From a virus (lineage: Duplodnaviria; Caudoviricetes): a DNA stretch of 64,000 nucleotides. Numbering within the stretch: the first letter of the stretch is position 1; every line of letters starts with the position of its first letter. The stretch spans positions 6,115 through 70,114 of the IMG/VR virus record IMGVR_UViG_3300031992_000084; one strand, 5' to 3'. A program made the position numbers and the translations under genes. Shown here piece after piece: positions 1-64,000 of the stretch. The notes under the pieces were generated by a model. That model was not told where the DNA came from and did no database searches. It was given only the letters and a program-made list of their open reading frames with translations.

Positions 1-396
1 TGCGAATGTCGGCAGCTCACCGGTCGTGACATCGCAATTCGAGAACTGACCCCATACAAGGCTTGCGTCCCTGAACATTGAAGTACCCTTCGCGGAGTCA
101 AGTTTTCTGACATTTATAAGACGGCCGGTGTAGTTCGGGACCCCGATGCCGTTAAGTCCTTTCAGAAAAATGCCGAACGATTTACCGGAGGTCGCCGCGC
201 CGCAAGCGAACACCAGATTTGATTCGCATCTGCATATCGCCTCTTGCATACCCTCCTGCGGAATAAAATCGACCCCGTCCCTTAGCACAAAGTCGCCGAC
301 CTTATCCCAGCCCTTGTCGTTGACGGTGGGCAGTTTCCTCTCTACATGTTCATAGAGAGGAGGGAATTTTGCGTCTTTATTTTTTAGTACAAACAT
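1..396 (-). CDS. terL: Terminase large subunit, N-terminal part (runs off the window)
   Basis: Manual translation from ATG at 396 is open to position 1: MFVLKNKDAKFPPLYEHVERKLP...FIPQEGMQEAICRCESNLVFACGAATSGKSFG. The PQ-x-G-x-Q motif followed by Walker A (GAATSGKS) is typical of phage TerL. Not in the supplied ORF track. Confidence 0.85.
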   Translation of the reverse strand, partial: MFVLKNKDAKFPPLYEHVERKLPTVNDKGWDKVGDFVLRDGVDFIPQEGMQEAICRCESNLVFACGAATSGKSFGIFLKGLNGIGVPNYTGRLINVRKLDSAKGTSMFRDASLVWGQFSNCDVTTGELPTFA

Positions 397-415
397 AAAG
401 AGGGGGTCTTTTTTG

Positions 416-464
416 CAAATTTAATGCCATTTTTTTGATTTTCCGAAAAAACATATTATTTTTG
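416..464. promoter_or_regulatory. Divergent Bacteroidetes primary-sigma promoters
   Basis: Plus strand: TTTG (434-437), 19 nt, TATTTTTG (457-464). Minus strand: TAAATTTG (423-416) upstream of the terL ATG, with a weak -33. Confidence 0.7.
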
Positions 465-494
465 TCGCAAGAATTCAATTCAACACAAAATATT

Positions 495-1184
495 ATGAAG
501 AAAAAAATTCAAGACGCGCTGGAACTGGCTTATAAAGATAAGTTAGGGTTAGCCGACAAAAAAGTCTACGCAAGGGTTGCCGCGCTCGGCGAAACTTATG
601 TAGCAAAAGATGAGGATATTCCGGCTTTTGTCGAGAAGGCAGAAGACCTCCTCAAAGGATTTCAGGCAACTGCTGACCAGGGTCGCACTTTGGAGACGGC
701 CAATGCCAAAATTGCGGAACTGGAGGACAAGTTGAAGAAATTCGAGGGCAAGGAAGAGCCCGCCAAGGAGAAAGAGGAAAAGCCAGACTTCGCTAAGGCT
801 GTCGCCGATGCGGTCGCGGCCGCCATCGCTCCGCTGACGGAAAAGATCACTGCCCTGGAAACAGTCAATTCTGCCAAAGAGGCCCTCGCTGGCGCACGCT
901 CCAAGTTTTTCGACGGCGACTACGCCAAGAAATACAAGGACGAGGCGGACGACGCCTGGGACCGGGCCGTTGAGGTGAACGAATTGACCGGGAACAAGAT
1001 GACAGCCGACCAACTCGCCGAAAAAGCGACCGGCTACTTCAACAAGGCTGTATCCAAGAAGGGAGTTGACACCACGAAGCCGTTCGTTGCGGACCCGCAG
1101 GAGAACGACCAGGATGGAACGACCGATTGGAGCGCCGAGAAGAAGCGCCTTCAGGAGGCTGGCCGTCTGCCCAAAGACCAGTAA
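495..1184 (+). CDS. Capsid scaffolding protein
   Basis: Ala/Glu/Lys-rich helical protein directly before the decoration and capsid genes. ATG at 495 preferred over TTG at 435. Confidence 0.65.
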   Translation: MKKKIQDALELAYKDKLGLADKKVYARVAALGETYVAKDEDIPAFVEKAEDLLKGFQATADQGRTLETANAKIAELEDKLKKFEGKEEPAKEKEEKPDFAKAVADAVAAAIAPLTEKITALETVNSAKEALAGARSKFFDGDYAKKYKDEADDAWDRAVEVNELTGNKMTADQLAEKATGYFNKAVSKKGVDTTKPFVADPQENDQDGTTDWSAEKKRLQEAGRLPKDQ

Positions 1185-1206
1185 GTTTCACTAAAAATTC
1201 TGAAAA

Positions 1207-1848
1207 ATGCACAATTACGGAAACGCTTTTTTCTCGCCTGAGTCCAAAGACTACGCGGCATCTGTGATGCCCGTGTGGCTTGAGGTCAAACGGCGCAAGA
1301 TTGCGGGCGGCACTTTCAGCCTTTCCGGCGTTGCAAAGGGAACCATCTACCCTGCCGGCATGCCCGTGCGTCTTGACAAGATGGGTGGCACTGTCACCAT
1401 CCTACCTACTTTCGTCGTGGTCGGAGCTGTTTCTTCTTCCGCTACTACGCTTGTGCTGAGGCCCCAGTCGGTCATCCCCGCAGAGGGAATGATCGTCGGC
1501 AAGATGTCCTCCGCCGGCGTCGTCGCGAAGGCTGCGGCCCTCGGCGCACCCACCGCACTTTCCGGCGCTGACGCTGGTAAGTATCAGTTTACCATCACTG
1601 CCAATGATTTCGGCACCCTCGCCGACGGCGACATCCTCGTGATCGCATCTGCGGCCGGGGCAAACAAGGCTGCTGTTCTTCCGAACGGTCTGTCTTGGCG
1701 CCAGGTAGTTGTCGACTCCGACAACGCGACCTACGGCACCATCGCCGTTGTCACCGACGGTCAGATCCTTGCGGACCGCATCCCCGCGATGCCCGACTTC
1801 TACAAGGCTGCGATCCCCGGCATTGAATTCGAGTATGAACTTAGCTAA
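1207..1848 (+). CDS. Head decoration / capsid cement protein
   Basis: 213 aa, Ala/Gly/Val-rich beta protein between scaffold and major capsid genes. Confidence 0.6.
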   Translation: MHNYGNAFFSPESKDYAASVMPVWLEVKRRKIAGGTFSLSGVAKGTIYPAGMPVRLDKMGGTVTILPTFVVVGAVSSSATTLVLRPQSVIPAEGMIVGKMSSAGVVAKAAALGAPTALSGADAGKYQFTITANDFGTLADGDILVIASAAGANKAAVLPNGLSWRQVVVDSDNATYGTIAVVTDGQILADRIPAMPDFYKAAIPGIEFEYELS

Positions 1849-1864
1849 TTAGGAGGAATGAATT

Positions 1865-3082
1865 ATGGCAAATAAGTACAGTCAGGGTTTCTACACCCTT
1901 ATGGAGGAAGCCGGAATCCTTTCTTCCAAGAGCTTCGATCTCTACATTAAAGATGTCGTCGGGTTCGGCAATCTTCAGGACCTGAACCTCGATGGCTTCT
2001 CCTGGGATCCCGTCTCCTCGCTCACATTCGATTACGAGCAGCTCGTCGTCAGCAACCGGCTCAAGGTCATGGCGACCTATGTCGACAAAGACTCCGAGGC
2101 GATTCCTTTCGGCACGGAGGGCTTCTCCACGATCCGTGGAATTGTCCCTCGCCAGAAGGCCCGCTTCATCTGGGACGAAGACGACTATCGCAAGTATCTC
2201 GATGCCCTCAAGACCCTGGATTTCCAGAACATGACGGCCAAGCAGTACGCGCTTGATCTCCTGTTCAACGGTCTCTCCGACATCAAGAACGCCCACGAGC
2301 TGTCGATGACCTATCAGCGCGACCAGATGGTTTCCAACCGCTCGCTCACGCTGTCCGCAGATAACAACCCTCGTGGCATTACGGGACTTACCTTCTCCGC
2401 AAGCGTCCCCGCCGGAAATGTGACGACCCTCTCCGATAACTACCGCTGGTTCACCAGCGCCACCGAGAAGGATTCTTCTCACGAAGGCTCGAGTGCTGAT
2501 CCGGTTAAGGATGTCCGCACTATCGTAAGGGCTATGAAGCGTGAAGGGTATAACAACATTATCCTCGAGGTTGACGAGCAGTCCTGGTATGACGACATGG
2601 AACACAGCAAGTGGCGCACCGCCATTGGCTATGAGATCCGTCCCGACCTTGTTCTTGCGGCGAATAACGACGCGAACGCTCTTGCCGTTGGCCGCGCCGC
2701 CGGAGACGACGCCGTCAAGGCCGCTTTCGCGAAGATCATCGGCATTCCCCTGTCGAACATCAAGTTCCGCCAGGGTCTGGCCGCCGTCGAGAAACTGCAG
2801 GGCAAAGGTCCGGATGCGAAACTCGTCCGTACCTCAATGCGTACCTTCAACGCGAACACCTATGTGTTCTATCCCGCCGGCCCTCTTGGCACGATCAAGA
2901 GTGTCCTTCCTCTCGTCCCGGACAGCAAGGCCATTTATGCCACCTTCTTCGGCGGCAAGGGCCTCATCCAGTACGAGTACGATGCGAAGGCGAAGACGCA
3001 GGACTGGTGGTCCGAACTGACCGCCCTTTGCGTCATCAACCGCCCGCAGGAACTGCGTTACCTGATCACCTATTCCGCCTAA
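1865..3082 (+). CDS. Major capsid protein
   Basis: 405 aa, strongly biased codon usage, position after scaffold and decoration genes, C-terminal strand-like motif ELTALCVINRPQELRYL. Confidence 0.8.
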   Translation: MANKYSQGFYTLMEEAGILSSKSFDLYIKDVVGFGNLQDLNLDGFSWDPVSSLTFDYEQLVVSNRLKVMATYVDKDSEAIPFGTEGFSTIRGIVPRQKARFIWDEDDYRKYLDALKTLDFQNMTAKQYALDLLFNGLSDIKNAHELSMTYQRDQMVSNRSLTLSADNNPRGITGLTFSASVPAGNVTTLSDNYRWFTSATEKDSSHEGSSADPVKDVRTIVRAMKREGYNNIILEVDEQSWYDDMEHSKWRTAIGYEIRPDLVLAANNDANALAVGRAAGDDAVKAAFAKIIGIPLSNIKFRQGLAAVEKLQGKGPDAKLVRTSMRTFNANTYVFYPAGPLGTIKSVLPLVPDSKAIYATFFGGKGLIQYEYDAKAKTQDWWSELTALCVINRPQELRYLITYSA

Positions 3083-3103
3083 ACTGATTAAGACCGTTTC
3101 GTT

Positions 3104-3520
3104 ATGACTGTCGAAGAATATTTGCGTAGTCTGGTTCCGGGCCTTGACCTCCAGGACAATGTGATCGCGAGAGCGGCCAGAAGCCCCATCGAGGTCAGCC
3201 TGGAAAGGTTAGAAGTCGATGACGACATCGACGATTACGACGATGATGACACTGATTTCCAGATGCGTCTGGACTACGCATCTTCGACAATCTATTATTC
3301 GGTGCTTGGGGTTTTCGCTGGAGGTGGTTACTCTGAGCAGGTAGGAGATGTAAGAGCATCTCGAGGAGGATACACCATTACGATGGCGGACCGGGCTCGC
3401 TTCAAGTCTATGGGCGACGCCCTCCGCCTCAAATGGGGATTCGATGTCGACGATGACGACTCCGCCTGTGAAATGTATGATGCTAGTTCTTTGAAATATG
3501 AGGTTCATAGAATTTCGTGA
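3104..3520 (+). CDS. Head-tail adaptor protein
   Basis: Follows MCP; contains YSEQVGDVRASRGG, typical of Bacteroidetes phage adaptors. Confidence 0.6.
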   Translation: MTVEEYLRSLVPGLDLQDNVIARAARSPIEVSLERLEVDDDIDDYDDDDTDFQMRLDYASSTIYYSVLGVFAGGGYSEQVGDVRASRGGYTITMADRARFKSMGDALRLKWGFDVDDDDSACEMYDASSLKYEVHRIS

Positions 3521-3833
3521 CACTTGCGTGATTTCCCGTGGAACGGAAAAAGACGCCTGGGACAATGTCACCAACGCCAATGTTATTTATAGCGGCGAAT
3601 GTAATTATCAGGAGGGCGGTACGAGCTTCTCTCGGATATTTACGGTGAGGAACCCGACGATCTTTCTTCCGGATGCCTACATCGATGTAAAGATCAACGA
3701 TGCCGTCACAATCGTGACGGAGTTCGGAAGAGAATTGACATCGATCGTGAAAAGCGTCCGGGACATCAATCTTCCGTGGAGAGCGAATGTAAGGGTTACG
3801 AGAATTGAACTGAAACAGGCACAAGGGGAATGA
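3498..3833 (+). CDS. Head closure / neck protein
   Basis: 111-aa beta protein in neck position, overlapping the previous gene. Confidence 0.55.
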   Translation: MRFIEFRDTCVISRGTEKDAWDNVTNANVIYSGECNYQEGGTSFSRIFTVRNPTIFLPDAYIDVKINDAVTIVTEFGRELTSIVKSVRDINLPWRANVRVTRIELKQAQGE

Positions 3834-3834
3834 T

Positions 3835-4419
3835 ATGGCACAGGTATCCGGGGTACAATTTCGCTGGGGCAAGGCCAATAAGGGCTTTGCCGAAGCGCTG
3901 CTGGATGCCGGAAAGACCGTCAAGAAAAAAGCGGCCGAATTCCTTGGTGCAGGCTGTTTGGAATTTCTGAAAAGCCTTGACTGGGAATGGCCGCGTGGTA
4001 AAAACAACGGCCCGTATGCGTCCGGATTCCGAGGAGGAGACACGGACCACCCGTGGTTCACTGGTACGCTTCACGATAGTGTCGCCGCGAGCATTATCGA
4101 CGGCACGCGAATCCTGAGGCTGTACCAGATGGAACCTGGCGCGAGAGAGAACCAGAAAAACTATCGCACCGGAGAAATTTACATCGGTACGGAACTGGGA
4201 CTCCAGGCGGCGATGCGTGCGGCACACACCTTCGGGAACGGCATCGGAGGACTCCGGGCCGTGCTGACAATCGGAGCCCCGTATACGGCGAAAGTAAACC
4301 AGTCTGACGAGCACTTCGATTTCATCTCTCCGATGGAGCAGGACCTTGTCGCGGAAGTAAGTTCGAAACTAGAGGACCTTAAAAAAGTTCAGATTGTTGA
4401 CAAGAAGAAAAGACGATAA
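3835..4419 (+). CDS. Neck / tail completion protein (HK97 gp10-like position)
   Basis: Synteny; motifs WFTGTLHDSV and IGAPYTAKVN. Confidence 0.55.
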   Translation: MAQVSGVQFRWGKANKGFAEALLDAGKTVKKKAAEFLGAGCLEFLKSLDWEWPRGKNNGPYASGFRGGDTDHPWFTGTLHDSVAASIIDGTRILRLYQMEPGARENQKNYRTGEIYIGTELGLQAAMRAAHTFGNGIGGLRAVLTIGAPYTAKVNQSDEHFDFISPMEQDLVAEVSSKLEDLKKVQIVDKKKRR

Positions 4420-4856
4420 TGATAAGACCTTCCGACATACACCCCGATGTGGAACTGCGAGATTTCTTGCAGGGCCGGATCTCCGTAGGGACAACTGGAG
4501 GCGGGTCAAAATCCGTCCCGGTCTATGGCGACTGGGAACGCGACACAAACAATCCGCCAACCGATTTTGTCGTTATCTTTATGAACGGCGACATCGATTC
4601 CGTCGGGATGAATGTTGAGTTTGCAGAAGGATACATTATGGTCAGTCTTTATTCCAAAATGAACAATGACGGCTCTGTCAAGAAAAACCGCATAAGCAAG
4701 ATTCTTGCACAGTTCGACACATTAATCGAAGGGATATCAACGGAGAACTACTTCTACAGATACGACCATCAGCGATTCATAACCCCAACGACACCGAATG
4801 CGAATACGGGTTATTCGGTTACGACGCTCAATCTTAAATGGCATACTAAAAATTAA
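4419..4856 (+). CDS. Tail terminator protein
   Basis: 145 aa directly before the tail tube gene; stop/start overlap at 4419. Confidence 0.55.
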   Translation: MIRPSDIHPDVELRDFLQGRISVGTTGGGSKSVPVYGDWERDTNNPPTDFVVIFMNGDIDSVGMNVEFAEGYIMVSLYSKMNNDGSVKKNRISKILAQFDTLIEGISTENYFYRYDHQRFITPTTPNANTGYSVTTLNLKWHTKN

Positions 4857-4875
4857 CAATTAAAACCTTATAGTT

Positions 4876-5472
4876 ATGGCAGCAACTGAATCCGCTATTA
4901 CAAACCTTGAGGCCTCCGGCAAACTGTTTGCCGGACAGGGTGATCTCGTCATCTTCGACGCGATTACCGACTACACCGGAAAGAGTCTTTCGGATTTCTC
5001 AAATCCGAAGTCTCTCGGTCAGATCGTCCAGGACAGTACGACCTGGGAGGGCGAGGATGTTTCCACGACCCAGATTCTCGACGAACAGGGTAACCTGATT
5101 ACCGCCCGTGTAACGGCCGGTACTCTCGGTTTCTCCTTCGACATCGCCTCCACATCGCAGACGATGGTTCAGACCTTCCTCGCGGGTGTCGCTCTTACCA
5201 CGAACGCCAACCCGGGCACTATGTTCGATGTGCCCGACGGCGGGTCCGTTACCGGCACCGGATTCGGGACCGAACTCCCGGTTATCACCCGTCCGATCGC
5301 TCTGATCAACGACGAGAAGAACCGCGCATGGGTTTACCCGAAGGCGAAAATCACCGCGAACCTTTCGTATGCAGATGGTCTGTATCGCGTACACGCCGTC
5401 GTGCTCGCCGAGCAGGTCAATGTCCCCGGCAAGCTCTATACCGGTATGGTTCTCGATGTCAACGCGGCCTAG
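4876..5472 (+). CDS. Major tail (tube) protein
   Basis: 198 aa Thr/Gly-rich, biased codons, followed by a terminator and chaperone genes. Confidence 0.7.
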   Translation: MAATESAITNLEASGKLFAGQGDLVIFDAITDYTGKSLSDFSNPKSLGQIVQDSTTWEGEDVSTTQILDEQGNLITARVTAGTLGFSFDIASTSQTMVQTFLAGVALTTNANPGTMFDVPDGGSVTGTGFGTELPVITRPIALINDEKNRAWVYPKAKITANLSYADGLYRVHAVVLAEQVNVPGKLYTGMVLDVNAA

Positions 5473-5498
5473 TCCGAAAGACAGCACTTTTCATCGCA

Positions 5499-5524
5499 GG
5501 GGCGGGCGCGTGCCCGCCCCTTTT
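5499..5524 (+). terminator. Intrinsic terminator after tail tube gene
   Basis: GGGGCGGGC-GCGT-GCCCGCCCC (9-bp stem) followed by TTTT. Confidence 0.7.
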
Positions 5525-5538
5525 CAAATTAAAATCGT

Positions 5539-6072
5539 ATGTCTGAAAGCAATGTAGATAAGTTACTGCAGGGGGATGTAAGAGTAGAGTTGCGTGCCCC
5601 TTGTCAAATTGTCGTCAAAGGTAAAGTTTATAATGTTCGTCAGGTAAGCAATACAATCAGACGAAAGATCAGCCTGCTGGAAAAGGAGGCTTATGTGCTT
5701 GAGCAAGAGGGGAAGAAAGGCGTTTCGATCAAGAGGGCGAAGAAGATTGTCCGGAAAATACGGACATTGCACAGCAAAACCGCCGCGTATTATCTTCTCG
5801 GGAATTGGGCGCTGTTTATTCCATTCCTTTTTGCCATAAAATGGCGGCTCCTCGACCTTAAAGACAACGAAGTAACATACAAGATCAACGAAGCCGGAAT
5901 CCTCGGTAAAGATGTGGATTTTTTCTTGGCCAACTGGCAACTTACAAAGCAAGCACTCGCGCTCTCTACGAGGCTGGTTGGCGAAGGAATCAAAGAATAT
6001 GCAGAGAAAATGGAGAGCGCGGCAAATATGTTGGAAAAGGACGCTTTCGGGATAAGCGAGGACGCCAAATAG
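5539..6072 (+). CDS. Tail assembly chaperone (G-like)
   Basis: Between tail tube and tape measure genes; contains candidate slippery heptamer T TTT TTC at 5919-5925. Confidence 0.6.
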   Translation: MSESNVDKLLQGDVRVELRAPCQIVVKGKVYNVRQVSNTIRRKISLLEKEAYVLEQEGKKGVSIKRAKKIVRKIRTLHSKTAAYYLLGNWALFIPFLFAIKWRLLDLKDNEVTYKINEAGILGKDVDFFLANWQLTKQALALSTRLVGEGIKEYAEKMESAANMLEKDAFGISEDAK

Positions 6073-6077
6073 GGTCG

Positions 6078-6383
6078 ATGTTCGATGCGTCGTCAGACAA
6101 CGAGAAGATCAAACACATCTATGGGAATTATGGTTTCTGGTCTTGGCTGAAATATTGGTATATAGACTCTTCAAACCAGGTTTTGATGATGTTGTATGAC
6201 AAAGGGTATTTTGATTACGATTATGAGCATGTTGAACATCCAGAGGATGTTACGAAGTGGGAAGATACTATAATGTCAAAAGAGGAAGTAGAAAAGAAGT
6301 TGTCCATGTTCGGAATCGGGAAAAATAAAGATGCTCGGATGTCATTGGAAGAGATACAAGAACACGTTATAAAAAACATATAG
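6078..6383 (+). CDS. Tail assembly chaperone, second ORF (T-like)
   Basis: Lies in the -1 frame relative to 5539..6072; that frame is open from 5910. Confidence 0.55.
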   Translation: MFDASSDNEKIKHIYGNYGFWSWLKYWYIDSSNQVLMMLYDKGYFDYDYEHVEHPEDVTKWEDTIMSKEEVEKKLSMFGIGKNKDARMSLEEIQEHVIKNI

Positions 6384-6386
6384 ATT

Positions 6387-9300
6387 ATGGCAGTCGAAAT
6401 TCCTGTTATCGTAGATATTGAAAGCGCATTTAACGATGCCGCATCAAGGGTGAACACGGCCATTGAGCCGCTTCAAAGAAAACTTAGCAACGAAGCGTTG
6501 AATGTGCAGGTTGGTGTAAGGGCAGACGATGCCGGAAATAAGATCCCGGTTCTTCTCCGGGATATTAAAGATAGCGGCGTAAATAGCATGAGCGTACTCT
6601 CAACCGCCATCGACAATGTTTCTCGCCAACTGATCAAAGCCGCAGAGGCTAGCGATAAAATAAAGTTCACCACCCTTCTGGAGGCAAAGTCATACCTGGA
6701 CGATATGGCGTCAGGCTATTCTCGTGCCCGCACTGAAATTGACGGCCTTGCAAACAGTATGCAGGGCTTGTCTTCCAGGCTTCAGGCCGCTAGGCAGGCA
6801 ATGGAAACGACACCTATACATAGTGGAGAATTTAAGGATGTCGTGAAAGACTATCAGGCAATCGTGGCAGAGCAGGATCGGTTGAATCAGAAGATTGCCG
6901 AAATGGGAATGAAGTCCGGAAGTATTGACAAGTTAAGCGCAAAACTTTCGGACCTTCAGAAGCAGTGGAGTGCGCTCGGTTCAACACAAATGTTCAAGAG
7001 CGACGGCTCGCTGAGCACGAAAGCCGAGAAACTCCAGCAGGAGTATGCAAAAATATCTGCGGAGGTCGAGCGCAGAAATGCGCTATTGACGGAAACTATA
7101 AAGAAACAGCAGGAATTAGAGCGCACGGTCGCAGCCGAGAAGAAGCATCAGGAAGAGTTGTCTATGATGGCACGGTCTATGGACGACCTCAATACAAAAT
7201 TGCGTGCCTGGACGCAGGAACTGAACGCATCTGATATCGATTCTTCGAAATGGGATACGGCAGCAATGAAAGTCGCAGAACTGTCCAAACAGATACGACT
7301 TGTGCAAGAATCGCTGAGAGATTATATGTTACAGACCGGGAGCATAGACACCGTCAGCGAAAAACTTCAGCGAGTCAATGCCCAGTGGAACGAGATGGGT
7401 GCAAGGAGAAAATTTGTCAACGGAGTATCTGGAGAGCTGACGGCTGAAGCGAAAGCAATGGTTGATAAATATAAAATGTTAACCAGCGAATTGAACACAA
7501 ATTCTCTTACATTGTCAAAGATCCTTCAAAAGGAGCAGCAGATGGCATCTCTTATCGAAAAAAACGCACGGAAGAGAAAATATGAAAATGCCATTCTTAA
7601 CGCGACGAGCAAGTCCATGATGGTATTGACAGAAAAAGAACGCATTCTGTCGGACCGTTTGAATCGTGCAGAAATTGGATCTTCGAAATATAATCAACTG
7701 AAAAATCAGCTTACCGCCGTCAGAAACGAAATAGATATGATAAACGGGAAGAACATCAGAGGTTCGATTGCGGAGGTAAATGATGAACTCGAAAAGTCAA
7801 ATTCTCGCCTTGGCGTTCTCGTGAAAAATGCACTTCGGTTAGCGGCACTCCACTCAGCAACTAGTTTCATTCGAAATGTACGCGAAGTCACTGCAGAGTT
7901 CGAGTTGCAGAGGGTCGCTCTCGGTGGTATAATTCAAGATACACAGAAGGCCGACTCGCTATTTCGGCAGATTAAGGCCGCTGCAATTAAGTCTCCTTTT
8001 GAGATTAAAGATCTCGTGTCGTTCACGAAGCAATTATCAGCATATCGTATCGAAACAGAGAACCTGTTCGATGTCACGATGCGGCTTGCGGATGTGTCTG
8101 CCGGCCTTGGCGTTGATATGTCTAGGCTGGTTCTGGCATACGGTCAGGTAAGAGCCGCATCTGTACTTCGCGGCCAGGAGTTGAGGCAGTTTACTGAGGC
8201 CGGTATCCCGCTCGTGGACCTTCTCGCAAAAAAATTCGGGGAGTTGAGAAACGAAACGGTATCGACTGCGGAGGTTTTCGACCTTATCTCTCGGCGTGCT
8301 GTTCCGTTTAAGATGATTGAAGAGATTTTCAACGATATGACATCCGCAGGTGGAACATTCTACAAGATGCAGGAGAAGCAGGCGGAAACACTTAAGGGGC
8401 AGTGGATGAACCTCAAAGACTCCGTTTCTATAATGTATGACGAAATTGGTAACACCTCCACCGTGAACAACGCGATGACATCTATGATCAATTTCGCCAA
8501 GACAATTTTCAGTAACTGGAGGTCAGTAAGCGGAATTCTGAAGGCTGTCGGCCTACAGTTCGTCAGTTTTAAGCTGTATTCACTCTTCGTCAACAATCTT
8601 GTTAAAAGCACGAAACTAGCACGGCAGGCTGCAGTCGCCCACTCCCAGGCAGAAGCCCTTCGCGCAAGAGCTGTAGAAACCGGGAAGAGATCCTTTGACC
8701 GGGCCGCCAGATCTATGCTTATTTACGAGATGTACATGAGGAAGGCCGCCGACGCCGGGAATCTTTTTATGCGCGGCTATTATCAGTTAATGGCAACGCT
8801 GAGGGGAGGTAAAGGATTGTGGGGTATTGCCCTCACTGCAGTCACGGCCCTGGCGGGCGCTCTTTTCGCGGCCGGGAAAGAGGCCCGGCAACTTGAGAAA
8901 GACTTGGCGGAGAATACCGCAAAGGCGGAAACGAATGTTGTTTCATTGCAAAGAAATTTCGCCCGGCTTAGCGAGAAAATACTAAAGGCTGGCTCCGGAA
9001 CCGCAGAGCAAAGGGAAGCGTTAAAAGAATTGCAAAGGACCTATGGCGATATTCTCCCTTCTGAGGATTTGCAGATTGAAAAACTCCGCACAATGAAGGG
9101 GGAATATGACCAGATCAACCAATCGATACGAGATTATATTTTCCTCCAAACATACCAGCAGAATGTCGAGACTATTGAGTCTTCCTTCAGCAGCAGAATA
9201 GGGAAAGCTCAAAATAAACTTCAAAAAGCGATCATAAATACGACGAATTTCACAAGAGATGAGGCCATACGCATCATTGACGATATTGCAAAATATTCCG

Positions 9301-12300
9301 AGGCCGGAGGTCTTGTCGATCGCTCCTCTCTAAATGATATTGTTCGAAATGCAACAGGCGTCGACCTTCTGTCCAGGGCGATGGGCGGTTATTCAACGCA
9401 GATCGATCTTTTCTTGCCGCAAGCAGAAAAGTTATCTAGACTTTATCTAAAAATGGACAAGGCTCTTGTTCAAAACGACGAGGATTTACGCTCTCATAGT
9501 AACAATGTTGGAATTTATACGAAGGATTTGCAGGAACTGAAAAAAGAGATGGAACAGGCACCTGTTACCACCTTCAAGGAAGGTTCATATGAATTCAACG
9601 AGGCGAAACTTCGACAAAATATATATAAAATTGGAAATTTTATAACGAAAGAACTTGCAAAGTCTGATGTAAAGTCCGCATTTTCTAAGTCTTATGTGGA
9701 TGCCACTGCTGCGACAATTGATTTTGATTCGTTATACGAAGACATAAAAGGGGCACTGCACTACGAGGACCTTAAGAAGACAATTGACGAAATTAAAAAA
9801 ATGTGGATAAAGATGGCCCCGCAGGAAAGCGAAACCCGTCTAATCCGTGCAAAGATGGAGGAATTCGCAGAGGCCGTCCATCTTCCGATGTCAAAATTTC
9901 AAGGAAACTTGAAACAGGACGGACAAAGCCTTGTAGATTATACAAAGCAGATAAATGAGGCCCTTGAAGACGCGAAGAATAAGTTGAATTCAATGAATCT
10001 TCAAGTCCAAGAGGCCGCGTCTTCTGGGCACTGGGTGTATAAGGTCCCGACAGAACAAGAACTCTCTGACCAGAATGCATATATTATGGGTCTTCAGATG
10101 ATGGCCGATCTCTTGTCCGGATTGGCGAAGACCGTCACCCGTTCCGGCGGATCTCAGCCGAAGGACCCGTTCATCACCCTTATAGAGGAGCGCATAAAAT
10201 TTATGCAGGACTATAAGAAGGGCTACGATGATTTCTCCAAATATCTGTCCAAAGAAGATTCTTTGCAGAAGATTGGTAATATAATGCTCGGGCGCGGAAT
10301 GTCTCTCGGGTTGTCGAGAGATGAGCAGCAGGAGGCGGCCGAGAATTTATCCCAATGGTATTCAAGGACGATGGAGCAAGTAATGGACAAGATGCGAGAC
10401 GCTGGTATTAAAGGCGTGTCGGTTTCAGATTTCCTCGCCCTGGACATAAACACGAAAAATAGGGCGCAAAAAGATCTTCAAAAAGTCCTTCAGTCTCTTT
10501 GGGATGCCAAAACTGATTATGATGTTAAAGAAATGGCAAACAATTTCAAGAATGCCCTGAAAAAGGTCGAAGAAGAAGTGAAGCGTTCGGAAACAGCCAG
10601 AAATTTCTTCAAGGATATTCTGGGAATAACCGGAGACGAGATGTTTTCCGCTTCTCTCAGCGTCGCTGTATATGGCGGATTTGGCCACGATTTCAAGAAG
10701 AAGATGCAAGAGCAGCTTGATATTGCGCTTACTGGTTTGAATATGGAGAAGCTTGAAGATGGACTGGAAGAAAAAATAAGAAAAGCATTCAAAGAGCAAG
10801 ACTTTGATGTGATACGCCAGAATCTCAGCCATTTCAGCGAAGAGACGAGGGCCGTATTAAAACAAATTCTCAACGATGTTGATAGGTATAATGCCGGTCT
10901 CGAGAAAAAATTTGCAGACCTCGCCTCGAAGTCCGGCGACATTGCACAGCAGGAAGCGACAATAAAAGCGAAGGCAGAGATGGATATTCGTGACATCAAC
11001 GAAGCGGCCGATCGTGCAATCCAACAGACAATAAAAAAGGCAAACGAACAAATAGAAAAATCGCAAAACAACGCCGAGAGGAGGGCTATCGAAAATTACA
11101 GGGACATCGAGATTGCAAGGATCAATGAATACAGGAATCGTGCAATATCAAATGTTAAGGCCGGTGCAGAATATGAGATTTTCCAAAACAGCGAAGATTT
11201 TGTAAAGTATTTTTCGGAACTGAATGTCATGACCGTTGACACGGCAAATAATCTCAGATTAAAGTTGCGCAACGCATACATTGAAGCCGCAAGGGCTGGG
11301 AAGATCAGTGCTCGAGAATTGTATAAAGGTCTCCAGATGGTTGATGCGCAATACGAGAAACTGCAGGAGAGCCAGTCGCTGCTTAATGGCTATCTGAAAG
11401 AGGGGGCTGACGGTCTATTTAATAGGATGAAAGACATGGGGAACATCATGAGTTCCCTTAGCGCGAAATTCAAGGAGGGGATGAAGTTCGACCCGGACGA
11501 AGAGAAATTCCTTGATAGGATGACCCGCATTTGGGGGAAGAAATTCGGAGGGGAAGAGTTCAAGGGTGCGTCTTCTGTCAGTGATGTCATCCAGAATTTT
11601 AAGAATAACGGCAAAAGCATCGGTGACGCCGGTGCTGCCTTTGCACAGATGGGTTCCGGAATATCCGCCGCAGCCTCCAAGGCTTCTATGGTTGTTGCCA
11701 TCATCGACATGATCTTCAAGGCGATCAACGGCGCGATTACTGGAATACAGGAGTTTATCGACGAATTGAACCGCACGCGCTCCGAGGAGTATAAGGTGGC
11801 AGACGGGATGAAATATATGAGTGACATCAATAAATACATTTATGAAGGCTGGGAGAAGGTAAAGGCCGGCGATGTTCTTGGTGCCACGATGAATCTCGGT
11901 TCCGCCGTCGCGTCCGTGTTTAGCAATATCCGGGAGGATAAGGTTATTAAGATGAACAAACTGATCGAGAAGCAGGACGACCTTCTAAAAAGCCTTACCC
12001 ATTCATACAATCGCCTACAGGCCGCAGAAGAAAAGGTGTTTGGCGCGGACATCGTAACAAACTACAATCAGAGGCTTGACGCCCTTCGAGCAGAGGTCGA
12101 GGCATATCGTAAAATGGCAGAACTCGAGCGGCAAAAGGGGAAGGCGACCGACGAGAAAAAAGCACGCGACTACGAGACCCAAGCGATTGAAGTTGCGGAG
12201 AGCATCTCTGATATGCAGGATGAACTCCAGCGGAAATTCGCCGGTACGGACCTTGCGTCGTCGTCCCGTGATTTCGCGACATCTTGGATTGAAGCATATA

Positions 12301-12914
12301 AATCATTCAGCTCCACGACTGGCGCAATCAAGGAAAAATTCCAGGATATGATCAAGAATATGATAACGGAATCCCTTGCCGCGAAGGTTGTCGAACGGCA
12401 GTTGAAGCCGATATTTGATTTAATAGACGATTTGTCAAGGGAAGGTGGGGAATTATCCATGGTTGACATTTCAATTATTGCGAACAAAGCGAGAGCGACC
12501 AGCGACATCCTGAACAGCGACTTGACAAACTTAATGAACGCATTAGGTTCTGTCGGGCTTAATGTTCGAACAATGGGGTCCGGCCTTACAGGAATCGCAA
12601 AAGACATTCAGGGCGCAAGCGAGGAGTCGATTCTCGGTTTGGCGGCCGGCGTAAATACGCAGAACTTTTATCTTCAGCAGATTAACGCAAATGTCGGCGT
12701 TCTTGTGAGTGCGGTATCTGGTGCGTCTTCCGTGGCGCCGTCCCCGACGATAGGAGCGATAGCAGAAACAGACCCGATGCGTGAGCATATATCAAGCATC
12801 AACACAAATGTAATGTTGATTGCGGACAGGGTGTCTAGTCTTGAATCAACTCTTAAAAAGGTTGTTTATCCAAACGGCGTAAATTCTACGACACATTATG
12901 TTGCAATTCAGTAA
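6387..12914 (+). CDS. Tail tape measure protein
   Basis: 2175 aa helical; tape-measure domain FELQRVALGGIIQ...RLADVSAGLGVDMSRLVLAYGQV...GQELRQFTEAGIP. Confidence 0.92.
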   Translation: MAVEIPVIVDIESAFNDAASRVNTAIEPLQRKLSNEALNVQVGVRADDAGNKIPVLLRDIKDSGVNSMSVLSTAIDNVSRQLIKAAEASDKIKFTTLLEAKSYLDDMASGYSRARTEIDGLANSMQGLSSRLQAARQAMETTPIHSGEFKDVVKDYQAIVAEQDRLNQKIAEMGMKSGSIDKLSAKLSDLQKQWSALGSTQMFKSDGSLSTKAEKLQQEYAKISAEVERRNALLTETIKKQQELERTVAAEKKHQEELSMMARSMDDLNTKLRAWTQELNASDIDSSKWDTAAMKVAELSKQIRLVQESLRDYMLQTGSIDTVSEKLQRVNAQWNEMGARRKFVNGVSGELTAEAKAMVDKYKMLTSELNTNSLTLSKILQKEQQMASLIEKNARKRKYENAILNATSKSMMVLTEKERILSDRLNRAEIGSSKYNQLKNQLTAVRNEIDMINGKNIRGSIAEVNDELEKSNSRLGVLVKNALRLAALHSATSFIRNVREVTAEFELQRVALGGIIQDTQKADSLFRQIKAAAIKSPFEIKDLVSFTKQLSAYRIETENLFDVTMRLADVSAGLGVDMSRLVLAYGQVRAASVLRGQELRQFTEAGIPLVDLLAKKFGELRNETVSTAEVFDLISRRAVPFKMIEEIFNDMTSAGGTFYKMQEKQAETLKGQWMNLKDSVSIMYDEIGNTSTVNNAMTSMINFAKTIFSNWRSVSGILKAVGLQFVSFKLYSLFVNNLVKSTKLARQAAVAHSQAEALRARAVETGKRSFDRAARSMLIYEMYMRKAADAGNLFMRGYYQLMATLRGGKGLWGIALTAVTALAGALFAAGKEARQLEKDLAENTAKAETNVVSLQRNFARLSEKILKAGSGTAEQREALKELQRTYGDILPSEDLQIEKLRTMKGEYDQINQSIRDYIFLQTYQQNVETIESSFSSRIGKAQNKLQKAIINTTNFTRDEAIRIIDDIAKYSEAGGLVDRSSLNDIVRNATGVDLLSRAMGGYSTQIDLFLPQAEKLSRLYLKMDKALVQNDEDLRSHSNNVGIYTKDLQELKKEMEQAPVTTFKEGSYEFNEAKLRQNIYKIGNFITKELAKSDVKSAFSKSYVDATAATIDFDSLYEDIKGALHYEDLKKTIDEIKKMWIKMAPQESETRLIRAKMEEFAEAVHLPMSKFQGNLKQDGQSLVDYTKQINEALEDAKNKLNSMNLQVQEAASSGHWVYKVPTEQELSDQNAYIMGLQMMADLLSGLAKTVTRSGGSQPKDPFITLIEERIKFMQDYKKGYDDFSKYLSKEDSLQKIGNIMLGRGMSLGLSRDEQQEAAENLSQWYSRTMEQVMDKMRDAGIKGVSVSDFLALDINTKNRAQKDLQKVLQSLWDAKTDYDVKEMANNFKNALKKVEEEVKRSETARNFFKDILGITGDEMFSASLSVAVYGGFGHDFKKKMQEQLDIALTGLNMEKLEDGLEEKIRKAFKEQDFDVIRQNLSHFSEETRAVLKQILNDVDRYNAGLEKKFADLASKSGDIAQQEATIKAKAEMDIRDINEAADRAIQQTIKKANEQIEKSQNNAERRAIENYRDIEIARINEYRNRAISNVKAGAEYEIFQNSEDFVKYFSELNVMTVDTANNLRLKLRNAYIEAARAGKISARELYKGLQMVDAQYEKLQESQSLLNGYLKEGADGLFNRMKDMGNIMSSLSAKFKEGMKFDPDEEKFLDRMTRIWGKKFGGEEFKGASSVSDVIQNFKNNGKSIGDAGAAFAQMGSGISAAASKASMVVAIIDMIFKAINGAITGIQEFIDELNRTRSEEYKVADGMKYMSDINKYIYEGWEKVKAGDVLGATMNLGSAVASVFSNIREDKVIKMNKLIEKQDDLLKSLTHSYNRLQAAEEKVFGADIVTNYNQRLDALRAEVEAYRKMAELERQKGKATDEKKARDYETQAIEVAESISDMQDELQRKFAGTDLASSSRDFATSWIEAYKSFSSTTGAIKEKFQDMIKNMITESLAAKVVERQLKPIFDLIDDLSREGGELSMVDISIIANKARATSDILNSDLTNLMNALGSVGLNVRTMGSGLTGIAKDIQGASEESILGLAAGVNTQNFYLQQINANVGVLVSAVSGASSVAPSPTIGAIAETDPMREHISSINTNVMLIADRVSSLESTLKKVVYPNGVNSTTHYVAIQ

Positions 12915-12930
12915 AAAAAAATTATCTTTG
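12900..12930 (+). promoter_or_regulatory. Internal promoter, possibly leaderless
   Basis: (G)TTG 12900-12903, 19 nt, TATCTTTG 12923-12930; the ATG is only 4 nt downstream. Confidence 0.5.
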
Positions 12931-12934
12931 TGGT

Positions 12935-13429
12935 ATGAAACCAGAATGGATGAATAATCTTCGGCGGGAAGCCTCCTCGCATCATATGTGCGAGGAGAAC
13001 CGTCGTGCGCTAGAGTCCGTCGATACGCTTGAAAAAGCGATTTCTTTATACAAGAAAACGATTGACTGGGCTCTGGAAGAAGGGTATCCGTCGTATTCTG
13101 TTCTTCAGAAGCATTTTTCCGAATGCGGACAATATGGTGTGTTTGTCGATAAGGAATTCCACGGAGAACTGCTCGACGCTCAGGATGTATATGTGTTCCA
13201 CAATTGTCGGGGGCCCATAAGGACGGGACTGAATGTGGAAAAACGAATCATCCCGATGATGTATTTTTCTAACGGATGCGAGATGACCATTCTTGCAAAC
13301 GAGAACGAGCTCTGCGATATTCCATCAATGGTTCCTCTGTATATTTTTGGAGATGATAACCGTGTATTCCCGGATCGGCAGGCTGAGAGTGTAACATGGA
13401 GGGAATATACCTTCCCGTCAAAACAGTAA
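12935..13429 (+). CDS. Hypothetical phage protein
   Basis: 164-aa ORF between tape measure and distal tail genes, with its own promoter. Confidence 0.7.
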   Translation: MKPEWMNNLRREASSHHMCEENRRALESVDTLEKAISLYKKTIDWALEEGYPSYSVLQKHFSECGQYGVFVDKEFHGELLDAQDVYVFHNCRGPIRTGLNVEKRIIPMMYFSNGCEMTILANENELCDIPSMVPLYIFGDDNRVFPDRQAESVTWREYTFPSKQ

Positions 13430-13433
13430 ATAT

Positions 13434-13817
13434 ATGGAAGATCATAGCGCGCTCATACAGATACTCCAAGGGTTTGTTCTCCCGATTATAACCGCAATAA
13501 TAGGCTGGTTTGCAAAGGTTTTTCGAGATCGGCAGAAAAAAGAAAAAGACATTCTTTCCAATGTGGAGCAGATTCTACAGATTCAAAAAAAATATATCGA
13601 AGAGCAAAAGGACACGATTATTGAATCAAATAACATAAATAAGAGGCTTGAGGCAAAATTGGACAAAAAAAACCGTTCCATTCGCCGAGCCAATTGGTGC
13701 AAGCACACAAATGATGGCGATGGATGCCCCGTTTTGAATGAAGAAGAGAAGAACGACGACACTGTTCCATCATGCGACACATGCAAATATAATTCCGATA
13801 AAAATGCTCAGGAGTAA
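13434..13817 (+). CDS. Single-TM coiled-coil protein (holin/antiholin-like)
   Basis: N-terminal TM (FVLPIITAIIGWF), coiled coil, Cys-rich C-terminus. Confidence 0.5.
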   Translation: MEDHSALIQILQGFVLPIITAIIGWFAKVFRDRQKKEKDILSNVEQILQIQKKYIEEQKDTIIESNNINKRLEAKLDKKNRSIRRANWCKHTNDGDGCPVLNEEEKNDDTVPSCDTCKYNSDKNAQE

Positions 13818-14289
13818 ATTAAAAATCGGCGACGGAGAGTACCGCGACTCTACCGAATACGGGCTTGTTTATCTTGACTCTGATAAACGGGTCGGCGGTC
13901 CGACACGGCAATTCGAGGCCGTGTCGTATCCAGAGCGTGACGGAGAGGAAATTCTGGCAAAAAGCGTATTCGCCCCGTTTGATTACAAGGTAAAGTTCTT
14001 TATCCAGGCGGATTCCGTGGATTCGGCGAACGACATCATTTCAGAATTCAATTCCGGATTATATGAAGAAGATGCAGAGGACTCTGATACGGATGTTAAG
14101 ACATTCAAGCAGGTAGAGTTTGTTAATTTATACAAGAGGCACAAAATAGCCGGCACCCCATATCCGATTGATCTTGCGACGGAGTTTTGGCGAGACCCGA
14201 CCGGGCGCGTAAACGATATTGTTGTCGTAGAGTGGGTAATCCGTGTATCAAAGCCGCAAGATTGTGATTTTAATTATACAGAGGAATGA
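13804..14289 (+). CDS. Distal tail (Dit-like) protein
   Basis: Start MLRSKLKIGDG at 13804; motifs YPERDGEE and FDYKVKF; precedes the tail tip gene. Confidence 0.6.
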   Translation: MLRSKLKIGDGEYRDSTEYGLVYLDSDKRVGGPTRQFEAVSYPERDGEEILAKSVFAPFDYKVKFFIQADSVDSANDIISEFNSGLYEEDAEDSDTDVKTFKQVEFVNLYKRHKIAGTPYPIDLATEFWRDPTGRVNDIVVVEWVIRVSKPQDCDFNYTEE

Positions 14290-17200
14290 TTAACGACATA
14301 AAGGAAATAAACTTCCCGAGTTATGCGACCATATCAAGCGCGACGGCAACGATCGAGAATATGGGCGACAGAAGCATTAATGCGACAGTGAAGATTTACG
14401 GGCAGAAAAAGCCCGACTTCTCTGGGCCGTGGGAAGTTGAGTTCCTCGGGGACAGATATATACAACCACTTCTAGAGCCGCAGGCCTCGAAGGACAACAC
14501 TTCGCTTAACTCGACGATTGAGCTGACATTCCAACACTGGGCTATCTATCAGATGAAAAGATATATGTTCGTAGCCCTCGCTAATGTTGAGTCCGGAACG
14601 CCAATTGCGGACAAATACATCGTCCCTCTCGGTCTTTCCCTTCCGGAATTCGCAAAGGCATTCGACGATGTACTGAGATTCTATTTCCCGGATCGTTCTA
14701 TCTATGTGTATGTGCAGGATAACAGTTATATCAATCCGTCCTTTACGGATTATGATCCGCAAAGGAAATATTTAGAAATCAGTTACACATACATCTGGGA
14801 GGTTCTGCAGAAAACATACGAATTATATAATTGCTGGTGGACGATTGAGCGCGACCAGCAGGGGAAATATGCGATAAAATTCGGGTATCCTGTAGCCGAG
14901 CACGATAATATATTTACATATGACGAGGCGGACGGGGGGCTCGTGAAAATCGAGCGACAGGTACAGGATGCAGACATCCGTAACCAACTTCTTGGTAGAG
15001 GCGGGAATAAGAATCTCCCGTATATGTATTTTAAGGACTACGAGAAATTCCATCCCAATAGCGACAGTGATGCGTATCAAAACATTGGGCTCCCGGATCC
15101 GGACGCAATCCCGGAGTTGGAAAACATTTTCTTTTCCGAGTTGCGGGACTTGAATTTCCGTTCATATGTCCAGGGGTGGCTTGTAAATCCGAGCCCTCAC
15201 AGAATAACAAGCACCGCTGATGGATGGTCCGTGACCTGGAACCAGGAGGCGACCATATTTACTGAATCTGACGGCACCGTACACGAGAAAAACGCAGAGA
15301 GGATGGAGTCCGATTGGGCATACGCGAAGGGTGCGACGGATGAATACTTTGACCCCGTCGAGTTTGTCAAGGATGACGAATCCATCGAAAAATATGGACT
15401 TCTACAGGGCGGCCTTGATAACAACGAGGAAATATTCCCGTCATTACAGGGGATGACGCTGGAACTACCGTGCATCATCGACGGGCACAATGGGCATCGT
15501 GTACAGACGAGGGTTGATGAGGTTGTCGATGTAGAGCCCGTAATTACGGACGACATAGAAAAGAATAGCGTGCTCGGGGAAATTCCGACATTCAAGGAGG
15601 AATATAAGTCTGATAGCGCAAAGAGCACTCCGCGCGTCAAAAAAAAGAAGAACGACGGAGAGCAAATTGATGTCACTTTTTATGACATCGGGATAGTAGA
15701 ATGTCAGACCCCTGTGTTTGATATAGAAACTGACTTCACGGCGAACTTTATTACGAAGCCCACAATTTCGAGCCGGGTTTCATATCAGGTCGAGTATTAC
15801 CAGACCATTATGAATATGAGCGCCCCGGCTGGAGGATGGCCTCATATGATGTCAGGAATCTATCAGCATGACTTCGACGCAGAACTTGTAGACTATGATG
15901 TCTATGACGCAAACACTGGCGAGAAATTACAGTCCGTTACAAATCTTCCATCCGGGAGTTATTATATTCGGGCGAGGATAAATGTTAAGAACAAAGATCT
16001 TCGGCTTCGAGCAAAAAAAGTATATAATGGATATCAGTTCTTATCGGATGTTCACTTCCGGGATTGCTATACAAGATTTACGATTGTCTGCGATTTCTAT
16101 AAGTTTAATGGAGAGATCATACCCAATCGTATTGGAACGAATCCGATATCTGAAACAAAGACTATAGCAAAAGGGGAAACGGCGTCATTCCATCTTATCG
16201 GAACAGAGTTTGAGGTCCCTGAGTCTGGAGCCCTTTACATTGATCAGCAGGTATATCTTGACCCGAACGAATTCACGGAATACGAGAAAACAATCAAAAT
16301 TCTCGACATGTCTTCCGGAGAGGTATTGCCCATTACTTCATTGAATCCGGGAAACTATAAGGTCGTGGTTGATGTTATTGTAAGAAATGTGGGCACAGAC
16401 CAAAATCAACGGACTTTTACCGTGTCTCTTGCGCCGGCATTTCTATATTACAATATGGAATATGAGGGATGGAAGCCTACATTCGACATCTGGATAAAGA
16501 ATGTATTTGATACGAGCCGTGGGGATTATTCCGCAGATGACGAGTATGTTTTAGGCGTGTGGGGGCCGCTGGTTACGACGCAGAAGATGGCCGTCACATT
16601 TGCGACCGGGAACCTGTCAGGTCACAGTGATTGGGAGTTTCTTGTTGCAGAGGACGGGATCCATTATGACAACAGCAAGACGCTTGTCATCACAGACGAC
16701 GAGGGCGTGGAGCACGAGGTACGCTCCGAGTGGCGGCTTACGCTCATTAAGAGTGATGCCGAGGCGGACTCTATTCACAAATATGTGCCGTATAAAGATT
16801 TTAATGCGGCCAAATATGATCTGTTCTATTTCACGAACATTTATCTCCCTTGGGCTTATGTGTTCGCGGCGGAAAGGCGACTGAATGAATACAAGGAGGG
16901 TCAGCTTGATAAGACGAAAAACATTGACCCTACATGGATTATCGGGCTGAACAAGATTTGGGCGAGCAGACACGGGAACGGGGATATAATGAATACTATA
17001 TCTGTCGGAGACAAAATCACGCTGAAGGACAAACGATTTATTCGGCAAACCGGCATCCAGATGATCGTCAAGTCAATGTCAATAACATGGGGCGAGATTA
17101 CGGAGCAGGGGATAGGTCTACCGGATATCGAGCTTGTCCTGTCTAACAAGATAGAAACATCACAGTCAACAATAAAGAGGATTTCTGGCGAGGTCGAGGA

Positions 17201-18935
17201 ATTGTCCGCAAAGGTGAGCGGTTTCTCAAACCTGGAACGGCAGATACGAGGCGTGTGTGATGCAGTATATCTGCGAAAAGACGGATTTGAGGACACATCA
17301 TACTCTCCGACGAGAATGGCGAAGGACATACAATCTGAAAACTTCAGGCACGGTCTTGTCGGTGGAGAGGGGTGGTCAATTGATGTGAATGAAGACGGCG
17401 TTTCCGTCCTAGAAGTGGACCGGGTAAATGTCCGCCAGGAAATGAATGTGGGGAACATTGTCGTCAATCAGATAACATCAATTGGAGGGAAGGAGATTCT
17501 CTCTGCGGCAAGCATCATTATCAGCAATGTGGAGCCGATCGGGAACACGGACGATGAGGATCTTGTCATGTGGAAATGCTACTTTGATACAAGAGATGGG
17601 AGCGTAGCAAACATGTTTGTCGCCGGGGATATCGCGATGTCGCAGGTGTTTGACGAGGAACAAGTTCAATTAAAATACTATCGGTGTGAGGTCTATGAGG
17701 TCGGGCCGGATTATATTATACTTAATTCAAAAAACAAAAGCGGTCTTGGCGATCCGTCCGTTGGAGATGTTGTCGTGCAGTATGGCAATATCAACGACAC
17801 GGACAGGCAGAGCGTAATTGTAAGAAATGTTATAGGGAACGGATACGAGCAAATGATTTCCGGTCTGAACTCGACCACATCTAACGGACAGGTATACTAT
17901 TTTGCCGGGAGCCTATACGGAGATCCTTTCTTCTTTGTCGGGGACGCAAGCCACTATGTAAACTATGAGGACGGAGAACTTGAGATTAAGGCGAAAGTAA
18001 AGATTCTCCCAGGATCCGATGGCGCCGACAACATTATACCGTGGGCGACAACCGATACAACTGGGGCCACGACAACGATCGCCGGAGGCGCAATTCTGTC
18101 AAACATTATCGGTGTTTCTGACGAGAACGAGGATATGGTTGCCGGGATGAACGCATCAGACAACTGGGAGGACCCCACACACGGAAAACTCGCGTTCTTC
18201 GCCGGAACGGATGAAAACACGGAACCGGATGATGCCGCATACAAGGTTTATGCGGACGGGACAGTCGTGGCAAATAAGTTGATCGCGAACAATGCGGATG
18301 TAAACGGCACGATTGTTTCCGGCAACGGAAACATCGGCGGATTCGCGATATCTTATTCATCGTTACAGGCTTCTGAGTCTTATTCTTCCCTATATCTGTC
18401 TAGCGGGCTTCTACACTTCAGTAACACTGACACAAAGGTGGATGCGTTCATTGGAGACAATATCTTCCCGGCCCAGGTCGGTGGATGGACCGGAGCGATA
18501 CGGGCCGACATTAATGACGGCGACCCGTACAATTACGGGAACGAGAATGTCGGTGCCTACTTTGATATTCAGGGGACAAACAGAAAGAACAGCGGAGTTT
18601 ATGTAGCGCACGGAATGTTTTCCGGATTACGGCCCAGAACAAAGGTAATAAACGGGAATTCCACTCTTTCGGAAGTCGATTTTACCGTTATTGTTAACAA
18701 TAATGCGACTATAAAACTCCCGTCAAACCCGCAGGGAGGACAGACATATTTGGTGTTTATCGCAGACCGATATAGCGTGACATTCGATGGAAACGGCAAA
18801 AACATCAAAAGGGTTCGAGAAAGCGGTACGACTATCGCACCGACGCAGGGCCACACACAAATTAGGGGAGCAGACATGCTTGTCTTTGACGCAGATTCAG
18901 ATATGTGGATAATGTCAGGATATAATGGCTCTTAA
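14286..18935 (+). CDS. Tail tip / baseplate hub protein with C-terminal receptor-binding extension
   Basis: 1549 aa; N-terminal IENMGDRSINATV and IRNQLLGRGGNKNLPY motifs; C-terminal beta-rich region. Confidence 0.75.
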   Translation: MINDIKEINFPSYATISSATATIENMGDRSINATVKIYGQKKPDFSGPWEVEFLGDRYIQPLLEPQASKDNTSLNSTIELTFQHWAIYQMKRYMFVALANVESGTPIADKYIVPLGLSLPEFAKAFDDVLRFYFPDRSIYVYVQDNSYINPSFTDYDPQRKYLEISYTYIWEVLQKTYELYNCWWTIERDQQGKYAIKFGYPVAEHDNIFTYDEADGGLVKIERQVQDADIRNQLLGRGGNKNLPYMYFKDYEKFHPNSDSDAYQNIGLPDPDAIPELENIFFSELRDLNFRSYVQGWLVNPSPHRITSTADGWSVTWNQEATIFTESDGTVHEKNAERMESDWAYAKGATDEYFDPVEFVKDDESIEKYGLLQGGLDNNEEIFPSLQGMTLELPCIIDGHNGHRVQTRVDEVVDVEPVITDDIEKNSVLGEIPTFKEEYKSDSAKSTPRVKKKKNDGEQIDVTFYDIGIVECQTPVFDIETDFTANFITKPTISSRVSYQVEYYQTIMNMSAPAGGWPHMMSGIYQHDFDAELVDYDVYDANTGEKLQSVTNLPSGSYYIRARINVKNKDLRLRAKKVYNGYQFLSDVHFRDCYTRFTIVCDFYKFNGEIIPNRIGTNPISETKTIAKGETASFHLIGTEFEVPESGALYIDQQVYLDPNEFTEYEKTIKILDMSSGEVLPITSLNPGNYKVVVDVIVRNVGTDQNQRTFTVSLAPAFLYYNMEYEGWKPTFDIWIKNVFDTSRGDYSADDEYVLGVWGPLVTTQKMAVTFATGNLSGHSDWEFLVAEDGIHYDNSKTLVITDDEGVEHEVRSEWRLTLIKSDAEADSIHKYVPYKDFNAAKYDLFYFTNIYLPWAYVFAAERRLNEYKEGQLDKTKNIDPTWIIGLNKIWASRHGNGDIMNTISVGDKITLKDKRFIRQTGIQMIVKSMSITWGEITEQGIGLPDIELVLSNKIETSQSTIKRISGEVEELSAKVSGFSNLERQIRGVCDAVYLRKDGFEDTSYSPTRMAKDIQSENFRHGLVGGEGWSIDVNEDGVSVLEVDRVNVRQEMNVGNIVVNQITSIGGKEILSAASIIISNVEPIGNTDDEDLVMWKCYFDTRDGSVANMFVAGDIAMSQVFDEEQVQLKYYRCEVYEVGPDYIILNSKNKSGLGDPSVGDVVVQYGNINDTDRQSVIVRNVIGNGYEQMISGLNSTTSNGQVYYFAGSLYGDPFFFVGDASHYVNYEDGELEIKAKVKILPGSDGADNIIPWATTDTTGATTTIAGGAILSNIIGVSDENEDMVAGMNASDNWEDPTHGKLAFFAGTDENTEPDDAAYKVYADGTVVANKLIANNADVNGTIVSGNGNIGGFAISYSSLQASESYSSLYLSSGLLHFSNTDTKVDAFIGDNIFPAQVGGWTGAIRADINDGDPYNYGNENVGAYFDIQGTNRKNSGVYVAHGMFSGLRPRTKVINGNSTLSEVDFTVIVNNNATIKLPSNPQGGQTYLVFIADRYSVTFDGNGKNIKRVRESGTTIAPTQGHTQIRGADMLVFDADSDMWIMSGYNGS

Positions 18936-18947
18936 AATTATAGTATT

Positions 18948-19622
18948 ATGTTAAAGGCTGAAATTAAAAATGGAGTAATCACAAACCTTCGACCGGAAGA
19001 TGTCGTTGTTCATCTTGACGGAGGACACGGGACTCGCTTATACAATTCGGTGAACAAGTCGCCGGATGGTCGCTACTACGAGGGCGAATTCTCTCGGCTT
19101 ATGGTGAAGAAGGTCTCCGCCGCCCTCAAGGAGATGGGATTCGGAGTATTCATCGTAACGCCGGAGGATAATGACATCTCGCTCCCGGAGCGGTGTCGCA
19201 GGGCGAATGCCTACATGAAGGAACACCCGGAAAAGTATCACATCTTCATCTCATTCCATTCTGATGCTGAACCAAAAGCAACGCTCGACAAGGACGGGTG
19301 GGGGAACGCACGAGGTATGGGCGTCCATATCGCGCCGAATGCAAGCGAGGCAAGCAAGATTTTCGCCGGTAATGTCTACGACGCCGCGATGGCTATGGGC
19401 CTGAAGGGCAATCGCTCCGGAACCGGCCCGAAGGTCAATCCGTGGACGGTCATCACCGACACGAAGATGCCAGCCATCCTTACCGAGAGCGCCTTCCACA
19501 CCAACAAGCAGGATGTAGACTATCTTTTGAGCAAGAATGGCCAGGAAAACATCGTCAACTATCATATTGCTGGCATCAGCAAGACATTCGACATCCCTTA
19601 CTCGCTCTGCGTTGCGAAGTAG
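18948..19622 (+). CDS. Endolysin, N-acetylmuramoyl-L-alanine amidase (Amidase_3)
   Basis: Zn/catalytic motifs LDGGHG, EGEF, SFHSDA, AILTES. Confidence 0.88.
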   Translation: MLKAEIKNGVITNLRPEDVVVHLDGGHGTRLYNSVNKSPDGRYYEGEFSRLMVKKVSAALKEMGFGVFIVTPEDNDISLPERCRRANAYMKEHPEKYHIFISFHSDAEPKATLDKDGWGNARGMGVHIAPNASEASKIFAGNVYDAAMAMGLKGNRSGTGPKVNPWTVITDTKMPAILTESAFHTNKQDVDYLLSKNGQENIVNYHIAGISKTFDIPYSLCVAK

Positions 19623-19688
19623 GTGCGAGAAAACTGCGAAGTTGATAGATAACGAAATATAAATCAACAGTATAAGCATTGCGAAGTA

Positions 19689-20204
19689 ATGAATAAAGCA
19701 ACAGCCATACTAGCCTCAATCCTCGCGGTCATCCTGATCGCGGGGGCGTTCGTCGGAGGATTCTTCGCCGGGAAGGGGAAACGCGAGGTCGTCGAGGTGA
19801 GGGACACCGTGATAACGGTAGAAACATATCGCGATACCGTCACAATCGAAAAGCCAGTCCCCGTGAAGGAGTATGTCTATGACTCCATTCTTGTTCCTGT
19901 CGTGGATACATTGCACATCAGGGACACCGTATACATCTCACTCCCGAAGGAGCGGAAGGAATATAGGGACTCTGACTATGTTGCAGTTGTTACTGGGTAT
20001 AGGCCCGAACTGGAGAGCATCTCAGTCTTTCCGATCACGAAGGTCGTGACGCAGACGATCACGATACACGACAAGAGCAAGCCCAAGCCGTGGGGCGTCG
20101 GAATCCAGGCTGGTTTCGGCGGCTTCTACGGCATCAGCGGCAAGAGGGTGGACTACGGCCCGTACATCGGGGTCGGCATCAGTTACAACATCATCAGATG
20201 GTAG
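19689..20204 (+). CDS. Membrane-anchored lysis accessory protein (spanin-like candidate)
   Basis: N-terminal TM, repeated RDTV motifs, C-terminal Gly/aromatic strands ending in W; follows the endolysin. Confidence 0.5.
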   Translation: MNKATAILASILAVILIAGAFVGGFFAGKGKREVVEVRDTVITVETYRDTVTIEKPVPVKEYVYDSILVPVVDTLHIRDTVYISLPKERKEYRDSDYVAVVTGYRPELESISVFPITKVVTQTITIHDKSKPKPWGVGIQAGFGGFYGISGKRVDYGPYIGVGISYNIIRW

Positions 20205-20282
20205 CCGTCCTCCTCATAGTGGTCGTCCTCGCCATGGTGCTGCTGGTGGCGGCGGAGGTCTGCGATGAAACAGACTTATAAA

Positions 20283-20312
20283 ATTACTAACATTACTAAC
20301 ATTACTAACATT
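20283..20312 (+). repeat. 9-nt tandem repeat (ATTACTAAC)x3 + ATT
   Basis: Read directly; abuts the ATG at 20313. Confidence 0.9.
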
Positions 20313-20609
20313 ATGAAAAAGATCTGGGGAAAAATTAAAGCGTTCTTCACGAACAAAGACTACCAGTTGCTGATGCTTCTTGGTTTCGGTCTTGCTGCAC
20401 TTATCTACATTCTCATCGAGCCCGTCGAAACCGTTCCCTGGTGGGCGGCAATGCTCATTGGCTCGTTCCTCTCTTCCGGCGTAATCGTCGCAATCGCTTT
20501 CGGAAAGAAGCAGAACCGGAAGGACAAAAAGCTTCACGCCGGAGATATCGTATCGGGCGAGCTCGGGGTCCTTGGGCTGATACTTGCTAGTCTTATAAAC
20601 ATCGGGTAA
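20313..20609 (+). CDS. Three-TM membrane protein (holin candidate)
   Basis: MKKIWGKIK start; three hydrophobic segments; lysis region. Confidence 0.5.
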   Translation: MKKIWGKIKAFFTNKDYQLLMLLGFGLAALIYILIEPVETVPWWAAMLIGSFLSSGVIVAIAFGKKQNRKDKKLHAGDIVSGELGVLGLILASLINIG

Positions 20610-20610
20610 A

Positions 20611-20901
20611 ATGAAATACACGATAACCAACAACAATCTCCATCTTGTAGATTCATATAAAATCAGCAAGAATAGATTCGACGGGGAACTGAACAGGATT
20701 CGGGGGATCCATCCGTCCAGCCAGGTCTGGAAAAGAAAGCGCTATGCAATGAAGCTCGAATGGGCGACGCACAACGGCTTGTACGCACTCGGCATCAAGC
20801 GTGACCACACGAAAGATGTCGACATCAACTATCCGCAGAAGTGGTATGCAAAGATCGGATACTTTTTTGTTGGCTGCTGCGTTTGGCTTTTTATAAAATA
20901 A
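20611..20901 (+). CDS. Hypothetical protein
   Basis: 96-aa ORF tightly packed after the previous gene. Confidence 0.6.
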   Translation: MKYTITNNNLHLVDSYKISKNRFDGELNRIRGIHPSSQVWKRKRYAMKLEWATHNGLYALGIKRDHTKDVDINYPQKWYAKIGYFFVGCCVWLFIK

Positions 20902-20913
20902 TTCGTACTTTTG
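20882..20913 (+). promoter_or_regulatory. Primary-sigma promoter for the fibre module
   Basis: TTTG 20882-20885, 20 nt, TACTTTTG 20906-20913. Confidence 0.65.
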
Positions 20914-20929
20914 TCAAAACACATATCAT

Positions 20930-21247
20930 ATGGCCAGCAATGATTTTATAGCGTTCGAACAAACGGACATGAAATTTCTTGTCGAAATCAACTCGGATGG
21001 TTTCGATATGGATGTAGATGATTGGGCTGTTGGCGTTCAGATCGGTACTAGGATAGTCAAAAAGTTTCCAAAGGAAGAATGTCTCAAAGGGGAAGACGGT
21101 AACTGGTATGTTTGCATAGATAAAGAATACCTTAAAAAGGGAGAATTGTCTTTAATTGCATACGCACAGGTCCCAGATCCCGACTTTGATGATGGTGTCC
21201 GAGACGAGGCTTACAAAGAATATATGGGAAGAGTACAAAAACTATGA
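20930..21247 (+). CDS. Fibre-associated small beta protein (BppU-N-like)
   Basis: 105 aa; motifs DMKFLVEI and VPDPDFDDGVRDE, typical of genes ahead of fibres. Confidence 0.5.
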   Translation: MASNDFIAFEQTDMKFLVEINSDGFDMDVDDWAVGVQIGTRIVKKFPKEECLKGEDGNWYVCIDKEYLKKGELSLIAYAQVPDPDFDDGVRDEAYKEYMGRVQKL

Positions 21248-21432
21248 GTTGCATTTCCGCTTCGTTCACTAAGTTATATGATGTAAATGCCAAGTTTACA
21301 AGAATAACCGACTTTCATGCTCGGTTTGCTCTTGTTTGCGGGGCCGGTATTGGTAGAGAGTTCCTATATGCTAGTGACGGAATCCTTCTCACTGTTGACG
21401 GCGGTAAAATTATAGTAAAAAAAATGGTTTAG
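21244..21432 (+). CDS. Small fibre-associated protein
   Basis: 62 aa, ATGA overlap; ends LYASDGILLTVDG. Confidence 0.55.
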   Translation: MSCISASFTKLYDVNAKFTRITDFHARFALVCGAGIGREFLYASDGILLTVDGGKIIVKKMV

Positions 21433-21434
21433 TT

Positions 21435-24400
21435 ATGAGTGCGACAGTATTACATCAGACTGGACAAGAGGTCCAAAAAATATTAGATGACTCTCACGAC
21501 ATTAGCAATATGATTCCGGAGGAGGCATCTTCCGAGAACAAGTTGGCTGACAAGAATTTTGTCGGAACAAAAGTCGCGACAAAACTGGACAAGTTTGTCC
21601 AGATAGAAGTGCCGTACACATACAAAATGGTCGTTCCGGTAGACAGAGATAAACCTTATCTTTTTCGAATAATTGCGACGAGGCAGGATGGAACCGTAAA
21701 CAATGAACTTGTATACATATACATCAAGAGAGATTCTTCTTACTATACGGTTATTTCCAAGGCTTTTCGTGATTGGGTTGATATAAACCCGGAGAACATA
21801 AAAGTATACCAGGACGGGTCTTGGCCACTTGCAAATTTTTATGTTTCTTTCGAGCCGTCTCTTTCATATTCTGGAAATACAACATATCACATCACAGACT
21901 TTGACGAAAACGAAATCGCACCATCAGTCTTGCAGAATGTACCAGGGGACACACTCGCGACGATTGAGATTACAAGACTCGCATCAAGTCAGTATGTCGA
22001 CGGCGTCGCAAGAGAACTTGATTCCGATATAAGCAATATCGACGGCCGGGTGCAGTTCATCGAAGATGTCATCCCATCTTCCGCCGACCCGGATACCAAC
22101 CAGCTCGCGGACAAGGCGTGGGTGAAGGCTGTCAATGACCTTGTCAACTACTACAAGAAATCCGAGACCTACACCAAGTCCGAGGTTGACCAGAAGATCC
22201 AGACGGAGACGGCGACCTACAAAGGGCTTTTCGATAAGTGGAGCGATGTTCCTTTTGATTCCGCCTCTTATCCCATCGACTGGGGAAGTTTCCCGCCGGA
22301 TAACAATGATTATATCGTCATCCGCGATGCTTCGTTATATGCCACAAAGTGGATAAGCGGAAACGCTGACGGATATAATGTCGGAGACTATGTCGTTGAA
22401 TATAATGAGATAGATAATGCTTATAGTGGGACATACATCTGTATAGAATATAATGCTGGATCTATGGATCTTCCGTCCGAAGACAGCGAGCACTGGCAGC
22501 GAGTGACGGAGAATCCGAACTACAAGGGGACATGGCGGTTCAAGTACGCACAGAGCGGGGAGTATGCTCCGTTCAATTTCCTCCCCGAGTATCAGATCAA
22601 CGAGGAGCCTCTTACCACTTCGCAGATCGCCGCGCTCGATTCCGGCATCACCGCTGCGAAGGTGACGAAACTCGATGAGCTTCCTACGAAAAACGAGTTG
22701 CAGACCGAACTCGCCGGGAAGCAGGATACGCTTGTTAGCGGCGCGAATATCAAAACTTTTGCGGGGCAGAGCCTTCTTTCTTCCGGGGATGTCATCCAGA
22801 AGGTGGCGATTCCTGCGGGTAACCACCTCGTAATGCCCAATGGTTCGTATGTCGCGGTAATTAAATACGGAGGGGTGACGATGCTGTTCACCCCCTCTAC
22901 CCCAGGGGCAAACATTCTTCGGTTGCAGGGGCAACCCGCAGTTAGCACCCCCGATACTGATAAGGCAACATACGATTTTGGAAGCCAGTCGTTCCATTTC
23001 GGCACTATCGGAAGTTCCGCCGATACTGCATCCGTCATGTTTATCTCTGGCACGGCTGTGGCGGCTTCCACATCCAACTCTTCCGTGTCTGGTTATCAAA
23101 ATTCTCCTGTCGTTCTCCAAGACAAACTCGTCTCCGGCACTAACATCAAGACCATCAACGGCACTTCTCTCTTGGGTAGCGATGACATCCAGATAAGTGC
23201 CGACACCTCCGACTGCGTGAAGTTCGGTGAGACGATAAGTGCGTTGAACCACTATCTAAAGATTGACGGAGGGGGAGAGCCGTTCTCTCTGATGCTCATC
23301 GTGGCGCTGGATGATATAACATCGGAGTACCTCGTCCGTGGAGACAACCAGAGAGTAACGATCGTCAAGATGGATGGAGGCCAGTCATTCGACGGAATGC
23401 TGCGAATTGACAAAGACACCTATTCCCCCATCGCCCTCTATCACGAAGACTCCATTGTCGCCACTCCCATCCTTCTCTCTGGCACTATGCCGACCATCAC
23501 GGACTCGGCATCTGCAAGTGGAGACAATGAGGAGATACCGATGTTCCAGACGAAGAAAGAACTCCCTTCCGGCGGTACTGCCGGTCAGGTCTTGACCAAG
23601 GCGAGCGGTACGGACTATGATGTTGAGTGGACGAATGGGGGCGGCGGCTCTTCGGATGTGTTCTGGGCAACTTACAACAGTACGACATACGCAGACATAG
23701 TCGCTGCGTATAATGCCGGAAAGGTGGTTGTCTGCTCCTACGACAATACGGCCTATGTATTGTCACGAATTGACAACAACTACGCCTATTTCTATGGCGT
23801 TAATCAAACCTTGTTGTACTTTTTGCGTGTTCGCGCATCGGATAGTGCATACTACAAAACGCAATACAACGCAGAGGTAACCTCCAACAAAGTCTCCACC
23901 CTCTCCGGCAACGAGACGAACACATCCAAGTACCCCAACACCAAGGCTGTGGCGGATGCGCTCGGCAAGATTGGCGTCATCTCGCACGACATAAAGTACA
24001 ACGTGGATGGTAATGTGGTCATTAGTCACACAATCACGAATGCAGTAAACGGGCTGATACCACAGGCATTTATCGACAAGTGGAAAGCGATGGGCGGAAC
24101 ATTTACCGAGGGAGGATATTTTGCCATGAATGGGATCGATGATCTGTCCTACGAAGATGCTCTTGCTGTTGATGCTGCGGGAATCCTTACAACATGGACT
24201 GCAAATAGTTTCGCTTATTTTTTGATGAGCCAAAGTGGACTCATCACTTCTGATTCTGCTGCCGGCGTTATCTATAAAAAGGTTGCGCCAAGAACAATGT
24301 ACCCGCTGCAAATATCGGGTATTCCTGCCAATTCGGGATCAGTGTATTTCTTTATGCGATTCTCTCCGTTGGAAGTATTGAAGGCCGAGGCGTCTATAAA

Positions 24401-24740
24401 TATTCGTGCGAATACGACAAATCAATATTTTTGCTCTAACGCCAAGCGACTGCGGAGAATTGAGAACATAACCTTTGAAATAGACTTATGGACTTCGCAG
24501 CCTACCGGATTGTTTAATCTTGTAAATATCGAATACATCCAATTTACAAAACTTGCATATTCGATGAATTTGTCCTCTTGCCCGGCATTCTCCGCCGAAG
24601 CAGTTGCTTATATGGTAGCCAACGCAGGGACTGCGGACATCATCATCACCCTCCACGCCACGGCATACGCAAGGGCGATTGCAGATGCCGATGTGAAGGC
24701 AGCACTTGCAAATCATCCCAATGTACAACTCGGACAATAA
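21435..24740 (+). CDS. Tail fibre / receptor-binding protein
   Basis: 1101 aa; repeated junction motifs QDTLVSGANIKT and QDKLVSGTNIKT; NKLADKNFV and NQLADKAWV. Confidence 0.8.
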   Translation: MSATVLHQTGQEVQKILDDSHDISNMIPEEASSENKLADKNFVGTKVATKLDKFVQIEVPYTYKMVVPVDRDKPYLFRIIATRQDGTVNNELVYIYIKRDSSYYTVISKAFRDWVDINPENIKVYQDGSWPLANFYVSFEPSLSYSGNTTYHITDFDENEIAPSVLQNVPGDTLATIEITRLASSQYVDGVARELDSDISNIDGRVQFIEDVIPSSADPDTNQLADKAWVKAVNDLVNYYKKSETYTKSEVDQKIQTETATYKGLFDKWSDVPFDSASYPIDWGSFPPDNNDYIVIRDASLYATKWISGNADGYNVGDYVVEYNEIDNAYSGTYICIEYNAGSMDLPSEDSEHWQRVTENPNYKGTWRFKYAQSGEYAPFNFLPEYQINEEPLTTSQIAALDSGITAAKVTKLDELPTKNELQTELAGKQDTLVSGANIKTFAGQSLLSSGDVIQKVAIPAGNHLVMPNGSYVAVIKYGGVTMLFTPSTPGANILRLQGQPAVSTPDTDKATYDFGSQSFHFGTIGSSADTASVMFISGTAVAASTSNSSVSGYQNSPVVLQDKLVSGTNIKTINGTSLLGSDDIQISADTSDCVKFGETISALNHYLKIDGGGEPFSLMLIVALDDITSEYLVRGDNQRVTIVKMDGGQSFDGMLRIDKDTYSPIALYHEDSIVATPILLSGTMPTITDSASASGDNEEIPMFQTKKELPSGGTAGQVLTKASGTDYDVEWTNGGGGSSDVFWATYNSTTYADIVAAYNAGKVVVCSYDNTAYVLSRIDNNYAYFYGVNQTLLYFLRVRASDSAYYKTQYNAEVTSNKVSTLSGNETNTSKYPNTKAVADALGKIGVISHDIKYNVDGNVVISHTITNAVNGLIPQAFIDKWKAMGGTFTEGGYFAMNGIDDLSYEDALAVDAAGILTTWTANSFAYFLMSQSGLITSDSAAGVIYKKVAPRTMYPLQISGIPANSGSVYFFMRFSPLEVLKAEASINIRANTTNQYFCSNAKRLRRIENITFEIDLWTSQPTGLFNLVNIEYIQFTKLAYSMNLSSCPAFSAEAVAYMVANAGTADIIITLHATAYARAIADADVKAALANHPNVQLGQ

Positions 24741-24744
24741 GACT

Positions 24745-24930
24745 ATGAAAGAAAGGATAGCACAAGCAGGCAACTGGCTGACACAGGCCACCCTCGCAGA
24801 AGACGAACAGCGGCATTTTTGGACAAGTGTTTCCGGCTACGGAGACCTTGACAACCTCTTCACCGAGTGGAGCGACGAGCAGAAGGCCGAGTGGGAAAGA
24901 GAACACCCGCAGGAAGAAGTTAACGAATAA
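24745..24930 (+). CDS. Small acidic fibre-associated protein
   Basis: MKERIAQAGNWLTQA...; directly after the fibre gene. Confidence 0.6.
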   Translation: MKERIAQAGNWLTQATLAEDEQRHFWTSVSGYGDLDNLFTEWSDEQKAEWEREHPQEEVNE

Positions 24931-25127
24931 TGTCCGGTGTAAAAGTCAGAGTAAAAGTTAACCGGAATAAGCCCGGAGCAGGCACGCTTCTTGCAAGAGT
25001 GCCTGTTACCGTTACGCGGAAGCCGAACCCGACGGGGGAGAGGATTTTCCAGACGCGGGCCCAGTTAAACTTGCACATTAGCCGTGGAACAAGACCAACG
25101 ACATTTGTTTCTAGAAGACCTCGTTAG
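24930..25127 (+). CDS. Small basic hypothetical protein
   Basis: Stop/start overlap at 24930; 65 aa. Confidence 0.4.
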   Translation: MSGVKVRVKVNRNKPGAGTLLARVPVTVTRKPNPTGERIFQTRAQLNLHISRGTRPTTFVSRRPR

Positions 25128-25482
25128 AAAGTTAAGGTATATCACTATTGCGGTGCAACTTATGCCGTTTATATATGGTGTAATATATATTATATGTATG
25201 GTATTATACCTTTTCGTGCCGGAAGGGTGGCTGGTTGCACTAGATACGATGTTTTATGTATCTCCGACCGTTGTCGTTTCTTTCCTGGTTTTCTCGAGCA
25301 TACTGCGATTATGCAAGTGGCACAAGGCGGCGTGCATTGTTCCGGTCATTCCGCAGGGGATTTCTCTGGTAGACAAGTATGTCGTATGGTTCCCGTGTTC
25401 TGCGGCGACGATTACGATTATTGCCTCAACTCTGTTGACTGCAGTGTTGGTTTTTTGTGCTTATAAAGTTTTTATGAAATAA
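25084..25482 (+). CDS. Multi-TM membrane protein
   Basis: GTG start; about four hydrophobic helices. Confidence 0.65.
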   Translation: MEQDQRHLFLEDLVRKLRYITIAVQLMPFIYGVIYIICMVLYLFVPEGWLVALDTMFYVSPTVVVSFLVFSSILRLCKWHKAACIVPVIPQGISLVDKYVVWFPCSAATITIIASTLLTAVLVFCAYKVFMK

Positions 25483-25769
25483 TGGAACAGGAAGAATTCA
25501 TCATCGAGGTGCTTGATCTTTTCAAGTCGAAGTTAAAGAACGGCACTTGTGCGAAGTCTCAATCGGATGCCGTGTATAATGTAATAGCGGAAAATCTTGA
25601 TTTGTTCGCAACCGCAGACGAGATTGCGGATCACTACGGGAAATCCAGGGACGCGGTGCATAGTATCATCAAGAACAAGATGTTTGAAAAGCCCAAGCGT
25701 AACATAACGCTCTATAATTTCAAGGCATTCGCGAAACTCATACCGTCATCTTGGCGTAAGAAACGCTGA
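25482..25769 (+). CDS. Putative HTH DNA-binding protein
   Basis: ATADEIADHYGKSRDAVHSII is HTH-like; translationally coupled to the membrane gene. Confidence 0.6.
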   Translation: MEQEEFIIEVLDLFKSKLKNGTCAKSQSDAVYNVIAENLDLFATADEIADHYGKSRDAVHSIIKNKMFEKPKRNITLYNFKAFAKLIPSSWRKKR

Positions 25770-25793
25770 CGGCCAGCCGTTTAGCATTATTTT

Positions 25794-25823
25794 GCCCATC
25801 GCTTCATTGCGGTGGGCTTTTTT
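25794..25823 (+). terminator. Intrinsic terminator
   Basis: GCCCATCGC-TTCATT-GCGGTGGGC followed by TTTTTT. Confidence 0.75.
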
Positions 25824-25895
25824 GTCAACTTTGCAGTAGACAAGCATGGCCATGCAAGTCTATTGTGAAGTTTAATTTTTTAATGCTAAAACACT

Positions 25896-26810
25896 ATGGC
25901 AGAAGATAAAACAATTATTATGCCCGAAAACCAGAACGGTTGGGGCAACATTCCTGCCGTTCTTGCTCTGAACGGACTTGGGTACAACAACGGATACCCG
26001 TATGGTGGCGGTCTCTTCGGCGGTAATGGCTCCGGCTTCGGTGCCGGCATCCTCGGCGGCCTCCTCGGCGGCCTTATCTGGAACGGCATTGGTTATGGAA
26101 ACTGGGGCATGGGCTCCTGGGGGAACGGCGGTGGTGCTGCAGCGGCTTCCCTTGGCGCACAGGCCACGGCTATCGGCAACACGGACACAATCCTTCGCGC
26201 TATCGACGGGACCGACGCGGATGTCCGTCTCCTTGCCACAACGCTTAATAGCGATGTGAATACCGTGAAGACGAACCTCTCGACACTCCAGAACGGTCTC
26301 ACTGCCCTTACTGGACAGACCGGTCTTTCTGCGGCCCAGATCATCAACGCCATCCAGGCCGGTGACGCTAGCCTCGCTGCAAACTTATGTTCGTGCTGTT
26401 GCGAGATGAAGCATCTCGTTACATCCCAGGGTTATGAGAACCAGCTCGCAACCCTCCGTCAGACCGAGACTCTTGCCGGTGCCATCGCAGACCTCAAGTC
26501 CACGATGATTGACCAGTTCTGCGCCGCCGAGAAACGCGACATGCAGCAGACCATCACCCGCCAGGGCGACATCATTACCCAGCTCCGCAACGAGGCCGAT
26601 AACGCCCGTCAGACTGCGCAGTTCGGCGCCATGCTCGCTCCTATCGCGGCAGAGGTCAACGACATCAAGTGCAAACTCCCGAACACTGTGCCAGTAACCT
26701 ATCCGAACATCCAAGCCGTTAACAACACCCCGAACTTCGGTGGTTTCTACGGCGGGTTCAACGGATTCGGATACGGCCCCGGCTGGGGTAATGGCAGCTA
26801 CTGGGGTTAA
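25896..26810 (+). CDS. Gly/Asn/aromatic-rich coiled-coil protein with CxCCC motif
   Basis: Low-complexity termini, glycine-zipper segment GAGILGGLLGGLIWNG, heptad region, LCSCCCE. Confidence 0.85.
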   Translation: MAEDKTIIMPENQNGWGNIPAVLALNGLGYNNGYPYGGGLFGGNGSGFGAGILGGLLGGLIWNGIGYGNWGMGSWGNGGGAAAASLGAQATAIGNTDTILRAIDGTDADVRLLATTLNSDVNTVKTNLSTLQNGLTALTGQTGLSAAQIINAIQAGDASLAANLCSCCCEMKHLVTSQGYENQLATLRQTETLAGAIADLKSTMIDQFCAAEKRDMQQTITRQGDIITQLRNEADNARQTAQFGAMLAPIAAEVNDIKCKLPNTVPVTYPNIQAVNNTPNFGGFYGGFNGFGYGPGWGNGSYWG

Positions 26811-27436
26811 TCGTTCCCGGGAGTAGAAGAGTTCTTTGACATACTGACAAGGTTTTCACGGTCGGAGAAAAGTTTCCACTCGAAGCCTTTATATTTCGAC
26901 TGCCCATGATGTATACAGCGTCGAATTCCGTTTATATCGAATCCGTCTCTAGCAGCGTCGCAATAGGATTCGTAAATCCTTTTGTCGTTTCCACTAATCC
27001 TAATTATGGGTACCTGTTTGTGCAACGGGGTGTTTGTCATGAGGCGTTTTAGTGTAATCGGATTTCTTCTGTTTTCAGATGCCGTACACCATCGGAGGTT
27101 CGAAACACTGTTGTTTGCAGGATTGGTGTCGATGTGGTCTATTTCTGGTTTCCCTTCTGGATTGGGAATAAATGTAGAAGCAACTAGCCAATGGACAAAT
27201 TTTCGAAGATAGGTGTTCTCTTTTCTTAAAAAGATATACTTATATCCCAGTTTGTCTGTTATCGGCTTCATAACCCGTCCTTTGACCGTTAAACTTTTCC
27301 CGCTTCGAACTGTAGTTCTTGGCATAGATGCAATTCGCCCCATCGTAGACGCATAGTATGCGTTGTTTATATTAGGAATTGCTTTCCACTCTTCCCCTTC
27401 GAGTCTAATAGACTCAATGAATTCTTGATTTGTCAT
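26807..27436 (-). mobile_element. NUMOD4-HNH homing endonuclease inserted antisense in the cassette
   Basis: GEEWKAI (NUMOD4), VHWLVASTFIPNPEGKPEIDHIDTNPANNSVSNLRWCT (HNH), C-terminal DNA-binding module; own promoter and leader RNA. Confidence 0.88.
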
Positions 27437-27545
27437 AATCTTTCAAGGTTTATGTGATTCAAGGATTTGAAAAGAAAGGGAAAGAGACCTTGAAAACTCT
27501 TGTCAGTAGGTTAATTACTCCTACCTATTCCCTTTTGCAAATTTA
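27437..27545 (-). ncRNA. Structured 5' leader RNA of the HNH gene (copy B) with promoter
   Basis: TAAATTTG (27545-27538), then a three-stem junction whose P3 loop is complementary to two CCTTGAA repeats before the ATG; same topology as 56782-56887. Confidence 0.65.
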
Positions 27546-27561
27546 CTAAAAAGATTTGACA

Positions 27562-27900
27562 ATGGCAAGATTTCCATTTCAATATGTAAACATCAACGGT
27601 TTGCCAACAATTCAGTCCCGCTCCGTCATCGTTACGGATACATCGGTTGACTTCAAGTTCAATCCGGACTGGGACCGCAGACCGTTCCGTGGGCTGATCC
27701 TCGTGTATCTTTCCGAGGAAATCCCCGCAGGGACTACTACTACGCTTCCGATTCGTTTCTCCATGGGCGGCGCCACGAGCAACGTGACCCTCGCCGGCGG
27801 AGCAAACTGGACGGTGGCCGACATTCCTGGACCAGGTGTCTACCTTCTGTACTACGACAGGCTTGCTGACACGCTCCAGCTTCTCAACACAACAATTTAA
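27562..27900 (+). CDS. Cassette protein 2, small beta-sandwich-like
   Basis: MARFPFQYVNINGLPTI...; beta-rich. Confidence 0.75.
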   Translation: MARFPFQYVNINGLPTIQSRSVIVTDTSVDFKFNPDWDRRPFRGLILVYLSEEIPAGTTTTLPIRFSMGGATSNVTLAGGANWTVADIPGPGVYLLYYDRLADTLQLLNTTI

Positions 27901-27920
27901 CAACTTAATTTTCAACAACT

Positions 27921-28433
27921 ATGCTTAGTGCACTTAGGCCCGGAACGCCCGTCTATGTTCTTTATAAGAACGAACCGCGATTTGCGGTCGCAAAGGTTTC
28001 TCAAGTGAGCAACCAATATCCTAACCTCGGATACCAGCAGCAACCGCTGGTGCCGGGAAACAACCTCGCCGTCAATATCGTCATTGAAGTAGACGGCAAG
28101 TTGGAACCTTATGAGAGGATTCCTCTCAACACCTCGATAGCAGAGTTCCCCGACAAGGGGGTCATCATCAGCGAGACAAGGGACGGAATCATCAACGAGG
28201 TTAATGCAATTAAAAGCGCGAGCGTTACGGCGCTCCAGCAAGTAGATATGCACAAGAATGTTATCGCTTCTTGCGACAAACTTCTCTTCGACCTGAACCC
28301 ACAACTGCGAAAGGAAGAGGAACAGGCGAAAGAGATAGCCAATCTAAAGGAGCAACTTTCTGGAATGAGCGAGCAGATCGCGGCCCTTACGGGAATGCTC
28401 TCTAAGTCGCTGGGCAAGAAAAAGGAGGAATAA
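27921..28433 (+). CDS. Cassette protein 3, beta domain plus C-terminal coiled coil
   Basis: MLSALRPGTPVYVLYK...; heptad C-terminus. Confidence 0.75.
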   Translation: MLSALRPGTPVYVLYKNEPRFAVAKVSQVSNQYPNLGYQQQPLVPGNNLAVNIVIEVDGKLEPYERIPLNTSIAEFPDKGVIISETRDGIINEVNAIKSASVTALQQVDMHKNVIASCDKLLFDLNPQLRKEEEQAKEIANLKEQLSGMSEQIAALTGMLSKSLGKKKEE

Positions 28434-28436
28434 CAA

Positions 28437-28700
28437 ATGGGATATGCAGTTTACAATTTAAGAGGTAGTTACGGTCGCAAATCCGACGCGAAGAAGTTCG
28501 AAGAGGCCGCGATGATGGTCGAGGAAGGGCTGGAGTGTATGCGCGAACTTGCCGACGAAATGGAGGACAAGTATTCGGAGCGCAGATATGCGATGCGTAG
28601 CTACGGACGTCGTGGCGCCTATGGCGAACGCGACGAGTGGGACGATGACGAGATGTACGGAATGCGCCGTCGTCGGGACTCCCGTGGAAGGTATATGTAG
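28437..28700 (+). CDS. Cassette protein 4, ending RRRRDSRGRYM
   Basis: Acidic helix, then an Arg/Gly/Tyr-rich tail. Confidence 0.75.
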   Translation: MGYAVYNLRGSYGRKSDAKKFEEAAMMVEEGLECMRELADEMEDKYSERRYAMRSYGRRGAYGERDEWDDDEMYGMRRRRDSRGRYM

Positions 28701-28742
28701 AACTCGGGGCGGGTCTAGGCTCGCCCCATAAATCGAATTGAA

Positions 28743-29144
28743 ATGACACGACTGGACTATTACGACATCCTGCCAGCAGGAATGGATGCCTACCTCAGCA
28801 ACTATGGGTGGCATTTCAGCAAGGCCTTGTGCGAATGGGCCGTATCGAAAATGCGCGACAGGGATGACCAGAGGGTCAAAATGAAGACAAAGGACGAAGT
28901 CGAATCCATCCTTAAGACACACGGCGTGGAAATTAAGAACGATTATGGATACGACAAAGTCTTCGTCATGCATATGGGGCTTAGCGATTATGTGGGAAGC
29001 TCGATCCCGGACGAGGCGCACCTCGCGAAATATGTGAAAGATGTTCTTGACGACAAAGACGGATACGAGGGTGTGGCGCTCAGCAGATTCCTCGCGGACT
29101 GCAATGGGAAGGGGTGGCCGATCATCTGGGAAGATATGATATAG
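28743..29144 (+). CDS. Cassette protein 5, helical conserved phage protein
   Basis: YLSNYGWHFSKALCEWAVSKM ... IIWEDMI. Confidence 0.75.
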   Translation: MTRLDYYDILPAGMDAYLSNYGWHFSKALCEWAVSKMRDRDDQRVKMKTKDEVESILKTHGVEIKNDYGYDKVFVMHMGLSDYVGSSIPDEAHLAKYVKDVLDDKDGYEGVALSRFLADCNGKGWPIIWEDMI

Positions 29145-29146
29145 GA

Positions 29147-29557
29147 ATGATTTCGCGCAAAGTACATATCCGGCATTGGGATGTTTTGTTCCTGTTCTCC
29201 TTCGATCCTAACGATATGGAGCGCATCTACGATGCTCTTATCTGGGCCGACGCTCCGGATTCTATCATTTCACAAGTATCAGAGAATGTTTATGCCGGTC
29301 GCCTTAACGAGGGCTTTACTTTCAGTGAGCCCTCGCTTAGGCGTACAATCTTTGCTACCGGAATTGCCGAAAGCGGTCCGGAGGTACTTGACAGTGTTGT
29401 ACACGAGATTATTCACATCTGCCAGCATATCGCGATCGAAGAAGGCATCGACCCGCTCGGAGAAGAATTCGCCTATCTCGGTGGAGATATATCCAGAGAG
29501 ATCAGCGACATAGTCTGCGAGCTTTCGTGCCCGCATTGTAACAGCCGGCGCGGCTGA
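29147..29557 (+). CDS. HEXXH zinc-metallopeptidase-like protein
   Basis: VVHEIIH ... GEEFAYL; C-terminal CPHC. Confidence 0.6.
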   Translation: MISRKVHIRHWDVLFLFSFDPNDMERIYDALIWADAPDSIISQVSENVYAGRLNEGFTFSEPSLRRTIFATGIAESGPEVLDSVVHEIIHICQHIAIEEGIDPLGEEFAYLGGDISREISDIVCELSCPHCNSRRG

Positions 29558-29582
29558 GGCAAGTTTCGGCGCCGGTTATGTT

Positions 29583-29617
29583 GTCACCCCGGTTTTGCGG
29601 TTCCGGGGTGACTTTTT
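29583..29617. terminator. Terminator at the convergence of the plus and minus operons
   Basis: GTCACCCCGG-N10-CCGGGGTGAC followed by TTTTT. Confidence 0.8.
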
Positions 29618-29624
29618 ATTGATT

Positions 29625-29849
29625 TTAAACCTCAAGAAAATCCTCCGCCTCAAAGGACTTGTGATAAAGATAGGCAAGAGGAATAATCATCTTCGCACAG
29701 AATCGGTCAATCGTAGACTTCTTTGGCAGTGTCTTTCCGTTTTCGATTTTCCACAACGCGGATTCCGTTATACAGAGATCCTTCGCCATCTGCGAGCGCG
29801 AGATCTGTCCAAGTTCCCGCATCTCTTTCATTGCTCTTCCAATGTTCAT
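29625..29849 (-). CDS. XRE/Cro-family HTH regulator
   Basis: ISRSQMAKDLCITESALWKIENGKTLP. Confidence 0.8.
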   Translation of the reverse strand: MNIGRAMKEMRELGQISRSQMAKDLCITESALWKIENGKTLPKKSTIDRFCAKMIIPLAYLYHKSFEAEDFLEV

Positions 29850-30256
29850 TGTAAATAAAATTTGTTTAACATCTCTTCTGTTACGATCCCCTCGCCCTTA
29901 AGGCTCCGGAGCGTCTTAAATATCGTATCTACCGAAACCTGATCGGTAGAATGGTCCGCAAAAAGAAGCAACAACCTGGCCATATCATTACCGTCGCGAA
30001 ACCACATATCGACATTCTTGTACTGGTTCTTTTTGTCTGCGTCGTAAATGTCCTGCGTAAGGCTGTCGTTTACAGAGCAAGTGGCGCGGACATATCTCAG
30101 ATAGTCCTCGAACTTCTTCTTCTTGTCCTTCTTCCACACAACACGATTCCTCTGCATGCGCCTCTCGCAGTCACGCATTATAAGGTCCATTGCAATTGAC
30201 ATGATGTACAAGACGCTTGTCTCGACCTCAATTTGTTTCATCTCTAAGGAGTCCAT
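29846..30256 (-). CDS. Hypothetical protein
   Basis: 136 aa in a coupled operon. Confidence 0.7.
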   Translation of the reverse strand: MDSLEMKQIEVETSVLYIMSIAMDLIMRDCERRMQRNRVVWKKDKKKKFEDYLRYVRATCSVNDSLTQDIYDADKKNQYKNVDMWFRDGNDMARLLLLFADHSTDQVSVDTIFKTLRSLKGEGIVTEEMLNKFYLQ

Positions 30257-30413
30257 TCTCTCTCAAATATTTGATCCTGTCTTCTTTTGTTTTGTATATT
30301 CCGCAGTTCGGAACGCACGGCTTATGATCTACCCGGCACAGACCGAGTTTGAGGTGCACGCAATCTTCCTGCCCGCCAACTCTGATTCTTGATGGAATTT
30401 TAACGTAACTCAT
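30228..30413 (-). CDS. Small Cys-containing hypothetical protein
   Basis: A-rich start context; four Cys plus His residues. Confidence 0.5.
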   Translation of the reverse strand: MSYVKIPSRIRVGGQEDCVHLKLGLCRVDHKPCVPNCGIYKTKEDRIKYLRENGLLRDETN

Positions 30414-30612
30414 TTTTGTCCTCCTTTTGAAATTGTTTAACCCATTGTGCCACGTTCACATAAGCCTCCGCCAGCCCCCTTGCGTAGCCGTGCAGGTACT
30501 CATTATATAGTGGATTCTTCTCCGCCTTAAATTTCTGCTGAAGGTTCAGCCGCTCTTGGCTCTTTTTTCCGTGCTTTCGGAGAGTAAGATAAAAGCGTTT
30601 AATATCAAGCAT
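30400..30612 (-). CDS. Hypothetical protein
   Basis: Packed ORF in the minus-strand operon. Confidence 0.6.
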   Translation of the reverse strand: MLDIKRFYLTLRKHGKKSQERLNLQQKFKAEKNPLYNEYLHGYARGLAEAYVNVAQWVKQFQKEDKNELR

Positions 30613-30614
30613 AA

Positions 30615-31058
30615 TTATTCCTCCCTTGATGTTACTTTCGCTATCGGCTCGCTCCCGAACTGATGAGCCGGTGATGCATCAACTGTATAGTTGAGCCTCT
30701 CTGAAGCTGGCCTGTCCAGCCACAACTGATGGCGGATCGCCTGGTGGATGTCGAAGAGGATATCTGCCGTATTGTCATAATGCACACCGTAATTGGCGTT
30801 CGGTGCGAGATTCCAAAACCTCCGTTTGATTTCCTTGCAGAAGGTTTCTGCGTCTTCTCTCATCTTGTGCCAGCCGCCATCGAAGTTTTCGTCCATAAAG
30901 TTTCCGGTCGCTTCCTTGCATCGCCTCTCCCACGCTTCTTCAAATAGTTGCTGGAAAGTCCAATCCTGTCCTTGAATCAAGCGGGGGAATTGATCACAAG
31001 CAAAAGACAAGAGTCGTGCTTGCTTTTCCGTGAGTTCTATGATGTATTTCTTTGCCAT
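30615..31058 (-). CDS. Hypothetical protein
   Basis: 147 aa, packed ORF. Confidence 0.7.
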   Translation of the reverse strand: MAKKYIIELTEKQARLLSFACDQFPRLIQGQDWTFQQLFEEAWERRCKEATGNFMDENFDGGWHKMREDAETFCKEIKRRFWNLAPNANYGVHYDNTADILFDIHQAIRHQLWLDRPASERLNYTVDASPAHQFGSEPIAKVTSREE

Positions 31059-31147
31059 AACAATAATTTTTTATATCTTTGTGTTATCTAATAATCAGGG
31101 GGTTATCCCCGATGCCTGGAAGCATTTATTAGTTATATGGAGTGGGT

Positions 31148-31336
31148 TCAGGCCTGCTCCTTTTCTTTTGCCCAATCAGCCAACCTCCAAGCGACACATC
31201 CTTCCAGAATGCAGGGTGTTCCCGGCAATCCTTTGGAGCAGTCACCTCCGTTGAAATAATAGGAACAAGTCATTTGTTTCTTTGTCCGCTCATACTCTTC
31301 TTGTGGTATGGATGCAAGGCGTTCTTTGAGGGTCAT
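31148..31336 (-). CDS. Small Cys-rich hypothetical protein
   Basis: CSYYFNGGDCSKGLPGTPCILEGC. Confidence 0.55.
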   Translation of the reverse strand: MTLKERLASIPQEEYERTKKQMTCSYYFNGGDCSKGLPGTPCILEGCVAWRLADWAKEKEQA

Positions 31337-31381
31337 AATACGATCTCCTTTTCAATTTTGAGAAGCCTTAAGGCGTGCTGA

Positions 31382-32104
31382 TTATTCATATTCCCACAAA
31401 TAACCTCCAGCACTTCTACAAGTATATTCTTTTCCCCTTTTTATCAAAACCTTACCAATCGCACAATTATGAATGTTTGACGATCCTATACCAGTCATAC
31501 GACTTGCTTCTTTAACACTGTTGTAGGTTTTCAGATATTCTCCATCAAGAGAAACCTGCTTTATTCGTTTTGATGTTCGCTGAGTTCTTGTGCCATACTT
31601 TGTATTGTATTCTTTAGAACACCACTCAAGGTTATCCACAGAATTATTGAGTTTGTTTTCGTCCTTGTGATTCACATCGCTTAATTTGCCATCATTCGGA
31701 ATGAAAGCAATAGCAACAAGGCGATGCACAGATAGACATTTTCTTTCACCATTTTTGCATAGAAAAACGGATAAATATCCATCCTTCGTGATCTGTTGCT
31801 TTAACAACTTCTCCTTAGACATATATTTAAACTTGCTTCCTGCATTCTTAATGCGAGAAACACTTTTGATTCGACCCCTGTTTGATATTTGATAAAGGAC
31901 CTCATAATCTGGCATTTCCTTCCATATTTCGCCATCAATATCCATTTTCTCAAATGTACTAATGGCTTCAGAAAGGATAGCGCTGCACACGATTGGATTC
32001 TTATAAATTGATAGCAGATTATTGCAGATAAACTGTGATACGTCATCCATTTTATAGTCTTCCCGCTTGAACCATTGTTCAACCATTAAATCTTTACAAG
32101 TCAT
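31382..32104 (-). CDS. NUMOD4-HNH endonuclease with N-terminal extension
   Basis: GEIWKEM..Y.ISNRGRIKS (NUMOD4); VHRLVAIAFIPN...VNHKDENKLNNSVDNLEWC (HNH). Start at 32104 by ATGA overlap. Confidence 0.85.
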   Translation of the reverse strand: MTCKDLMVEQWFKREDYKMDDVSQFICNNLLSIYKNPIVCSAILSEAISTFEKMDIDGEIWKEMPDYEVLYQISNRGRIKSVSRIKNAGSKFKYMSKEKLLKQQITKDGYLSVFLCKNGERKCLSVHRLVAIAFIPNDGKLSDVNHKDENKLNNSVDNLEWCSKEYNTKYGTRTQRTSKRIKQVSLDGEYLKTYNSVKEASRMTGIGSSNIHNCAIGKVLIKRGKEYTCRSAGGYLWEYE

Positions 32105-32286
32105 TTGCTTTCCTCCTCCATTAAAATGGCATTTCGTGAAGCCACTACCAGAGCAGCGGCTGCTATCGCAAGGAGAAACCCTTCGGAATTTGTGAGCTCT
32201 GGCCTGTTCCAAAAAAACCAATCAACCGCAATTACGATGATTGCGATAACCACGGCAATAATTGTCGCCCCAAAATTTCTTTTCAT
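32101..32286 (-). CDS. Small two-TM membrane protein
   Basis: Two hydrophobic segments. Confidence 0.6.
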   Translation of the reverse strand: MKRNFGATIIAVVIAIIVIAVDWFFWNRPELTNSEGFLLAIAAAALVVASRNAILMEEESK

Positions 32287-32519
32287 TTGTTTTCTTCCTT
32301 TATTTTATCAATCAGTTCCAGTAGTTCTGCCCGCAATATTGGTGCTGGCTGTGCATCTCCGAGAATCTCTGCAATACGGGATTCGATGAGGGAGATGATG
32401 TCTTTTGTGGCTTTCTCATAACCATTGATAAAATGAGGACGGAGAGAGTCACAAATATCTCCTTTTATTCCACCCTTATACGGATAGGCCTCAAATGCTC
32501 GTTGTTCTGCTTTGCTCAT
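32283..32519 (-). CDS. Hypothetical protein
   Basis: MSKAEQRAFEAYP; coupled ORF. Confidence 0.65.
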   Translation of the reverse strand: MSKAEQRAFEAYPYKGGIKGDICDSLRPHFINGYEKATKDIISLIESRIAEILGDAQPAPILRAELLELIDKIKEENK

Positions 32520-32521
32520 AT

Positions 32522-32905
32522 CTATTCATTTTTATACATGTGTTCAGGGGCCTCCAGAGCCAGTTCCTTTTCAATTAACCCACGATAATCAAACATATTT
32601 TTATTGAGCCAATCAATACTATTTGACATACTAATTCCATCAAAATCACAAGCTAAACAATCATATATTCTTCTCTCTTCCTCAGTCATGCTTGACATCG
32701 GTCGAAGATATGGTCTCACTTCCTCAACAAGCGGGGAACCGGATATGTTTGACATAAACGGCTTCAGAAGAGTGATTCTTCCAAAACCTACTCCTATTAT
32801 GTTAAAGTCATCGTCGCCCCATCTGACAATAAGTCCATGATGCGGCAACCTTGCGCATAAATCGATATAAAGAAGATCCTTATCTTCGTCAGCAATCTTT
32901 TTCAT
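32522..32905 (-). CDS. Hypothetical phage protein
   Basis: DLCARLPH...RPYLRPMSSMTEEE...FDYRGLIEKELALEAP. Confidence 0.7.
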   Translation of the reverse strand: MKKIADEDKDLLYIDLCARLPHHGLIVRWGDDDFNIIGVGFGRITLLKPFMSNISGSPLVEEVRPYLRPMSSMTEEERRIYDCLACDFDGISMSNSIDWLNKNMFDYRGLIEKELALEAPEHMYKNE

Positions 32906-33113
32906 TTTCTTTAAGTTTTATCGGTTCACCTTTCTTGACAGCTTCAATCATATCAAGAACTATCGCCGTTTCAACAAACCCACCAACTGGTATTCCGCTG
33001 CACAAATTATCATATATCTCTCCAAAATCTTCACCGTAAGCAGTTATGCATCTTTCTCTGAGGCTGTCTGGCTTTCGTGTAAAGAATTCTTTTATTTTCT
33101 TTATTATGCTCAT
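32889..33113 (-). CDS. Hypothetical protein
   Basis: Packed ORF. Confidence 0.6.
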   Translation of the reverse strand: MSIIKKIKEFFTRKPDSLRERCITAYGEDFGEIYDNLCSGIPVGGFVETAIVLDMIEAVKKGEPIKLKENEKDC

Positions 33114-33164
33114 ATTAAATGCATTTTTTAATTTTCAACATAATATCTGATTACAGCTTAATGA

Positions 33165-33467
33165 TTATTCTAAAATTATAGGTTCGATATAATGATAATA
33201 ATCCATAAAATACTTCTTATGAAGAAACACCCGCATTATTATAGGTTCTCCGGAATAAGCGAAGTCCATTTCAAACAGCTTCTCCCCGCTCTCTGTATCC
33301 ACAACTGCATATATTCCGATCAAACTTCCATCGTTTAATTCGATCAGGCGGTCAAGATTTTTTGATATGTATATTTTATCTTCGATGTTGTCAATGAAAA
33401 TAAACTCTTTTGCTATCTCTTTATCCATATTAAACTCGTTTGCTATGAAATTTACATCGTGTTCCAT
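33165..33467 (-). CDS. Hypothetical acidic protein
   Basis: 100 aa; lower GC than its neighbours. Confidence 0.55.
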   Translation of the reverse strand: MEHDVNFIANEFNMDKEIAKEFIFIDNIEDKIYISKNLDRLIELNDGSLIGIYAVVDTESGEKLFEMDFAYSGEPIIMRVFLHKKYFMDYYHYIEPIILE

Positions 33468-33624
33468 CTTTTGATAATGAGCCTGCGCTTCTTGCAGAAA
33501 TCATTCTAAACATAGACTTAACATTACAGACAAGAACTTTTTTCACTTCTCTTCTGCACTTCAACCTGCTCTGATTGTCAACCCTCCAGTAACAATCTTT
33601 GCATATGAAATCTAGTTTTGCCAT
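33430..33624 (-). CDS. Small Cys-containing hypothetical protein
   Basis: CKDC...C...C...C pattern. Confidence 0.5.
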   Translation of the reverse strand: MAKLDFICKDCYWRVDNQSRLKCRREVKKVLVCNVKSMFRMISARSAGSLSKDGTRCKFHSKRV

Positions 33625-33626
33625 AG

Positions 33627-33755
33627 TTATTTCTCCTTGTACATTCCTTCCGGTGCTTCCAATGCCAACCCTTTTTCAATCAATCTACGATAATCGAAAT
33701 GATGTGATAAAAGCCAATCAAACATATTCTGTTCATTTGCTATATTACACATCAT
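33627..33755 (-). pseudogene. C-terminal fragment paralogous to 32522..32905
   Basis: DWLLSHHFDYRRLIEKGLALEAPEGMY versus DWLNKNMFDYRGLIEKELALEAPEHMY. Confidence 0.55.
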
Positions 33756-33903
33756 TGGCTGAAAATCCGGGTGCATTACCATTTTCGGCAACTTCATATT
33801 CATCTTTTTTCGAGCACGGACATTCCTCAAGATAACTCCAATCAATATGAGACTTATCTTCTGTTGATCCCCACCGACTCATAGCAAAATCATATTGATT
33901 TTC

Positions 33904-34650
33904 TCAAAGAGATTTACCGACATAATTCTTTTTGAACCATTCGGATTTGACGATGTCTTCATAAAGTTTGCGATAGTCTTTCTGCTCTTTCTGTTCATCA
34001 ATCTTCTCTATGCGAGTAAAATAACCATTTGGAAACCCACCTCCTGGAATTATGTGGTCAGATCCCGTATTGTCTTTAAATACTACGCGATAAAAGTGAG
34101 AACCGTTCGGACCTTCAATCTTTTCAAAATGCTCGATGATAAGTGGTCTTCCGTCACCGTCAACCAATTTTACCTTATCACCTATCCTGAAACCGAACAC
34201 ATTGTCTATCTTCTCCAGCCCATATGCCCCTGGGTTGTCAAATACCTCCTGTCTTCCAGCATTCTGACCTTCTCTGAAGGCTTTTTGGGTTTCAGTTTCT
34301 TTATCACATTCTGTGGGATTCTGCTCTTTCTGCTTTTTGATTTCAGCGTATTTGTCAAGTATTTCCTGCTTACCTTCCCGATAGCCTCTCCAATATTCTT
34401 TATTTGCATCTTTCTGATTTTCAAGGTATTCTTTTACCTCGAGAATATCTGTATCACCAATAGCATCCCAGGCCAAATTATGTTCAAGATATTCTATTCC
34501 TTCTAGTGCAGCTTTCCTTAGTCTCTCGTCCTCGCTCTCGCGGAGTTCGGGAATGATGGTTTCCAATGCTTCTTTATCCTCATCATCAATACACCAAGAC
34601 ATTCCGCTAATACGCTGTTTGACTCTTGCTATTGCTTTTTCGTAATCCAT
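33904..34650 (-). CDS. Modular hypothetical phage protein
   Basis: IIPELRESEDERLRK motif and repeated QKEQK linkers. Confidence 0.7.
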   Translation of the reverse strand: MDYEKAIARVKQRISGMSWCIDDEDKEALETIIPELRESEDERLRKAALEGIEYLEHNLAWDAIGDTDILEVKEYLENQKDANKEYWRGYREGKQEILDKYAEIKKQKEQNPTECDKETETQKAFREGQNAGRQEVFDNPGAYGLEKIDNVFGFRIGDKVKLVDGDGRPLIIEHFEKIEGPNGSHFYRVVFKDNTGSDHIIPGGGFPNGYFTRIEKIDEQKEQKDYRKLYEDIVKSEWFKKNYVGKSL

Positions 34651-34657
34651 AATGCCA

Positions 34658-34810
34658 TCACTTTATATGCATTTCAATTTCCGGGTCGATATGGTTGACA
34701 AGAGAGAAAGACAGATCTACCTCTTTGCCATTGTAGGTGATAGGGATATCCCCGCAAGTAATATTGTAGGTAATTTTTGTAACCTGCTGGATAAGTTGGT
34801 TTATGGTCAT
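34658..34810 (-). CDS. Small hypothetical protein (50 aa)
   Basis: Manual translation MTINQLIQQVTKITYNITCGDIPITYNGKEVD... Confidence 0.5.
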   Translation of the reverse strand: MTINQLIQQVTKITYNITCGDIPITYNGKEVDLSFSLVNHIDPEIEMHIK

Positions 34811-34828
34811 TTCTTATAAGTTTTTATC

Positions 34829-34891
34829 AAAAAAAGCCCCGGCTGGCATCTTAAAAAACCCGATTTTTCCGTGCGGTTCTTTTGCCGGGGC
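34829..34891 (-). terminator. Large-loop intrinsic terminator
   Basis: Minus strand GCCCCGGC...40 nt...GCCGGGGC followed by T7. Confidence 0.55.
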
Positions 34892-35036
34892 ATAACTCAA
34901 TTCGCGTCCCGAAGTCCGAGTTCATAAAAATGGCGCGCAAGGCTGTAGATGCCGGCGCAGTCCTTGCGCTCAAGGCTGTGTTCCCAGATGTAGGACTCGT
35001 ATTCCTTCAGGAACTCTTCGTATGTCATCCTGCTAT

Positions 35037-35342
35037 TCATTCCACATCCTCCCCAATTAAGACACTGAGAATGTCCTCGCTGTCTTCATACGGTGCGTCG
35101 GCCAGGACTTCCACGCTCTTGATGTCTATCCAGCGGACCTGGCCGTAATACTCCTTGAATTCATACGATTCTACGATCTTCTTTGCGGAATCTTCAGACT
35201 CAGCGATCACATTAAAGACCGCAGGGAGATCCTCCTGCTCTTCAATGTCAAAGACGCCGGACCCGAGCCAGTCAATCGGGCATTTCCGAGACTCACGGAG
35301 GTATGCTCCGCGAAACTCAACCTTAATTTCATACTCTTTCAT
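35037..35342 (-). CDS. Acidic hypothetical protein
   Basis: MKEYEIKVEF...FNVIAESEDSAKKIVE, resembling 39832..40190. Confidence 0.6.
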   Translation of the reverse strand: MKEYEIKVEFRGAYLRESRKCPIDWLGSGVFDIEEQEDLPAVFNVIAESEDSAKKIVESYEFKEYYGQVRWIDIKSVEVLADAPYEDSEDILSVLIGEDVE

Positions 35343-35352
35343 ATCAACAGTG

Positions 35353-36087
35353 TTAATCAATTCTTATCTCTTTCGCCCAGCGAGAGAGCGTACCCTCGCA
35401 GAGCGGCTTTCCGTTCCTGGTTCCGAACGCGGCAGGATTCTTCTCGTACATCTCTATCGCCTCGGCCAGTATTTCGCGGCGCTTCCTCCCGCGAAGCAGC
35501 TGATTCGTGACCCAGAGGTACAGCGCCGACTTCGCCCTCCAGTCATCTGCCTGCTTTGCACTGACAAGCCCGGACGCAATACAGCCGGCCGTGGTGTCTG
35601 CTCCCTTTTCGCGTCCGAGTTTCTTGACATACCGGCCGGTGCGGCTTACATGCCCTCCGTTTTTCTTTATGTCATCCTTGATCGCGTCCAGCGCTCCTTT
35701 CGTACGGGAGGAGATCAGCTCGCGCTCATATTGAGCGACAGACGCGAAGACGCCGAGCACCATCGTGTTCACGATCGGCATATCGACGAACCGGATCTGG
35801 ATGCCGGTGCCGAGGACGCGGAATGTGAACTCCACATCACGGGCGAGACGGTCGAGCTTCGCGATGACGAGCGTGCAGTTGTGAGCCTTGCAATAGTCTA
35901 TCGCGGCCCACAGTCCATGCCGTGTCCGCGACTTACCGGACTCGACATCCTGGAACTCGTGGTCGCATACGCCGCCCTCCCTTGATATGAGGTCGAGGCA
36001 CATCTTCCTCTGTGCGTCAAGACCGAGGCCGGAATTACCCTGCCTCTTCGTGGACACGCGAAGATATATGCAATACTTCAAATTCAT
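35353..36087 (-). CDS. Small serine recombinase (resolvase family)
   Basis: YLRVST..Q..SGLGLDAQ, DVESG, LVIAKLDRLAR, VAQYERELISSRT. Confidence 0.92.
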   Translation of the reverse strand: MNLKYCIYLRVSTKRQGNSGLGLDAQRKMCLDLISREGGVCDHEFQDVESGKSRTRHGLWAAIDYCKAHNCTLVIAKLDRLARDVEFTFRVLGTGIQIRFVDMPIVNTMVLGVFASVAQYERELISSRTKGALDAIKDDIKKNGGHVSRTGRYVKKLGREKGADTTAGCIASGLVSAKQADDWRAKSALYLWVTNQLLRGRKRREILAEAIEMYEKNPAAFGTRNGKPLCEGTLSRWAKEIRID

Positions 36088-36180
36088 GTCTACCTTTTTT
36101 CGTTTAGCAATTCCGGGATGAATGCGAGCCCGCAGAGTATAAATATCAATAAACTCATAACAACAAAATTTACATCACAT

Positions 36181-36196
36181 ATTCAAAAACCGTGCC
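36181..36196 (-). promoter_or_regulatory. GGCACG-N4-TTGA motif (sigma54-like)
   Basis: ATTCAAAAACCGTGCC is identical at 46347-46362. Confidence 0.45.
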
Positions 36197-36867
36197 TACC
36201 GGGAAATTTTCTCCGTCAAAAACGCGTCAACCTTGTCATAGTAAGAATCGCCGTCCTTAATGTCATCGAGTACATCGCGGTCCTTATATTCAGACCAGAA
36301 CTCATCTGCCCACTCGCGAATTTTTGCGAAGGCCGACTCGCGAGCCATATTTAGGCCTACGGTTAGATGTCTCCAGCACTTGTCATAGAACTTATGACTC
36401 ATCGCCCTGGCTGTAAACTCCTGAATGTTTGAATCCCGAGTAATTCCTTTGTTGGGCGTCAACAGCGCATCGCTAAACGAATCGATGGCCTCGTAATATC
36501 CGATCCGGTCGCGCTCGGACTCCTTCAGCGACCACCACCAGTCCTCGAACTCCTGTGTCCAGATGCGGATGTCCTGCAGAAGAGCTCTGCTGTCCGGCTC
36601 CTCCATCTTGTCATACAACTCTTGATACACATTGATCGTGATGTCCTGAACCGCCTCTACAAAGCACGATGCGCCCGGCTTGATGCGGAAGGTTTCTTTG
36701 TTTTCTTCTCCCTCTATCAGGATATTGTCATCGGCAAGAAGATTGAGAGCATCCCAAATCTCGCCACATGTCGTGTCACCGGGAAGGCCGGCCCTTGTTG
36801 CAATGTCATTGAAGTTGCAGTTTGGATTTTCTGCGATAAAGTTTCTGATTTGTTTCTTGAGTTCCAT
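36196..36867 (-). CDS. Acidic hypothetical protein with N-terminal wHTH-like segment
   Basis: IRNFIAENPNCNFNDIATRAGL; repeated EFxDxWW-like units. Confidence 0.65.
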   Translation of the reverse strand: MELKKQIRNFIAENPNCNFNDIATRAGLPGDTTCGEIWDALNLLADDNILIEGEENKETFRIKPGASCFVEAVQDITINVYQELYDKMEEPDSRALLQDIRIWTQEFEDWWWSLKESERDRIGYYEAIDSFSDALLTPNKGITRDSNIQEFTARAMSHKFYDKCWRHLTVGLNMARESAFAKIREWADEFWSEYKDRDVLDDIKDGDSYYDKVDAFLTEKISR

Positions 36868-36869
36868 TT

Positions 36870-37106
36870 CTATATAATTCTAATCCAATAATCTTGTGCG
36901 TTAATGCGGCCGCCGAGGTCCTGGTTGAACAGGATCTCAAACTCAAAGGGATAATATTTACCGATCACGGGGAAATTATCTCCCTCCATTGATATCTGCC
37001 TCTTAATCTCTCCGTCAATCTCGAATCTATCCCTCTCATCTATCGGGACTCCGTCTGCCGCCCATTCTTGAGATAGAAGGTCCCATCTGCCAACATAAAT
37101 TGTCAT
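36870..37106 (-). CDS. Hypothetical protein
   Basis: MTIYVGRWDLL... Confidence 0.65.
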   Translation of the reverse strand: MTIYVGRWDLLSQEWAADGVPIDERDRFEIDGEIKRQISMEGDNFPVIGKYYPFEFEILFNQDLGGRINAQDYWIRII

Positions 37107-37119
37107 AGCCTATTTGTGT

Positions 37120-37212
37120 TCATTTCTTTCCATATACGATAGATGTTGCCATAAAACTCGGACTCTCCCATTCTGCCGGGAGCATATCCCAGCGGCCTAC
37201 ATAGATTTTCAT
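37120..37212 (-). pseudogene. 30-aa truncated paralog of 36870..37106
   Basis: MKIYVGRWDMLPAEWE versus MTIYVGRWDLLSQEW. Confidence 0.55.
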
Positions 37213-37595
37213 TTCTGTTTCTTTTGAGATTTAACTATCGTAACCTTCTTGCCGGCATCAACAAGAACCTTGACCGCCTTCCAGATATCCGCATCCATCT
37301 GGTCTGCGAAGAAATGGAAGTCATCGGCGCCGCGATAGCCGTCATCCTTCATCGCACGCTTGAGATGACCAGTGTCGCACCAGAAACCGATAAGCTGCAC
37401 CCTCTTATCACCCTTCTTTACCTTCGTGCCGAAATCATCGTAGTCTTCCTTAGCCTTGTAGAAGTACATGTCCGCCCAAAGGTCTACATTGGCGTGACAC
37501 ATCCAGTTCTTAAATTTCCTTTCCGGCTCATCCGGCCATTTCTCGGTCTTCGTGTAGTAACCGATGCGGTTTACATAACATACATTGAGTGCCAT
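37209..37595 (-). CDS. Hypothetical protein
   Basis: 128 aa with a phage-type start context. Confidence 0.7.
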   Translation of the reverse strand: MALNVCYVNRIGYYTKTEKWPDEPERKFKNWMCHANVDLWADMYFYKAKEDYDDFGTKVKKGDKRVQLIGFWCDTGHLKRAMKDDGYRGADDFHFFADQMDADIWKAVKVLVDAGKKVTIVKSQKKQK

Positions 37596-37738
37596 AACTA
37601 TTTCTCTTTCTTAAATTGAGTTTTCAGGACTATCTCTTTGCACCATCCTTTATTTGGCGATGTCCGTCTATTCCAATATTCGCAGAAGTGTCCACGATAG
37701 GAAGACAACTTGCACATCTTACAGCTTTGATACATCTC

Positions 37739-38041
37739 CTACACCTCCACCGCTACAAGGTTCGCGACCGTGAAGCACTTCCAGGACTTGGCCACGCAGT
37801 CCCAGAACTTCATAAGTGCCGGCACATCCGGCCTCGCCTCACCCTTCGGCTCCCAGAGCGTGCCGTCCTCCTGCTTCATTAGCGACCGCTTGAGCGTCCC
37901 GACGGCATCCCTGACCGTGCCGTCCTTCTTGCGGAACTGGAATTTCACTGCCTGCTCCAACATCTTCTCCTGAAGGAGCATAATTTCGTCGGCCTTGAAT
38001 CCCTCAATGCCGAGCTGAATCAAATCTTCTCTTGTTTTCAT
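37739..38041 (-). CDS. SH3/WYL-like beta-barrel protein
   Basis: VKFQFRKKDGTVRDAVGTL...KFWDCVAKSWKCF. Confidence 0.7.
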   Translation of the reverse strand: MKTREDLIQLGIEGFKADEIMLLQEKMLEQAVKFQFRKKDGTVRDAVGTLKRSLMKQEDGTLWEPKGEARPDVPALMKFWDCVAKSWKCFTVANLVAVEV

Positions 38042-38045
38042 TGCG

Positions 38046-38312
38046 TTACTTTTTTAGAAGGTTATTGAAAAACTCTACGATTCTATTGAATGCTACCTCA
38101 TTGTGGCCGGGTTGCCACTCTCCCCCGGAATATAACTGCTCGGAGAGGTAGTCTTCGCTTCCCGTCTTCTCTGTCCACCCCTCTTTCGTTACAGACACGC
38201 AAAGCCAAGGTTCGCCATCGACAAAACGGGTAGAAATAGACAAGTTGACATCCGTCTTGAGGGTGTCGCGCTGCAGCTTCTGCAGCTTCTGAAGGTAATT
38301 ATAAATTGTCAT
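38046..38312 (-). CDS. Hypothetical protein
   Basis: Packed ORF. Confidence 0.65.
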   Translation of the reverse strand: MTIYNYLQKLQKLQRDTLKTDVNLSISTRFVDGEPWLCVSVTKEGWTEKTGSEDYLSEQLYSGGEWQPGHNEVAFNRIVEFFNNLLKK

Positions 38313-38316
38313 AATC

Positions 38317-38553
38317 TTAAAAGTTTTGTTCTACATAATCAAGCATAGACTGCAGCGATGCAATCTTCTCGCGGATGACCTCCGGAGAATCATAAATCCG
38401 CCAGCCGCGAACGATCCCGTTACGGATGGACGCGACCTGAATTGACTGAAACGCGGCACCGAGACTGCGGGCCGCTTCATTGATGCTCTTGAACACCCTC
38501 TTCTCGCCGGTGCTCTCATTAAGAGCGATGATCCCTTTTGCTTTGTTTATCAT
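38317..38553 (-). CDS. Free-standing NUMOD1-like DNA-binding protein
   Basis: TGEKRVFKSINEAARSLG. Confidence 0.6.
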   Translation of the reverse strand: MINKAKGIIALNESTGEKRVFKSINEAARSLGAAFQSIQVASIRNGIVRGWRIYDSPEVIREKIASLQSMLDYVEQNF

Positions 38554-38691
38554 CTTTACTAATAATTAAGTTAATGTATTCCACCCACTGGGCGACTGTG
38601 TCAAAACGGATGCTCTCTCCATCAATGATGGAAGAGTATCCAGAGGTACGCCCGTACAGGATGTACCCCTCATACTTCAACAATGCTCCCG

Positions 38692-38919
38692 TCATACCCA
38701 CTCAGACAAATAATCAATGGCATCTCCGATGGCGGAGACGGCATCCTCAAGAGAGGATATGGCCTCCTCTGACTCTTGATACCTCTCTGTGTCCTGCAGG
38801 CTCTCCGGCGTGTTCTCGTACGCCTCCTGCTCTTCGTCCAGAATGCACTGGACATCATCCTGCAACTCGGCCAGCCTATCGGCGACCTCGCTGATCTCTT
38901 TTCTTCTTCTCTTGTTCAT
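38692..38919 (-). CDS. Small acidic helical protein
   Basis: MNKRRRKEI...DEEQEAYENTPESLQDTERYQESEEA. Confidence 0.7.
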   Translation of the reverse strand: MNKRRRKEISEVADRLAELQDDVQCILDEEQEAYENTPESLQDTERYQESEEAISSLEDAVSAIGDAIDYLSEWV

Positions 38920-39108
38920 AATTTGAATACTATCAAAATTCGTGCCGCGAGTTATCAGATTACTTTTCCGGTTATAATGTCAGTCCACTGTTTCGCCGTG
39001 CATACGCAGTACATCTCTTTTGATGTTAGATAGTGTACCTCAAGTACGAGATACCAAGAGGCATACTTGTTTGCCTCCTCCCTAGTCGCGTACCATTTGA
39101 CCTTCATA

Positions 39109-39825
39109 TCAGTGTGCTTCAAATAAGATTGTTTCACCATTCTTCGCTCCCCAGCATCCTCCGCCTACCTCCGCGCAAGCGCTGCAGTCGCCGCCGCAGA
39201 GAATCTGCTTGTCCGTGCAGTGCGGCCCTTTCGTCCCGCCCGCCCAGATCGGACTGCTCACGGGCAAGTTGTGCGGATTCTCAAACTCTGCGCCTCTCCA
39301 ATCGGAAAAGATTACATGGAGGTTCTTCGGCAGAGGTCCGACATTGTCAATCCAATCATTGACTACCAGGTACATCTTCGTGAACACGAGGAACTCGCAC
39401 GTCGGCACAAGCTCGGCAGTCCGAACCATATTACGGAAATAGAGGTGGTCCTTAATGTCCCCTCCCACATGAAACCGGAAATACCGCAGCGACTTGACGC
39501 GCTGCCTGATCTCCGACCAATACTTCTCCGGATCGGCCTTCAGAATCGCGCTGTTGTTGGCCCTCGCCTTCTGAACGGTCTTCTGAAAACATACGTTCCG
39601 CACATCGTAGCAACCCCTGGAACACACCGCGCAGTTACCGCAGTCTGCAACCGGAATTAGGCTCACACTTGGAACAAGCGCACCAGTCTTCCGGTTGTCG
39701 TAACTAAACTTAACATGGGCATTTTCCACATCAACATCATCCCTGAACGCGAGCATCTGCTGTACACGCCTGCGGACTGCGTCCGCGCCGAACTCCTTAT
39801 AGGAGTGCTTAAATTGTGTCGCCAT
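39109..39825 (-). CDS. GP88-like (radical-SAM-related) protein
   Basis: Cx2Cx3-4C motif (DCGNCAVCSRGCY), FRFHVGGDI, FLVFTK, CGGDCSAC..CW. Confidence 0.65.
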   Translation of the reverse strand: MATQFKHSYKEFGADAVRRRVQQMLAFRDDVDVENAHVKFSYDNRKTGALVPSVSLIPVADCGNCAVCSRGCYDVRNVCFQKTVQKARANNSAILKADPEKYWSEIRQRVKSLRYFRFHVGGDIKDHLYFRNMVRTAELVPTCEFLVFTKMYLVVNDWIDNVGPLPKNLHVIFSDWRGAEFENPHNLPVSSPIWAGGTKGPHCTDKQILCGGDCSACAEVGGGCWGAKNGETILFEAH

Positions 39826-39831
39826 AATCAA

Positions 39832-40190
39832 TTAATCTGTTATATTTTCGACATCGATATTTTCAAACCCCGTGTCCTTATCATCGTAGATCCCTTCGTT
39901 GTACTTGTCATCTGCAAGTTCAAATGCTTCCTCCTCATTGTCGGCCTCAACGGTTATGTCTGTCCAGCCGTGAGTGTGAAATCTAAAAGTGTACTTCGCC
40001 ATAGTTATTCCTCCTCAATAAGTTCAACATCCGGGGCCCCGTCCTCCTGAACATTGTTCAGGAACTGCCCGTCATACTCACTTTTGCCGGCCTCAACATA
40101 CGCCGCCTCAACGGCGTCTATTTCGTCCTTTGCGTCTACCTCTACCGTCACGCATGTGTGGTAGTAAAGCGTCACCTCATACTTTGCCAT
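39832..40190 (-). CDS. Tandem pair of small acidic paralogs (39832..40002 and 40005..40190)
   Basis: MAKYTFRF...TVEADNEEEA and MAKYEVTL...TVEVDAKDEIDA; DpnD/PcfM-like pattern. Confidence 0.6.
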
Positions 40191-40192
40191 AA

Positions 40193-40477
40193 CTATTCCT
40201 CCCATGATTCTATGTCCGTTTCCTCCGTGATTGGAACCGGCTTGTTTGTAATAAATGTTCCGAAGAAGTTAACCATCGGATACCCAGTAGATATGCTCGC
40301 CGGAACACACCAATCATCATCGGGGTGTCGCAGGCCGTATGCGCGCAACCCCTTCCGGTAAATCTCGGTTATGCGGATATCCTCGTAAAGGATGCCCTTA
40401 TACTTCTTCCCATCGACCACGATTGCATAGTCTCTCCCGTAGCGGAGCCTCTCCGCGTTGAATAAACTTATTGTCAT
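40193..40477 (-). CDS. LPD28-like domain protein
   Basis: YGLRHPDDDWCVPASI...VNFFGTFITNKPV. Confidence 0.6.
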   Translation of the reverse strand: MTISLFNAERLRYGRDYAIVVDGKKYKGILYEDIRITEIYRKGLRAYGLRHPDDDWCVPASISTGYPMVNFFGTFITNKPVPITEETDIESWEE

Positions 40478-40500
40478 ACGCCCTTATGTTAAAAAGTTAA

Positions 40501-40887
40501 CTAGTCGATAAAATCATTAAACTCCGTAACCTCCGTTCCGCCATCAATAAACGGGACTTTGTACACACGATATCCCGGGTATCCGTCAAAACGGTTCCCG
40601 ATATAGAAGATGTGGTATCCGGCCTCCCTGAGCGCGGCAAATGCGGCCTTCATCTCGCATCCGCGCACTCTCTCGTACTCCTTTTCTCCGGCCGGATCAT
40701 CATTGAATCCGATCCCCTTTCCATCCCTCATAAGAACGAGGGTGGTGCGCTTGCGATACAGACTGGTAGTCTTGGGGTGAAATGTGGAAAAGGCCGTTCC
40801 CTTGAGAAACGCATCGCAAATGGCCTGCACTACATGCTCACGAATTTCCGTGGGCTGGGTGTAATCGTTTTTCTGAATTGTTACCAT
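40501..40887 (-). CDS. Hypothetical protein
   Basis: 128-aa ORF. Confidence 0.65.
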   Translation of the reverse strand: MVTIQKNDYTQPTEIREHVVQAICDAFLKGTAFSTFHPKTTSLYRKRTTLVLMRDGKGIGFNDDPAGEKEYERVRGCEMKAAFAALREAGYHIFYIGNRFDGYPGYRVYKVPFIDGGTEVTEFNDFID

Positions 40888-40889
40888 AA

Positions 40890-41102
40890 TTATTTATAAA
40901 AAATTTGTGCCATGTTATCGACCCAGCCATCGACCGGGTCATAAGATTCGTAATATACCTCAATCACATTGAGTTCAAGTGATGTCCCATTCGGAAACCC
41001 GAACGAGGTTTTCCTCGGCTTTTCTATAAACGCATTCTTGTTTTTGCGCTTAATCTCCAGCGCCTTCTTGAACGCATCGTCGTAACTCGCTAATATCCTC
41101 AT
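40890..41102 (-). CDS. Hypothetical protein
   Basis: Coupled ORF. Confidence 0.6.
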   Translation of the reverse strand: MRILASYDDAFKKALEIKRKNKNAFIEKPRKTSFGFPNGTSLELNVIEVYYESYDPVDGWVDNMAQIFYK

Positions 41103-41515
41103 GAGTACAGATACTTAAGTGGTCCTCCGTCCTCCGCCGTAATCTCGAACACGTTGCACCCGTCATGGTGGTACGCACTTACAACAATCACCCCGTTGTC
41201 CCACTCCACATCCAAGTCTTCGCATCCGCTATAGCAATCCTTGATTGCGTCATAAACAGACTCTTTCCTCGTGGGAACAATCTCGTGCCTTCCGTCCCAT
41301 AGACCAAGCGTCCCTCGGACAATTACCGGCTCATCATAGAATTCCTCAATGTTCGCCATGTCTTCGCTGAACGAGACTTCCGCTTCTTCATGACACCATT
41401 CATAGAACACGGACGAACCATCCTCCGCAGGAGTCATCCGGTTACCTTCGCAATACTCCAAATAATCATCATAGGAGTACCCGTCAATACTTGTTGTCGC
41501 AATAGTGTGTTTCAT
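41099..41515 (-). CDS. Acidic hypothetical protein
   Basis: D/E/Y-rich; GTLGLWDG motif. Confidence 0.7.
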   Translation of the reverse strand: MKHTIATTSIDGYSYDDYLEYCEGNRMTPAEDGSSVFYEWCHEEAEVSFSEDMANIEEFYDEPVIVRGTLGLWDGRHEIVPTRKESVYDAIKDCYSGCEDLDVEWDNGVIVVSAYHHDGCNVFEITAEDGGPLKYLYS

Positions 41516-41766
41516 ACCTCGTAAATTATTTCATATTCTTCTACCCCGTAGTGCCCTGCCCCAATCTTTATCGCCTCGTCCCTGCTCTTGCACGGATAGT
41601 CACACCCGTCCACATGCAGGTTCCATTCATCGGGCCACCACGCTCCCGGCTCATCTACCGAAAAGTAATGGTCCTCTTCTATCTTTCCCCGATATACTCG
41701 CAGGATATTGACAGGGTGACAGCCTTTCCTGCACCCCTCGTCGCTCTTGTAAACCAGTGTTCTCAT
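41512..41766 (-). CDS. Hypothetical protein
   Basis: Coupled ORF. Confidence 0.6.
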   Translation of the reverse strand: MRTLVYKSDEGCRKGCHPVNILRVYRGKIEEDHYFSVDEPGAWWPDEWNLHVDGCDYPCKSRDEAIKIGAGHYGVEEYEIIYEV

Positions 41767-42787
41767 ACTATTTCAACCGCTATACCCTTGATGTTCTCCT
41801 TGATATACTCTCTCGCCTCATGCTCGCTCGCGAACGTCCTATGCTCTCTCGTACACGGCCCAAAAGTCGGACCGTAACTCAACTCGGGCAACACAAGGCA
41901 CATGCCCCGCTCGCCCAACAACTGAATCTTTTTCATACCTCAACCCTCCTCATTCTAACTCCGACAAGTCCGTACTTCTGCCGATACCTACGCTCGGCTT
42001 CTTTCTTTGAGTAGCCGAAATACCGCTTTGTACCATCGACCTCGCTGGACCGAATCGCAATAAACGACCCGGCCCAACCCTCGAACTCAACGCTAATCCA
42101 TTTCATAACCCCATCCATTTAAGCGTTTCTCGGGAGAAGATCCACTCATCCCACATCCCGACAAAGCGGACCCAGTACACATTCTTGTACTTGGCAAGAA
42201 GACGCTTGGCAAGGAACTCCAGGCGAACTCCCTCAACATTCAGGCTGATCGTGTCGTCCAAATCCGCATCTACATCGTGCACGACCGCACGCTTGTAGTG
42301 CTTCTTGATAAGCTGTCTGATTTCTTCTTCCATTTCAAAAGTCCTCCTCAACAAACTCAACACCGGAAAACTCGCGGAAGATCTCCTCGTCCGATACAAG
42401 TTCGTCCGCCGCCGCCAACTCGCCCCAACTAGGCCAGTGGTCCGCCATAATGTACCGGCACTTCAGGCTGATAAGCTGGTCCCGGCTCAGTTCGGTTACT
42501 TTCATTGCTGTAAACTTTTAATTCGTTTCTCAATACTGCCTCCTGAATGGCCCATCGCATCATTCCGCCCATAACACAATCTCCTCTGCTGCATCTTCCC
42601 AGTCCACCTCGTCATAGCAGACTTCGTTATCATCGCACCACTCCTCGACGCAGTTCTCTATCTCGTTTCTGAACCAATTCGGAATAGTCATCCTGTTGCC
42701 TATGCAAGTCAATGCCAACTGACACTTTGCGTCCCAGTCCTCAATGTTCGCTGCACAATAGGCAACTACCTCTTTCAAACTATTCAT
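41763..42787 (-). CDS. Five coupled small ORFs (41763..41936, 41933..42106, 42103..42333, 42335..42505, 42560..42787)
   Basis: Manual translation; most are joined by ATGA or near overlaps; several are acidic. Confidence 0.55.
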
Positions 42788-43031
42788 CTTCGTCCTCCTC
42801 CTTCCTGTACTTGTCCCAGTCATCGTAACCCAGGTGCTGAGCAATGAAATCCCGCTCGAACCACAGAAGGTCATTTATCTGCGTGTCGGTCGGCAACTCG
42901 TCCACAAAGCACTCCTCAATCAAACTCTCCACCTCGTCCACATCACCCTTCTCTTTCAGTGTGTCCAGCGTATTCTTGCCGCCAGACCATGCCCGGAAAT
43001 CCCACAGGCTTGATCCTACTTTGTATGTCAT
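42780..43031 (-). CDS. Small acidic conserved phage protein
   Basis: FRAWSGGKNTL...TDTQINDLLWFERD. Confidence 0.7.
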   Translation of the reverse strand: MTYKVGSSLWDFRAWSGGKNTLDTLKEKGDVDEVESLIEECFVDELPTDTQINDLLWFERDFIAQHLGYDDWDKYRKEEDEDE

Positions 43032-43042
43032 AATTCAATCGT

Positions 43043-43456
43043 TTAGAACAGTCTATAAGTATCGTTTTCGTTTACCTTCTCGGTGATCTGCTCGATAAGG
43101 TCGCCCGTCAGTTCGACCATCTCGTTATAATCCACGCCCTCGATCCGGTCGAACGCCTGGTCGATCAGACTCCGGACACCCTCGATGACCATGCACACCA
43201 TGTACGCCTCCGGGTTCTCAAAAGGATTCCGAGCCGTTCCGAAGTTGTCCTTCTCATAGTCGTAGTAGTCATCCGCATCGTCCCACCACTCGCGGATGTA
43301 GTTCTTCGCCTCCTCTCGGCTGTAAGTCAGAGTTCCGTCGTAGTTCGGGCATTCAGTCAATGTGAAACCCAGGTCGCACGGGTAAACCATCTGACCACGA
43401 TAGTCGTCAATGTGGTCGTAAATGTACTGCTTGCAGTAGGTAATAAATGATTTCAT
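43043..43456 (-). CDS. Acidic hypothetical protein
   Basis: WWDDADDYYDYEKDNFG; D/E/Y-rich. Confidence 0.7.
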   Translation of the reverse strand: MKSFITYCKQYIYDHIDDYRGQMVYPCDLGFTLTECPNYDGTLTYSREEAKNYIREWWDDADDYYDYEKDNFGTARNPFENPEAYMVCMVIEGVRSLIDQAFDRIEGVDYNEMVELTGDLIEQITEKVNENDTYRLF

Positions 43457-43512
43457 AACTTATTCTCCTTTTACTTGGTTATACAATTCCTCCGGGACGA
43501 AAACCATCCCGC

Positions 43513-43770
43513 TCAGTCCTCCAATTTCCAAAGATACACCCGTCCTGCCTCCTCGGTCTCAATCACGACATCCGCACAGGGCAGATCCACCATACCGAGG
43601 AACTGGTCCTCGTAAAGATAGAACCACTCGCCAGGGGTCATCTCGCCGATGTGAGTCTTCGCGTCAAAGTAGTCGCGGAGACTAATGTCACCAAACCATG
43701 CGATGACGCCACCGGCGTCACAAATAGAGGGGTCTCTAAATACCGCCTCCAAGATTTTTCTCGTTTTCAT
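43513..43770 (-). CDS. Hypothetical protein
   Basis: 85-aa ORF. Confidence 0.6.
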   Translation of the reverse strand: MKTRKILEAVFRDPSICDAGGVIAWFGDISLRDYFDAKTHIGEMTPGEWFYLYEDQFLGMVDLPCADVVIETEEAGRVYLWKLED

Positions 43771-43859
43771 TATCCGTTCCTCCTTTCAATAAGCCGGACC
43801 GTCCCTGCGATAAGCAGGAACAGCCCGACAAAAATAACGATTGTGATCACCGCTTCCAT

Positions 43860-44697
43860 TTACTTTCCTCCATATTTTTTAGTTTCTTCTTTGATCATTT
43901 CGACGAATTGCTCCGCAAGAAATGAATCATCCTGCAGCTCGGCCAGCCTCCATATCGCATCGGCGAGATATGTTGTAACGACTCCGAACGCGAATGCGGA
44001 TGCGTACTCGTCGCTGTAGCGCTCACGGGCCCATTTTAAGACAGCCTCGACAAATTCGTCGACGGTCTTGTGCGCCTCAGACATTGTCATCGCTCATGTC
44101 CTCCACCGCTTTTTCTCCCGCCTCTTCCAACTCCTCCCGACTCACTTCAATCACTACGCCCTTGCGCAGTAGTTCCACGGCGGCATAGTCCAATACCGCC
44201 AACTCGGCCGCGATCAGGCCGAGAAGGCCGACCGCGATTTTCTTGCCTCTTTCCATTTTTTAATACTTTATTTCGTTAAACATATCTTGCGGAACTTCGT
44301 CCATCGGCGTAATTCCATACTTTTTGCAAAGCCAGTTCAGACGGATTCGGGCATAACTCGGCCCAAGATCCTCGGAAAGGTACTCCCGTACCTGAATCAT
44401 CGTCGCGCTCATTGCTTATCGTTTCTCGTTAAACTTGTCCCACAATTCGTCAGGGATCGTCGCGTCGCTCGTTACCACCTTTCCGCAGTAACGCACAGAG
44501 ATCACCGTAATACGTCCGTCCTTCGCGGTCATGGTCTGGACCAGGCGCATCGTCCGGTCCGAACTCGCGCAGTACACAATCGCGGCCGGATAGCGCTTGC
44601 TCTCTTCCTTTGCGACGCTCATCGCGGTCCGCATCTGCCCGTAGCCGTTGTCCACATAAGACACACCGCCACGCAATACGATAACAGATATTTTCAT
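43860..44697 (-). CDS. Four small ORFs (43860..44090, 44077..44256, 44260..44412, 44416..44697)
   Basis: Tightly packed with A-rich starts; two found by manual translation. Confidence 0.5.
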
Positions 44698-44748
44698 TTC
44701 TTCGGCCCTCCTCGGCCGTTGTTTGGTTAGTGACTTTGGACACTCTAC

Positions 44749-45344
44749 CCGTTCGGGACTGCATCTCTATTGTTTGTCCGCTTTTTTTATTCATAGCAAC
44801 GGACTGCAGTTTGTTTCCCGTTCGGATAGGTTGCATTAAAGCAGGGCCACCCGTTTAGGTCGCCCCGCTCCCATCTGCATTTTTTACCCGGCCAGCCACC
44901 CTGCCACACCCGCCCCGTTCGGGGCTTCTCCTGGCCCGGTTGCTTTTTACCGCCGCTCTCTAAGGACCTCTGACAACAACCCCGGCGTATTTTGCCGACC
45001 TCGCCCGCCTCAATTCCTCGGCGGACAGATACGGCAACCCTTGCCCGGATTGTCAAACATTCGCCCGGCTATTTTTCCGGGTTATGTGGGTTCTCCTTTC
45101 GGCGCGCTCCCTTTCATCAAGCGCCCGCCGCGGTTGTTCATGTGCTTGCTTGCCCTTTGCCGTTTGGGTTGTTCACTTCATCCGTTTGGGTTGTTCACCC
45201 GCCCGGACCCAGCGCCGCCCCGCATCGGTTCAGCCGCACCCGGGCACAATCCCGCCCGCGGTCCCTTTGCAAGTTTCTAATTTACGGTCCCCGCTTGCAA
45301 TCTGGACCCGCCCGCCCCGTTTGGGTTGTGGGTGCCCCGTTTGG
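44749..45344. repeat. Dispersed CCGTTYGG repeats (7 exact, 1 variant)
   Basis: At 44749, 44818, 44851 (variant), 44915, 45160, 45182, 45317, 45337; includes the 17-nt direct repeat CCGTTTGGGTTGTTCAC x2. Confidence 0.8.
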
Positions 45345-45391
45345 ATTCTCCGCCCGGCTTACGCACGCCCCGCGCAAATTGGACTATTTAG

Positions 45392-45445
45392 GACCCGCCC
45401 CGGGAATCGGACCCGGGACCCGTTACCGGGCGCCCAGCGCGGGTC
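45392..45445 (-). ncRNA. tRNA-like mini element (acceptor stem plus T-arm)
   Basis: GACCCGC/GCGGGTC 7-bp stem, CCCG-GTAA-CGGG hairpin, CCCGGG-TCCGATT-CCCGGG T-arm. Confidence 0.55.
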
Positions 45446-45456
45446 TATTATGGGAC

Positions 45457-45870
45457 CTATTCAACCGGATCCCCGGCCGCATGGACCTCGACCACGGGCG
45501 CGCCTACGTTGCGCGTGAAGTTGTTTAAAGAATCGCGCACGATGCCACGGGCGGCGGCGGCGGTCAATTTCTTGACGGCCCAAACTTTGCGCCCGTCCTC
45601 ATCGGTCGCGCGGCGCATAAGGTCGCCCGCGGCGCTTTGGTACGGGTAGCAATTCGCAACGACTTGCAACGCCGTGCGGTACTTGCCCTTTGCGGCGTTG
45701 CCCACGTTGCGAGCGCGGCGGTCCGTATCTTTGAGGACTTTCGTAAATTCCGCATCGATGGAGGCCTCGAAGTTAGCAAGGGCGGCGGCGGTCGCTTTGC
45801 GCGTTGCGGCAATTTCCCGAATCTTTGCGCGGCCCTCGAGATTGGAAGTAAACAAATTTACGTTTTTCAT
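45457..45870 (-). CDS. First gene of the leftward early transcript, basic Ala/Arg-rich protein
   Basis: 137 aa downstream of the promoter at 45972. Confidence 0.65.
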   Translation of the reverse strand: MKNVNLFTSNLEGRAKIREIAATRKATAAALANFEASIDAEFTKVLKDTDRRARNVGNAAKGKYRTALQVVANCYPYQSAAGDLMRRATDEDGRKVWAVKKLTAAAARGIVRDSLNNFTRNVGAPVVEVHAAGDPVE

Positions 45871-45971
45871 ATTTCCCCGGGCCGTCCGTACGAGCGCCGC
45901 CCCGGTGCTGCATTAAGTTAATAAAAATTCAAGGAACTTTAGCGGCCGGGCCTTTTCCCCTTTCGCTACTG

Positions 45972-46003
45972 CAAAGGTACGGCGAAATTAAATAGTAGTC
46001 AAG
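45972..46003 (-). promoter_or_regulatory. Leftward early promoter
   Basis: Minus strand CTTG (46003-46000), 20 nt, TACCTTTG (45979-45972). Confidence 0.7.
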
Positions 46004-46039
46004 ACCCCGCACAACATATCCAGGGGCACATTTTTATGC

Positions 46040-46865
46040 CTAAATGCTTGATTTTCAGCAAGTTACAAACGCAAAAATATTTTTGATGAGACATGCAAAT
46101 AATTTTTTTTATAAATGCAACCCTTTGAAAATAAGCAACTTACATAATTGAAGCACACCGGAAACGGCCACGGCTGCCCGACCCATTAAATTTTCTTATT
46201 ATCTCCGGCTACCTTATTAAAAAATTTTAACAATCTGGCCGGATCCGGGCACCAGCGGAATTATTAAAAATTTTTAGGACCAGGCCGGTATTTATTAAAA
46301 AATTTTTGTAACTATTTATATATCAATGGAAAACGGGCGCGCGCGTATTCAAAAACCGTGCCACATAAAAAATGTTACAAAAATGTTACATTTTGAAAAA
46401 ACTTGCAGCGGCAAAACGACGGTTGCGGCGGTGTAAGTTTTTGAGCGTTAAAGGGGTACGGGAGTATTTCCGGCAGGAGCGCGGAAAGGACGTCGTTACG
46501 GTGCTGAGTGGCTGATTTTTGATACTTGCAGTGGCGAAAGGGTGGAATGTGCCATTTTGCGGCACAATGTAGTCGTATGTAGTAAAAAATCGTAATTGTA
46601 CCTGTTTTCACTTGTAACTACATTGTTTTATTATGTGGTTATCAATTACTTAAGTGGTATAGTGTAGTTGTGTAGTAAGGTAATAATTAAAAGTGTGATG
46701 TAATTTATGTAAAATATGGCATATTATAGGGGTACAATAGGAGCTTCCAGGAAAACAACTACATTTACTACACTGACCTACACTGACGGGTCTTAAGTTG
46801 CTGGTTTTCAGCGAGATGTAGTAGTGTAGTTTGCTACACTGAAACTACACTGAAACTACACTGGG
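46040..46865. other. Probable replication origin / control region
   Basis: AT-rich, gene-free, between divergent promoters; at least a dozen TGTAG/CTACA repeats and three TTATTAAAAA(A)TTTT repeats. Confidence 0.55.
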
Positions 46866-46884
46866 TCGGGAAAATCGCGAAAAA

Positions 46885-46916
46885 TTTGGTTTTTTCGGCG
46901 GGAATGCATATTTTTG
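46885..46916 (+). promoter_or_regulatory. Rightward early promoter
   Basis: TTTG 46885-46888, 20 nt, TATTTTTG 46909-46916. Confidence 0.7.
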
Positions 46917-46935
46917 CAGAAATTTTGGTTTTTGT

Positions 46936-47463
46936 ATGAAAAAAGTGCGTTTTTCGGGCCGATTCGGGCTCTTGCAGAAATACCTGTCCGGCGAGATAGT
47001 CTGGCTTCTTGACGGGGTGCTTCCGAGCGCCGGCCGCGAGTCGTGCCGGATGGTCGGCCGGTATGCGGAGTTCGGATCCGGTGAGCGGTGGCACGCGAGG
47101 TTCGCCGTGGGCGACCAGGTGGCGGTGATGATGAGCTACCGTGACGCGGGACTTTCCGAGGGGCTGTTCGGATCTGAGCCGGGCTGGCTGGACGGGATGA
47201 AGGCGGAGGCCAGGTATATGCCTCACCGGTTCGTGGTGGAGAGCGTCGCTTGCGTGCGTGCGAGCGGGATAGGAGAGGATGTGATGCTCGGGAGTGGCGT
47301 GAAGCGCAACGCGGGCGGGATGTACCTGGTCGGCGGAAGGGTCGGCGGCGTGTTCCGTGACCTGCGGGATGCGTTCGCCGCGAGGTTCGACGCGCAGTTC
47401 CGGGAGGGCGCGTGGTCGTCGGACCCCTGGGTGATGGTGTACGGGATAAAGCCTATAATGTAA
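46936..47463 (+). CDS. Divergent ASCH/PUA-like protein
   Basis: MKKVRFSGRFGL...YMPHRFVV...GAWSSDPWVMVY resembles the MKKIMFN...LMPHRI...NPWVFVY family. Confidence 0.5.
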   Translation: MKKVRFSGRFGLLQKYLSGEIVWLLDGVLPSAGRESCRMVGRYAEFGSGERWHARFAVGDQVAVMMSYRDAGLSEGLFGSEPGWLDGMKAEARYMPHRFVVESVACVRASGIGEDVMLGSGVKRNAGGMYLVGGRVGGVFRDLRDAFAARFDAQFREGAWSSDPWVMVYGIKPIM

Positions 47464-47623
47464 GAGAATATGGAAAAGAGTCAGCTGCATCTGGACCAGA
47501 GGGTCCTTTTCATCCCCGGCGGAGTCGAGGGTGTTGTCGACGGCATCAGCCGTACCGTTGTCGGACTCGTCACTGCGGGCGGGTATGTGCTCGCGGGGTG
47601 GGACGAGATAGAGGTGTTGGGGT

Positions 47624-48080
47624 GATGTTCTCCGGGAGGAGCGAGCGTCGTTTCGCGGAGATCGACTCGCGTTACCGCGTGAGTGACGACGGCCTGGTGT
47701 GGTCCGGCGGTCTTCCGCTAGTCGCGATCGGCGGCGAGGGCGTGAACCTGCACGGGCGTCGGGTGAAGGTGGCGTACCTGGTCGCCCGTGCGTTCGTGGC
47801 GAATCCCGAGTGCCGGAAGTGGGTGAGGCATAAGAACGGTGACCGGATTGACAATCGGGCGGAGAATCTGGAGTGGAGTGACGAGAAGGAGGAGAAGGCG
47901 AGGGGCCGGAGGCCGGATGTGCGCTGGATCATGGCGTGGCGGAAGAGCGGCGAGTCCGCCGGCTGCTGGGGCAGCGTGCGGGAGGCGAGCGTGGAGACCG
48001 GGGTGGATGCGGCGGCGATCCGTGCGTGCCTTTACGGGAGGCGGAAGTTCGCGGGCGGACTGATGTGGCGGGATTTGTAG
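47624..48080 (+). CDS. HNH endonuclease-like protein with C-terminal NUMOD1-like HTH
   Basis: VAYLVARAFVANPECRKWVRHKNGDRIDNRAENLEWS; SVREASVETGVDAAAIRACL. Confidence 0.75.
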
Positions 48081-48134
48081 TCGGTGCGGCACGGAATTTG
48101 ATGAGAGTGTGGAATTTTATAAACGAGTAATGAT

Positions 48135-48380
48135 ATGTACAAGATTTGCGACAAGGTGGTGTATCTGAACACCGCGAGCGGCCGTTTCGAGACGGTCGAG
48201 ATCAAGGGGATCCAGGTGGTTCCCACGGGTATTTCCAAGGACGAGTCCGGTGCGAATGTGCTGGACGGCCAGGTGGTGTTGTACCAGACCGTGGACGGTC
48301 CGGTGTTGGCGGAGACGGAGGTCTTCGGCAGCGAGGAGGAGGCGAAGAAGCACTGGCTGGATGTGCTTGAGAAGCTGTAG
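48135..48380 (+). CDS. Hypothetical protein
   Basis: 81 aa, A-rich start context. Confidence 0.65.
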   Translation: MYKICDKVVYLNTASGRFETVEIKGIQVVPTGISKDESGANVLDGQVVLYQTVDGPVLAETEVFGSEEEAKKHWLDVLEKL

Positions 48381-48494
48381 TGTTTCTTACACGGCGCACG
48401 TTCTTTGATAGCGTTCTCCCGAGCCCGTGCCGTGGCGGGCGGAGGCGGCCGATGTGGGCTGCGGAACGCGATAGTTAGTTCAAATGTGTTGGCA

Positions 48495-48564
48495 GGCCGG
48501 GATGGTCGCCCGTGCCGCCGTCGGATGGCGGCGCGAGACGGAGGTCCGATTCCTCCGCCGGCCA
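48495..48564 (+). ncRNA. tRNA-like element
   Basis: GGCCGG/CCGGCC acceptor-like stem, GCCGCC-N7-GGCGGC hairpin, GGAGG-TCCGATT-CCTCC T-arm, discriminator-like A. Confidence 0.5.
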
Positions 48565-48691
48565 CTGTAAATGATGCGTCACTGGGTACGGCGCAGGGAA
48601 GAAATTTTTGCCAGAGCGGGCAGGGAGTACCCACCTTTCTTCGGAGAGGCCCTGTTCGTTCTGGCTTTTTGACTAAAAACCGCAATTTTTA

Positions 48692-50182
48692 GTGAGATTT
48701 GATTACATAGTGGATTACTTATGCTCGACGGCCGGCGCGACGATTGACGGGTGCGGGTCGACGGACCAGAGCATAAACAAGCTGACGGAGTCGTCGATGG
48801 CGATGGCGTTCCGTCGCTACATCTGCGGTGTTGACGGTGACGAGGGGTGCGATTTCTTCAAGATGGACGAGGATGACCAGTTGTATGTGTTCAACGGGGA
48901 GTATTTCGAGATCGTGAAGGACGAGATGCTGACGGAGATCATCGTTGAGACGATGCAGCGGATGAGCGTAGGTCTGGTATATGTAACGAACTCTGCCGAG
49001 CGGATCAAGGAGTTCTGTCTTAACAAGCTGCGTGCTGACGAGCGTTGTCACTTTGATCCGGACCGGAGGTATGTCTGTTTCCGGAACGGGGTGTTCGACT
49101 GCGAGACCGGCAAGTTGAACGGCTTTGATGTGAAGTACAAGACGGACATCATCCTGGACTTCGATTATGTCTCCGGCTCCAGGTCCGGTCTTTGGGACAA
49201 GGTGTTGGCGCAGACGGTGCCCGACGAGAGCATGCGCGAGACATTCCATCAGTTCTGCGGATGTTTTCTCGCGAAGCGTTCGGAGTACAAGATCGAGTAC
49301 ATCTGTTTCGTGGTCGGCGAGGGTCAGAACGGCAAGAGCATCATCTGCAAGGCGGTTATCAACATGCTCGGCCGTGGAGTGGCGAGTTCGTACAGTCCGG
49401 AGCAGCTGTTCCGTGGCGGGAACCAGGCGGAGTACCACCTTGCGGATGTAAACGGCAAGATCGTGAACTACTGCGACGATGTGTCGAAGAAGGATTTCTC
49501 CGGCGGCGACTTCAAGGCTTTCGTGAGCGGCGGGGAGTTCACGGGGAGGCATCCTTATTCAAGGAGGCCGACGAAGGTGACGAAGGTGCCGCTGATGTTG
49601 TGCTGCGCGAACGGGATGCCACCGACGACCGACGACACGGACGGCTATTTCAGGAGGTTCCTGATCATTCTTGCGCCGAATCATATAGACGAGCGGGACA
49701 AGGATGTTACGCTTGAGAAGAAACTGATGGCGGATGATGTGCGTGCCGCGATTTTCAACTGGATTTATGAGGGTTACAGGACATTCGTGAAGAATTCCGG
49801 CAAGATTGAGATTGCGGATAGCGTGAAGGACATGGTCAACGAGATGAAGGAGAACTCCAACTCGTTGCGCCGCTGGATTTCCACGATGGGATACTGGGCC
49901 GCTCCGGACCCGGAGTACGCGTCGGCTCCCGGCTGGAAGAGCCTCAAGGAGTGGGTTCAGGAGTACATAGAGTATTGCAAGGACTGGGGAGAGACACCCC
50001 GGAGCCGGAGTGCCGTGACGGAGCAGTTCAAGAAGATGGGCTGCGTGTCCAAGCGGCGTTCCGACGGGATATGGTATTATATGGAGCAGCGGACCGACGC
50101 CGAGGCGGAGAAGGCCGAGAAGAAGGAGAAGCTGTCGTTTGATCCGGCTCCGGTTGTGGACGATTCAGACTTGCCTTTCTGA
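48692..50182 (+). CDS. D5-like SF3 replicative helicase
   Basis: FRNGVFD, Walker A GEGQNGKS, CDDVS, RRFLII. Confidence 0.88.
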   Translation: MRFDYIVDYLCSTAGATIDGCGSTDQSINKLTESSMAMAFRRYICGVDGDEGCDFFKMDEDDQLYVFNGEYFEIVKDEMLTEIIVETMQRMSVGLVYVTNSAERIKEFCLNKLRADERCHFDPDRRYVCFRNGVFDCETGKLNGFDVKYKTDIILDFDYVSGSRSGLWDKVLAQTVPDESMRETFHQFCGCFLAKRSEYKIEYICFVVGEGQNGKSIICKAVINMLGRGVASSYSPEQLFRGGNQAEYHLADVNGKIVNYCDDVSKKDFSGGDFKAFVSGGEFTGRHPYSRRPTKVTKVPLMLCCANGMPPTTDDTDGYFRRFLIILAPNHIDERDKDVTLEKKLMADDVRAAIFNWIYEGYRTFVKNSGKIEIADSVKDMVNEMKENSNSLRRWISTMGYWAAPDPEYASAPGWKSLKEWVQEYIEYCKDWGETPRSRSAVTEQFKKMGCVSKRRSDGIWYYMEQRTDAEAEKAEKKEKLSFDPAPVVDDSDLPF

Positions 50183-50183
50183 T

Positions 50184-51107
50184 ATGGCTAAAGCGGATAT
50201 ATACAGGGGTCTTTACGACCCGGTCGTGGCGCTCCGGAATGCTCCGAAGTTGCTGGGGATGGACCTGAAGGAATGCGGCCCGAACAAGATTGAGGGCGGC
50301 TATTATCTGAACGGTGATATTCACCCGTTCCGGAAGGACAAGTTGAAGGTTTTCATCAGCCGGGGCGGAGTATGGGTCATGGAGGAGGGTGACCGGTGCA
50401 TTTCTCTTCCACAGTGGCTGATTGAGTTCGGTGGCGCTGCGGATTTCCGCGACGCTGTGAGGATGATCAACGGCGAGAGTCAGGCGATCGTGTGGAACCG
50501 GAGCGTGCGGGAGAGTGCAGTGCGTGATGTGCGGTATGTGAGCCCGGATGTGCTGCTCGGTGCGAAGCAGTATTCGCTGGACGGGTGCCCGCTTTTCAGG
50601 TGGATGTGCGGCCTGTTCCCCGAGGAGAAGGTTCGTGAGGCGTGGAGCATATACAATGTGACGACCGACTCTCACTGTAACGCGGTATACTGGTATGTGG
50701 ACCAGAGCGGTCGAGTGTTGTACGACAAGAGGATTTCCTACAAGGAAGACGGGCATCGCGACAAGGGCTTCTTCCCTGGTCGTCAGTACCGGGTGGCTGA
50801 CGGGTACACCGGGAGGTGCTATTTCGGTGCGTGTCTTCCGGAGGACGGGAAGAAGGTGTTCGTGTGCGAGAGTGAGAAGTCTGCGGTTCTTGGATATCTG
50901 TACTGGGGAAGGCGGTTCGTGGCGACCGGAGGGAAGGGGAATCTGCGGGAGATCGGCCCGGACATGATGCTCGTGCCTGACATGGATGCGAGGATCGAAT
51001 GGGAGGAGAAGGGAGAGGTATGGCCCTGGTGGGAGAAGTGGCCGTCTGGAGAGGTCATTCCCGACCACGCCGATATCGGAGATTTGATTGAAAGGAGATT
51101 GAAGTAA
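50184..51107 (+). CDS. TOPRIM-type DNA primase
   Basis: VFVCESEKSA, VATGG, LVPDMD motifs; adjacent to the helicase. Confidence 0.7.
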   Translation: MAKADIYRGLYDPVVALRNAPKLLGMDLKECGPNKIEGGYYLNGDIHPFRKDKLKVFISRGGVWVMEEGDRCISLPQWLIEFGGAADFRDAVRMINGESQAIVWNRSVRESAVRDVRYVSPDVLLGAKQYSLDGCPLFRWMCGLFPEEKVREAWSIYNVTTDSHCNAVYWYVDQSGRVLYDKRISYKEDGHRDKGFFPGRQYRVADGYTGRCYFGACLPEDGKKVFVCESEKSAVLGYLYWGRRFVATGGKGNLREIGPDMMLVPDMDARIEWEEKGEVWPWWEKWPSGEVIPDHADIGDLIERRLK

Positions 51108-51502
51108 TGTGTGTTTGGAATGTTAGCGCAAAGGACAGGATGTGCATTTACTGTTCTTATTTCGGCGGATGCGAGCGTCGGAGCATGAAGGCTCCGGAGC
51201 CGGTGATGGAAGTTTTTGACAATTATGTGTCGATCATGTCCGATATTGTTGGCGGGAATATCCTTAGCAGCACCCGTCTTCGCGACATCGTGTGGCCGAG
51301 GCATATGGTTGCGTATAAGATGAAGTCATATGGTTATTCTTACACTCAGATTGGCGAATGCTTCGGTAAGAACCACGCGACCGTTATCAACGGTGTCCAT
51401 CGTGTCCGCGACATGCTCGAGTACCCGAAGGCGTACGAGCACGAGATGAAGATTTGGAATGAATTCAATATAAAAACAGAATTATGTGGGAAAAAATTGT
51501 AA
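51107..51502 (+). CDS. DnaA domain IV-like HTH protein
   Basis: RLRDIVWPRHMVAY...SYTQIGECFGKNHATVINGVHRV; N-terminal CxxC-x-C. Confidence 0.7.
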   Translation: MCVWNVSAKDRMCIYCSYFGGCERRSMKAPEPVMEVFDNYVSIMSDIVGGNILSSTRLRDIVWPRHMVAYKMKSYGYSYTQIGECFGKNHATVINGVHRVRDMLEYPKAYEHEMKIWNEFNIKTELCGKKL

Positions 51503-51969
51503 GATGGTGGTATTTCAAGGTAAATAACCCCATTGTCCGCAAGGGCGAGCACGGCGGATTCAAATGGTGCTTCCGTAGGTACTGGCTTGATATCGAAACC
51601 GTAAGCGGCAATTTCTCCGCCCGCTTTATGGCCGCAGAGCATCCGTACGCGTATCTTCTGTGCGGAGAGGACGAGGGCAACATCGAGGGCTTCTGCCAGA
51701 TGGTGTATTCTATCGGGATGCTCCTGACGACGGACCAGGGGCTGGTCGACGATGTACGCAAGGCCTTCCAGAAGTATGCGAAGCGCAAGGAGAAATCCCA
51801 GCCGGAGCCGGATGTCGACCGTGATGCGGAGGATATCGTGTCCATCGAGCAGGTGAAGCAGGTCCAGGAGTATATTGAGAAGCCGAAGTCTGAGCGCCGT
51901 AAGGAAGACCGTAAGACCGACAGGAACTTCAGGCGGACCGTGAAGGAGGCGGCGAAGGATGAATCTTAA
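51484..51969 (+). CDS. Hypothetical protein
   Basis: 161 aa in a coupled operon. Confidence 0.7.
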   Translation: MWEKIVRWWYFKVNNPIVRKGEHGGFKWCFRRYWLDIETVSGNFSARFMAAEHPYAYLLCGEDEGNIEGFCQMVYSIGMLLTTDQGLVDDVRKAFQKYAKRKEKSQPEPDVDRDAEDIVSIEQVKQVQEYIEKPKSERRKEDRKTDRNFRRTVKEAAKDES

Positions 51970-52288
51970 CAAATATCAGGAGAAGGCTCTGGAGACCGCG
52001 ATCTATCCGGAGCAGTACAAGATTATCTATCCGGCGCTTGGCCTCAACGGCGAGGCCGGAGAAGTGGCGGAGAAGGTCAAGAAGATAATGCGTGGGGACA
52101 GCGGCCTTAGCGCGAACCGGATGACGGACATCGCCCTTGAACTTGGCGATGTTCTGTGGTATGTCGCCACCTGCGCGGCTGACCTCGGCTATTCTCTGGA
52201 GGATATCGCAAAGATGAACATCGAGAAGCTGTCCATGCGCCAGAAGAAGGGCCTTCTCGGCGGAAACGGAGACCACAGGGGGGAATAA
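51959..52288 (+). CDS. mazG: MazG-like nucleotide pyrophosphohydrolase
   Basis: LGLNGEAGEVAEKVKK...LELGDVLWYVA...NIEKL. Confidence 0.88.
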   Translation: MNLNKYQEKALETAIYPEQYKIIYPALGLNGEAGEVAEKVKKIMRGDSGLSANRMTDIALELGDVLWYVATCAADLGYSLEDIAKMNIEKLSMRQKKGLLGGNGDHRGE

Positions 52289-53130
52289 TGCTGAGTTACG
52301 AGAGAAAAATAGAGTCGGCGATCAGGCTGATCAAGAGCATCCCGCAGGACTGTGAGATCGGCCTTGCCTACTCTGGCGGAAAAGACAGCGACTGCATCCT
52401 GGAATTGGCAAAGATGGCCGGTGTCCGGGTGCGTCCTGTCTATTTCCAGACGAGTATCGATCCGCCTGGTACGACCGCACATGTGAAGGAGATGGGCGTT
52501 GAGATCGTAAGGCCGCCGGAAACCTTCTTCCAGATTGTAGAGCGGAAGGGGAATCCGAGCCGTTTTAAGCGTTTCTGCTGCGAAATTCTCAAGGAAAAGT
52601 GGTTTGCAGATAGGATTATTGTAGGGATTCGTCGATCGGAGAGTCAGAGGCGGGCCGAAAGGTATAATGAGCCGGAGGTGTGCCGTATTTATGGGAAAGG
52701 GAAGAAATCCAGACAGTATCTTCCTATTCTGGAGTGGAATGATGAAGATGTAGAAAGGTTTATAAAAGAGCGCGGGATAAAATGCGCTCCGGTTTATTAC
52801 GATGACGCAGGAGAATTCCGGGTCGAGCGCCGTCTTGGGTGCATCGGATGCCCTTTGAAGTCCGACAACGGGCTTTCTGACTACGAGAAGTATCCGAAGT
52901 TTCTCAAGGCGCAGATCAGGGCGTACCAGCGGTACCTTGACAAGCATACCACATCGAAATGGTACAAGAGAATCGGCGGAAGTGCTATAAATACATTCTT
53001 TTACTACCTTTTCTGCCATTCTTACGATGAGTATGAAATGTTGACCGGGGGGGGGCAACTGTTTGAAAGTGAGCGAGTTAACCCAAAAGTTTTTATGGAG
53101 AACCATTTCGGCATAGATTTTGAAGGTTAA
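52288..53130 (+). CDS. PAPS-reductase-family (PP-loop) protein
   Basis: AYSGGKDS, RFCCEILKE, GIRRSES.RR, PILEW, RLGCIGCP; G9 tract at 53047-53055. Confidence 0.85.
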   Translation: MLSYERKIESAIRLIKSIPQDCEIGLAYSGGKDSDCILELAKMAGVRVRPVYFQTSIDPPGTTAHVKEMGVEIVRPPETFFQIVERKGNPSRFKRFCCEILKEKWFADRIIVGIRRSESQRRAERYNEPEVCRIYGKGKKSRQYLPILEWNDEDVERFIKERGIKCAPVYYDDAGEFRVERRLGCIGCPLKSDNGLSDYEKYPKFLKAQIRAYQRYLDKHTTSKWYKRIGGSAINTFFYYLFCHSYDEYEMLTGGGQLFESERVNPKVFMENHFGIDFEG

Positions 53131-53151
53131 GTACACCAAATTTTGATTTAT

Positions 53152-53691
53152 ATGGAGTCACAAGAGAACATTCACTACAGGGTAGGTGGGAAATTGACCC
53201 ACTGCGGCGTGGAGTGTCTGCCACAGGGGCAGGACATCCCGCGAATTGTAATCGAGAGGATCGAGTACAAGGAAAAGGAAATGATTAACGGTCGTTCCGA
53301 GGAGGGGGTCTGGGTTGCCCATTTCGCCCAGAATCCTTACACGAACCTTCCGTTTATCCTCAACGCGACGAACCGGAAGCGTCTCATCAAGCAGTTCCCA
53401 GAGTGCGACGGCTACCCGGCAAGGCTGAAGAACATCGCAGTTCGCCTCACGAAGGAGCGCTGCCGCGACGTACAGGACGGCGGGGAGACCTGGGGTCTCC
53501 GCATCAGCAAGCTGCCCGCCGAGGGGCCCGCACCGAAGAAAGTGATCACCGATGACAAGGTCGGGACGATCGTGGACTGGGCGAAGAAGAACGGATATAC
53601 AATCGACAAGGTGGCAGAGAAGTATGATTTTGCGAGCGAGTCCGTTCGGAAGACGATTGCGCTCGCTTTGAGTAACGATTTACCGGAATAG
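53152..53691 (+). CDS. Putative ssDNA-binding/annealing protein
   Basis: PFILNATNRK motif; directly upstream of the exonuclease. Confidence 0.5.
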   Translation: MESQENIHYRVGGKLTHCGVECLPQGQDIPRIVIERIEYKEKEMINGRSEEGVWVAHFAQNPYTNLPFILNATNRKRLIKQFPECDGYPARLKNIAVRLTKERCRDVQDGGETWGLRISKLPAEGPAPKKVITDDKVGTIVDWAKKNGYTIDKVAEKYDFASESVRKTIALALSNDLPE

Positions 53692-53694
53692 ACT

Positions 53695-54423
53695 ATGACA
53701 CAGACAGAAAAGTGGCTCGAAAAGAGGCTCGGAATGATTACCGCGTCCGAGTTGGGATCGATAACGAGCGCCAGCGGTAAGATAATTGACACGAACCTTT
53801 CATACATCCGTTCCAAGAGGTGGGAGCGTTCACATGGTTTCGCGCACAATATGTCCGCGAGGCCGATGGACATCGGTAACGAGCAGGAGCCGTACGCATT
53901 TTTGTGGTGCGAGCGTAATCTCGGTCTGCCGAAGTTGGTTTACTCCAAGAATTGCACGGAAATTCCTTTCTGGGTTTCCCCGGACTGCCCTCTCGGTGCT
54001 TCTCCGGACGCTTTCACGCCAGACGAGAGCATTGTCATTGAGATCAAGACGCTTGTAGGAGCCACCTCGATTGAATTCTTCGGCGATCCGTACACATCGT
54101 ACGAAGAGAAGAAGATTGCGGTCTGGAAGGATCACGGCGACCAGATTCTCGGTCAGTTTATCTCCAATCCGAAAGTTGAGGAGATCTGGCTTGTCAAGTA
54201 CATTTACCAGGACGACGACATCGTGAAGGACACCGATCCGATTGATGCTCCGTGGCGCGGGCTTGTGTTCAAGTTTGCGAGGAAGGATTATGAGAGCAGC
54301 ATTGCGGAACTTCGCTCCCGCATTCTGCTTTTTGATGCGATGATTTCATCCCAGATGAACCCGTCCGAGTTCAAGTCCGGGAAGTGGTCTGTTGTTGACG
54401 GAGAGTTATGCAAGAAAGACTGA
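53695..54423 (+). CDS. YqaJ/lambda-type exonuclease
   Basis: WLEKRLGMITAS, GNEQEP, GASPD, VIEIKT. Confidence 0.85.
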   Translation: MTQTEKWLEKRLGMITASELGSITSASGKIIDTNLSYIRSKRWERSHGFAHNMSARPMDIGNEQEPYAFLWCERNLGLPKLVYSKNCTEIPFWVSPDCPLGASPDAFTPDESIVIEIKTLVGATSIEFFGDPYTSYEEKKIAVWKDHGDQILGQFISNPKVEEIWLVKYIYQDDDIVKDTDPIDAPWRGLVFKFARKDYESSIAELRSRILLFDAMISSQMNPSEFKSGKWSVVDGELCKKD

Positions 54424-56544
54424 CGGACATCATTGATGTCAACGGATGTATAGTGCGTGGCGACTACGGCGTCGAACTCGCCCATCTTCGCGAGGTGGAC
54501 GGCGCCGTAGAAGTCATCCGCACCCCGGAGTGCAGCCTCGGTATGTATTTCAATATCCTTTCGTACCTTATCGATCTTGGTTTTGATGTAGTATGAGCAG
54601 CACCCTCCTTACAAGAACTACGGCCCCGAAGGTTATCCTATTTTTTGATTTGTGTTTCAAGAGAGGAGTCATTGACGCCTGTGAGGAGGGTGACGACCTC
54701 GGTGTAAAGGAGTTTTATGAGAAGAGGCTTGCCGACTGGCGGCTCGGCCCGATCGGTTCTGACGATGACTACGACTGGCATATGTACAGATACTGGCTGT
54801 ACTGGATCGCTCGGGAGCACCGCCTGAAATCTCTTGCAGAGAGTTATCTTTTTAGGCTGAACCGGAAGAACTATGTCTGGTGCTTGTTGCCGTATTGTAT
54901 GCGGTTTTATCTTATGGGCATCAGTGAGTGGCTGAAGTACCCCAATCCGGCCCCGATCGAGATTTTCAAGGGGCGGCCGAGGGTACACTGGGACCCGAAC
55001 TCTCCGAACCAGGCGATTACGCGGATAGACATTATGTCCTATCTTCATAATTTCGAGTACGAGTATATGAAGTTGCCAGAAGAGGTAAAGCAAGTCGGAG
55101 ATATGCCGATGAGCAGTTTCGTAAAGGCGCTGTTTGACTTAAGTCGTAAGTATGTCACGGGTCGTGAGGAAGAGGATTTTTAGGCCGGCGCACGAAAAGC
55201 CCGGCAAATTCTGGCTAGATTACATTCTGCTCCCGTACGGGCAGTTCTACGACAAGACGAAGGGCTTTCTTAAGGCAAAAAGCGGAGACACGCTCAGATT
55301 CTTTAACGGCCCGGATGTTGAGATCGAGAGCGCGACGCTTATAGATACTGGCAGCATGTGCGATTTTCTGTGCAAAATGAGATACGGGATAACATGGGAT
55401 GTGGCGTTTCGGAAATGGATGTCGTATGCGAGGATGGAGGGTAACGGGAAGGATATTTTAAGCAAGGACAAGTGTATTTTGGTAATATTGAAGACTGATG
55501 ACGATAAGAAGCAAATATAGTGAGTTGTTGTTGGCACCGGCCAATGCTTTGCAGGCGGGAATGAATGCGGAGTATGTCACTGCAGACGGAGTAAAGGTTC
55601 GGGTTGAGCCGCAGACGACTTGGAACAATAATGACGGTGCGTATGACGATGAACTTGAAACGATGAGTCAGTCCCTATTCAAATGTTCATTCAAGTTCGT
55701 GAAGTCTTTGTGGATCGGTAGGCTGGGTGTGCTGTCTGATTATTGGCATTTAATAAAACTTATAAAGATATGAATATGATAACTGAAGATTTATTTAGGT
55801 ATGGCATAACGCCGAAGGAAGGCGAGTTCGCCGGTGAGAAGTTTATTGTGGATGCAATTAACCGGGGCGCAGTTATCTGCCACCTAGAGGAAGACGCGAA
55901 ACACCTTGAGGAGTTCCCTCACGGAACCTACGACATCTGGCAGGAGCCGAGGACGCTGTTCGAGGACTCGACCATTAAACCGACCTGGGGTAATCTAAAG
56001 AAGGCCGCTGAGAAGGCTGGTATCAGTGACGACATGGAGTTTGCCGTAAGATTCAGCGAGTTTTTCGACAGCCATTACAAGCAGGCCAGTTTCGAAATAA
56101 AGGAACTTTACAAAAGTGGTGGAGAAAAGGTTAAATGCATTTTGGTACAATAGTATGGAAACAAATTTATTCCCTTTGAAGTACCGCCTCCGTAAGACGG
56201 GGGAGCTGGTAGATATTGTCGCTTGGGAAACCGCCGAGAAGGGTGCCCGCAGCGAGAGTGACTGGGTGTCGTATATCGACTCCGCTGGTGTGGAACATAT
56301 CAAAGAGCACCTGACGCTCGAATGGGATTTCGTTATTCAGACTCCGTTTGAGAAAGGATTTCTCGACGCGCTGAAACCGAGTTTTCCGGAGTATGATGTG
56401 TGGGAGGGGAGAAGGTATGAGCTGACGAAGGAGTTATATTTCAGGGAATGGGATTCGGACGCAGCCTTCGATGTCGATGTTGATGACGTGGTCGCAATCG
56501 CCGACGAGATTATCGCCGCTCTGAAGAAGTCCCCGGAAGCATAG
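54408..56544 (+). CDS. Six coupled hypothetical ORFs (54408..54596, 54593..55183, 55152..55520, 55498..55773, 55770..56153, 56155..56544)
   Basis: Tightly packed plus-strand ORFs with no recognisable family. Confidence 0.6.
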
Positions 56545-56690
56545 AAAGAATTAAAGGATAGCGAGGCCATCTTCGAGTGTACATAGGAAGAGGAATAATA
56601 TTCAGTCGCGTGTCGGGTACACGGTGTAACTAACAGCTCGCTATCATTTTACCACGGCGTAATTGCCAAGGAGTGCACTAACGGCGGCGT

Positions 56691-56762
56691 ATCGGTGCGG
56701 ATGATGGACAAGACCAGCCGCTACTGGCGGAGGAGGCACGAGAAATTCGCACCGATTTTTTG
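56691..56762 (+). terminator. Large-loop terminator before the HNH promoter
   Basis: ATCGGTGCGGA (56691-56701) pairs with TTCGCACCGAT (56746-56756), followed by a T-run. Confidence 0.5.
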
Positions 56763-56887
56763 TTTCTCGATAGAAAATGTGTATATTTGCGAGCAGAGAT
56801 AGGTCGGAGTAGCTACCGACTGACAAGGGTAAGCAGACAGCCCTTCTCTGCTTTCAAATAGTCTGCGTAACATAAATAGTCTGCAAG
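56759..56887 (+). ncRNA. Promoter plus structured 5' leader RNA of HNH gene (copy A)
   Basis: TTTG-N19-TATATTTG; P1 AGCAGAGA/TCTCTGCT, P2 GTCGG/CCGAC, TGAC, P3 AAGGG/CCCTT; loop GCAGAC complementary to GTCTGC at 56861 and 56879. Confidence 0.65.
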
Positions 56888-57394
56888 ATGGAAAGAATCG
56901 AGGTTTATGCTTATCGTCTCGGGTTTAGAGTCTCCAGAAACGGAGAACTTATTAGTTTTACCGGAAGAAAAAGACAATGTTTATTACATCCAAAAGGATA
57001 TAAATGCATTTCTCTTCGTGTAAAGGTTGAAGACAAATCTGTTTATAAGCTACTGTTTGTACATAGGCTTCAGGCATATCAGAAATTTGGTGAGGAATTA
57101 TTTAAGCCCGGCATTGTCGTTAGACATCTGAACGGAAACCCGGTGGACAACTCTTTCGATAATATTGAGATTGGTACAGAAAGCGACAACTGGATGGATA
57201 TTCCGAAAGAAAAGAGGATTGAACGGGCAAGGAATGCTGCAAGGATGCTACCGAAGAGGTACTCGCGAGATAAAATAGCCATGATAAAGGCTGATCGCGC
57301 ATCGGGGATGTCTTATAATAAACTAATGAAGAAATACGGAATTTCGAGCAAAGGAACGATTAGTTATATATGTAATCACGAATATATGTTTTGA
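56888..57394 (+). CDS. HNH endonuclease with C-terminal HTH
   Basis: FVHRLQAYQKF...VVRHLNGNPVDNSFDNIEIGTESDNWMD. Confidence 0.85.
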   Translation: MERIEVYAYRLGFRVSRNGELISFTGRKRQCLLHPKGYKCISLRVKVEDKSVYKLLFVHRLQAYQKFGEELFKPGIVVRHLNGNPVDNSFDNIEIGTESDNWMDIPKEKRIERARNAARMLPKRYSRDKIAMIKADRASGMSYNKLMKKYGISSKGTISYICNHEYMF

Positions 57395-57395
57395 T

Positions 57396-58898
57396 ATGCA
57401 GTTGCGCGATTACCAAAACACTTTAATTAGCGAAGCAAGGCTGGCTCTGTCGAAGCACAAACACATCATCGTGCAGTCGCCGACAGGATCCGGCAAAGGG
57501 GTCCTCATCGGCTCGATGGCTTCAATGGCCACAGCCAAGCATAACCGTGTTCTGATCCTGGCTCACAGTGAGGAGATTTTGAAGCAGGACGCAGGCCACG
57601 CCAGGAAATGGGGAGTGGATGCGGCTGAGGTCTATGCGAAAACGAGGAAGATGCCGGAGAATGACTGCTGCTGTATGATGGTGCAGACGCTTCGACAAAG
57701 ATTAAAAAAGGATTATTGGCGGATTTGGTTTGACGAATTTAACTTCTTAATACTCGATGAATCGCACCGTTCCGAATTTGACATCGTTTTCGAGTATGTC
57801 AATCCGAAGGTGTATGTGGTAGGGCTTAGTGCCACCCCTGCTCGGTATGGGCGAATGAAGCAACTCGCGCTTATGTATGAGGCGATGGTAGTTGGCCCAT
57901 CAGTCCAAGACCTAATAGACCAAGGTTTTTTGTGCCGATGCAAGTTATATTCCTTGGATGCTCCGTCGATGGATGATGTCGAGTGGGACTACGGTCGTGG
58001 AGATTACTCGCTTGGTCAGATGGCTCAGAAGTTCAAGTCTCGCGCAAGGTACATCGGGGCAGTGGAGAATTATCAGCGTATTTGTCCCGGCGCTAAGGCC
58101 GTATGTTTCGGATGTAGTTCCGAGCAAGTTATTGGAATCACGGAGCAATTCTGCGCTGCGGGTATTAAAGCGAAATACCTGCTATCAGCCAACTTTGATG
58201 AGGACGAGGACTTTAGTGGTGAAAGAAAAGAGATTATGGATCAGTTTAAGCGCGGAGAGTTCCAAGTTCTTGTGCTGCTTGGAATCGGAACTGCTGGCCT
58301 GGATATACCTGATATAAAGGCCGTGCTTGTCTTGTTCGCTACGACCTCGATAGTTAAGTGGTATCAAGTGTTAGGTCGTTGCAGCAGGCCCGCTGACGGG
58401 AAGAATGGCGAGTTTATCTGTTTGGATTTTGGCCTCAATTACTCTCGCCTCGGTCGTTATGAAGATTCTCGCGTTTGGGGACTTTGGCATAAGGAGGGCG
58501 CTGGCGGAGGAGTGCCGCCTATGAAAATCTGTCCGCAGTGCCAGAAGATGATTCCTGTCCAGTATCAAGATTGCCCGTATTGCCAGTACCACTTTCCGAC
58601 ACAGCAAGAAATATATCAGTCGGATTTGCAAGAAATAGTTGCAAAAAACGACGAAGAAACTATTGAGTCCTATGTTGCCAGAAAGAAACTTGAAGGGAAA
58701 TCTAACAACTGGATATTGGTCCAAGTTTGCATAAAGAATCCTGACAACCAAAAGGAAGCATTCATGCGAGCAATCGAGGTGCTGAGGACAAAGCACGGTG
58801 CGAATATCAGCCCAAAGTATTACTTCTTTTTTCGTAAAAACATCCTCGACAAGGTAAAGGTCAAGAAACAGGCGGACTCCTCGCCGAAACTGTTTTAG
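57396..58898 (+). CDS. SF2 (DEAD/ResIII-like) helicase with Zn ribbon
   Basis: SPTGSGKG, LDESH, GLSATP, GLDIPD, CPQC..CPYC. Confidence 0.9.
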   Translation: MQLRDYQNTLISEARLALSKHKHIIVQSPTGSGKGVLIGSMASMATAKHNRVLILAHSEEILKQDAGHARKWGVDAAEVYAKTRKMPENDCCCMMVQTLRQRLKKDYWRIWFDEFNFLILDESHRSEFDIVFEYVNPKVYVVGLSATPARYGRMKQLALMYEAMVVGPSVQDLIDQGFLCRCKLYSLDAPSMDDVEWDYGRGDYSLGQMAQKFKSRARYIGAVENYQRICPGAKAVCFGCSSEQVIGITEQFCAAGIKAKYLLSANFDEDEDFSGERKEIMDQFKRGEFQVLVLLGIGTAGLDIPDIKAVLVLFATTSIVKWYQVLGRCSRPADGKNGEFICLDFGLNYSRLGRYEDSRVWGLWHKEGAGGGVPPMKICPQCQKMIPVQYQDCPYCQYHFPTQQEIYQSDLQEIVAKNDEETIESYVARKKLEGKSNNWILVQVCIKNPDNQKEAFMRAIEVLRTKHGANISPKYYFFFRKNILDKVKVKKQADSSPKLF

Positions 58899-58901
58899 AG
58901 T

Positions 58902-59030
58902 ATGGATGCGGCATACGGCATATCTCGCACCCGAGACAAAAAGGGCATCATTGTCAAACAAACAACCCCTCCGTGGGTAAACTGCATTCACACAAATGTG
59001 GGCGGCGGCCGTCTACGATGGAGGTGTTAA
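58902..59030 (+). CDS. TRD-like mini-ORF upstream of the methyltransferase (possibly frameshifted)
   Basis: MDAAYGISRTRDKKG...VNCIHTNVGGGR; the -1 frame continues STMEVLILEVYEEDNPL to 59065. Confidence 0.45.
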   Translation: MDAAYGISRTRDKKGIIVKQTTPPWVNCIHTNVGGGRLRWRC

Positions 59031-59042
59031 TATTGGAGGTAT

Positions 59043-60041
59043 ATGAAGAAGATAATCCCCTTTGACGACTACAACCATAGGATACATTCCGGCACGGATA
59101 TTGTGGGAACGGTTCTGCCCACTTTGGGCAACCACGCATTAACGAATGGATGGAAACTGATAGAGACAGATATTGATATGGCAAAACATTACAGAATCAG
59201 AAAACTTACTCCGACGGAATGTCTTAGATTGATGGGAGTAAGCAACGAAGACATCGCGAAGATGAGGGCTGCTGGCATCAGCGACAGTCAACTTTACAAG
59301 ATGGCGGGCAACAGCATCGTTGTATCGGTGCTTGAGGGTGTTTTCAGGAATATGAACTTTGGGGACAAGCCCCTTCGCGTTTTTGAGGCATTTGCGGGCT
59401 ATGGTTCGCAAAGTATGGCGCTTCGGAACATCGGAGTAAATCACGAGGTGGTAGGCATCAGCGAGATAGACAAGTACGCCATAATGGGGTACAACGCTAC
59501 CCATCCAAAGACTGAGAATTTCGGTGATATCTGCAAGATAGATTGGTCTCAAGTGCCCGATTTCGACCTTTTCACTTATAGTTTCCCTTGCACCGACATT
59601 AGCAATGCGGGAGCGCAGGCTGGCTTTGAAGAGGGCTCTGGCACTCGCAGTTCTTTGCTGTGGGAATGTCGTAAGGCAATAGCGGCCAAGAAACCCAAGT
59701 ATTTACTTATGGAGAATGTCAAGGCGATAACCAGCAAGAAGTTTCTTCCTGGTCTGCACAGATGGATGGACTTTCTTTCTACGCAGGGATACACAAACTT
59801 TATCAAGGTTCTAAACGCCAAGGACTATGGCGTCCCTCAGAACAGAGAGCGCTGTTTTTTGGTTTCCATTCTCGGTGAAGCGTGGTATGATTTCCCTCAG
59901 CCCATACCCCTTGAGAAGAAACTGAAGGATGTGCTGGAGGAGCAGGTGGACGAGAAGTATTATCTCGACCAGGAACGAGTAGACAAATTTATAGCCGAAT
60001 TGAGCGATGAAAAGCGTAGTGCCCTGGAACACGGAGAATGA
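59043..60041 (+). CDS. Circularly permuted C5 cytosine DNA methyltransferase
   Basis: Order IX (RKLTPTECLRLMG), X (LYKMAGNSIVV), I (FAGYG), IV (SFPC), VI (MENV), VIII (QNRERCF). Confidence 0.9.
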   Translation: MKKIIPFDDYNHRIHSGTDIVGTVLPTLGNHALTNGWKLIETDIDMAKHYRIRKLTPTECLRLMGVSNEDIAKMRAAGISDSQLYKMAGNSIVVSVLEGVFRNMNFGDKPLRVFEAFAGYGSQSMALRNIGVNHEVVGISEIDKYAIMGYNATHPKTENFGDICKIDWSQVPDFDLFTYSFPCTDISNAGAQAGFEEGSGTRSSLLWECRKAIAAKKPKYLLMENVKAITSKKFLPGLHRWMDFLSTQGYTNFIKVLNAKDYGVPQNRERCFLVSILGEAWYDFPQPIPLEKKLKDVLEEQVDEKYYLDQERVDKFIAELSDEKRSALEHGE

Positions 60042-60399
60042 TGGAACAAGCCGCACGATTAAAGCGCAATACTACAAAAATGGATTTGTCAACTTCTTCA
60101 TCGGAGGAGATTATGGTGCAACGGGCGTGTTTGAATACTGCGGGGAAGGGGATAGCGAAGACGGTGTTGTCGGGGTATTACAAGTACGGGGTGCAGACGC
60201 TATTGACGGGCGACTTCGGGACATCGGGAACGATAGTCTTGGAAATATCGTTGGAAAAATCAACTCTTCCCAAGACGGAGTGATAGTCCATATCAACTCT
60301 ATAGTACCCTGTTTGACCAGTGGTCACGGGAATTGTCCCAAGGTGGTTGTTATTGATGATGATGGCACAGGAGTTGCAGGGGGAGTAGAAAAAGAATGA
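60007..60399 (+). CDS. TRD-like ORF A (two modules)
   Basis: VVPWNTENDGTSRTIKAQYYKNG... and IVGKINSSQDGVIV...VPCLTSGHGNCPKV. Confidence 0.55.
   Translation: MKSVVPWNTENDGTSRTIKAQYYKNGFVNFFIGGDYGATGVFEYCGEGDSEDGVVGVLQVRGADAIDGRLRDIGNDSLGNIVGKINSSQDGVIVHINSIVPCLTSGHGNCPKVVVIDDDGTGVAGGVEKE
60038..60283 (+). CDS. TRD-like ORF B, nested in another frame of ORF A
   Basis: ATG overlaps the methyltransferase stop; second ATG at 60113; CLNTAGKGIAKTVLSGYYKYG...IVLE. Confidence 0.5.
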   Translation: MMEQAARLKRNTTKMDLSTSSSEEIMVQRACLNTAGKGIAKTVLSGYYKYGVQTLLTGDFGTSGTIVLEISLEKSTLPKTE

Positions 60400-60400
60400 T

Positions 60401-60616
60401 ATGAAAATTTCAGAACAAGTTGGAAGAATAACTGGAGCTCAACATGATGAATGCGGGTTTTAGTTTCAGGTTGAGACATGTTTACCTTCTGAGGAGTCGG
60501 AAGCGATTGAGGTTATTTATTGTTTCCCGTTCAATCAAAAATTGCCGAAAGAGATTGCTCTCGACAAATTCAAATTCAAGCAAGTTAAGATAACTGTAGA
60601 AATGGTGGAGGATTAA
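60401..60616 (+). pseudogene. 71-codon ORF interrupted by an in-frame TAG at 60461
   Basis: MKISEQVGRITGAQHDECGF*FQVETCLP...VKITVEMVED, filling the intergenic gap exactly. Confidence 0.5.
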
Positions 60617-60620
60617 GCGT

Positions 60621-61147
60621 ATGGACATTGAGATTAGACGGAACAGGGACATAAGTTTTAGTGTAACCGGCGGGGACCAGGAGGCACTGAAAGAGCTGTT
60701 TCAGATGACTGACGAGCAGAAGCGTGCCCAGGAAGAATATGATGCTCGCCGCAAAGAGCTGGAGGACGAGTTTTGGCGGTTTGTGTCAGAACATCCGACA
60801 CGGGACTGTAATGGTGAACTAATCAAGCCAGAAACTCACGAGATAGGATACGATTTTGGCGACCCGGATGATGATGGCGTGACGGAAGCAAAAACAATGT
60901 GGGTCCGTCCCAAGAAAAGCGAATACGAGAAATGAGATTCGAGAGTCAAGAACAGGAAGACTATTACCGCCGTTGCCTCATGGCGCGGTCTCGTTGTGTG
61001 GACCCGATGCGGAATTGGTTCTTGGTTCCGCCGGAAGAAGTTATTTCTGAATACGAAAAAATGTGCAAGAAAATGCCGTCGGCCACAAAGAAAGACCTCG
61101 ACTATTACGAGAAGAAGTTGAACGAATTTCCAGAGATAAAGATATGA
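60621..61147 (+). CDS. Two hypothetical ORFs (60621..60935, 60932..61147)
   Basis: ATGA-coupled. Confidence 0.6.
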
Positions 61148-61575
61148 AGTCAGTAATCTACGAGTTTGACCCGGTGATATACCCGAATAGGCTCTGGGTA
61201 TGCAAAAAGCCAAATACAGAAGACGTTGCGGAACTGTTTTATCCATTCAATAATGATGGCGAAATGGTGGATAGTTTTGGCGATGTGCTTGAAGATGATT
61301 CCGGGAAATACGCCAATACACTGATTGTAGGGAACAAGAGGTCACGGATGCGAGGTTGTCTTGTCTCTATCTTCCAGCCAGGAGGATGTGGGGCGGGAGT
61401 CTGCGCACACGAGGCTCTGCATTATATTGCATATCTAAGTGATCAGTTTGACATTCCTCTTGGTGGGTTCGACACAAGCGAACCGTTGGCATACCTCGAG
61501 CAGTGGGCCACGAACTGCATCTGGAGTACACTTGTCGGGCATCCCGAGAAAATGAAAGGAGTAAAAGTTGAGTAA
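61144..61575 (+). CDS. HEXXH metallopeptidase-like protein
   Basis: CAHEALH ... SEPLAYL. Confidence 0.6.
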   Translation: MKSVIYEFDPVIYPNRLWVCKKPNTEDVAELFYPFNNDGEMVDSFGDVLEDDSGKYANTLIVGNKRSRMRGCLVSIFQPGGCGAGVCAHEALHYIAYLSDQFDIPLGGFDTSEPLAYLEQWATNCIWSTLVGHPEKMKGVKVE

Positions 61576-61576
61576 T

Positions 61577-62588
61577 ATGAATAGAGAAGAAGTTTATGCA
61601 TGGCTTAGGGAGAACCCCGTAGAGGCGCGTCTTATCATATATGAACTGGTCCGTGACGAAAGTTTTGATTTGTCGGAAGTTGTGAAATTGCAGGAACTTT
61701 CATTAAAAGGGCTTATAAACGAAAACCGAAGGGATGCTTGCGAGGGTGCAGTTCTCGCTTGCTTGTACCGCGACGAGATGTACGGCAAGGGGAAGAATTA
61801 TGCCTCAAAGCAGGAGGTCGATGAGCGGGCAAGGCAGTTTATTAACAAAGTCGGGTGCTTCCCGGAAATAGGTGAAAAGTGATATGAAGCCAGGAGATAA
61901 GGTGTGGGTGTTCCTATCTGGAGTGCAAGAGATAGTAGCGGGCGAGTGCATCAGTGCTACTAAATTGTCAGAAAGAACCTATGTCACTATCGGATACACA
62001 ACGCCGAGTGGCGCAATCATCAGAAGCGGCGGGAACATTCTTGGCCACGACTGCTTTCCCACCCGCGAGGCGCTGTGCGAGCATTACAGGAAGATATTTG
62101 CCGAATAGATATGGAACGAAAATTACCTGATTTTCCGATTATGCCAGACCATGGCTATGAGGAAATTGACCAGAATGGAGAGTGGAAAGACAGCAACATC
62201 GGTTATCTTTCCACCGAGGATGAGATATCGGGAAAGTATAGAAGGAAGGCCGTAACGAACGAGATGAAGCGGAAATACTTTCACGAACTCATAGACTATT
62301 TTGCCGATGTTGCAGAGATTGGTCCTGTTTGCGGTCGTATTGAAGATCGAGCGATTCTTATCTATTCCGATAAGGTCGGACAGTTGACGCTTGCAGTTGT
62401 AGAAATAAACAAAGAAGATAAATAATATGACCATCGAAGAATACAAGGCCCAGGTGTTTAAGTATGACGGTAAGGGTAACCCGGTTCCTATCTCGGAGAT
62501 ATGGGGTTGGCTGACAAGGAAGCAACGCCGAGAGATTACAACCCTGGTGCGCAAAGGTAAGAATCCGGATATAATGAATTACTTTTGA
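61577..62588 (+). CDS. Four small hypothetical ORFs (61577..61882, 61884..62108, 62111..62425, 62427..62588)
   Basis: Each starts 1-2 nt after the previous stop. Confidence 0.6.
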
Positions 62589-62590
62589 AT

Positions 62591-63784
62591 ATGATTGAGA
62601 TTAAGAGAAATAACGGTTCTCCGGTGAAGGTTTTCGCCGAGACCTTCGAGTACGAGGCTTATGACCAGGTGAAGGCGCTGGCCAACTATTCTCCATATGC
62701 TGATTCGACTATCCGGATCATGCCGGACGCACATGCCGGCAAGGGATGCACAATCGGAACAACGATGACTCTGCACGGAAAGGTTACTCCGAACCTTGTC
62801 GGCGTAGATATTGGCTGCGGTATGCTCGTTGTTGATCTCGGGTCGAGGATTCGTCCGGACTTCGCCAAGTTGGATGCCGCAATCAAGGCTGGAATCCCGT
62901 CCGGCTTCGGAATCCATGATTCCCCTGTCGTCAGCTTCCCGATGCTCGACCTCCTCCGCTGTGGTAAGTCGGTGGATCTGTCGCGCGCTGCCTGTTCAAT
63001 CGGTTCGCTCGGAGGAGGAAATCACTTCATTGAACTGGACACTAATGAAGACACCGGCAAGTATTACCTTGTCATCCATTCAGGCTCCAGGAACCTCGGC
63101 GTCCAGGTCTGCAAGTATTATCAGGACCTCGCGTACAAGAAGTTGAACGAGACCGGAGCGGCCAAGAATGAAATCGTCAGGAGACTGAAAGCGGAGGGAC
63201 GTGAGAAAGATATTCAGACTGAGTTGAAAAAGTTTCAGAAGCCCTCCTGCAACAAGGAGCTGGCGCACCTTGAGGGTAGGGACTTCGATAACTACATAGC
63301 CGATATGAAGATTGTGCAACGGTACGCTTCCGAGAACCGATCCACAATGGCCGGGTTTATCCTGACCGCTATGGGGTGGAATCCGAAGGGTTACTTCGAG
63401 ACCATCCACAACTACATCGACACCGACGCGATGATACTCCGCAAGGGTGCGGTTCGCGCAGATGCCGGGGAGAAGCTCATCATCCCGATGAATATGCGGG
63501 ATGGCTCGCTGATCTGCATCGGCAAGGGTAATCCGGACTGGAACTACTCTGCTCCGCATGGTGCCGGAAGACTGATGTCTCGCGCCAAGGCGAAGGAAAC
63601 CCTCTCGGTCGATGAGTTCAAGAGCGTAATGTCCGGAATCTACTCAACAACTATTGGGGAGGGAACCATTGACGAATCTCCGATGGCCTACAAGCCAATG
63701 GATGAGATTATCCGGTGCATCGAGCCCACGGCCAAGGTATCGGAGATTATCAAGCCTGTTTATAATTTCAAAGCCGGAGAGTAG
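62591..63784 (+). CDS. rtcB: RtcB-family RNA ligase
   Basis: IMPDAHAGKGCTIG, GVDIGCG, GSLGGGNHFIE, VIHSGSR, SAPHGAGR, DESPMAYK. Confidence 0.95.
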   Translation: MIEIKRNNGSPVKVFAETFEYEAYDQVKALANYSPYADSTIRIMPDAHAGKGCTIGTTMTLHGKVTPNLVGVDIGCGMLVVDLGSRIRPDFAKLDAAIKAGIPSGFGIHDSPVVSFPMLDLLRCGKSVDLSRAACSIGSLGGGNHFIELDTNEDTGKYYLVIHSGSRNLGVQVCKYYQDLAYKKLNETGAAKNEIVRRLKAEGREKDIQTELKKFQKPSCNKELAHLEGRDFDNYIADMKIVQRYASENRSTMAGFILTAMGWNPKGYFETIHNYIDTDAMILRKGAVRADAGEKLIIPMNMRDGSLICIGKGNPDWNYSAPHGAGRLMSRAKAKETLSVDEFKSVMSGIYSTTIGEGTIDESPMAYKPMDEIIRCIEPTAKVSEIIKPVYNFKAGE

Positions 63785-63785
63785 C

Positions 63786-64000
63786 ATGCAAGTTTTCGTA
63801 CCATACCCTTCGCCGATAGATGTGGCGAAATGCCTAGATTCGAAGAGGCTCAGGAAGCAGATAATCGAGTGCGCCCAAATAATGCTTGCACTGGAGGGAG
63901 AGTCTTCCGCTTGGATAAATCATCCTGCGACAAAGACTTATGAGCATTATTATTCTTGGCTTCACGATTATTGCTTATGTCTTGAATATTATTTGGCAAA
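63786..64000 (+). CDS. Pyrimidine-dimer DNA glycosylase (DenV-like), partial
   Basis: Manual translation MQVFVPYPSPIDVAKCLDSKRLRKQIIEC...NHPA, open to the window end. Confidence 0.75.
   Translation, partial: MQVFVPYPSPIDVAKCLDSKRLRKQIIECAQIMLALEGESSAWINHPATKTYEHYYSWLHDYCLCLEYYLA

Follow-up and report, generated by a model that had tools for sequence, protein, structure and literature searches.

Homing endonuclease genes of T-even phages are translationally repressed by RNA structures that form over the ribosome-binding site (RBS); RBS-sequestering hairpins are known for I-TevI, I-TevII, I-TevIII, segB and Aeh1 mobE, and the transcripts escape repression because a late promoter starts inside the hairpin (PMC2988022). 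These hairpins are simple, share no common fold and form only on read-through transcripts. A second RNA that bears on the present work, int-alpA (RF02996), is an orphan candidate motif, which Rfam types as an sRNA gene. We found no functional study of int-alpA in the literature searched, and the main text of the 224-motif paper does not mention it. We describe it from bona fide int-alpA RNAs fetched from Gammaproteobacteria, from which the consensus was read. Its 5′ half comprises P1 (8 bp), UA, P2 (4 bp, 5-nt loop) and GAAAA, and its 3′ half P3 (5 bp, 9-nt loop AaaCCuUua), CU, P1′, a stretch of U and AAGG(G). Canonical members have a G+C-rich P1 with U6-7 after it, and their P3 loop pairs with the purine-rich tail (CCUUCA/UGAAGG, CCCUUA/UAAGGG). 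A third precedent, the C4 antisense RNA of phages P1 and P7, is a structured, leader-encoded RNA that is cut out and acts in trans.

We analysed a window of 64,000 nucleotides, the whole stretch of DNA under study, which covers positions 6115-70114 of a Bacteroidota-type phage genome of 70,114 bp. An initial annotation of this window had described a pseudoknotted leader shared by two different HNH genes, and on re-reading the sequence we found both sites to be as it had said. The order of elements in the two leaders is P1, UA, P2 (with an AGUA-type loop), GACA, P3, P1′ and the repeats R1 and R2, with 3-5 nt between repeat R2 and the AUG (Table 1). Each copy, folded alone, gave the same three-way junction as its minimum-free-energy structure. 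The compensatory stems noted earlier were confirmed (GUCGG/CCGAC versus GUAGG/CCUAC), with GCAGAG/CUCUGC versus AAAGGGA/UCCCUUU as another example, as was the complementarity of the P3 loop (L3) to both downstream repeats, GCAGAC with GUCUGC twice in copy A and UUCAAGG with CCUUGAA twice in copy B, which holds throughout the family described below. Since the two HNH proteins are just 33% identical (over 85 amino acids), the leaders are better conserved than the genes they precede.

Table 1. Positions in the window of the two leaders, their promoters and the genes that follow them.
Feature	Position	Strand	Basis or remark
Cassette A promoter, Bacteroidota type	56759-56789	+	-33 TTTG, 19-nt spacer, -7 box; sequence
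-33 TTTG of cassette A	56759-56762	+	Sequence
-7 box of cassette A, TATATTTG	56782-56789	+	Sequence
Leader A core, three-way junction	56791-56852	+	Covariance model R1 match, minimum-free-energy fold, covariation
Leader A, whole	56791-56887	+	Core and expression platform
Leader A P1	56792-56798/56846-56852	+	
Leader A J1/2 AUA	56799-56801	+	
Leader A P2	56802-56807/56816-56821	+	
Leader A loop L2 AGUAGCUA	56808-56815	+	Palindrome UAGCUA
Leader A J2/3 GACA	56822-56825	+	
Leader A P3	56826-56830/56840-56844	+	
Leader A loop L3 AAGCAGACA	56831-56839	+	Core GCAGAC 56833-56838
Leader A expression platform	56853-56887	+	U-rich linker, repeat R1, A-rich spacer, repeat R2
Leader A repeat R1 GUCUGC	56861-56866	+	Complementary to L3 56833-56838
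Leader A repeat R2 GUCUGC	56879-56884	+	Complementary to L3; 3 nt, then AUG
HNH-A gene, 168 aa, HNH_3	56888-57394	+	Pfam, PHROGs, ORF list
Mobile cassette A (promoter, leader, HNH)	about 56761-57395	+	Empty sites; boundaries within about 10 nt
Cassette B -7 box TAAATTTG	27545-27538	-	Sequence
Leader B core	27536-27475	-	Covariance model R1 match, minimum-free-energy fold
Leader B, whole	27536-27437	-	Core and expression platform
Leader B P1	27535-27529/27481-27475	-	
Leader B AUA junction	27528-27526	-	
Leader B P2	27525-27520/27510-27505	-	
Leader B loop L2 AGUAAUUAA	27519-27511	-	Palindrome UAAUUA
Leader B GACA junction	27504-27501	-	
Leader B P3	27501-27497/27486-27482	-	
Leader B loop L3	27496-27487	-	Core UUCAAGG 27494-27488
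Leader B expression platform	27474-27437	-	U-rich linker, repeat R1, spacer UCACAUAAA, repeat R2
Leader B repeat R1 CCUUGAA	27464-27458	-	Complementary to L3 core
Leader B repeat R2 CCUUGAA(A)	27448-27441	-	4-5 nt, then AUG at 27436
HNH-B gene, 209 aa, NUMOD4 + HNH_3	27436-26807	-	Pfam, PHROGs
Mobile cassette B	27561-26816	-	Empty sites in relatives

An initial fixed-length pattern missed both window copies, because their loop lengths differ. A looser pattern, in which the P2 stem was left free, found 38 viral loci, about 25 of them with perfectly complementary P2 arms of different sequence, and two more patterns added about 100 loci. A MAFFT alignment of 44 cores was discarded, as its 3′ half was out of register, and a seed of 23 in-register sequences (alignment A3) was used instead to build covariance model R1 (62 positions, 18 pairs). 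This model scores copy A at 80.3 bits (E 4e-27) and copy B at 57.4 bits (E 3e-18); together with the pattern searches it finds exactly two leader copies in the whole genome. Further CTGACAAG sites in the window lie in unrelated coding sequence and are not leader copies. The strings TTTCAAAT, CATAAA and AAGAT are limited to the window copies and their close relatives, and their family-wide counterpart is merely a U-rich linker and an A-rich spacer.

The initial annotation had drawn its structure from two copies, and the enlarged alignments show that the structured RNA is real, with covariation far above that of shuffled and slid controls. In the seed, 92.0% of cells are paired, against 71.7% after shuffling, and both partners vary in 15 of the 18 pairs. 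The corresponding values are 92.4% and 68.7% for the viral set (alignment A4, 64 distinct sequences; covariation score 0.683 versus 0.221 shuffled) and 92.5% and 68.9% for a held-out metagenome set (alignment A6, 80 distinct sequences; 0.650 versus 0.198). Across the three sets the covariation score is 0.63-0.68, against 0.20-0.23 shuffled, and double-sided changes occur at 14-16 of the 18 pairs; when the 3′ partners were shifted by 1-3 columns in the viral set, pairing fell to 40-60%. Amid these freely varying stems, the nucleotides AUAG, AGUA and UGACAAG are kept. G.U pairs are frequent in the helices (60 of 64 sequences have one at pair 12:37, the base of P2), so the folded strand is the sense-strand RNA. 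At the pseudoknot sites the counts of G.U and A.C (96 versus 93) are too even to tell the strand, which the helices do.

Viral contigs, metagenomes and metagenome-assembled genomes (MAGs) together yield over 200 copies of the family, which spans at least four phyla; carriers among the MAGs are Segatella, Bacteroides, Bacteroidaceae, Roseburia, Faecalibacterium, Sulfuricurvum and Halopseudomonas. A later metagenome scan gave at least 119 stretches, and of 100 loci searched with covariance model R1, 96 proved to have a copy. Phage records hold 1-3 copies, some of which were found by the covariance model and by none of the patterns. A single fold is carried within a mobile unit by phages and prophages of the gut, the rumen and the environment.

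Rfam 15 gave no match in the window at the gathering cut-off. At E<=10, the 171 nt of 56740-56910 had three chance matches only (for example, folP at 13.7 bits, cut-off 99), and at E<=1 only chance-level matches were obtained on 20 loci, the majority with a copy of the family. HNH leaders go unmentioned in two surveys of viral or prokaryotic RNAs (2023/2026), and cassette A had no match among GenBank phages by blastn. The full novelty considered at the outset does not hold: although the Rfam model scores neither leader, their architecture equals that of int-alpA. Like int-alpA, the leaders run P1, UA, a P2 that opens with G, GA(A/C)AA, P3 with a 9-nt loop, a joint of 1-2 nt and P1′; their P3 loop is complementary to sequence past a U-rich tract, in two tail sites (UGAAGG occurs twice in the canonical int-alpA RNA L228), and they stand before mobile-element genes. 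Unlike int-alpA, the family has a P2 of 6 bp with an 8-10-nt palindromic loop rather than of 4 bp with a 5-nt loop, and an A+U-rich P1, well kept over 5-7 bp, rather than a G+C-rich one of 8 bp. It also resides mainly in phages of Bacteroidota, which lack a Shine-Dalgarno sequence (SD), and serves mainly HNH homing endonucleases.

The two models do not detect each other's RNAs. The RF02996 model (gathering cut-off 35.8 bits) matched nothing at E<=10 anywhere in the genome and nothing at E<=1 on the 20 loci above, nor did one further genome that holds a copy of the R1 type show an int-alpA match; conversely, covariance model R1 with filters off had no match in nine bona fide int-alpA RNAs. A single RNA (L237:1517-1572) is scored by both, at 33.6 bits by RF02996, which is below the cut-off, and at 27.6 bits (E 4e-8) by covariance model R1; its loop (UGAUCA) is palindromic, and the repeat is present twice. 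Because the architecture is the same and the models do not cross-detect, we treat the window leaders not as members of RF02996 but as what appears, from sequence and fold, to be an uncatalogued long-armed (long-P2) variant of the int-alpA kind. The link would give the orphan Rfam motif a testable function.

Each P3 loop was matched against the downstream part of its own leader, as far as the start codon, with the loops of unrelated leaders as a control. In a first set of 55 distinct leaders, the best run averaged 7.3 bp for the own loop and 4.3 bp for unrelated loops, and at least two sites of at least 6 bp were present in 80% and 3% of cases, respectively. The held-out metagenome set (45 leaders) gave the same picture, with mean best runs of 7.5 and 4.4 bp and two or more such sites in 80% and 5.9%. 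Moreover, in two close relatives L3 changes from GCUGAAG to GUCGAAG while both repeats change from CUUCAGC to CUUCGAC. The spacing is regular. Repeat R1 mostly starts 6-8 nt past P1, the gap between the repeats is 7-12 nt, repeat R2 ends 0-6 nt upstream of the AUG, and the distance from P1 to the AUG is mostly 32-41 nt. Two nucleotides of L3 are left unpaired at its 5′ side (usually AA) and none or one at its 3′ side, a predicted geometry that is that of a classical H-type pseudoknot stacked on P3.

An SD-like 4-mer at -16 to -4 is missing from 36 of 39 leaders with a Bacteroidota-type promoter, and repeat R2 is arbitrary in sequence there. Leaders of other phages have a CUCC-like L3 and GGAG-like repeats, so that in them the second repeat is the SD. 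As the position of repeat R2 is kept where there is no SD and its sequence is GGAG-like elsewhere, the target of the pseudoknot is the initiation region and not any particular sequence. In the SD-less Bacteroidota, a pseudoknot aimed at a position within the initiation region might thus offer a handle on how translation starts.

From this arrangement we infer an effect on translation, its direction and a role for repeat R1. Our preferred reading, which we hold to be about an even call, is that the leader is a cis-acting throttle that limits synthesis of the nuclease. Each site would be the 5′ leader of an HNH homing-endonuclease mRNA, transcribed from the cassette's own promoter with a start at, or a few nucleotides from, P1. 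The RNA would fold as a three-way junction in which the junction nucleotides (UA, G.U and GAnA-AG) are conserved, and its L3 of 9-11 nt would form an H-type pseudoknot either with repeat R1, about 7 nt past P1, or with repeat R2. Pairing with repeat R2 would bury the landing place of the 30S subunit and hold translation of the nuclease down; pairing with repeat R1 would leave it free. Competition between two nearly isoenergetic states would then set a low translation rate, either fixed or switchable, for a nuclease that may be toxic if over-made. Homing endonucleases need expression, but only sparing expression, and low expression is plausible for the genes served by the family, most of which belong to mobile elements.

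The likeness to the T-even hairpins is that a structure lies over the initiation region of a selfish nuclease gene with a promoter of its own. The leader differs in being a conserved junction with a pseudoknot wholly downstream of the promoter and in having a second, decoy site. Since the promoter lies upstream of the entire structure, late transcripts would have no built-in relief, unlike in the T4 cases. The two pairings are indeed of nearly equal strength, with mean duplex energies of -9.5 kcal/mol for L3:R1 and -9.1 kcal/mol for L3:R2 (the stronger site is R1 in 22 leaders and R2 in 12, and the two are equal in 17). The two-position switch proposed in the initial annotation would be compatible with these values. 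However, if R1 and R2 are equally strong, repression at equilibrium should be only partial, and the reason for keeping repeat R1 is not obvious. In addition, the conserved junction and loop nucleotides, together with the palindromic L2, exceed what simple occlusion needs, which hints at a ligand, a protein or a second RNA.

A riboswitch-like sensor, in which a small molecule, an ion or a host or phage factor would choose between L3:R1 (on) and L3:R2 (off), would account for the invariant AUAG, AGUA and UGACAAG, and two alternative isoenergetic partners are as in riboswitch platforms. We consider such a sensor quite improbable, as the genes served have no metabolic theme, the motif is found in phages of at least four bacterial phyla, and no Rfam riboswitch matched the window at the gathering cut-off or the 171-nt stretch at E<=10.

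A TAnnTTTG box ends 5-13 nt before AUAG in 37 of 58 distinct family leaders. We take these TAnnTTTG/TTTG boxes to be promoters, following the consensus published for Bacteroides. The -7 box ends 2-3 nt upstream of P1, and thus the whole fold lies inside the transcript. In two other leaders, P1 directly follows the 3′ end of a tRNA. That P1 so often sits at the predicted transcription start, or behind a tRNA end, would also fit a 5′-terminal stability element, in which a compact 5′ end shields the mRNA from 5′-end-dependent RNases and the effect on expression is positive. Flaviviral xrRNAs are exoribonuclease-resistant three-way junctions with a loop paired to downstream sequence, a topology that the leader junction, with its P3 loop paired downstream, may be said to resemble, and the AUG would stay free if L3 prefers the nearer repeat R1. 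Protection of this kind, however, would leave it unexplained that in 80% of leaders repeat R2 stays complementary to L3 and keeps a constant register with the AUG, and the 5′-end pseudoknot that defines xrRNAs is not among the features identified in the leaders; we regard it as rather improbable.

The initial annotation had also raised the possibility of a ribozyme. A small junction with a pseudoknot and invariant unpaired nucleotides would suit a catalytic RNA, self-cleaving or of another type, by which the nuclease mRNA is processed at its 5′ end, and the eukaryotic ribozyme GIR1 is reported to cap a homing-endonuclease mRNA (PMC2219692). However, the 171-nt stretch had no match at E<=10 to models of hammerhead, twister, twister-sister, pistol, hatchet or HDV, and an element that is already at the 5′ end of the transcript has nothing upstream of it to remove. 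The ribozyme reading therefore fell away almost entirely, and we consider it highly unlikely.

The loop of P2 has a feature that the initial annotation missed: it is palindromic. Copy A has AG+UAGCUA here and copy B AG+UAAUUA+A, each with a core that is a perfect palindrome of 6 nt. A scan with the loop left free found more members, with UCAUGA, UUGCAA and a GAUC core (loop UGAUCC). Of 12 distinct loop types, 8 have a perfect palindrome of at least 6 nt, a number that 2000 shuffles never reached, and five different palindromes all retain self-complementarity. As switching from one palindrome to another needs paired changes, self-complementarity is under selection. The HIV-1 dimerisation initiation site (DIS) is a 6-nt palindrome in a hairpin loop, which forms a loop-loop kissing dimer. 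Like the DIS, the leader has a self-complementary 6-mer in a hairpin loop, here a perfect palindrome in a purine-flanked loop of 8-10 nt, kept self-complementary across different variants through compensatory changes; unlike in HIV-1, where RNA and biology are unrelated to those of the phages, dimerisation of the leader is a prediction. The sequence suggests kissing dimers between leaders as the simplest reading of the palindrome.

Kissing through the P2 loops could make the throttle depend on RNA concentration. In one form of this idea, which we think unlikely, two leaders (or a terminated fragment and an mRNA) would kiss via L2, and their two L3 loops would fill repeats R1 and R2, so that nuclease translation is shut off above a threshold of its RNA. 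If so, an antisense copy-number controller would reside inside mobile nuclease, integrase and transposase cassettes across bacterial phyla. A strict correlation between the palindromic loop and the double site was rejected by counterexamples. Double repeats with a non-palindromic L2 occur in a Faecalibacterium copy (L224:5880) and in the canonical int-alpA RNA L228, and hence dimer and double site do not correlate.

The linker after P1 is U-rich (62% U), with at least four U in 34 of 55 leaders, so that the element could in reality act by ending transcription early or by releasing a small RNA. Most transcripts would then end at the U tract, and a junction RNA of ~60 nt, alone or as a dimer, would bind repeats R1 and R2 of read-through mRNAs in trans and block translation. 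Such a leader-derived antisense RNA would provide dose-dependent feedback, with a logic perhaps like that of C4 RNA or of plasmid copy-control RNAs. The U6-7 of canonical int-alpA and its typing as an sRNA in Rfam speak for this, as do the two identical target sites in each mRNA, the palindromic L2 retained across variants and the hypervariable, cassette-specific sequences of L3 and the repeats. Like C4 RNA, the leader has a loop complementary to repeated downstream sites, one of them at the RBS, and loop and target covary between phages. Unlike C4, which is cut out and acts in trans, the leader has a different fold and no sign of processing, and the Rfam families C4 and c4-a1b1 matched the leaders neither at the gathering cut-off nor with E<=10. 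On the other side, the U tract of copy A is short (UUU), P1 is weak in many members of the Bacteroidota type, and two repeat sites are found also where L2 is non-palindromic. Furthermore, nearly all copies lie 32-41 nt before the ORF, as is expected for a cis element, and no free-standing copies were seen. Release of an antisense RNA is, in our judgement, a real though rather unlikely alternative to the cis-acting throttle.

The initial annotation had suggested that the leader travels with the HNH genes as a portable module, and empty sites in relatives delimit both cassettes. The stop codon of the HNH-A gene ends 1 nt upstream of a helicase gene (ATG at 57396). Cassette A is empty in 22 relatives with a homologue of this helicase (57396-58898; 59-93% identity), none of which has a covariance model R1 match within 3 kb upstream of the helicase. 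A noncoding block around 56652-56690 is common to the window and to relatives in which cassette A is empty. Between block and helicase, one relative has a tRNA-like gene and another two methyltransferase-like ORFs; the block itself gave no significant Rfam match or fold z-score. Cassette B is empty in four relatives, in which blastn places the flanking genes about 40-110 nt apart; in one of them the spacer is 53 nt long and holds a terminator hairpin. At both loci, then, promoter, leader and HNH gene are one inserted mobile cassette, and the three would move jointly as a selfish unit.

The 56 distinct proteins encoded downstream of family leaders include 29 with NUMOD4+HNH_3, four with DUF723, three each with GIY-YIG and DUF4379, and three phage integrases; among the rest are DnaD_N/HTH_36, Bro-N, OrfB_IS605/TnpB, large terminase and amidase proteins. 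The fold thus also serves GIY-YIG nucleases, integrases and one TnpB, which points to the leader being, as far as the gene context can tell, a general expression device of mobile-element genes. It could be a compact, portable part for limiting expression in Bacteroides genetics.

This range of genes bears on another suggestion of the initial annotation, that the RNA is a partner of the nuclease. An RNA cofactor or guide of the HNH protein, or else a site that acts as DNA in recombination or protein binding, would agree with the constant company of leader and nuclease gene and with an inverted repeat between the leader and the ORF's 3′ end in cassette B. However, as unrelated proteins (GIY-YIG, integrase, TnpB, Bro-N, DnaD-like and terminase) stand behind the same leader, a specific RNA partner of the HNH protein is unlikely, and the strand-specific G.U pairs and compensatory changes argue for RNA. 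We also considered inverted repeats as general cassette ends and rejected them, since only a single HNH subfamily has them (3 of about 60 cassettes). The chance that the leader is a cofactor, a guide or a DNA site appears to us very small.

The mobile units are not conserved evenly along their length. In three relatives in which the cassette B site is occupied, leader B and the first ~55 nt of the ORF are 82-86% identical to those in the window, and the ORF body is not shared; leader DNA is thus better conserved than the ORF body. Two otherwise unrelated phages share segments with the window: one has only leader B and 55 nt in common with it, and the other only the core of leader A.

Several phages carry three copies of the leader, a three-way junction RNA of stems P1, P2 and P3 (L047, L094, L102 and L140/L253; records G031, G032 and G042). 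In every case the co-resident copies differed in L3/R, the P3 loop and its complementary repeats before the AUG. The palindromes of the P2 loop, L2, were either the same or different among the copies, being UAGCUA in all three of L102, and UAAUUA, UAGCUA and UGAUC in G042.

The leader is found in further gene contexts. In the locus L080 it directly precedes an IS605-type TnpB (OrfB_IS605 plus a Cas12f1-like TNB domain), and the fold thus also serves RNA-guided transposon nucleases. In L006 and L033 the leader begins 2 nt downstream of where a tRNA gene ends, rather than behind a promoter, a placement which suggests that tRNA processing can generate the leader 5′ end.

In cassette B, the minus-strand unit of promoter, leader and HNH-B gene, the −33-like promoter element is supplied by the reverse complement (cTTGCcat) of the first codons of the gene on the right flank, which most likely starts at ATG 27562; insertion of the cassette therefore borrows part of the promoter from the flank. 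One arm of an inverted repeat falls in the HNH-B ORF, towards its 3′ end, and the other in the J2/3-P3 segment of the leader, so that the 3′ region of the mRNA could pair with its own leader. The repeat is confined to one HNH subfamily (cassette B, L140 and L017) and is not family-wide.

Coordinates of the features discussed
Feature	Sequence	Position	Strand
Inverted repeat, 21 nt, 81%, core TACTGACAAG	window	26836-26856 and 27494-27514	
Region of the gene right of cassette B	window	27556-27900	+
Noncoding block, adjoining cassette A upstream	window	56600-56766	
Conserved segment of block	window	56652-56690	
Terminator-like segment of block	window	56691-56766	
Leader and TnpB gene	L080	3649-4958	
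Leader after tRNA gene	L006	7104-7163	
Leader after tRNA gene	L033	6191-6250	
tRNA-like gene	L199	2900-2990	

The noncoding block upstream of cassette A, which carries the HNH-A gene, is a candidate small RNA or regulatory site. Its conserved segment is 92-100% identical in relatives, versus only ~65-70% for their coding DNA, and is followed by a long terminator-like stem (AUCGGUGCGGA...UUCGCACCGAU) and U6. The block had no Rfam match and a fold z-score of −0.4.

The stretch preceding the helicase is an insertion hot spot, with two methyltransferase-like ORFs at this site in L182 and L188. In the relative L199 the tRNA-like gene, ending in GGTTCGAGTCCTGCCTCGCCA, sits after the 39-nt conserved segment and before the helicase start, at about the position of cassette A plus the terminator-like stem in the window.

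Follow-up and report, generated by a model that had tools for sequence, protein, structure and literature searches.

To our knowledge, the textbook C5 methyltransferase is a single chain with its recognition domain built in, and the few exceptions are fixed two-part splits. The Bacillus phage enzymes M.SPRI, M.Phi3TI and M.Rho11sI carry all of their target-recognition domains (TRDs) on one chain, between motifs VIII and IX. In M.EcoHK31I, the gene for the small chain overlaps that for the large chain and is read in a different frame. Both M.EcoHK31I and M.AquI consist of two polypeptides, and detached methyltransferase fragments are able to complement one another (PMC3404938). In every natural permuted C5 methyltransferase the chain is opened in the variable region, and permutants made by engineering have activity; the Type H examples are M.BssHII, M.Alw26I, M2.Eco31I, M.Esp3I and M2.BsaI (PMC5944983). 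Type I restriction-modification systems have HsdS specificity subunits, some of which are phase-variable (PMC7672463). Our full-text literature searches turned up enzymes that are permuted, split or multispecific; no paper on an array of stand-alone TRD genes was found, nor was a C5 methyltransferase that takes a whole TRD as a separate chain of ~50 aa found in the literature examined. A DNA search of a phage GenBank collection returned short, distant matches to ordinary methyltransferase genes and no annotated relative of the array presented here.

The window is the whole stretch of viral DNA that was analyzed, 64,000 nucleotides in length. The locus is probably the DNA-protection methylase, built as a kit, of a ~70-kb phage whose host is probably a member of the Bacteroidota. 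The phage's habitat is the gut or rumen. The locus and its upstream neighbor comprise the following features.

57396..58898, + strand: ResIII/DEAD-type helicase of 500 aa (Pfam PF04851, PF00270, PF00271)
58902..59065, + strand: dead TRD mini-gene of the AYG type, which includes the VNCIHT mini-ORF at 58902-59030 (DNA alignment)
59043..59177, + strand: TRD module IIPFDDYN..VGTVLPTLG..NGWKLIE, fused in frame to the core (same fusion in homologs P0001-P0014)
59178..60041, + strand: permuted catalytic core from Met46 (MAKHYRIRKLTP), with motifs IX and X, then I-VIII (motif alignments)
60007..60138, + strand: free-standing TRD mini-gene 1 (MKSVVPWNTENDGTSRTIKAQYYKNGF..GATGVFEY), containing SRTIKAQYYK (separate homolog ORFs)
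60113..60283, + strand: free-standing TRD mini-gene 2 (MVQRACLNTAGKGIAKTVLSGYYKYGVQTLLTGDFGTSGTIVLEI to its stop), containing AKTVLSGYYK (separate small homologs)
60238..60399, + strand: TRD module 3 (LGNIVGKINSSQDGVIVHINSIVPCLTSGHGNCPKVVVI to its stop), containing VPCLTSGHG, with no start of its own and in the frame of ORF A (relatives' copies)
60007..60399, + strand: ORF A, 130 aa, comprising module 1, ~33 residues of out-of-frame module 2, and module 3 (translation)

The helicase ends in SSPKLF, leaving a gap of 3 nt to the first TRD module. The same helicase is found upstream of the array in the related loci L005, L006, L079, L158, L159 and L164.

The ORF at 59043-60041 matches Pfam PF00145 with a score of 204 bits (cut-off 22), and its PDB matches are M.MpeI and M.HhaI (E = 1e-35 to 1e-32). 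In a phmmer search against the PDB, residues 48-107 of the query align with residues 331-391 of M.MpeI, which hold motifs IX-X, while residues 109-306 align with residues 9-273, which hold motifs I-VIII. The Pfam match and this alignment confirm the circular permutation that had been proposed in a first-pass annotation of the DNA. Judged by these alignments, the ORF encodes a C5 cytosine methyltransferase in which motifs I-VIII follow motifs IX-X, i.e., a natural Type H permutation. That annotation had also placed the opening of the chain inside the variable (target-recognition) region. The opening is at the edges of this region and not within a TRD, so that a whole TRD lies N-terminal of motif IX; the TRD module occupies residues 1-45 of the 332-aa protein, in agreement with the Type H order.

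The core motifs can be read in the translation as FAGYG (motif I, sought as FxGxG), FPCTD (IV, PC), ENV (VI, ENV), QNRER (VIII, QxRxR), RKLTPTE (IX, RxLTxxE) and GNSIV (X, GNS), and the catalytic and cofactor motifs are invariant or nearly so among 25-39 homologs. The core terminates in a helical tail (LSDEKRSALEHGE, then the stop codon). An AlphaFold2 monomer model of the 332 aa has a pLDDT above 90 in the core and below 50 in the catalytic loop. The fused TRD (residues 1-46) is also below 50 and is unplaced, and the model does not indicate how the TRD would be seated on the core.

Among the best 120 homologs, 69 are permuted. In 62 of the 69, motif IX is preceded by a Met at a distance of 3-5 residues, vs. 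0 of 42 normal-order homologs, and 13 of the 69 begin at this Met, without a fused TRD. Met46 is a candidate internal start, which would yield a TRD-less core. The junction between motifs X and I of the core resembles the joined ends of the two core genes of split relatives, and this resemblance suggests that the permutation arose independently of that in the M.BssHII / M.Alw26I group.

Five short modules had been reported around this core, and all are present: VNCIHT, VGTVLPTLG, SRTIKAQYYK, VPCLTSGHG and AKTVLSGYYK. Their states in the window differ, with one dead, one fused, two free with their own ATG (60007 and 60113) and one start-less. The dead module reads in frame 0 from MDAAYGISRTRDKKG through VNCIHTNVGGG to a break at ~59010, and resumes in another frame as TMEVLILEVYEEDNPL, up to a stop at 59065, with TMEVLILEVY as its C-terminal part. 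DNA alignment with the intact copies of L006 and L001 reveals a 1-nt deletion and neighboring substitutions at ~59010-59011, so the base suspected of being missing from this mini-ORF is really missing relative to those copies. Intact copies of the AYG type encode 57-67 aa (L006 3230-3403, L001 620-823 and others), and the family has a dN/dS of 0.085 and matches the variable region of the normal-order homolog P0117 (E = 5e-4). The fused IIPFDD module has its ATG within the tail of the dead module (GAGGTATATGAAGAAG). Elsewhere, the IIPFDD module is free-standing and ends in ..KLIEIYEED.. (L161 2225-2386, L165 1725-1886, L167 594-755).

A GGAGG at the junction was considered as a Shine-Dalgarno motif and dropped. 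It represents Leu-Glu-Val codons and is only 3 nt from the ATG, and most long ORFs of this phage lack such a motif: it is flagged in 7 of the 36 ORFs of at least 180 codons and absent from the other 29. The scarcity of Shine-Dalgarno motifs among the long genes also counts against translation from ATGs that are buried in a previous ORF.

Relative to the core, module 1 is shifted to the +1 frame; it starts at an ATG placed over the core's Asp-Glu codons (GAT GAA). Its homologs are separate ORFs of 50-66 aa in L078, L063, L083, L003, L161, L158 and L165, and it is fused to the core's C-terminus in P0058 only. Module 2, which is the 3' part of ORF B (60038/60113-60283), is in turn shifted by +1 from module 1. 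When 5.8 billion proteins were searched with it, 52 small homologs (47-94 aa) were obtained, each a separate, independently called protein; several of them start with MV(R/Q)R(V/A)CLN, as does the window's copy. Module 3 has its own ATG in L006 (4697-4867) and L158 (4382-4549). Compared with L006, the window is missing a module X as well as the initial codons of module 3.

The modules had been described as TRD-like. This holds for four of the five, which are homologous to the TRDs of ordinary multi-TRD C5 methyltransferases, and is less clear for the fused IIPFDD module, whose TRD match is weak (E = 0.34). In addition to the AYG match, the VIII-IX variable region of the normal-order homolog P0080 is matched by module 1 (E = 2e-11) and a methyltransferase locus by module 3 (E = 1.4e-6); the match of module 2 has E = 1e-4. 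In fused multi-TRD relatives, it is the VIII-IX variable region that modules match. Across eight module families, dN/dS is 0.08-0.14 in the module frame vs. 0.8-3.3 in shifted frames. The values are 0.087 for module 1, 0.088 for module 3, and, for module 2, 0.081 in the ORF B frame vs. 1.9-2.2 in the other two. At the protein level, every module is subject to strong purifying selection, in one frame only. Several are, as had been anticipated, separate ORFs with their own starts.

Neither ORF A nor ORF B has a stop in the stretch that they share in the window, and both overlap the end of the methyltransferase gene, as first reported. The shared open stretch is not conserved, however. In L078, L063 and L083, the ORF A frame reaches a stop after 50-66 aa, and across module 2 this frame contains 1-4 stops in 11 of 13 copies; the two open copies are those of the window's lineage, i.e., the window and L006. 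In 60113-60283, only the ORF B frame is under selection (omega 0.08 vs. ~2.2 in the ORF A frame). On both dN/dS and the stops in relatives, we therefore reject the proposal that ORFs A and B code over a long stretch in two frames.

A lineage-specific version of this idea is that ORF A is translated through module 2 in the window's own lineage, giving a protein made of module 1, a linker and module 3, with 60113-60283 read in two frames. In the window, as in L006, module 2 is followed by a module that has no ATG and is in frame with ORF A. L001, which is outside the 13 copies, also has an uninterrupted ORF A of 129 aa, and a natural ORF of 112 aa in L166 (3206-3544) joins modules 1 and 3. On the other hand, the sequences with the open frame are closely related (94% core identity) and count as one event, for which a Poisson estimate from ~2 stops per copy gives a chance of ~0.1. 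The linker reading has no protein-level constraint across the family (omega ~2.2), and module 3 seems to have lost its start through a simple deletion. We regard such overprinting as quite unlikely.

The layout is not confined to the window. In ~30 independent metagenome or virus contigs, permuted cores or normal-order split cores lie within arrays of TRD mini-genes of 45-65 codons each. The arrays flank permuted cores in L001, L003, L006, L063, L078, L079, L158-L161 and L164-L167, and normal-order split cores in L007, L021, L064, L085, L086 and L098. About a dozen module types recur, reshuffled, across related phages. Adjacent units have the +1 stagger in 65 of 82 pairs, and the exceptions are mostly beside visibly decayed modules; the ATG of a mini-gene sits on the Tyr-Glu/Asp (or Asp-Glu) codons of the preceding unit. 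The order in L161 and L165 is four intact modules, an HNH endonuclease gene, a TRD-less core, and three or four modules; a similar order, without the HNH gene, is seen in L164 and L166.

Because the staggered layout recurs in so many independent assemblies, assembly error does not explain it. The suspicion that the changes of frame arose through sequencing or assembly indels in one continuous gene is understandable, given that other genes in this record look broken (the AYG module at ~59010 and an in-frame TAG at 60462). We find it hardly credible: the same junctions and ATG placement occur in the ~30 contigs, whose samples and assemblers are unrelated to one another (JGI, ENA, Logan, NCBI), and the region 58800-60500 contains no homopolymer of at least 7 bases. 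The TAG at 60462 aligns with CAA in relatives. We considered stop-codon recoding and rejected it; a search of the genome for tRNA genes found none, and, because module stops are never TAG, such recoding is irrelevant to the array.

Poly-G/C tracts are enriched in the arrays, with 48 in 43 kb of arrays vs. 13 in 72 kb of flanks, and they occur in most modules of relatives. Tracts of G7-G11 are present in most modules of L007, L021, L079, L085, L086 and L167, and tract length differs between the near-identical L007 and L087. The absence of homopolymers of at least 7 bases from 58800-60500 means that the window's own copy of the array offers no such phase-variable tract.

The uniformity of the +1 offset might instead reflect recoding, in which the ribosome shifts +1 or reinitiates at each junction to make a multi-TRD polyprotein like the Bacillus phage multispecific enzymes. 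Fused multi-TRD relatives demonstrate that such a product is viable, and in L006 the core-adjacent module has ACG in place of ATG, yet is open and in frame with the core. However, the junctions, with consensus yTrGArrTnT|ATGAAGArG, contain no slippery or hungry-codon pattern and offer no option for re-pairing: the P-site Tyr codon, UAU, has no way to pair again on AUG, and the A site holds GAA, a common codon. Inspection by eye of the overlap between the core and module 1 and of the module 2-3 junction found no -1 slippery sites. The 0-frame stop is 4-15 codons downstream, at a variable distance, and frameshifting does not need a conserved ATG. In L161 and L165, the HNH gene between the modules and the core excludes joining; several consecutive shifts would leave almost no full-length product; and poly-G switches inside modules would disable every module downstream. 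We judge recoding to be very unlikely.

The reading that we favor, although its chances are no better than even, is that the free TRD peptides serve one permuted core as a kit, such that several targets are methylated. In the window, the fused TRD would supply a working specificity in cis. A TRD-less core translated from Met46 would have both chain ends at the TRD socket, and free TRDs of ~50 residues would dock non-covalently, one at a time, into this socket, which was opened by the permutation. That the whole would then form a combinatorial multi-subunit C5 methyltransferase is a proposal we hold to be evenly balanced between right and wrong. One core could thus methylate several target sequences and guard the phage DNA from several host restriction systems. 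As part of the same evenly weighted proposal, the range of specificities would change by gain, loss or decay of mini-genes or, in relatives, by poly-G switching. In the window, the upstream mini-gene is dead, those at 60007 and 60113 are intact, and the third downstream module has lost its start. Three observations point to action in trans: the existence of TRD-less cores, the HNH gene between modules and core, and the conserved Met before motif IX. The poly-G switches are a further pointer, as they are sensible only if each module is expressed separately. The natural and engineered permutants, and the two-polypeptide enzymes with their complementing fragments, are published precedents for such plasticity. 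The partial decay of the window's array, with one module dead and one start-less, counts against the kit, as does the absence from the literature examined of any C5 methyltransferase that takes a whole TRD as a separate chain.

It is important to consider that recognition in cis may be the main or only mode, because exactly one TRD is fused in 49 of the 69 permuted homologs, with at least ten TRD types represented. Under this explanation, only the fused N-terminal TRD works, and the free modules are spares or detached copies that are kept through an occasional return to the frame, by recombination or small indels. Fused and unfused junctions are only 1-2 nt apart, in-frame fusions of neighboring modules are found (P0012, P0025 and the L166 ORF at 3206-3544), and module decay is common. 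Yet dN/dS is ~0.1 at saturated dS in modules that stand free in every sampled locus, the start ATG on Tyr-Glu/Asp codons is kept at nearly all junctions, and TRD-less cores are intact and conserved. Moreover, homologous exchange at a shared junction preserves the +1 offset, so that on its own it cannot bring a distal module into fusion with the core. We consider an exclusively cis-acting enzyme doubtful.

If the kit proposal is true, a widespread phage family makes each recognition domain a selected mini-gene, which would be a new design for specificity in this enzyme class, with a core whose permutation brings its two chain ends together at the recognition socket. It would help to explain how gut and rumen phages match diverse host restriction systems. 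It would also give annotators a reason not to discard small overlapping ORFs, and tools for targeted cytosine methylation might be built on it as a natural plug-in scaffold.

Like the window's core, Type H enzymes have motifs IX-X before I-VIII, chain ends in the variable region and the TRD ahead of IX. They are, however, single polypeptides with one TRD that belong to restriction-modification systems, whereas the window's enzyme is from a phage, has extra TRDs as staggered separate mini-genes on both sides of the core, and has many relatives without any fused TRD. With the Bacillus phage multispecific enzymes the locus shares phage encoding, one core and interchangeable TRDs of ~40-60 residues. 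In contrast to the tandem TRDs of the SPR type, the window's core chain carries one TRD and the others are +1-staggered ORFs, and the core is permuted. Separately translated chains are known for M.AquI and M.EcoHK31I, and are proposed for the window's enzyme, to which the TRD-less cores of relatives point indirectly. Those enzymes are two fixed halves, split in the variable region or at motif IX, whereas the window's catalytic part is whole, and its separate chains would be complete alternative TRDs. The logic of the kit, if real, would be closer to that of the S subunits of Type I systems: in HsdS, recognition is likewise by a separate, exchangeable protein, and relatives of the window, though not the window itself, have switchable repeat tracts. 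HsdS subunits nonetheless have two TRDs each, serve an N6-adenine methylase, and are unrelated to the window's modules in sequence or fold.

The window carries a single 332-aa methyltransferase ORF on the forward strand between a helicase gene and position ~60400. The five module motifs named in the first-pass annotation were all found with it, and the relevant features are as follows (TRD, target-recognition module; core, the catalytic part).

57396-58898, forward: helicase gene (ResIII/DEAD/Helicase_C), upstream of the methyltransferase array
58902-59030, forward: AYG mini-ORF, broken; intact in relatives as MDAAYGISRTRDKKG..VNCIHTNVGGGWKTMEVLILEVYEED
59043-60041, forward: C5 methyltransferase ORF, 332 aa (Pfam DNA_methylase, 204 bits)
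N-terminal in ORF 59043-60041, forward: IIPFDD..VGTVLPTLG..GWKLIE module, fused in frame to the core
ATG at 60007, forward: module 1, +1 relative to the core
ATG at 60113, forward: module 2, +1 relative to module 1
from ~60238, forward: module 3, same frame as ORF A, without its own start codon

The suspicion of a missing base near 59010 proved correct: where two related loci, L006 and L001, have GGCGGCGGCTGGAAGACG, the window has GGCGGCGGCC-GTCTACG in the DNA alignment, leaving it one base shorter at ~59010-59011, with additional substitutions. The end of the AYG module, TMEVLILEVY, carries on to 59065 in a different frame. Independent gene calls include 52 homologs of module 2, 47-94 aa long, all of them unnamed and without a Pfam match; several open with MV(R/Q)R(V/A)CLN, like the window copy, in support of the ATG at 60113 as the start.

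The enzyme had been proposed to be circularly permuted. In a search against solved structures, query residues 48-107 align with M.MpeI 331-391 (motifs IX-X, C-terminal) and residues 109-306 with M.MpeI 9-273 (motifs I-VIII, N-terminal), with query residue 107 at nearly the final and 109 at nearly the first residue of M.MpeI. Because both halves align in this manner, the permutation is real. The resulting order (TRD, IX, X, I-VIII) corresponds to ‘Type H’, which occurs more often than any other topology in a list of ~27 naturally permuted C5 methyltransferases (PMC5944983). AlphaFold2 models the core with pLDDT above 90 and the fused TRD (residues 1-46) below 50. Among the 120 best homologs in a search of 5.8 billion predicted proteins, 69 have permuted order. 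Some permuted homologs (P0005, P0009, P0043, P0047 and P0055) carry a conserved insert of ~115 aa, ..SIELLG.EIP.GTSGGTGYDEYA.., which is flanked by two copies of K-x-Y-R-I-(K/R), the start of motif IX. Separately, a normal-order enzyme (L024 2190-4196, also L025) has an insert of ~400 aa directly after the motif IV catalytic Pro-Cys (..SFPC|FVAGTLI...VHN|CQSISSAG..), which looks like an intein.

We retrieved the DNA around ~30 relatives from IMG/VR, JGI, ENA, Logan and NCBI assemblies. The core almost always lies inside an array of forward ORFs of 45-65 codons with the pattern MK(K/R)..P(I/L)NT..DG...T(I/L/V)...(I/V)LE(I/V)Y(E/D). The ATG of each next ORF overlies the Tyr-Glu/Asp codons of the preceding one (..GAG GTA TAT GAA GAA.. 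read as ..ATG AAG AAG..), and therefore successive units step by +1. The core end obeys the same rule, ..LSDEK.. being read as ATG AAA.. at the start of the first downstream module, and acidic tails such as EEDN.. and EDDS.. are the out-of-frame reading of the following module’s Lys-rich start. For example, the frames in L158 run 0,1,2,0(core),1,2,0,1,2,0, and the split, normal-order locus L098 takes six +1 steps from its I-VIII gene to its TRD-IX-X gene. Across 82 adjacent pairs in 27 loci, the offset is +1 in 65, +2 in 11 and 0 in 6, and most non-+1 pairs adjoin visibly frameshifted modules. The first-pass annotation envisaged swappable modules. Staggered arrays recur in the ~30 relatives, where ~12 module families reappear in varying order and combination. 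HNH/NUMOD homing-endonuclease genes adjoin some arrays or lie within them, separating the upstream modules from the core (L161 2495-3004, L165 1995-2504, L002 115-747, L158 344-919 and L007 324-923).

The suggested TRD likeness holds for four modules. Module 1 resembles the VIII-IX variable region of P0080, a normal-order, multi-TRD protein (E = 2e-11); the AYG module resembles P0117 (E = 5e-4), module 2 has a match at E = 1e-4, and module 3 resembles the L024/L025 methyltransferase locus (E = 1.4e-6). The fused IIPFDD module matches weakly (E = 0.34) and grades via L078 and L086 into clearer ‘LDxYN’ TRDs. In codon alignments of eight module families, Nei-Gojobori dN/dS is 0.08-0.14 in the module frame (dS ~1.4-2) and 0.8-3.3 in the other two frames of the same nucleotides; each stretch is therefore under protein selection in exactly one frame. 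Judging by these sequence comparisons, the modules are TRDs and protein-coding.

ORF A (60007-60399) and ORF B (60038/60113-60283) were thought to be dual-coded. Both are indeed open over 60038-60283, but selection acts on the ORF B frame only (dN/dS 0.081, versus ~2.2). In L078, L063 and L083 a stop closes ORF A at 50-66 residues, and 11 of 13 other copies have 1-4 stops in its frame across module 2. When L006 is taken as the reference, an entire module and the first codons of module 3 are missing from the window; this deletion has brought module 3 into the ORF A frame. Given these stops, the one-frame selection and the deletion, we read ORF A as module 1 followed by accidental read-through. 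A lineage-specific product joining module 1, linker and module 3 seems improbable, even though L166 holds a natural 112-aa ORF uniting these two module types.

The fused TRD would be expected to make the enzyme act in cis in the ordinary way. A number of findings suggest that the free modules may also serve the core in trans. Most relatives have one fused TRD; 13 of the 69 permuted homologs start without one, at M(A)KHYRIRKLTP, and these cores are as conserved as the others. L161 and L165 contain four intact modules, an inserted HNH endonuclease gene, a TRD-less core and three or four further modules, and because of this HNH gene, recoding of any kind could not connect the upstream modules with the core. 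L164 and L166 are arranged similarly but have no HNH gene. Motif IX is preceded, at a distance of 3-5 residues, by a Met in 62 of the 69 permuted homologs, also where a TRD is fused, and in 0 of 42 normal-order homologs. In the window, the context of this Met (..ATTGAT ATG GCA..) is similar to usual gene starts of this phage, so that even a gene with a fused TRD may give rise to a TRD-less core. Permutation puts both chain termini of such a core beside the gap that a TRD would fill, whereas a normal-order enzyme without its TRD would be two pieces, like the split relatives. Joining modules and core by +1 frameshifting is an unattractive explanation: the re-pairing option is absent, the A-site codon is a common one, the stop lies at varying distance, the ATG is conserved, and two loci are interrupted by an HNH gene. 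It would fit L006 3380-3500, where the core-proximal module is uninterrupted and shares the frame of the core, with ACG replacing its ATG; either this module was silenced recently or it is produced by another route.

Independent use of modules is also at issue in many relatives whose modules mostly contain G7-G11 tracts, or C8-C9, in Gly-Gly-Gly codons (L007, L021, L079, L080, L084, L085, L086, L087 and L167). Arrays totalling 43 kb hold 48 tracts, against 13 in 72 kb of flanks. Two of six tracts vary in length between L007 and L087, which are otherwise near-identical, and in frameshifted modules of relatives the break sits at the tract. The pattern resembles phase variation of single modules, and such switching makes sense only where each module is expressed on its own. 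Tracts of this kind are absent from the window and its nearest kin, whose Gly runs are GGC GGC GGC or GGA GGA; the window array is therefore ‘locked’, and one of its modules is off.

The source record (IMG/VR, 70,114 nt, 97% complete) has one methyltransferase locus. Across the whole genome, no Shine-Dalgarno motif was flagged in 29 of 36 ORFs of at least 180 codons, and several long ORFs start with ATGGCA behind an A/T-rich leader, which fits a Bacteroidota host; related contigs are binned with Bacteroidales and Alistipes MAGs. The small gene that follows the array (60402-60617, MKISEQVGRI..ITVEMVED) contains a TAG codon in frame at 60462-60464, versus CAA (Gln) in L006 and L079, near a 6-nt insertion. 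Either the gene has acquired a nonsense mutation or the codon hints at TAG being decoded as Gln; tRNA genes, and hence a suppressor tRNA, are absent from the genome.

Permuted and two-chain C5 methyltransferases are already known (PMC5944983, PMC3404938). Multispecific phage C5 methyltransferases that carry TRDs in tandem are likewise known, through work of the Trautner laboratory. Full-text literature searches returned no account of an arrangement in which TRDs are encoded as staggered, free-standing mini-genes surrounding a permuted or split core.
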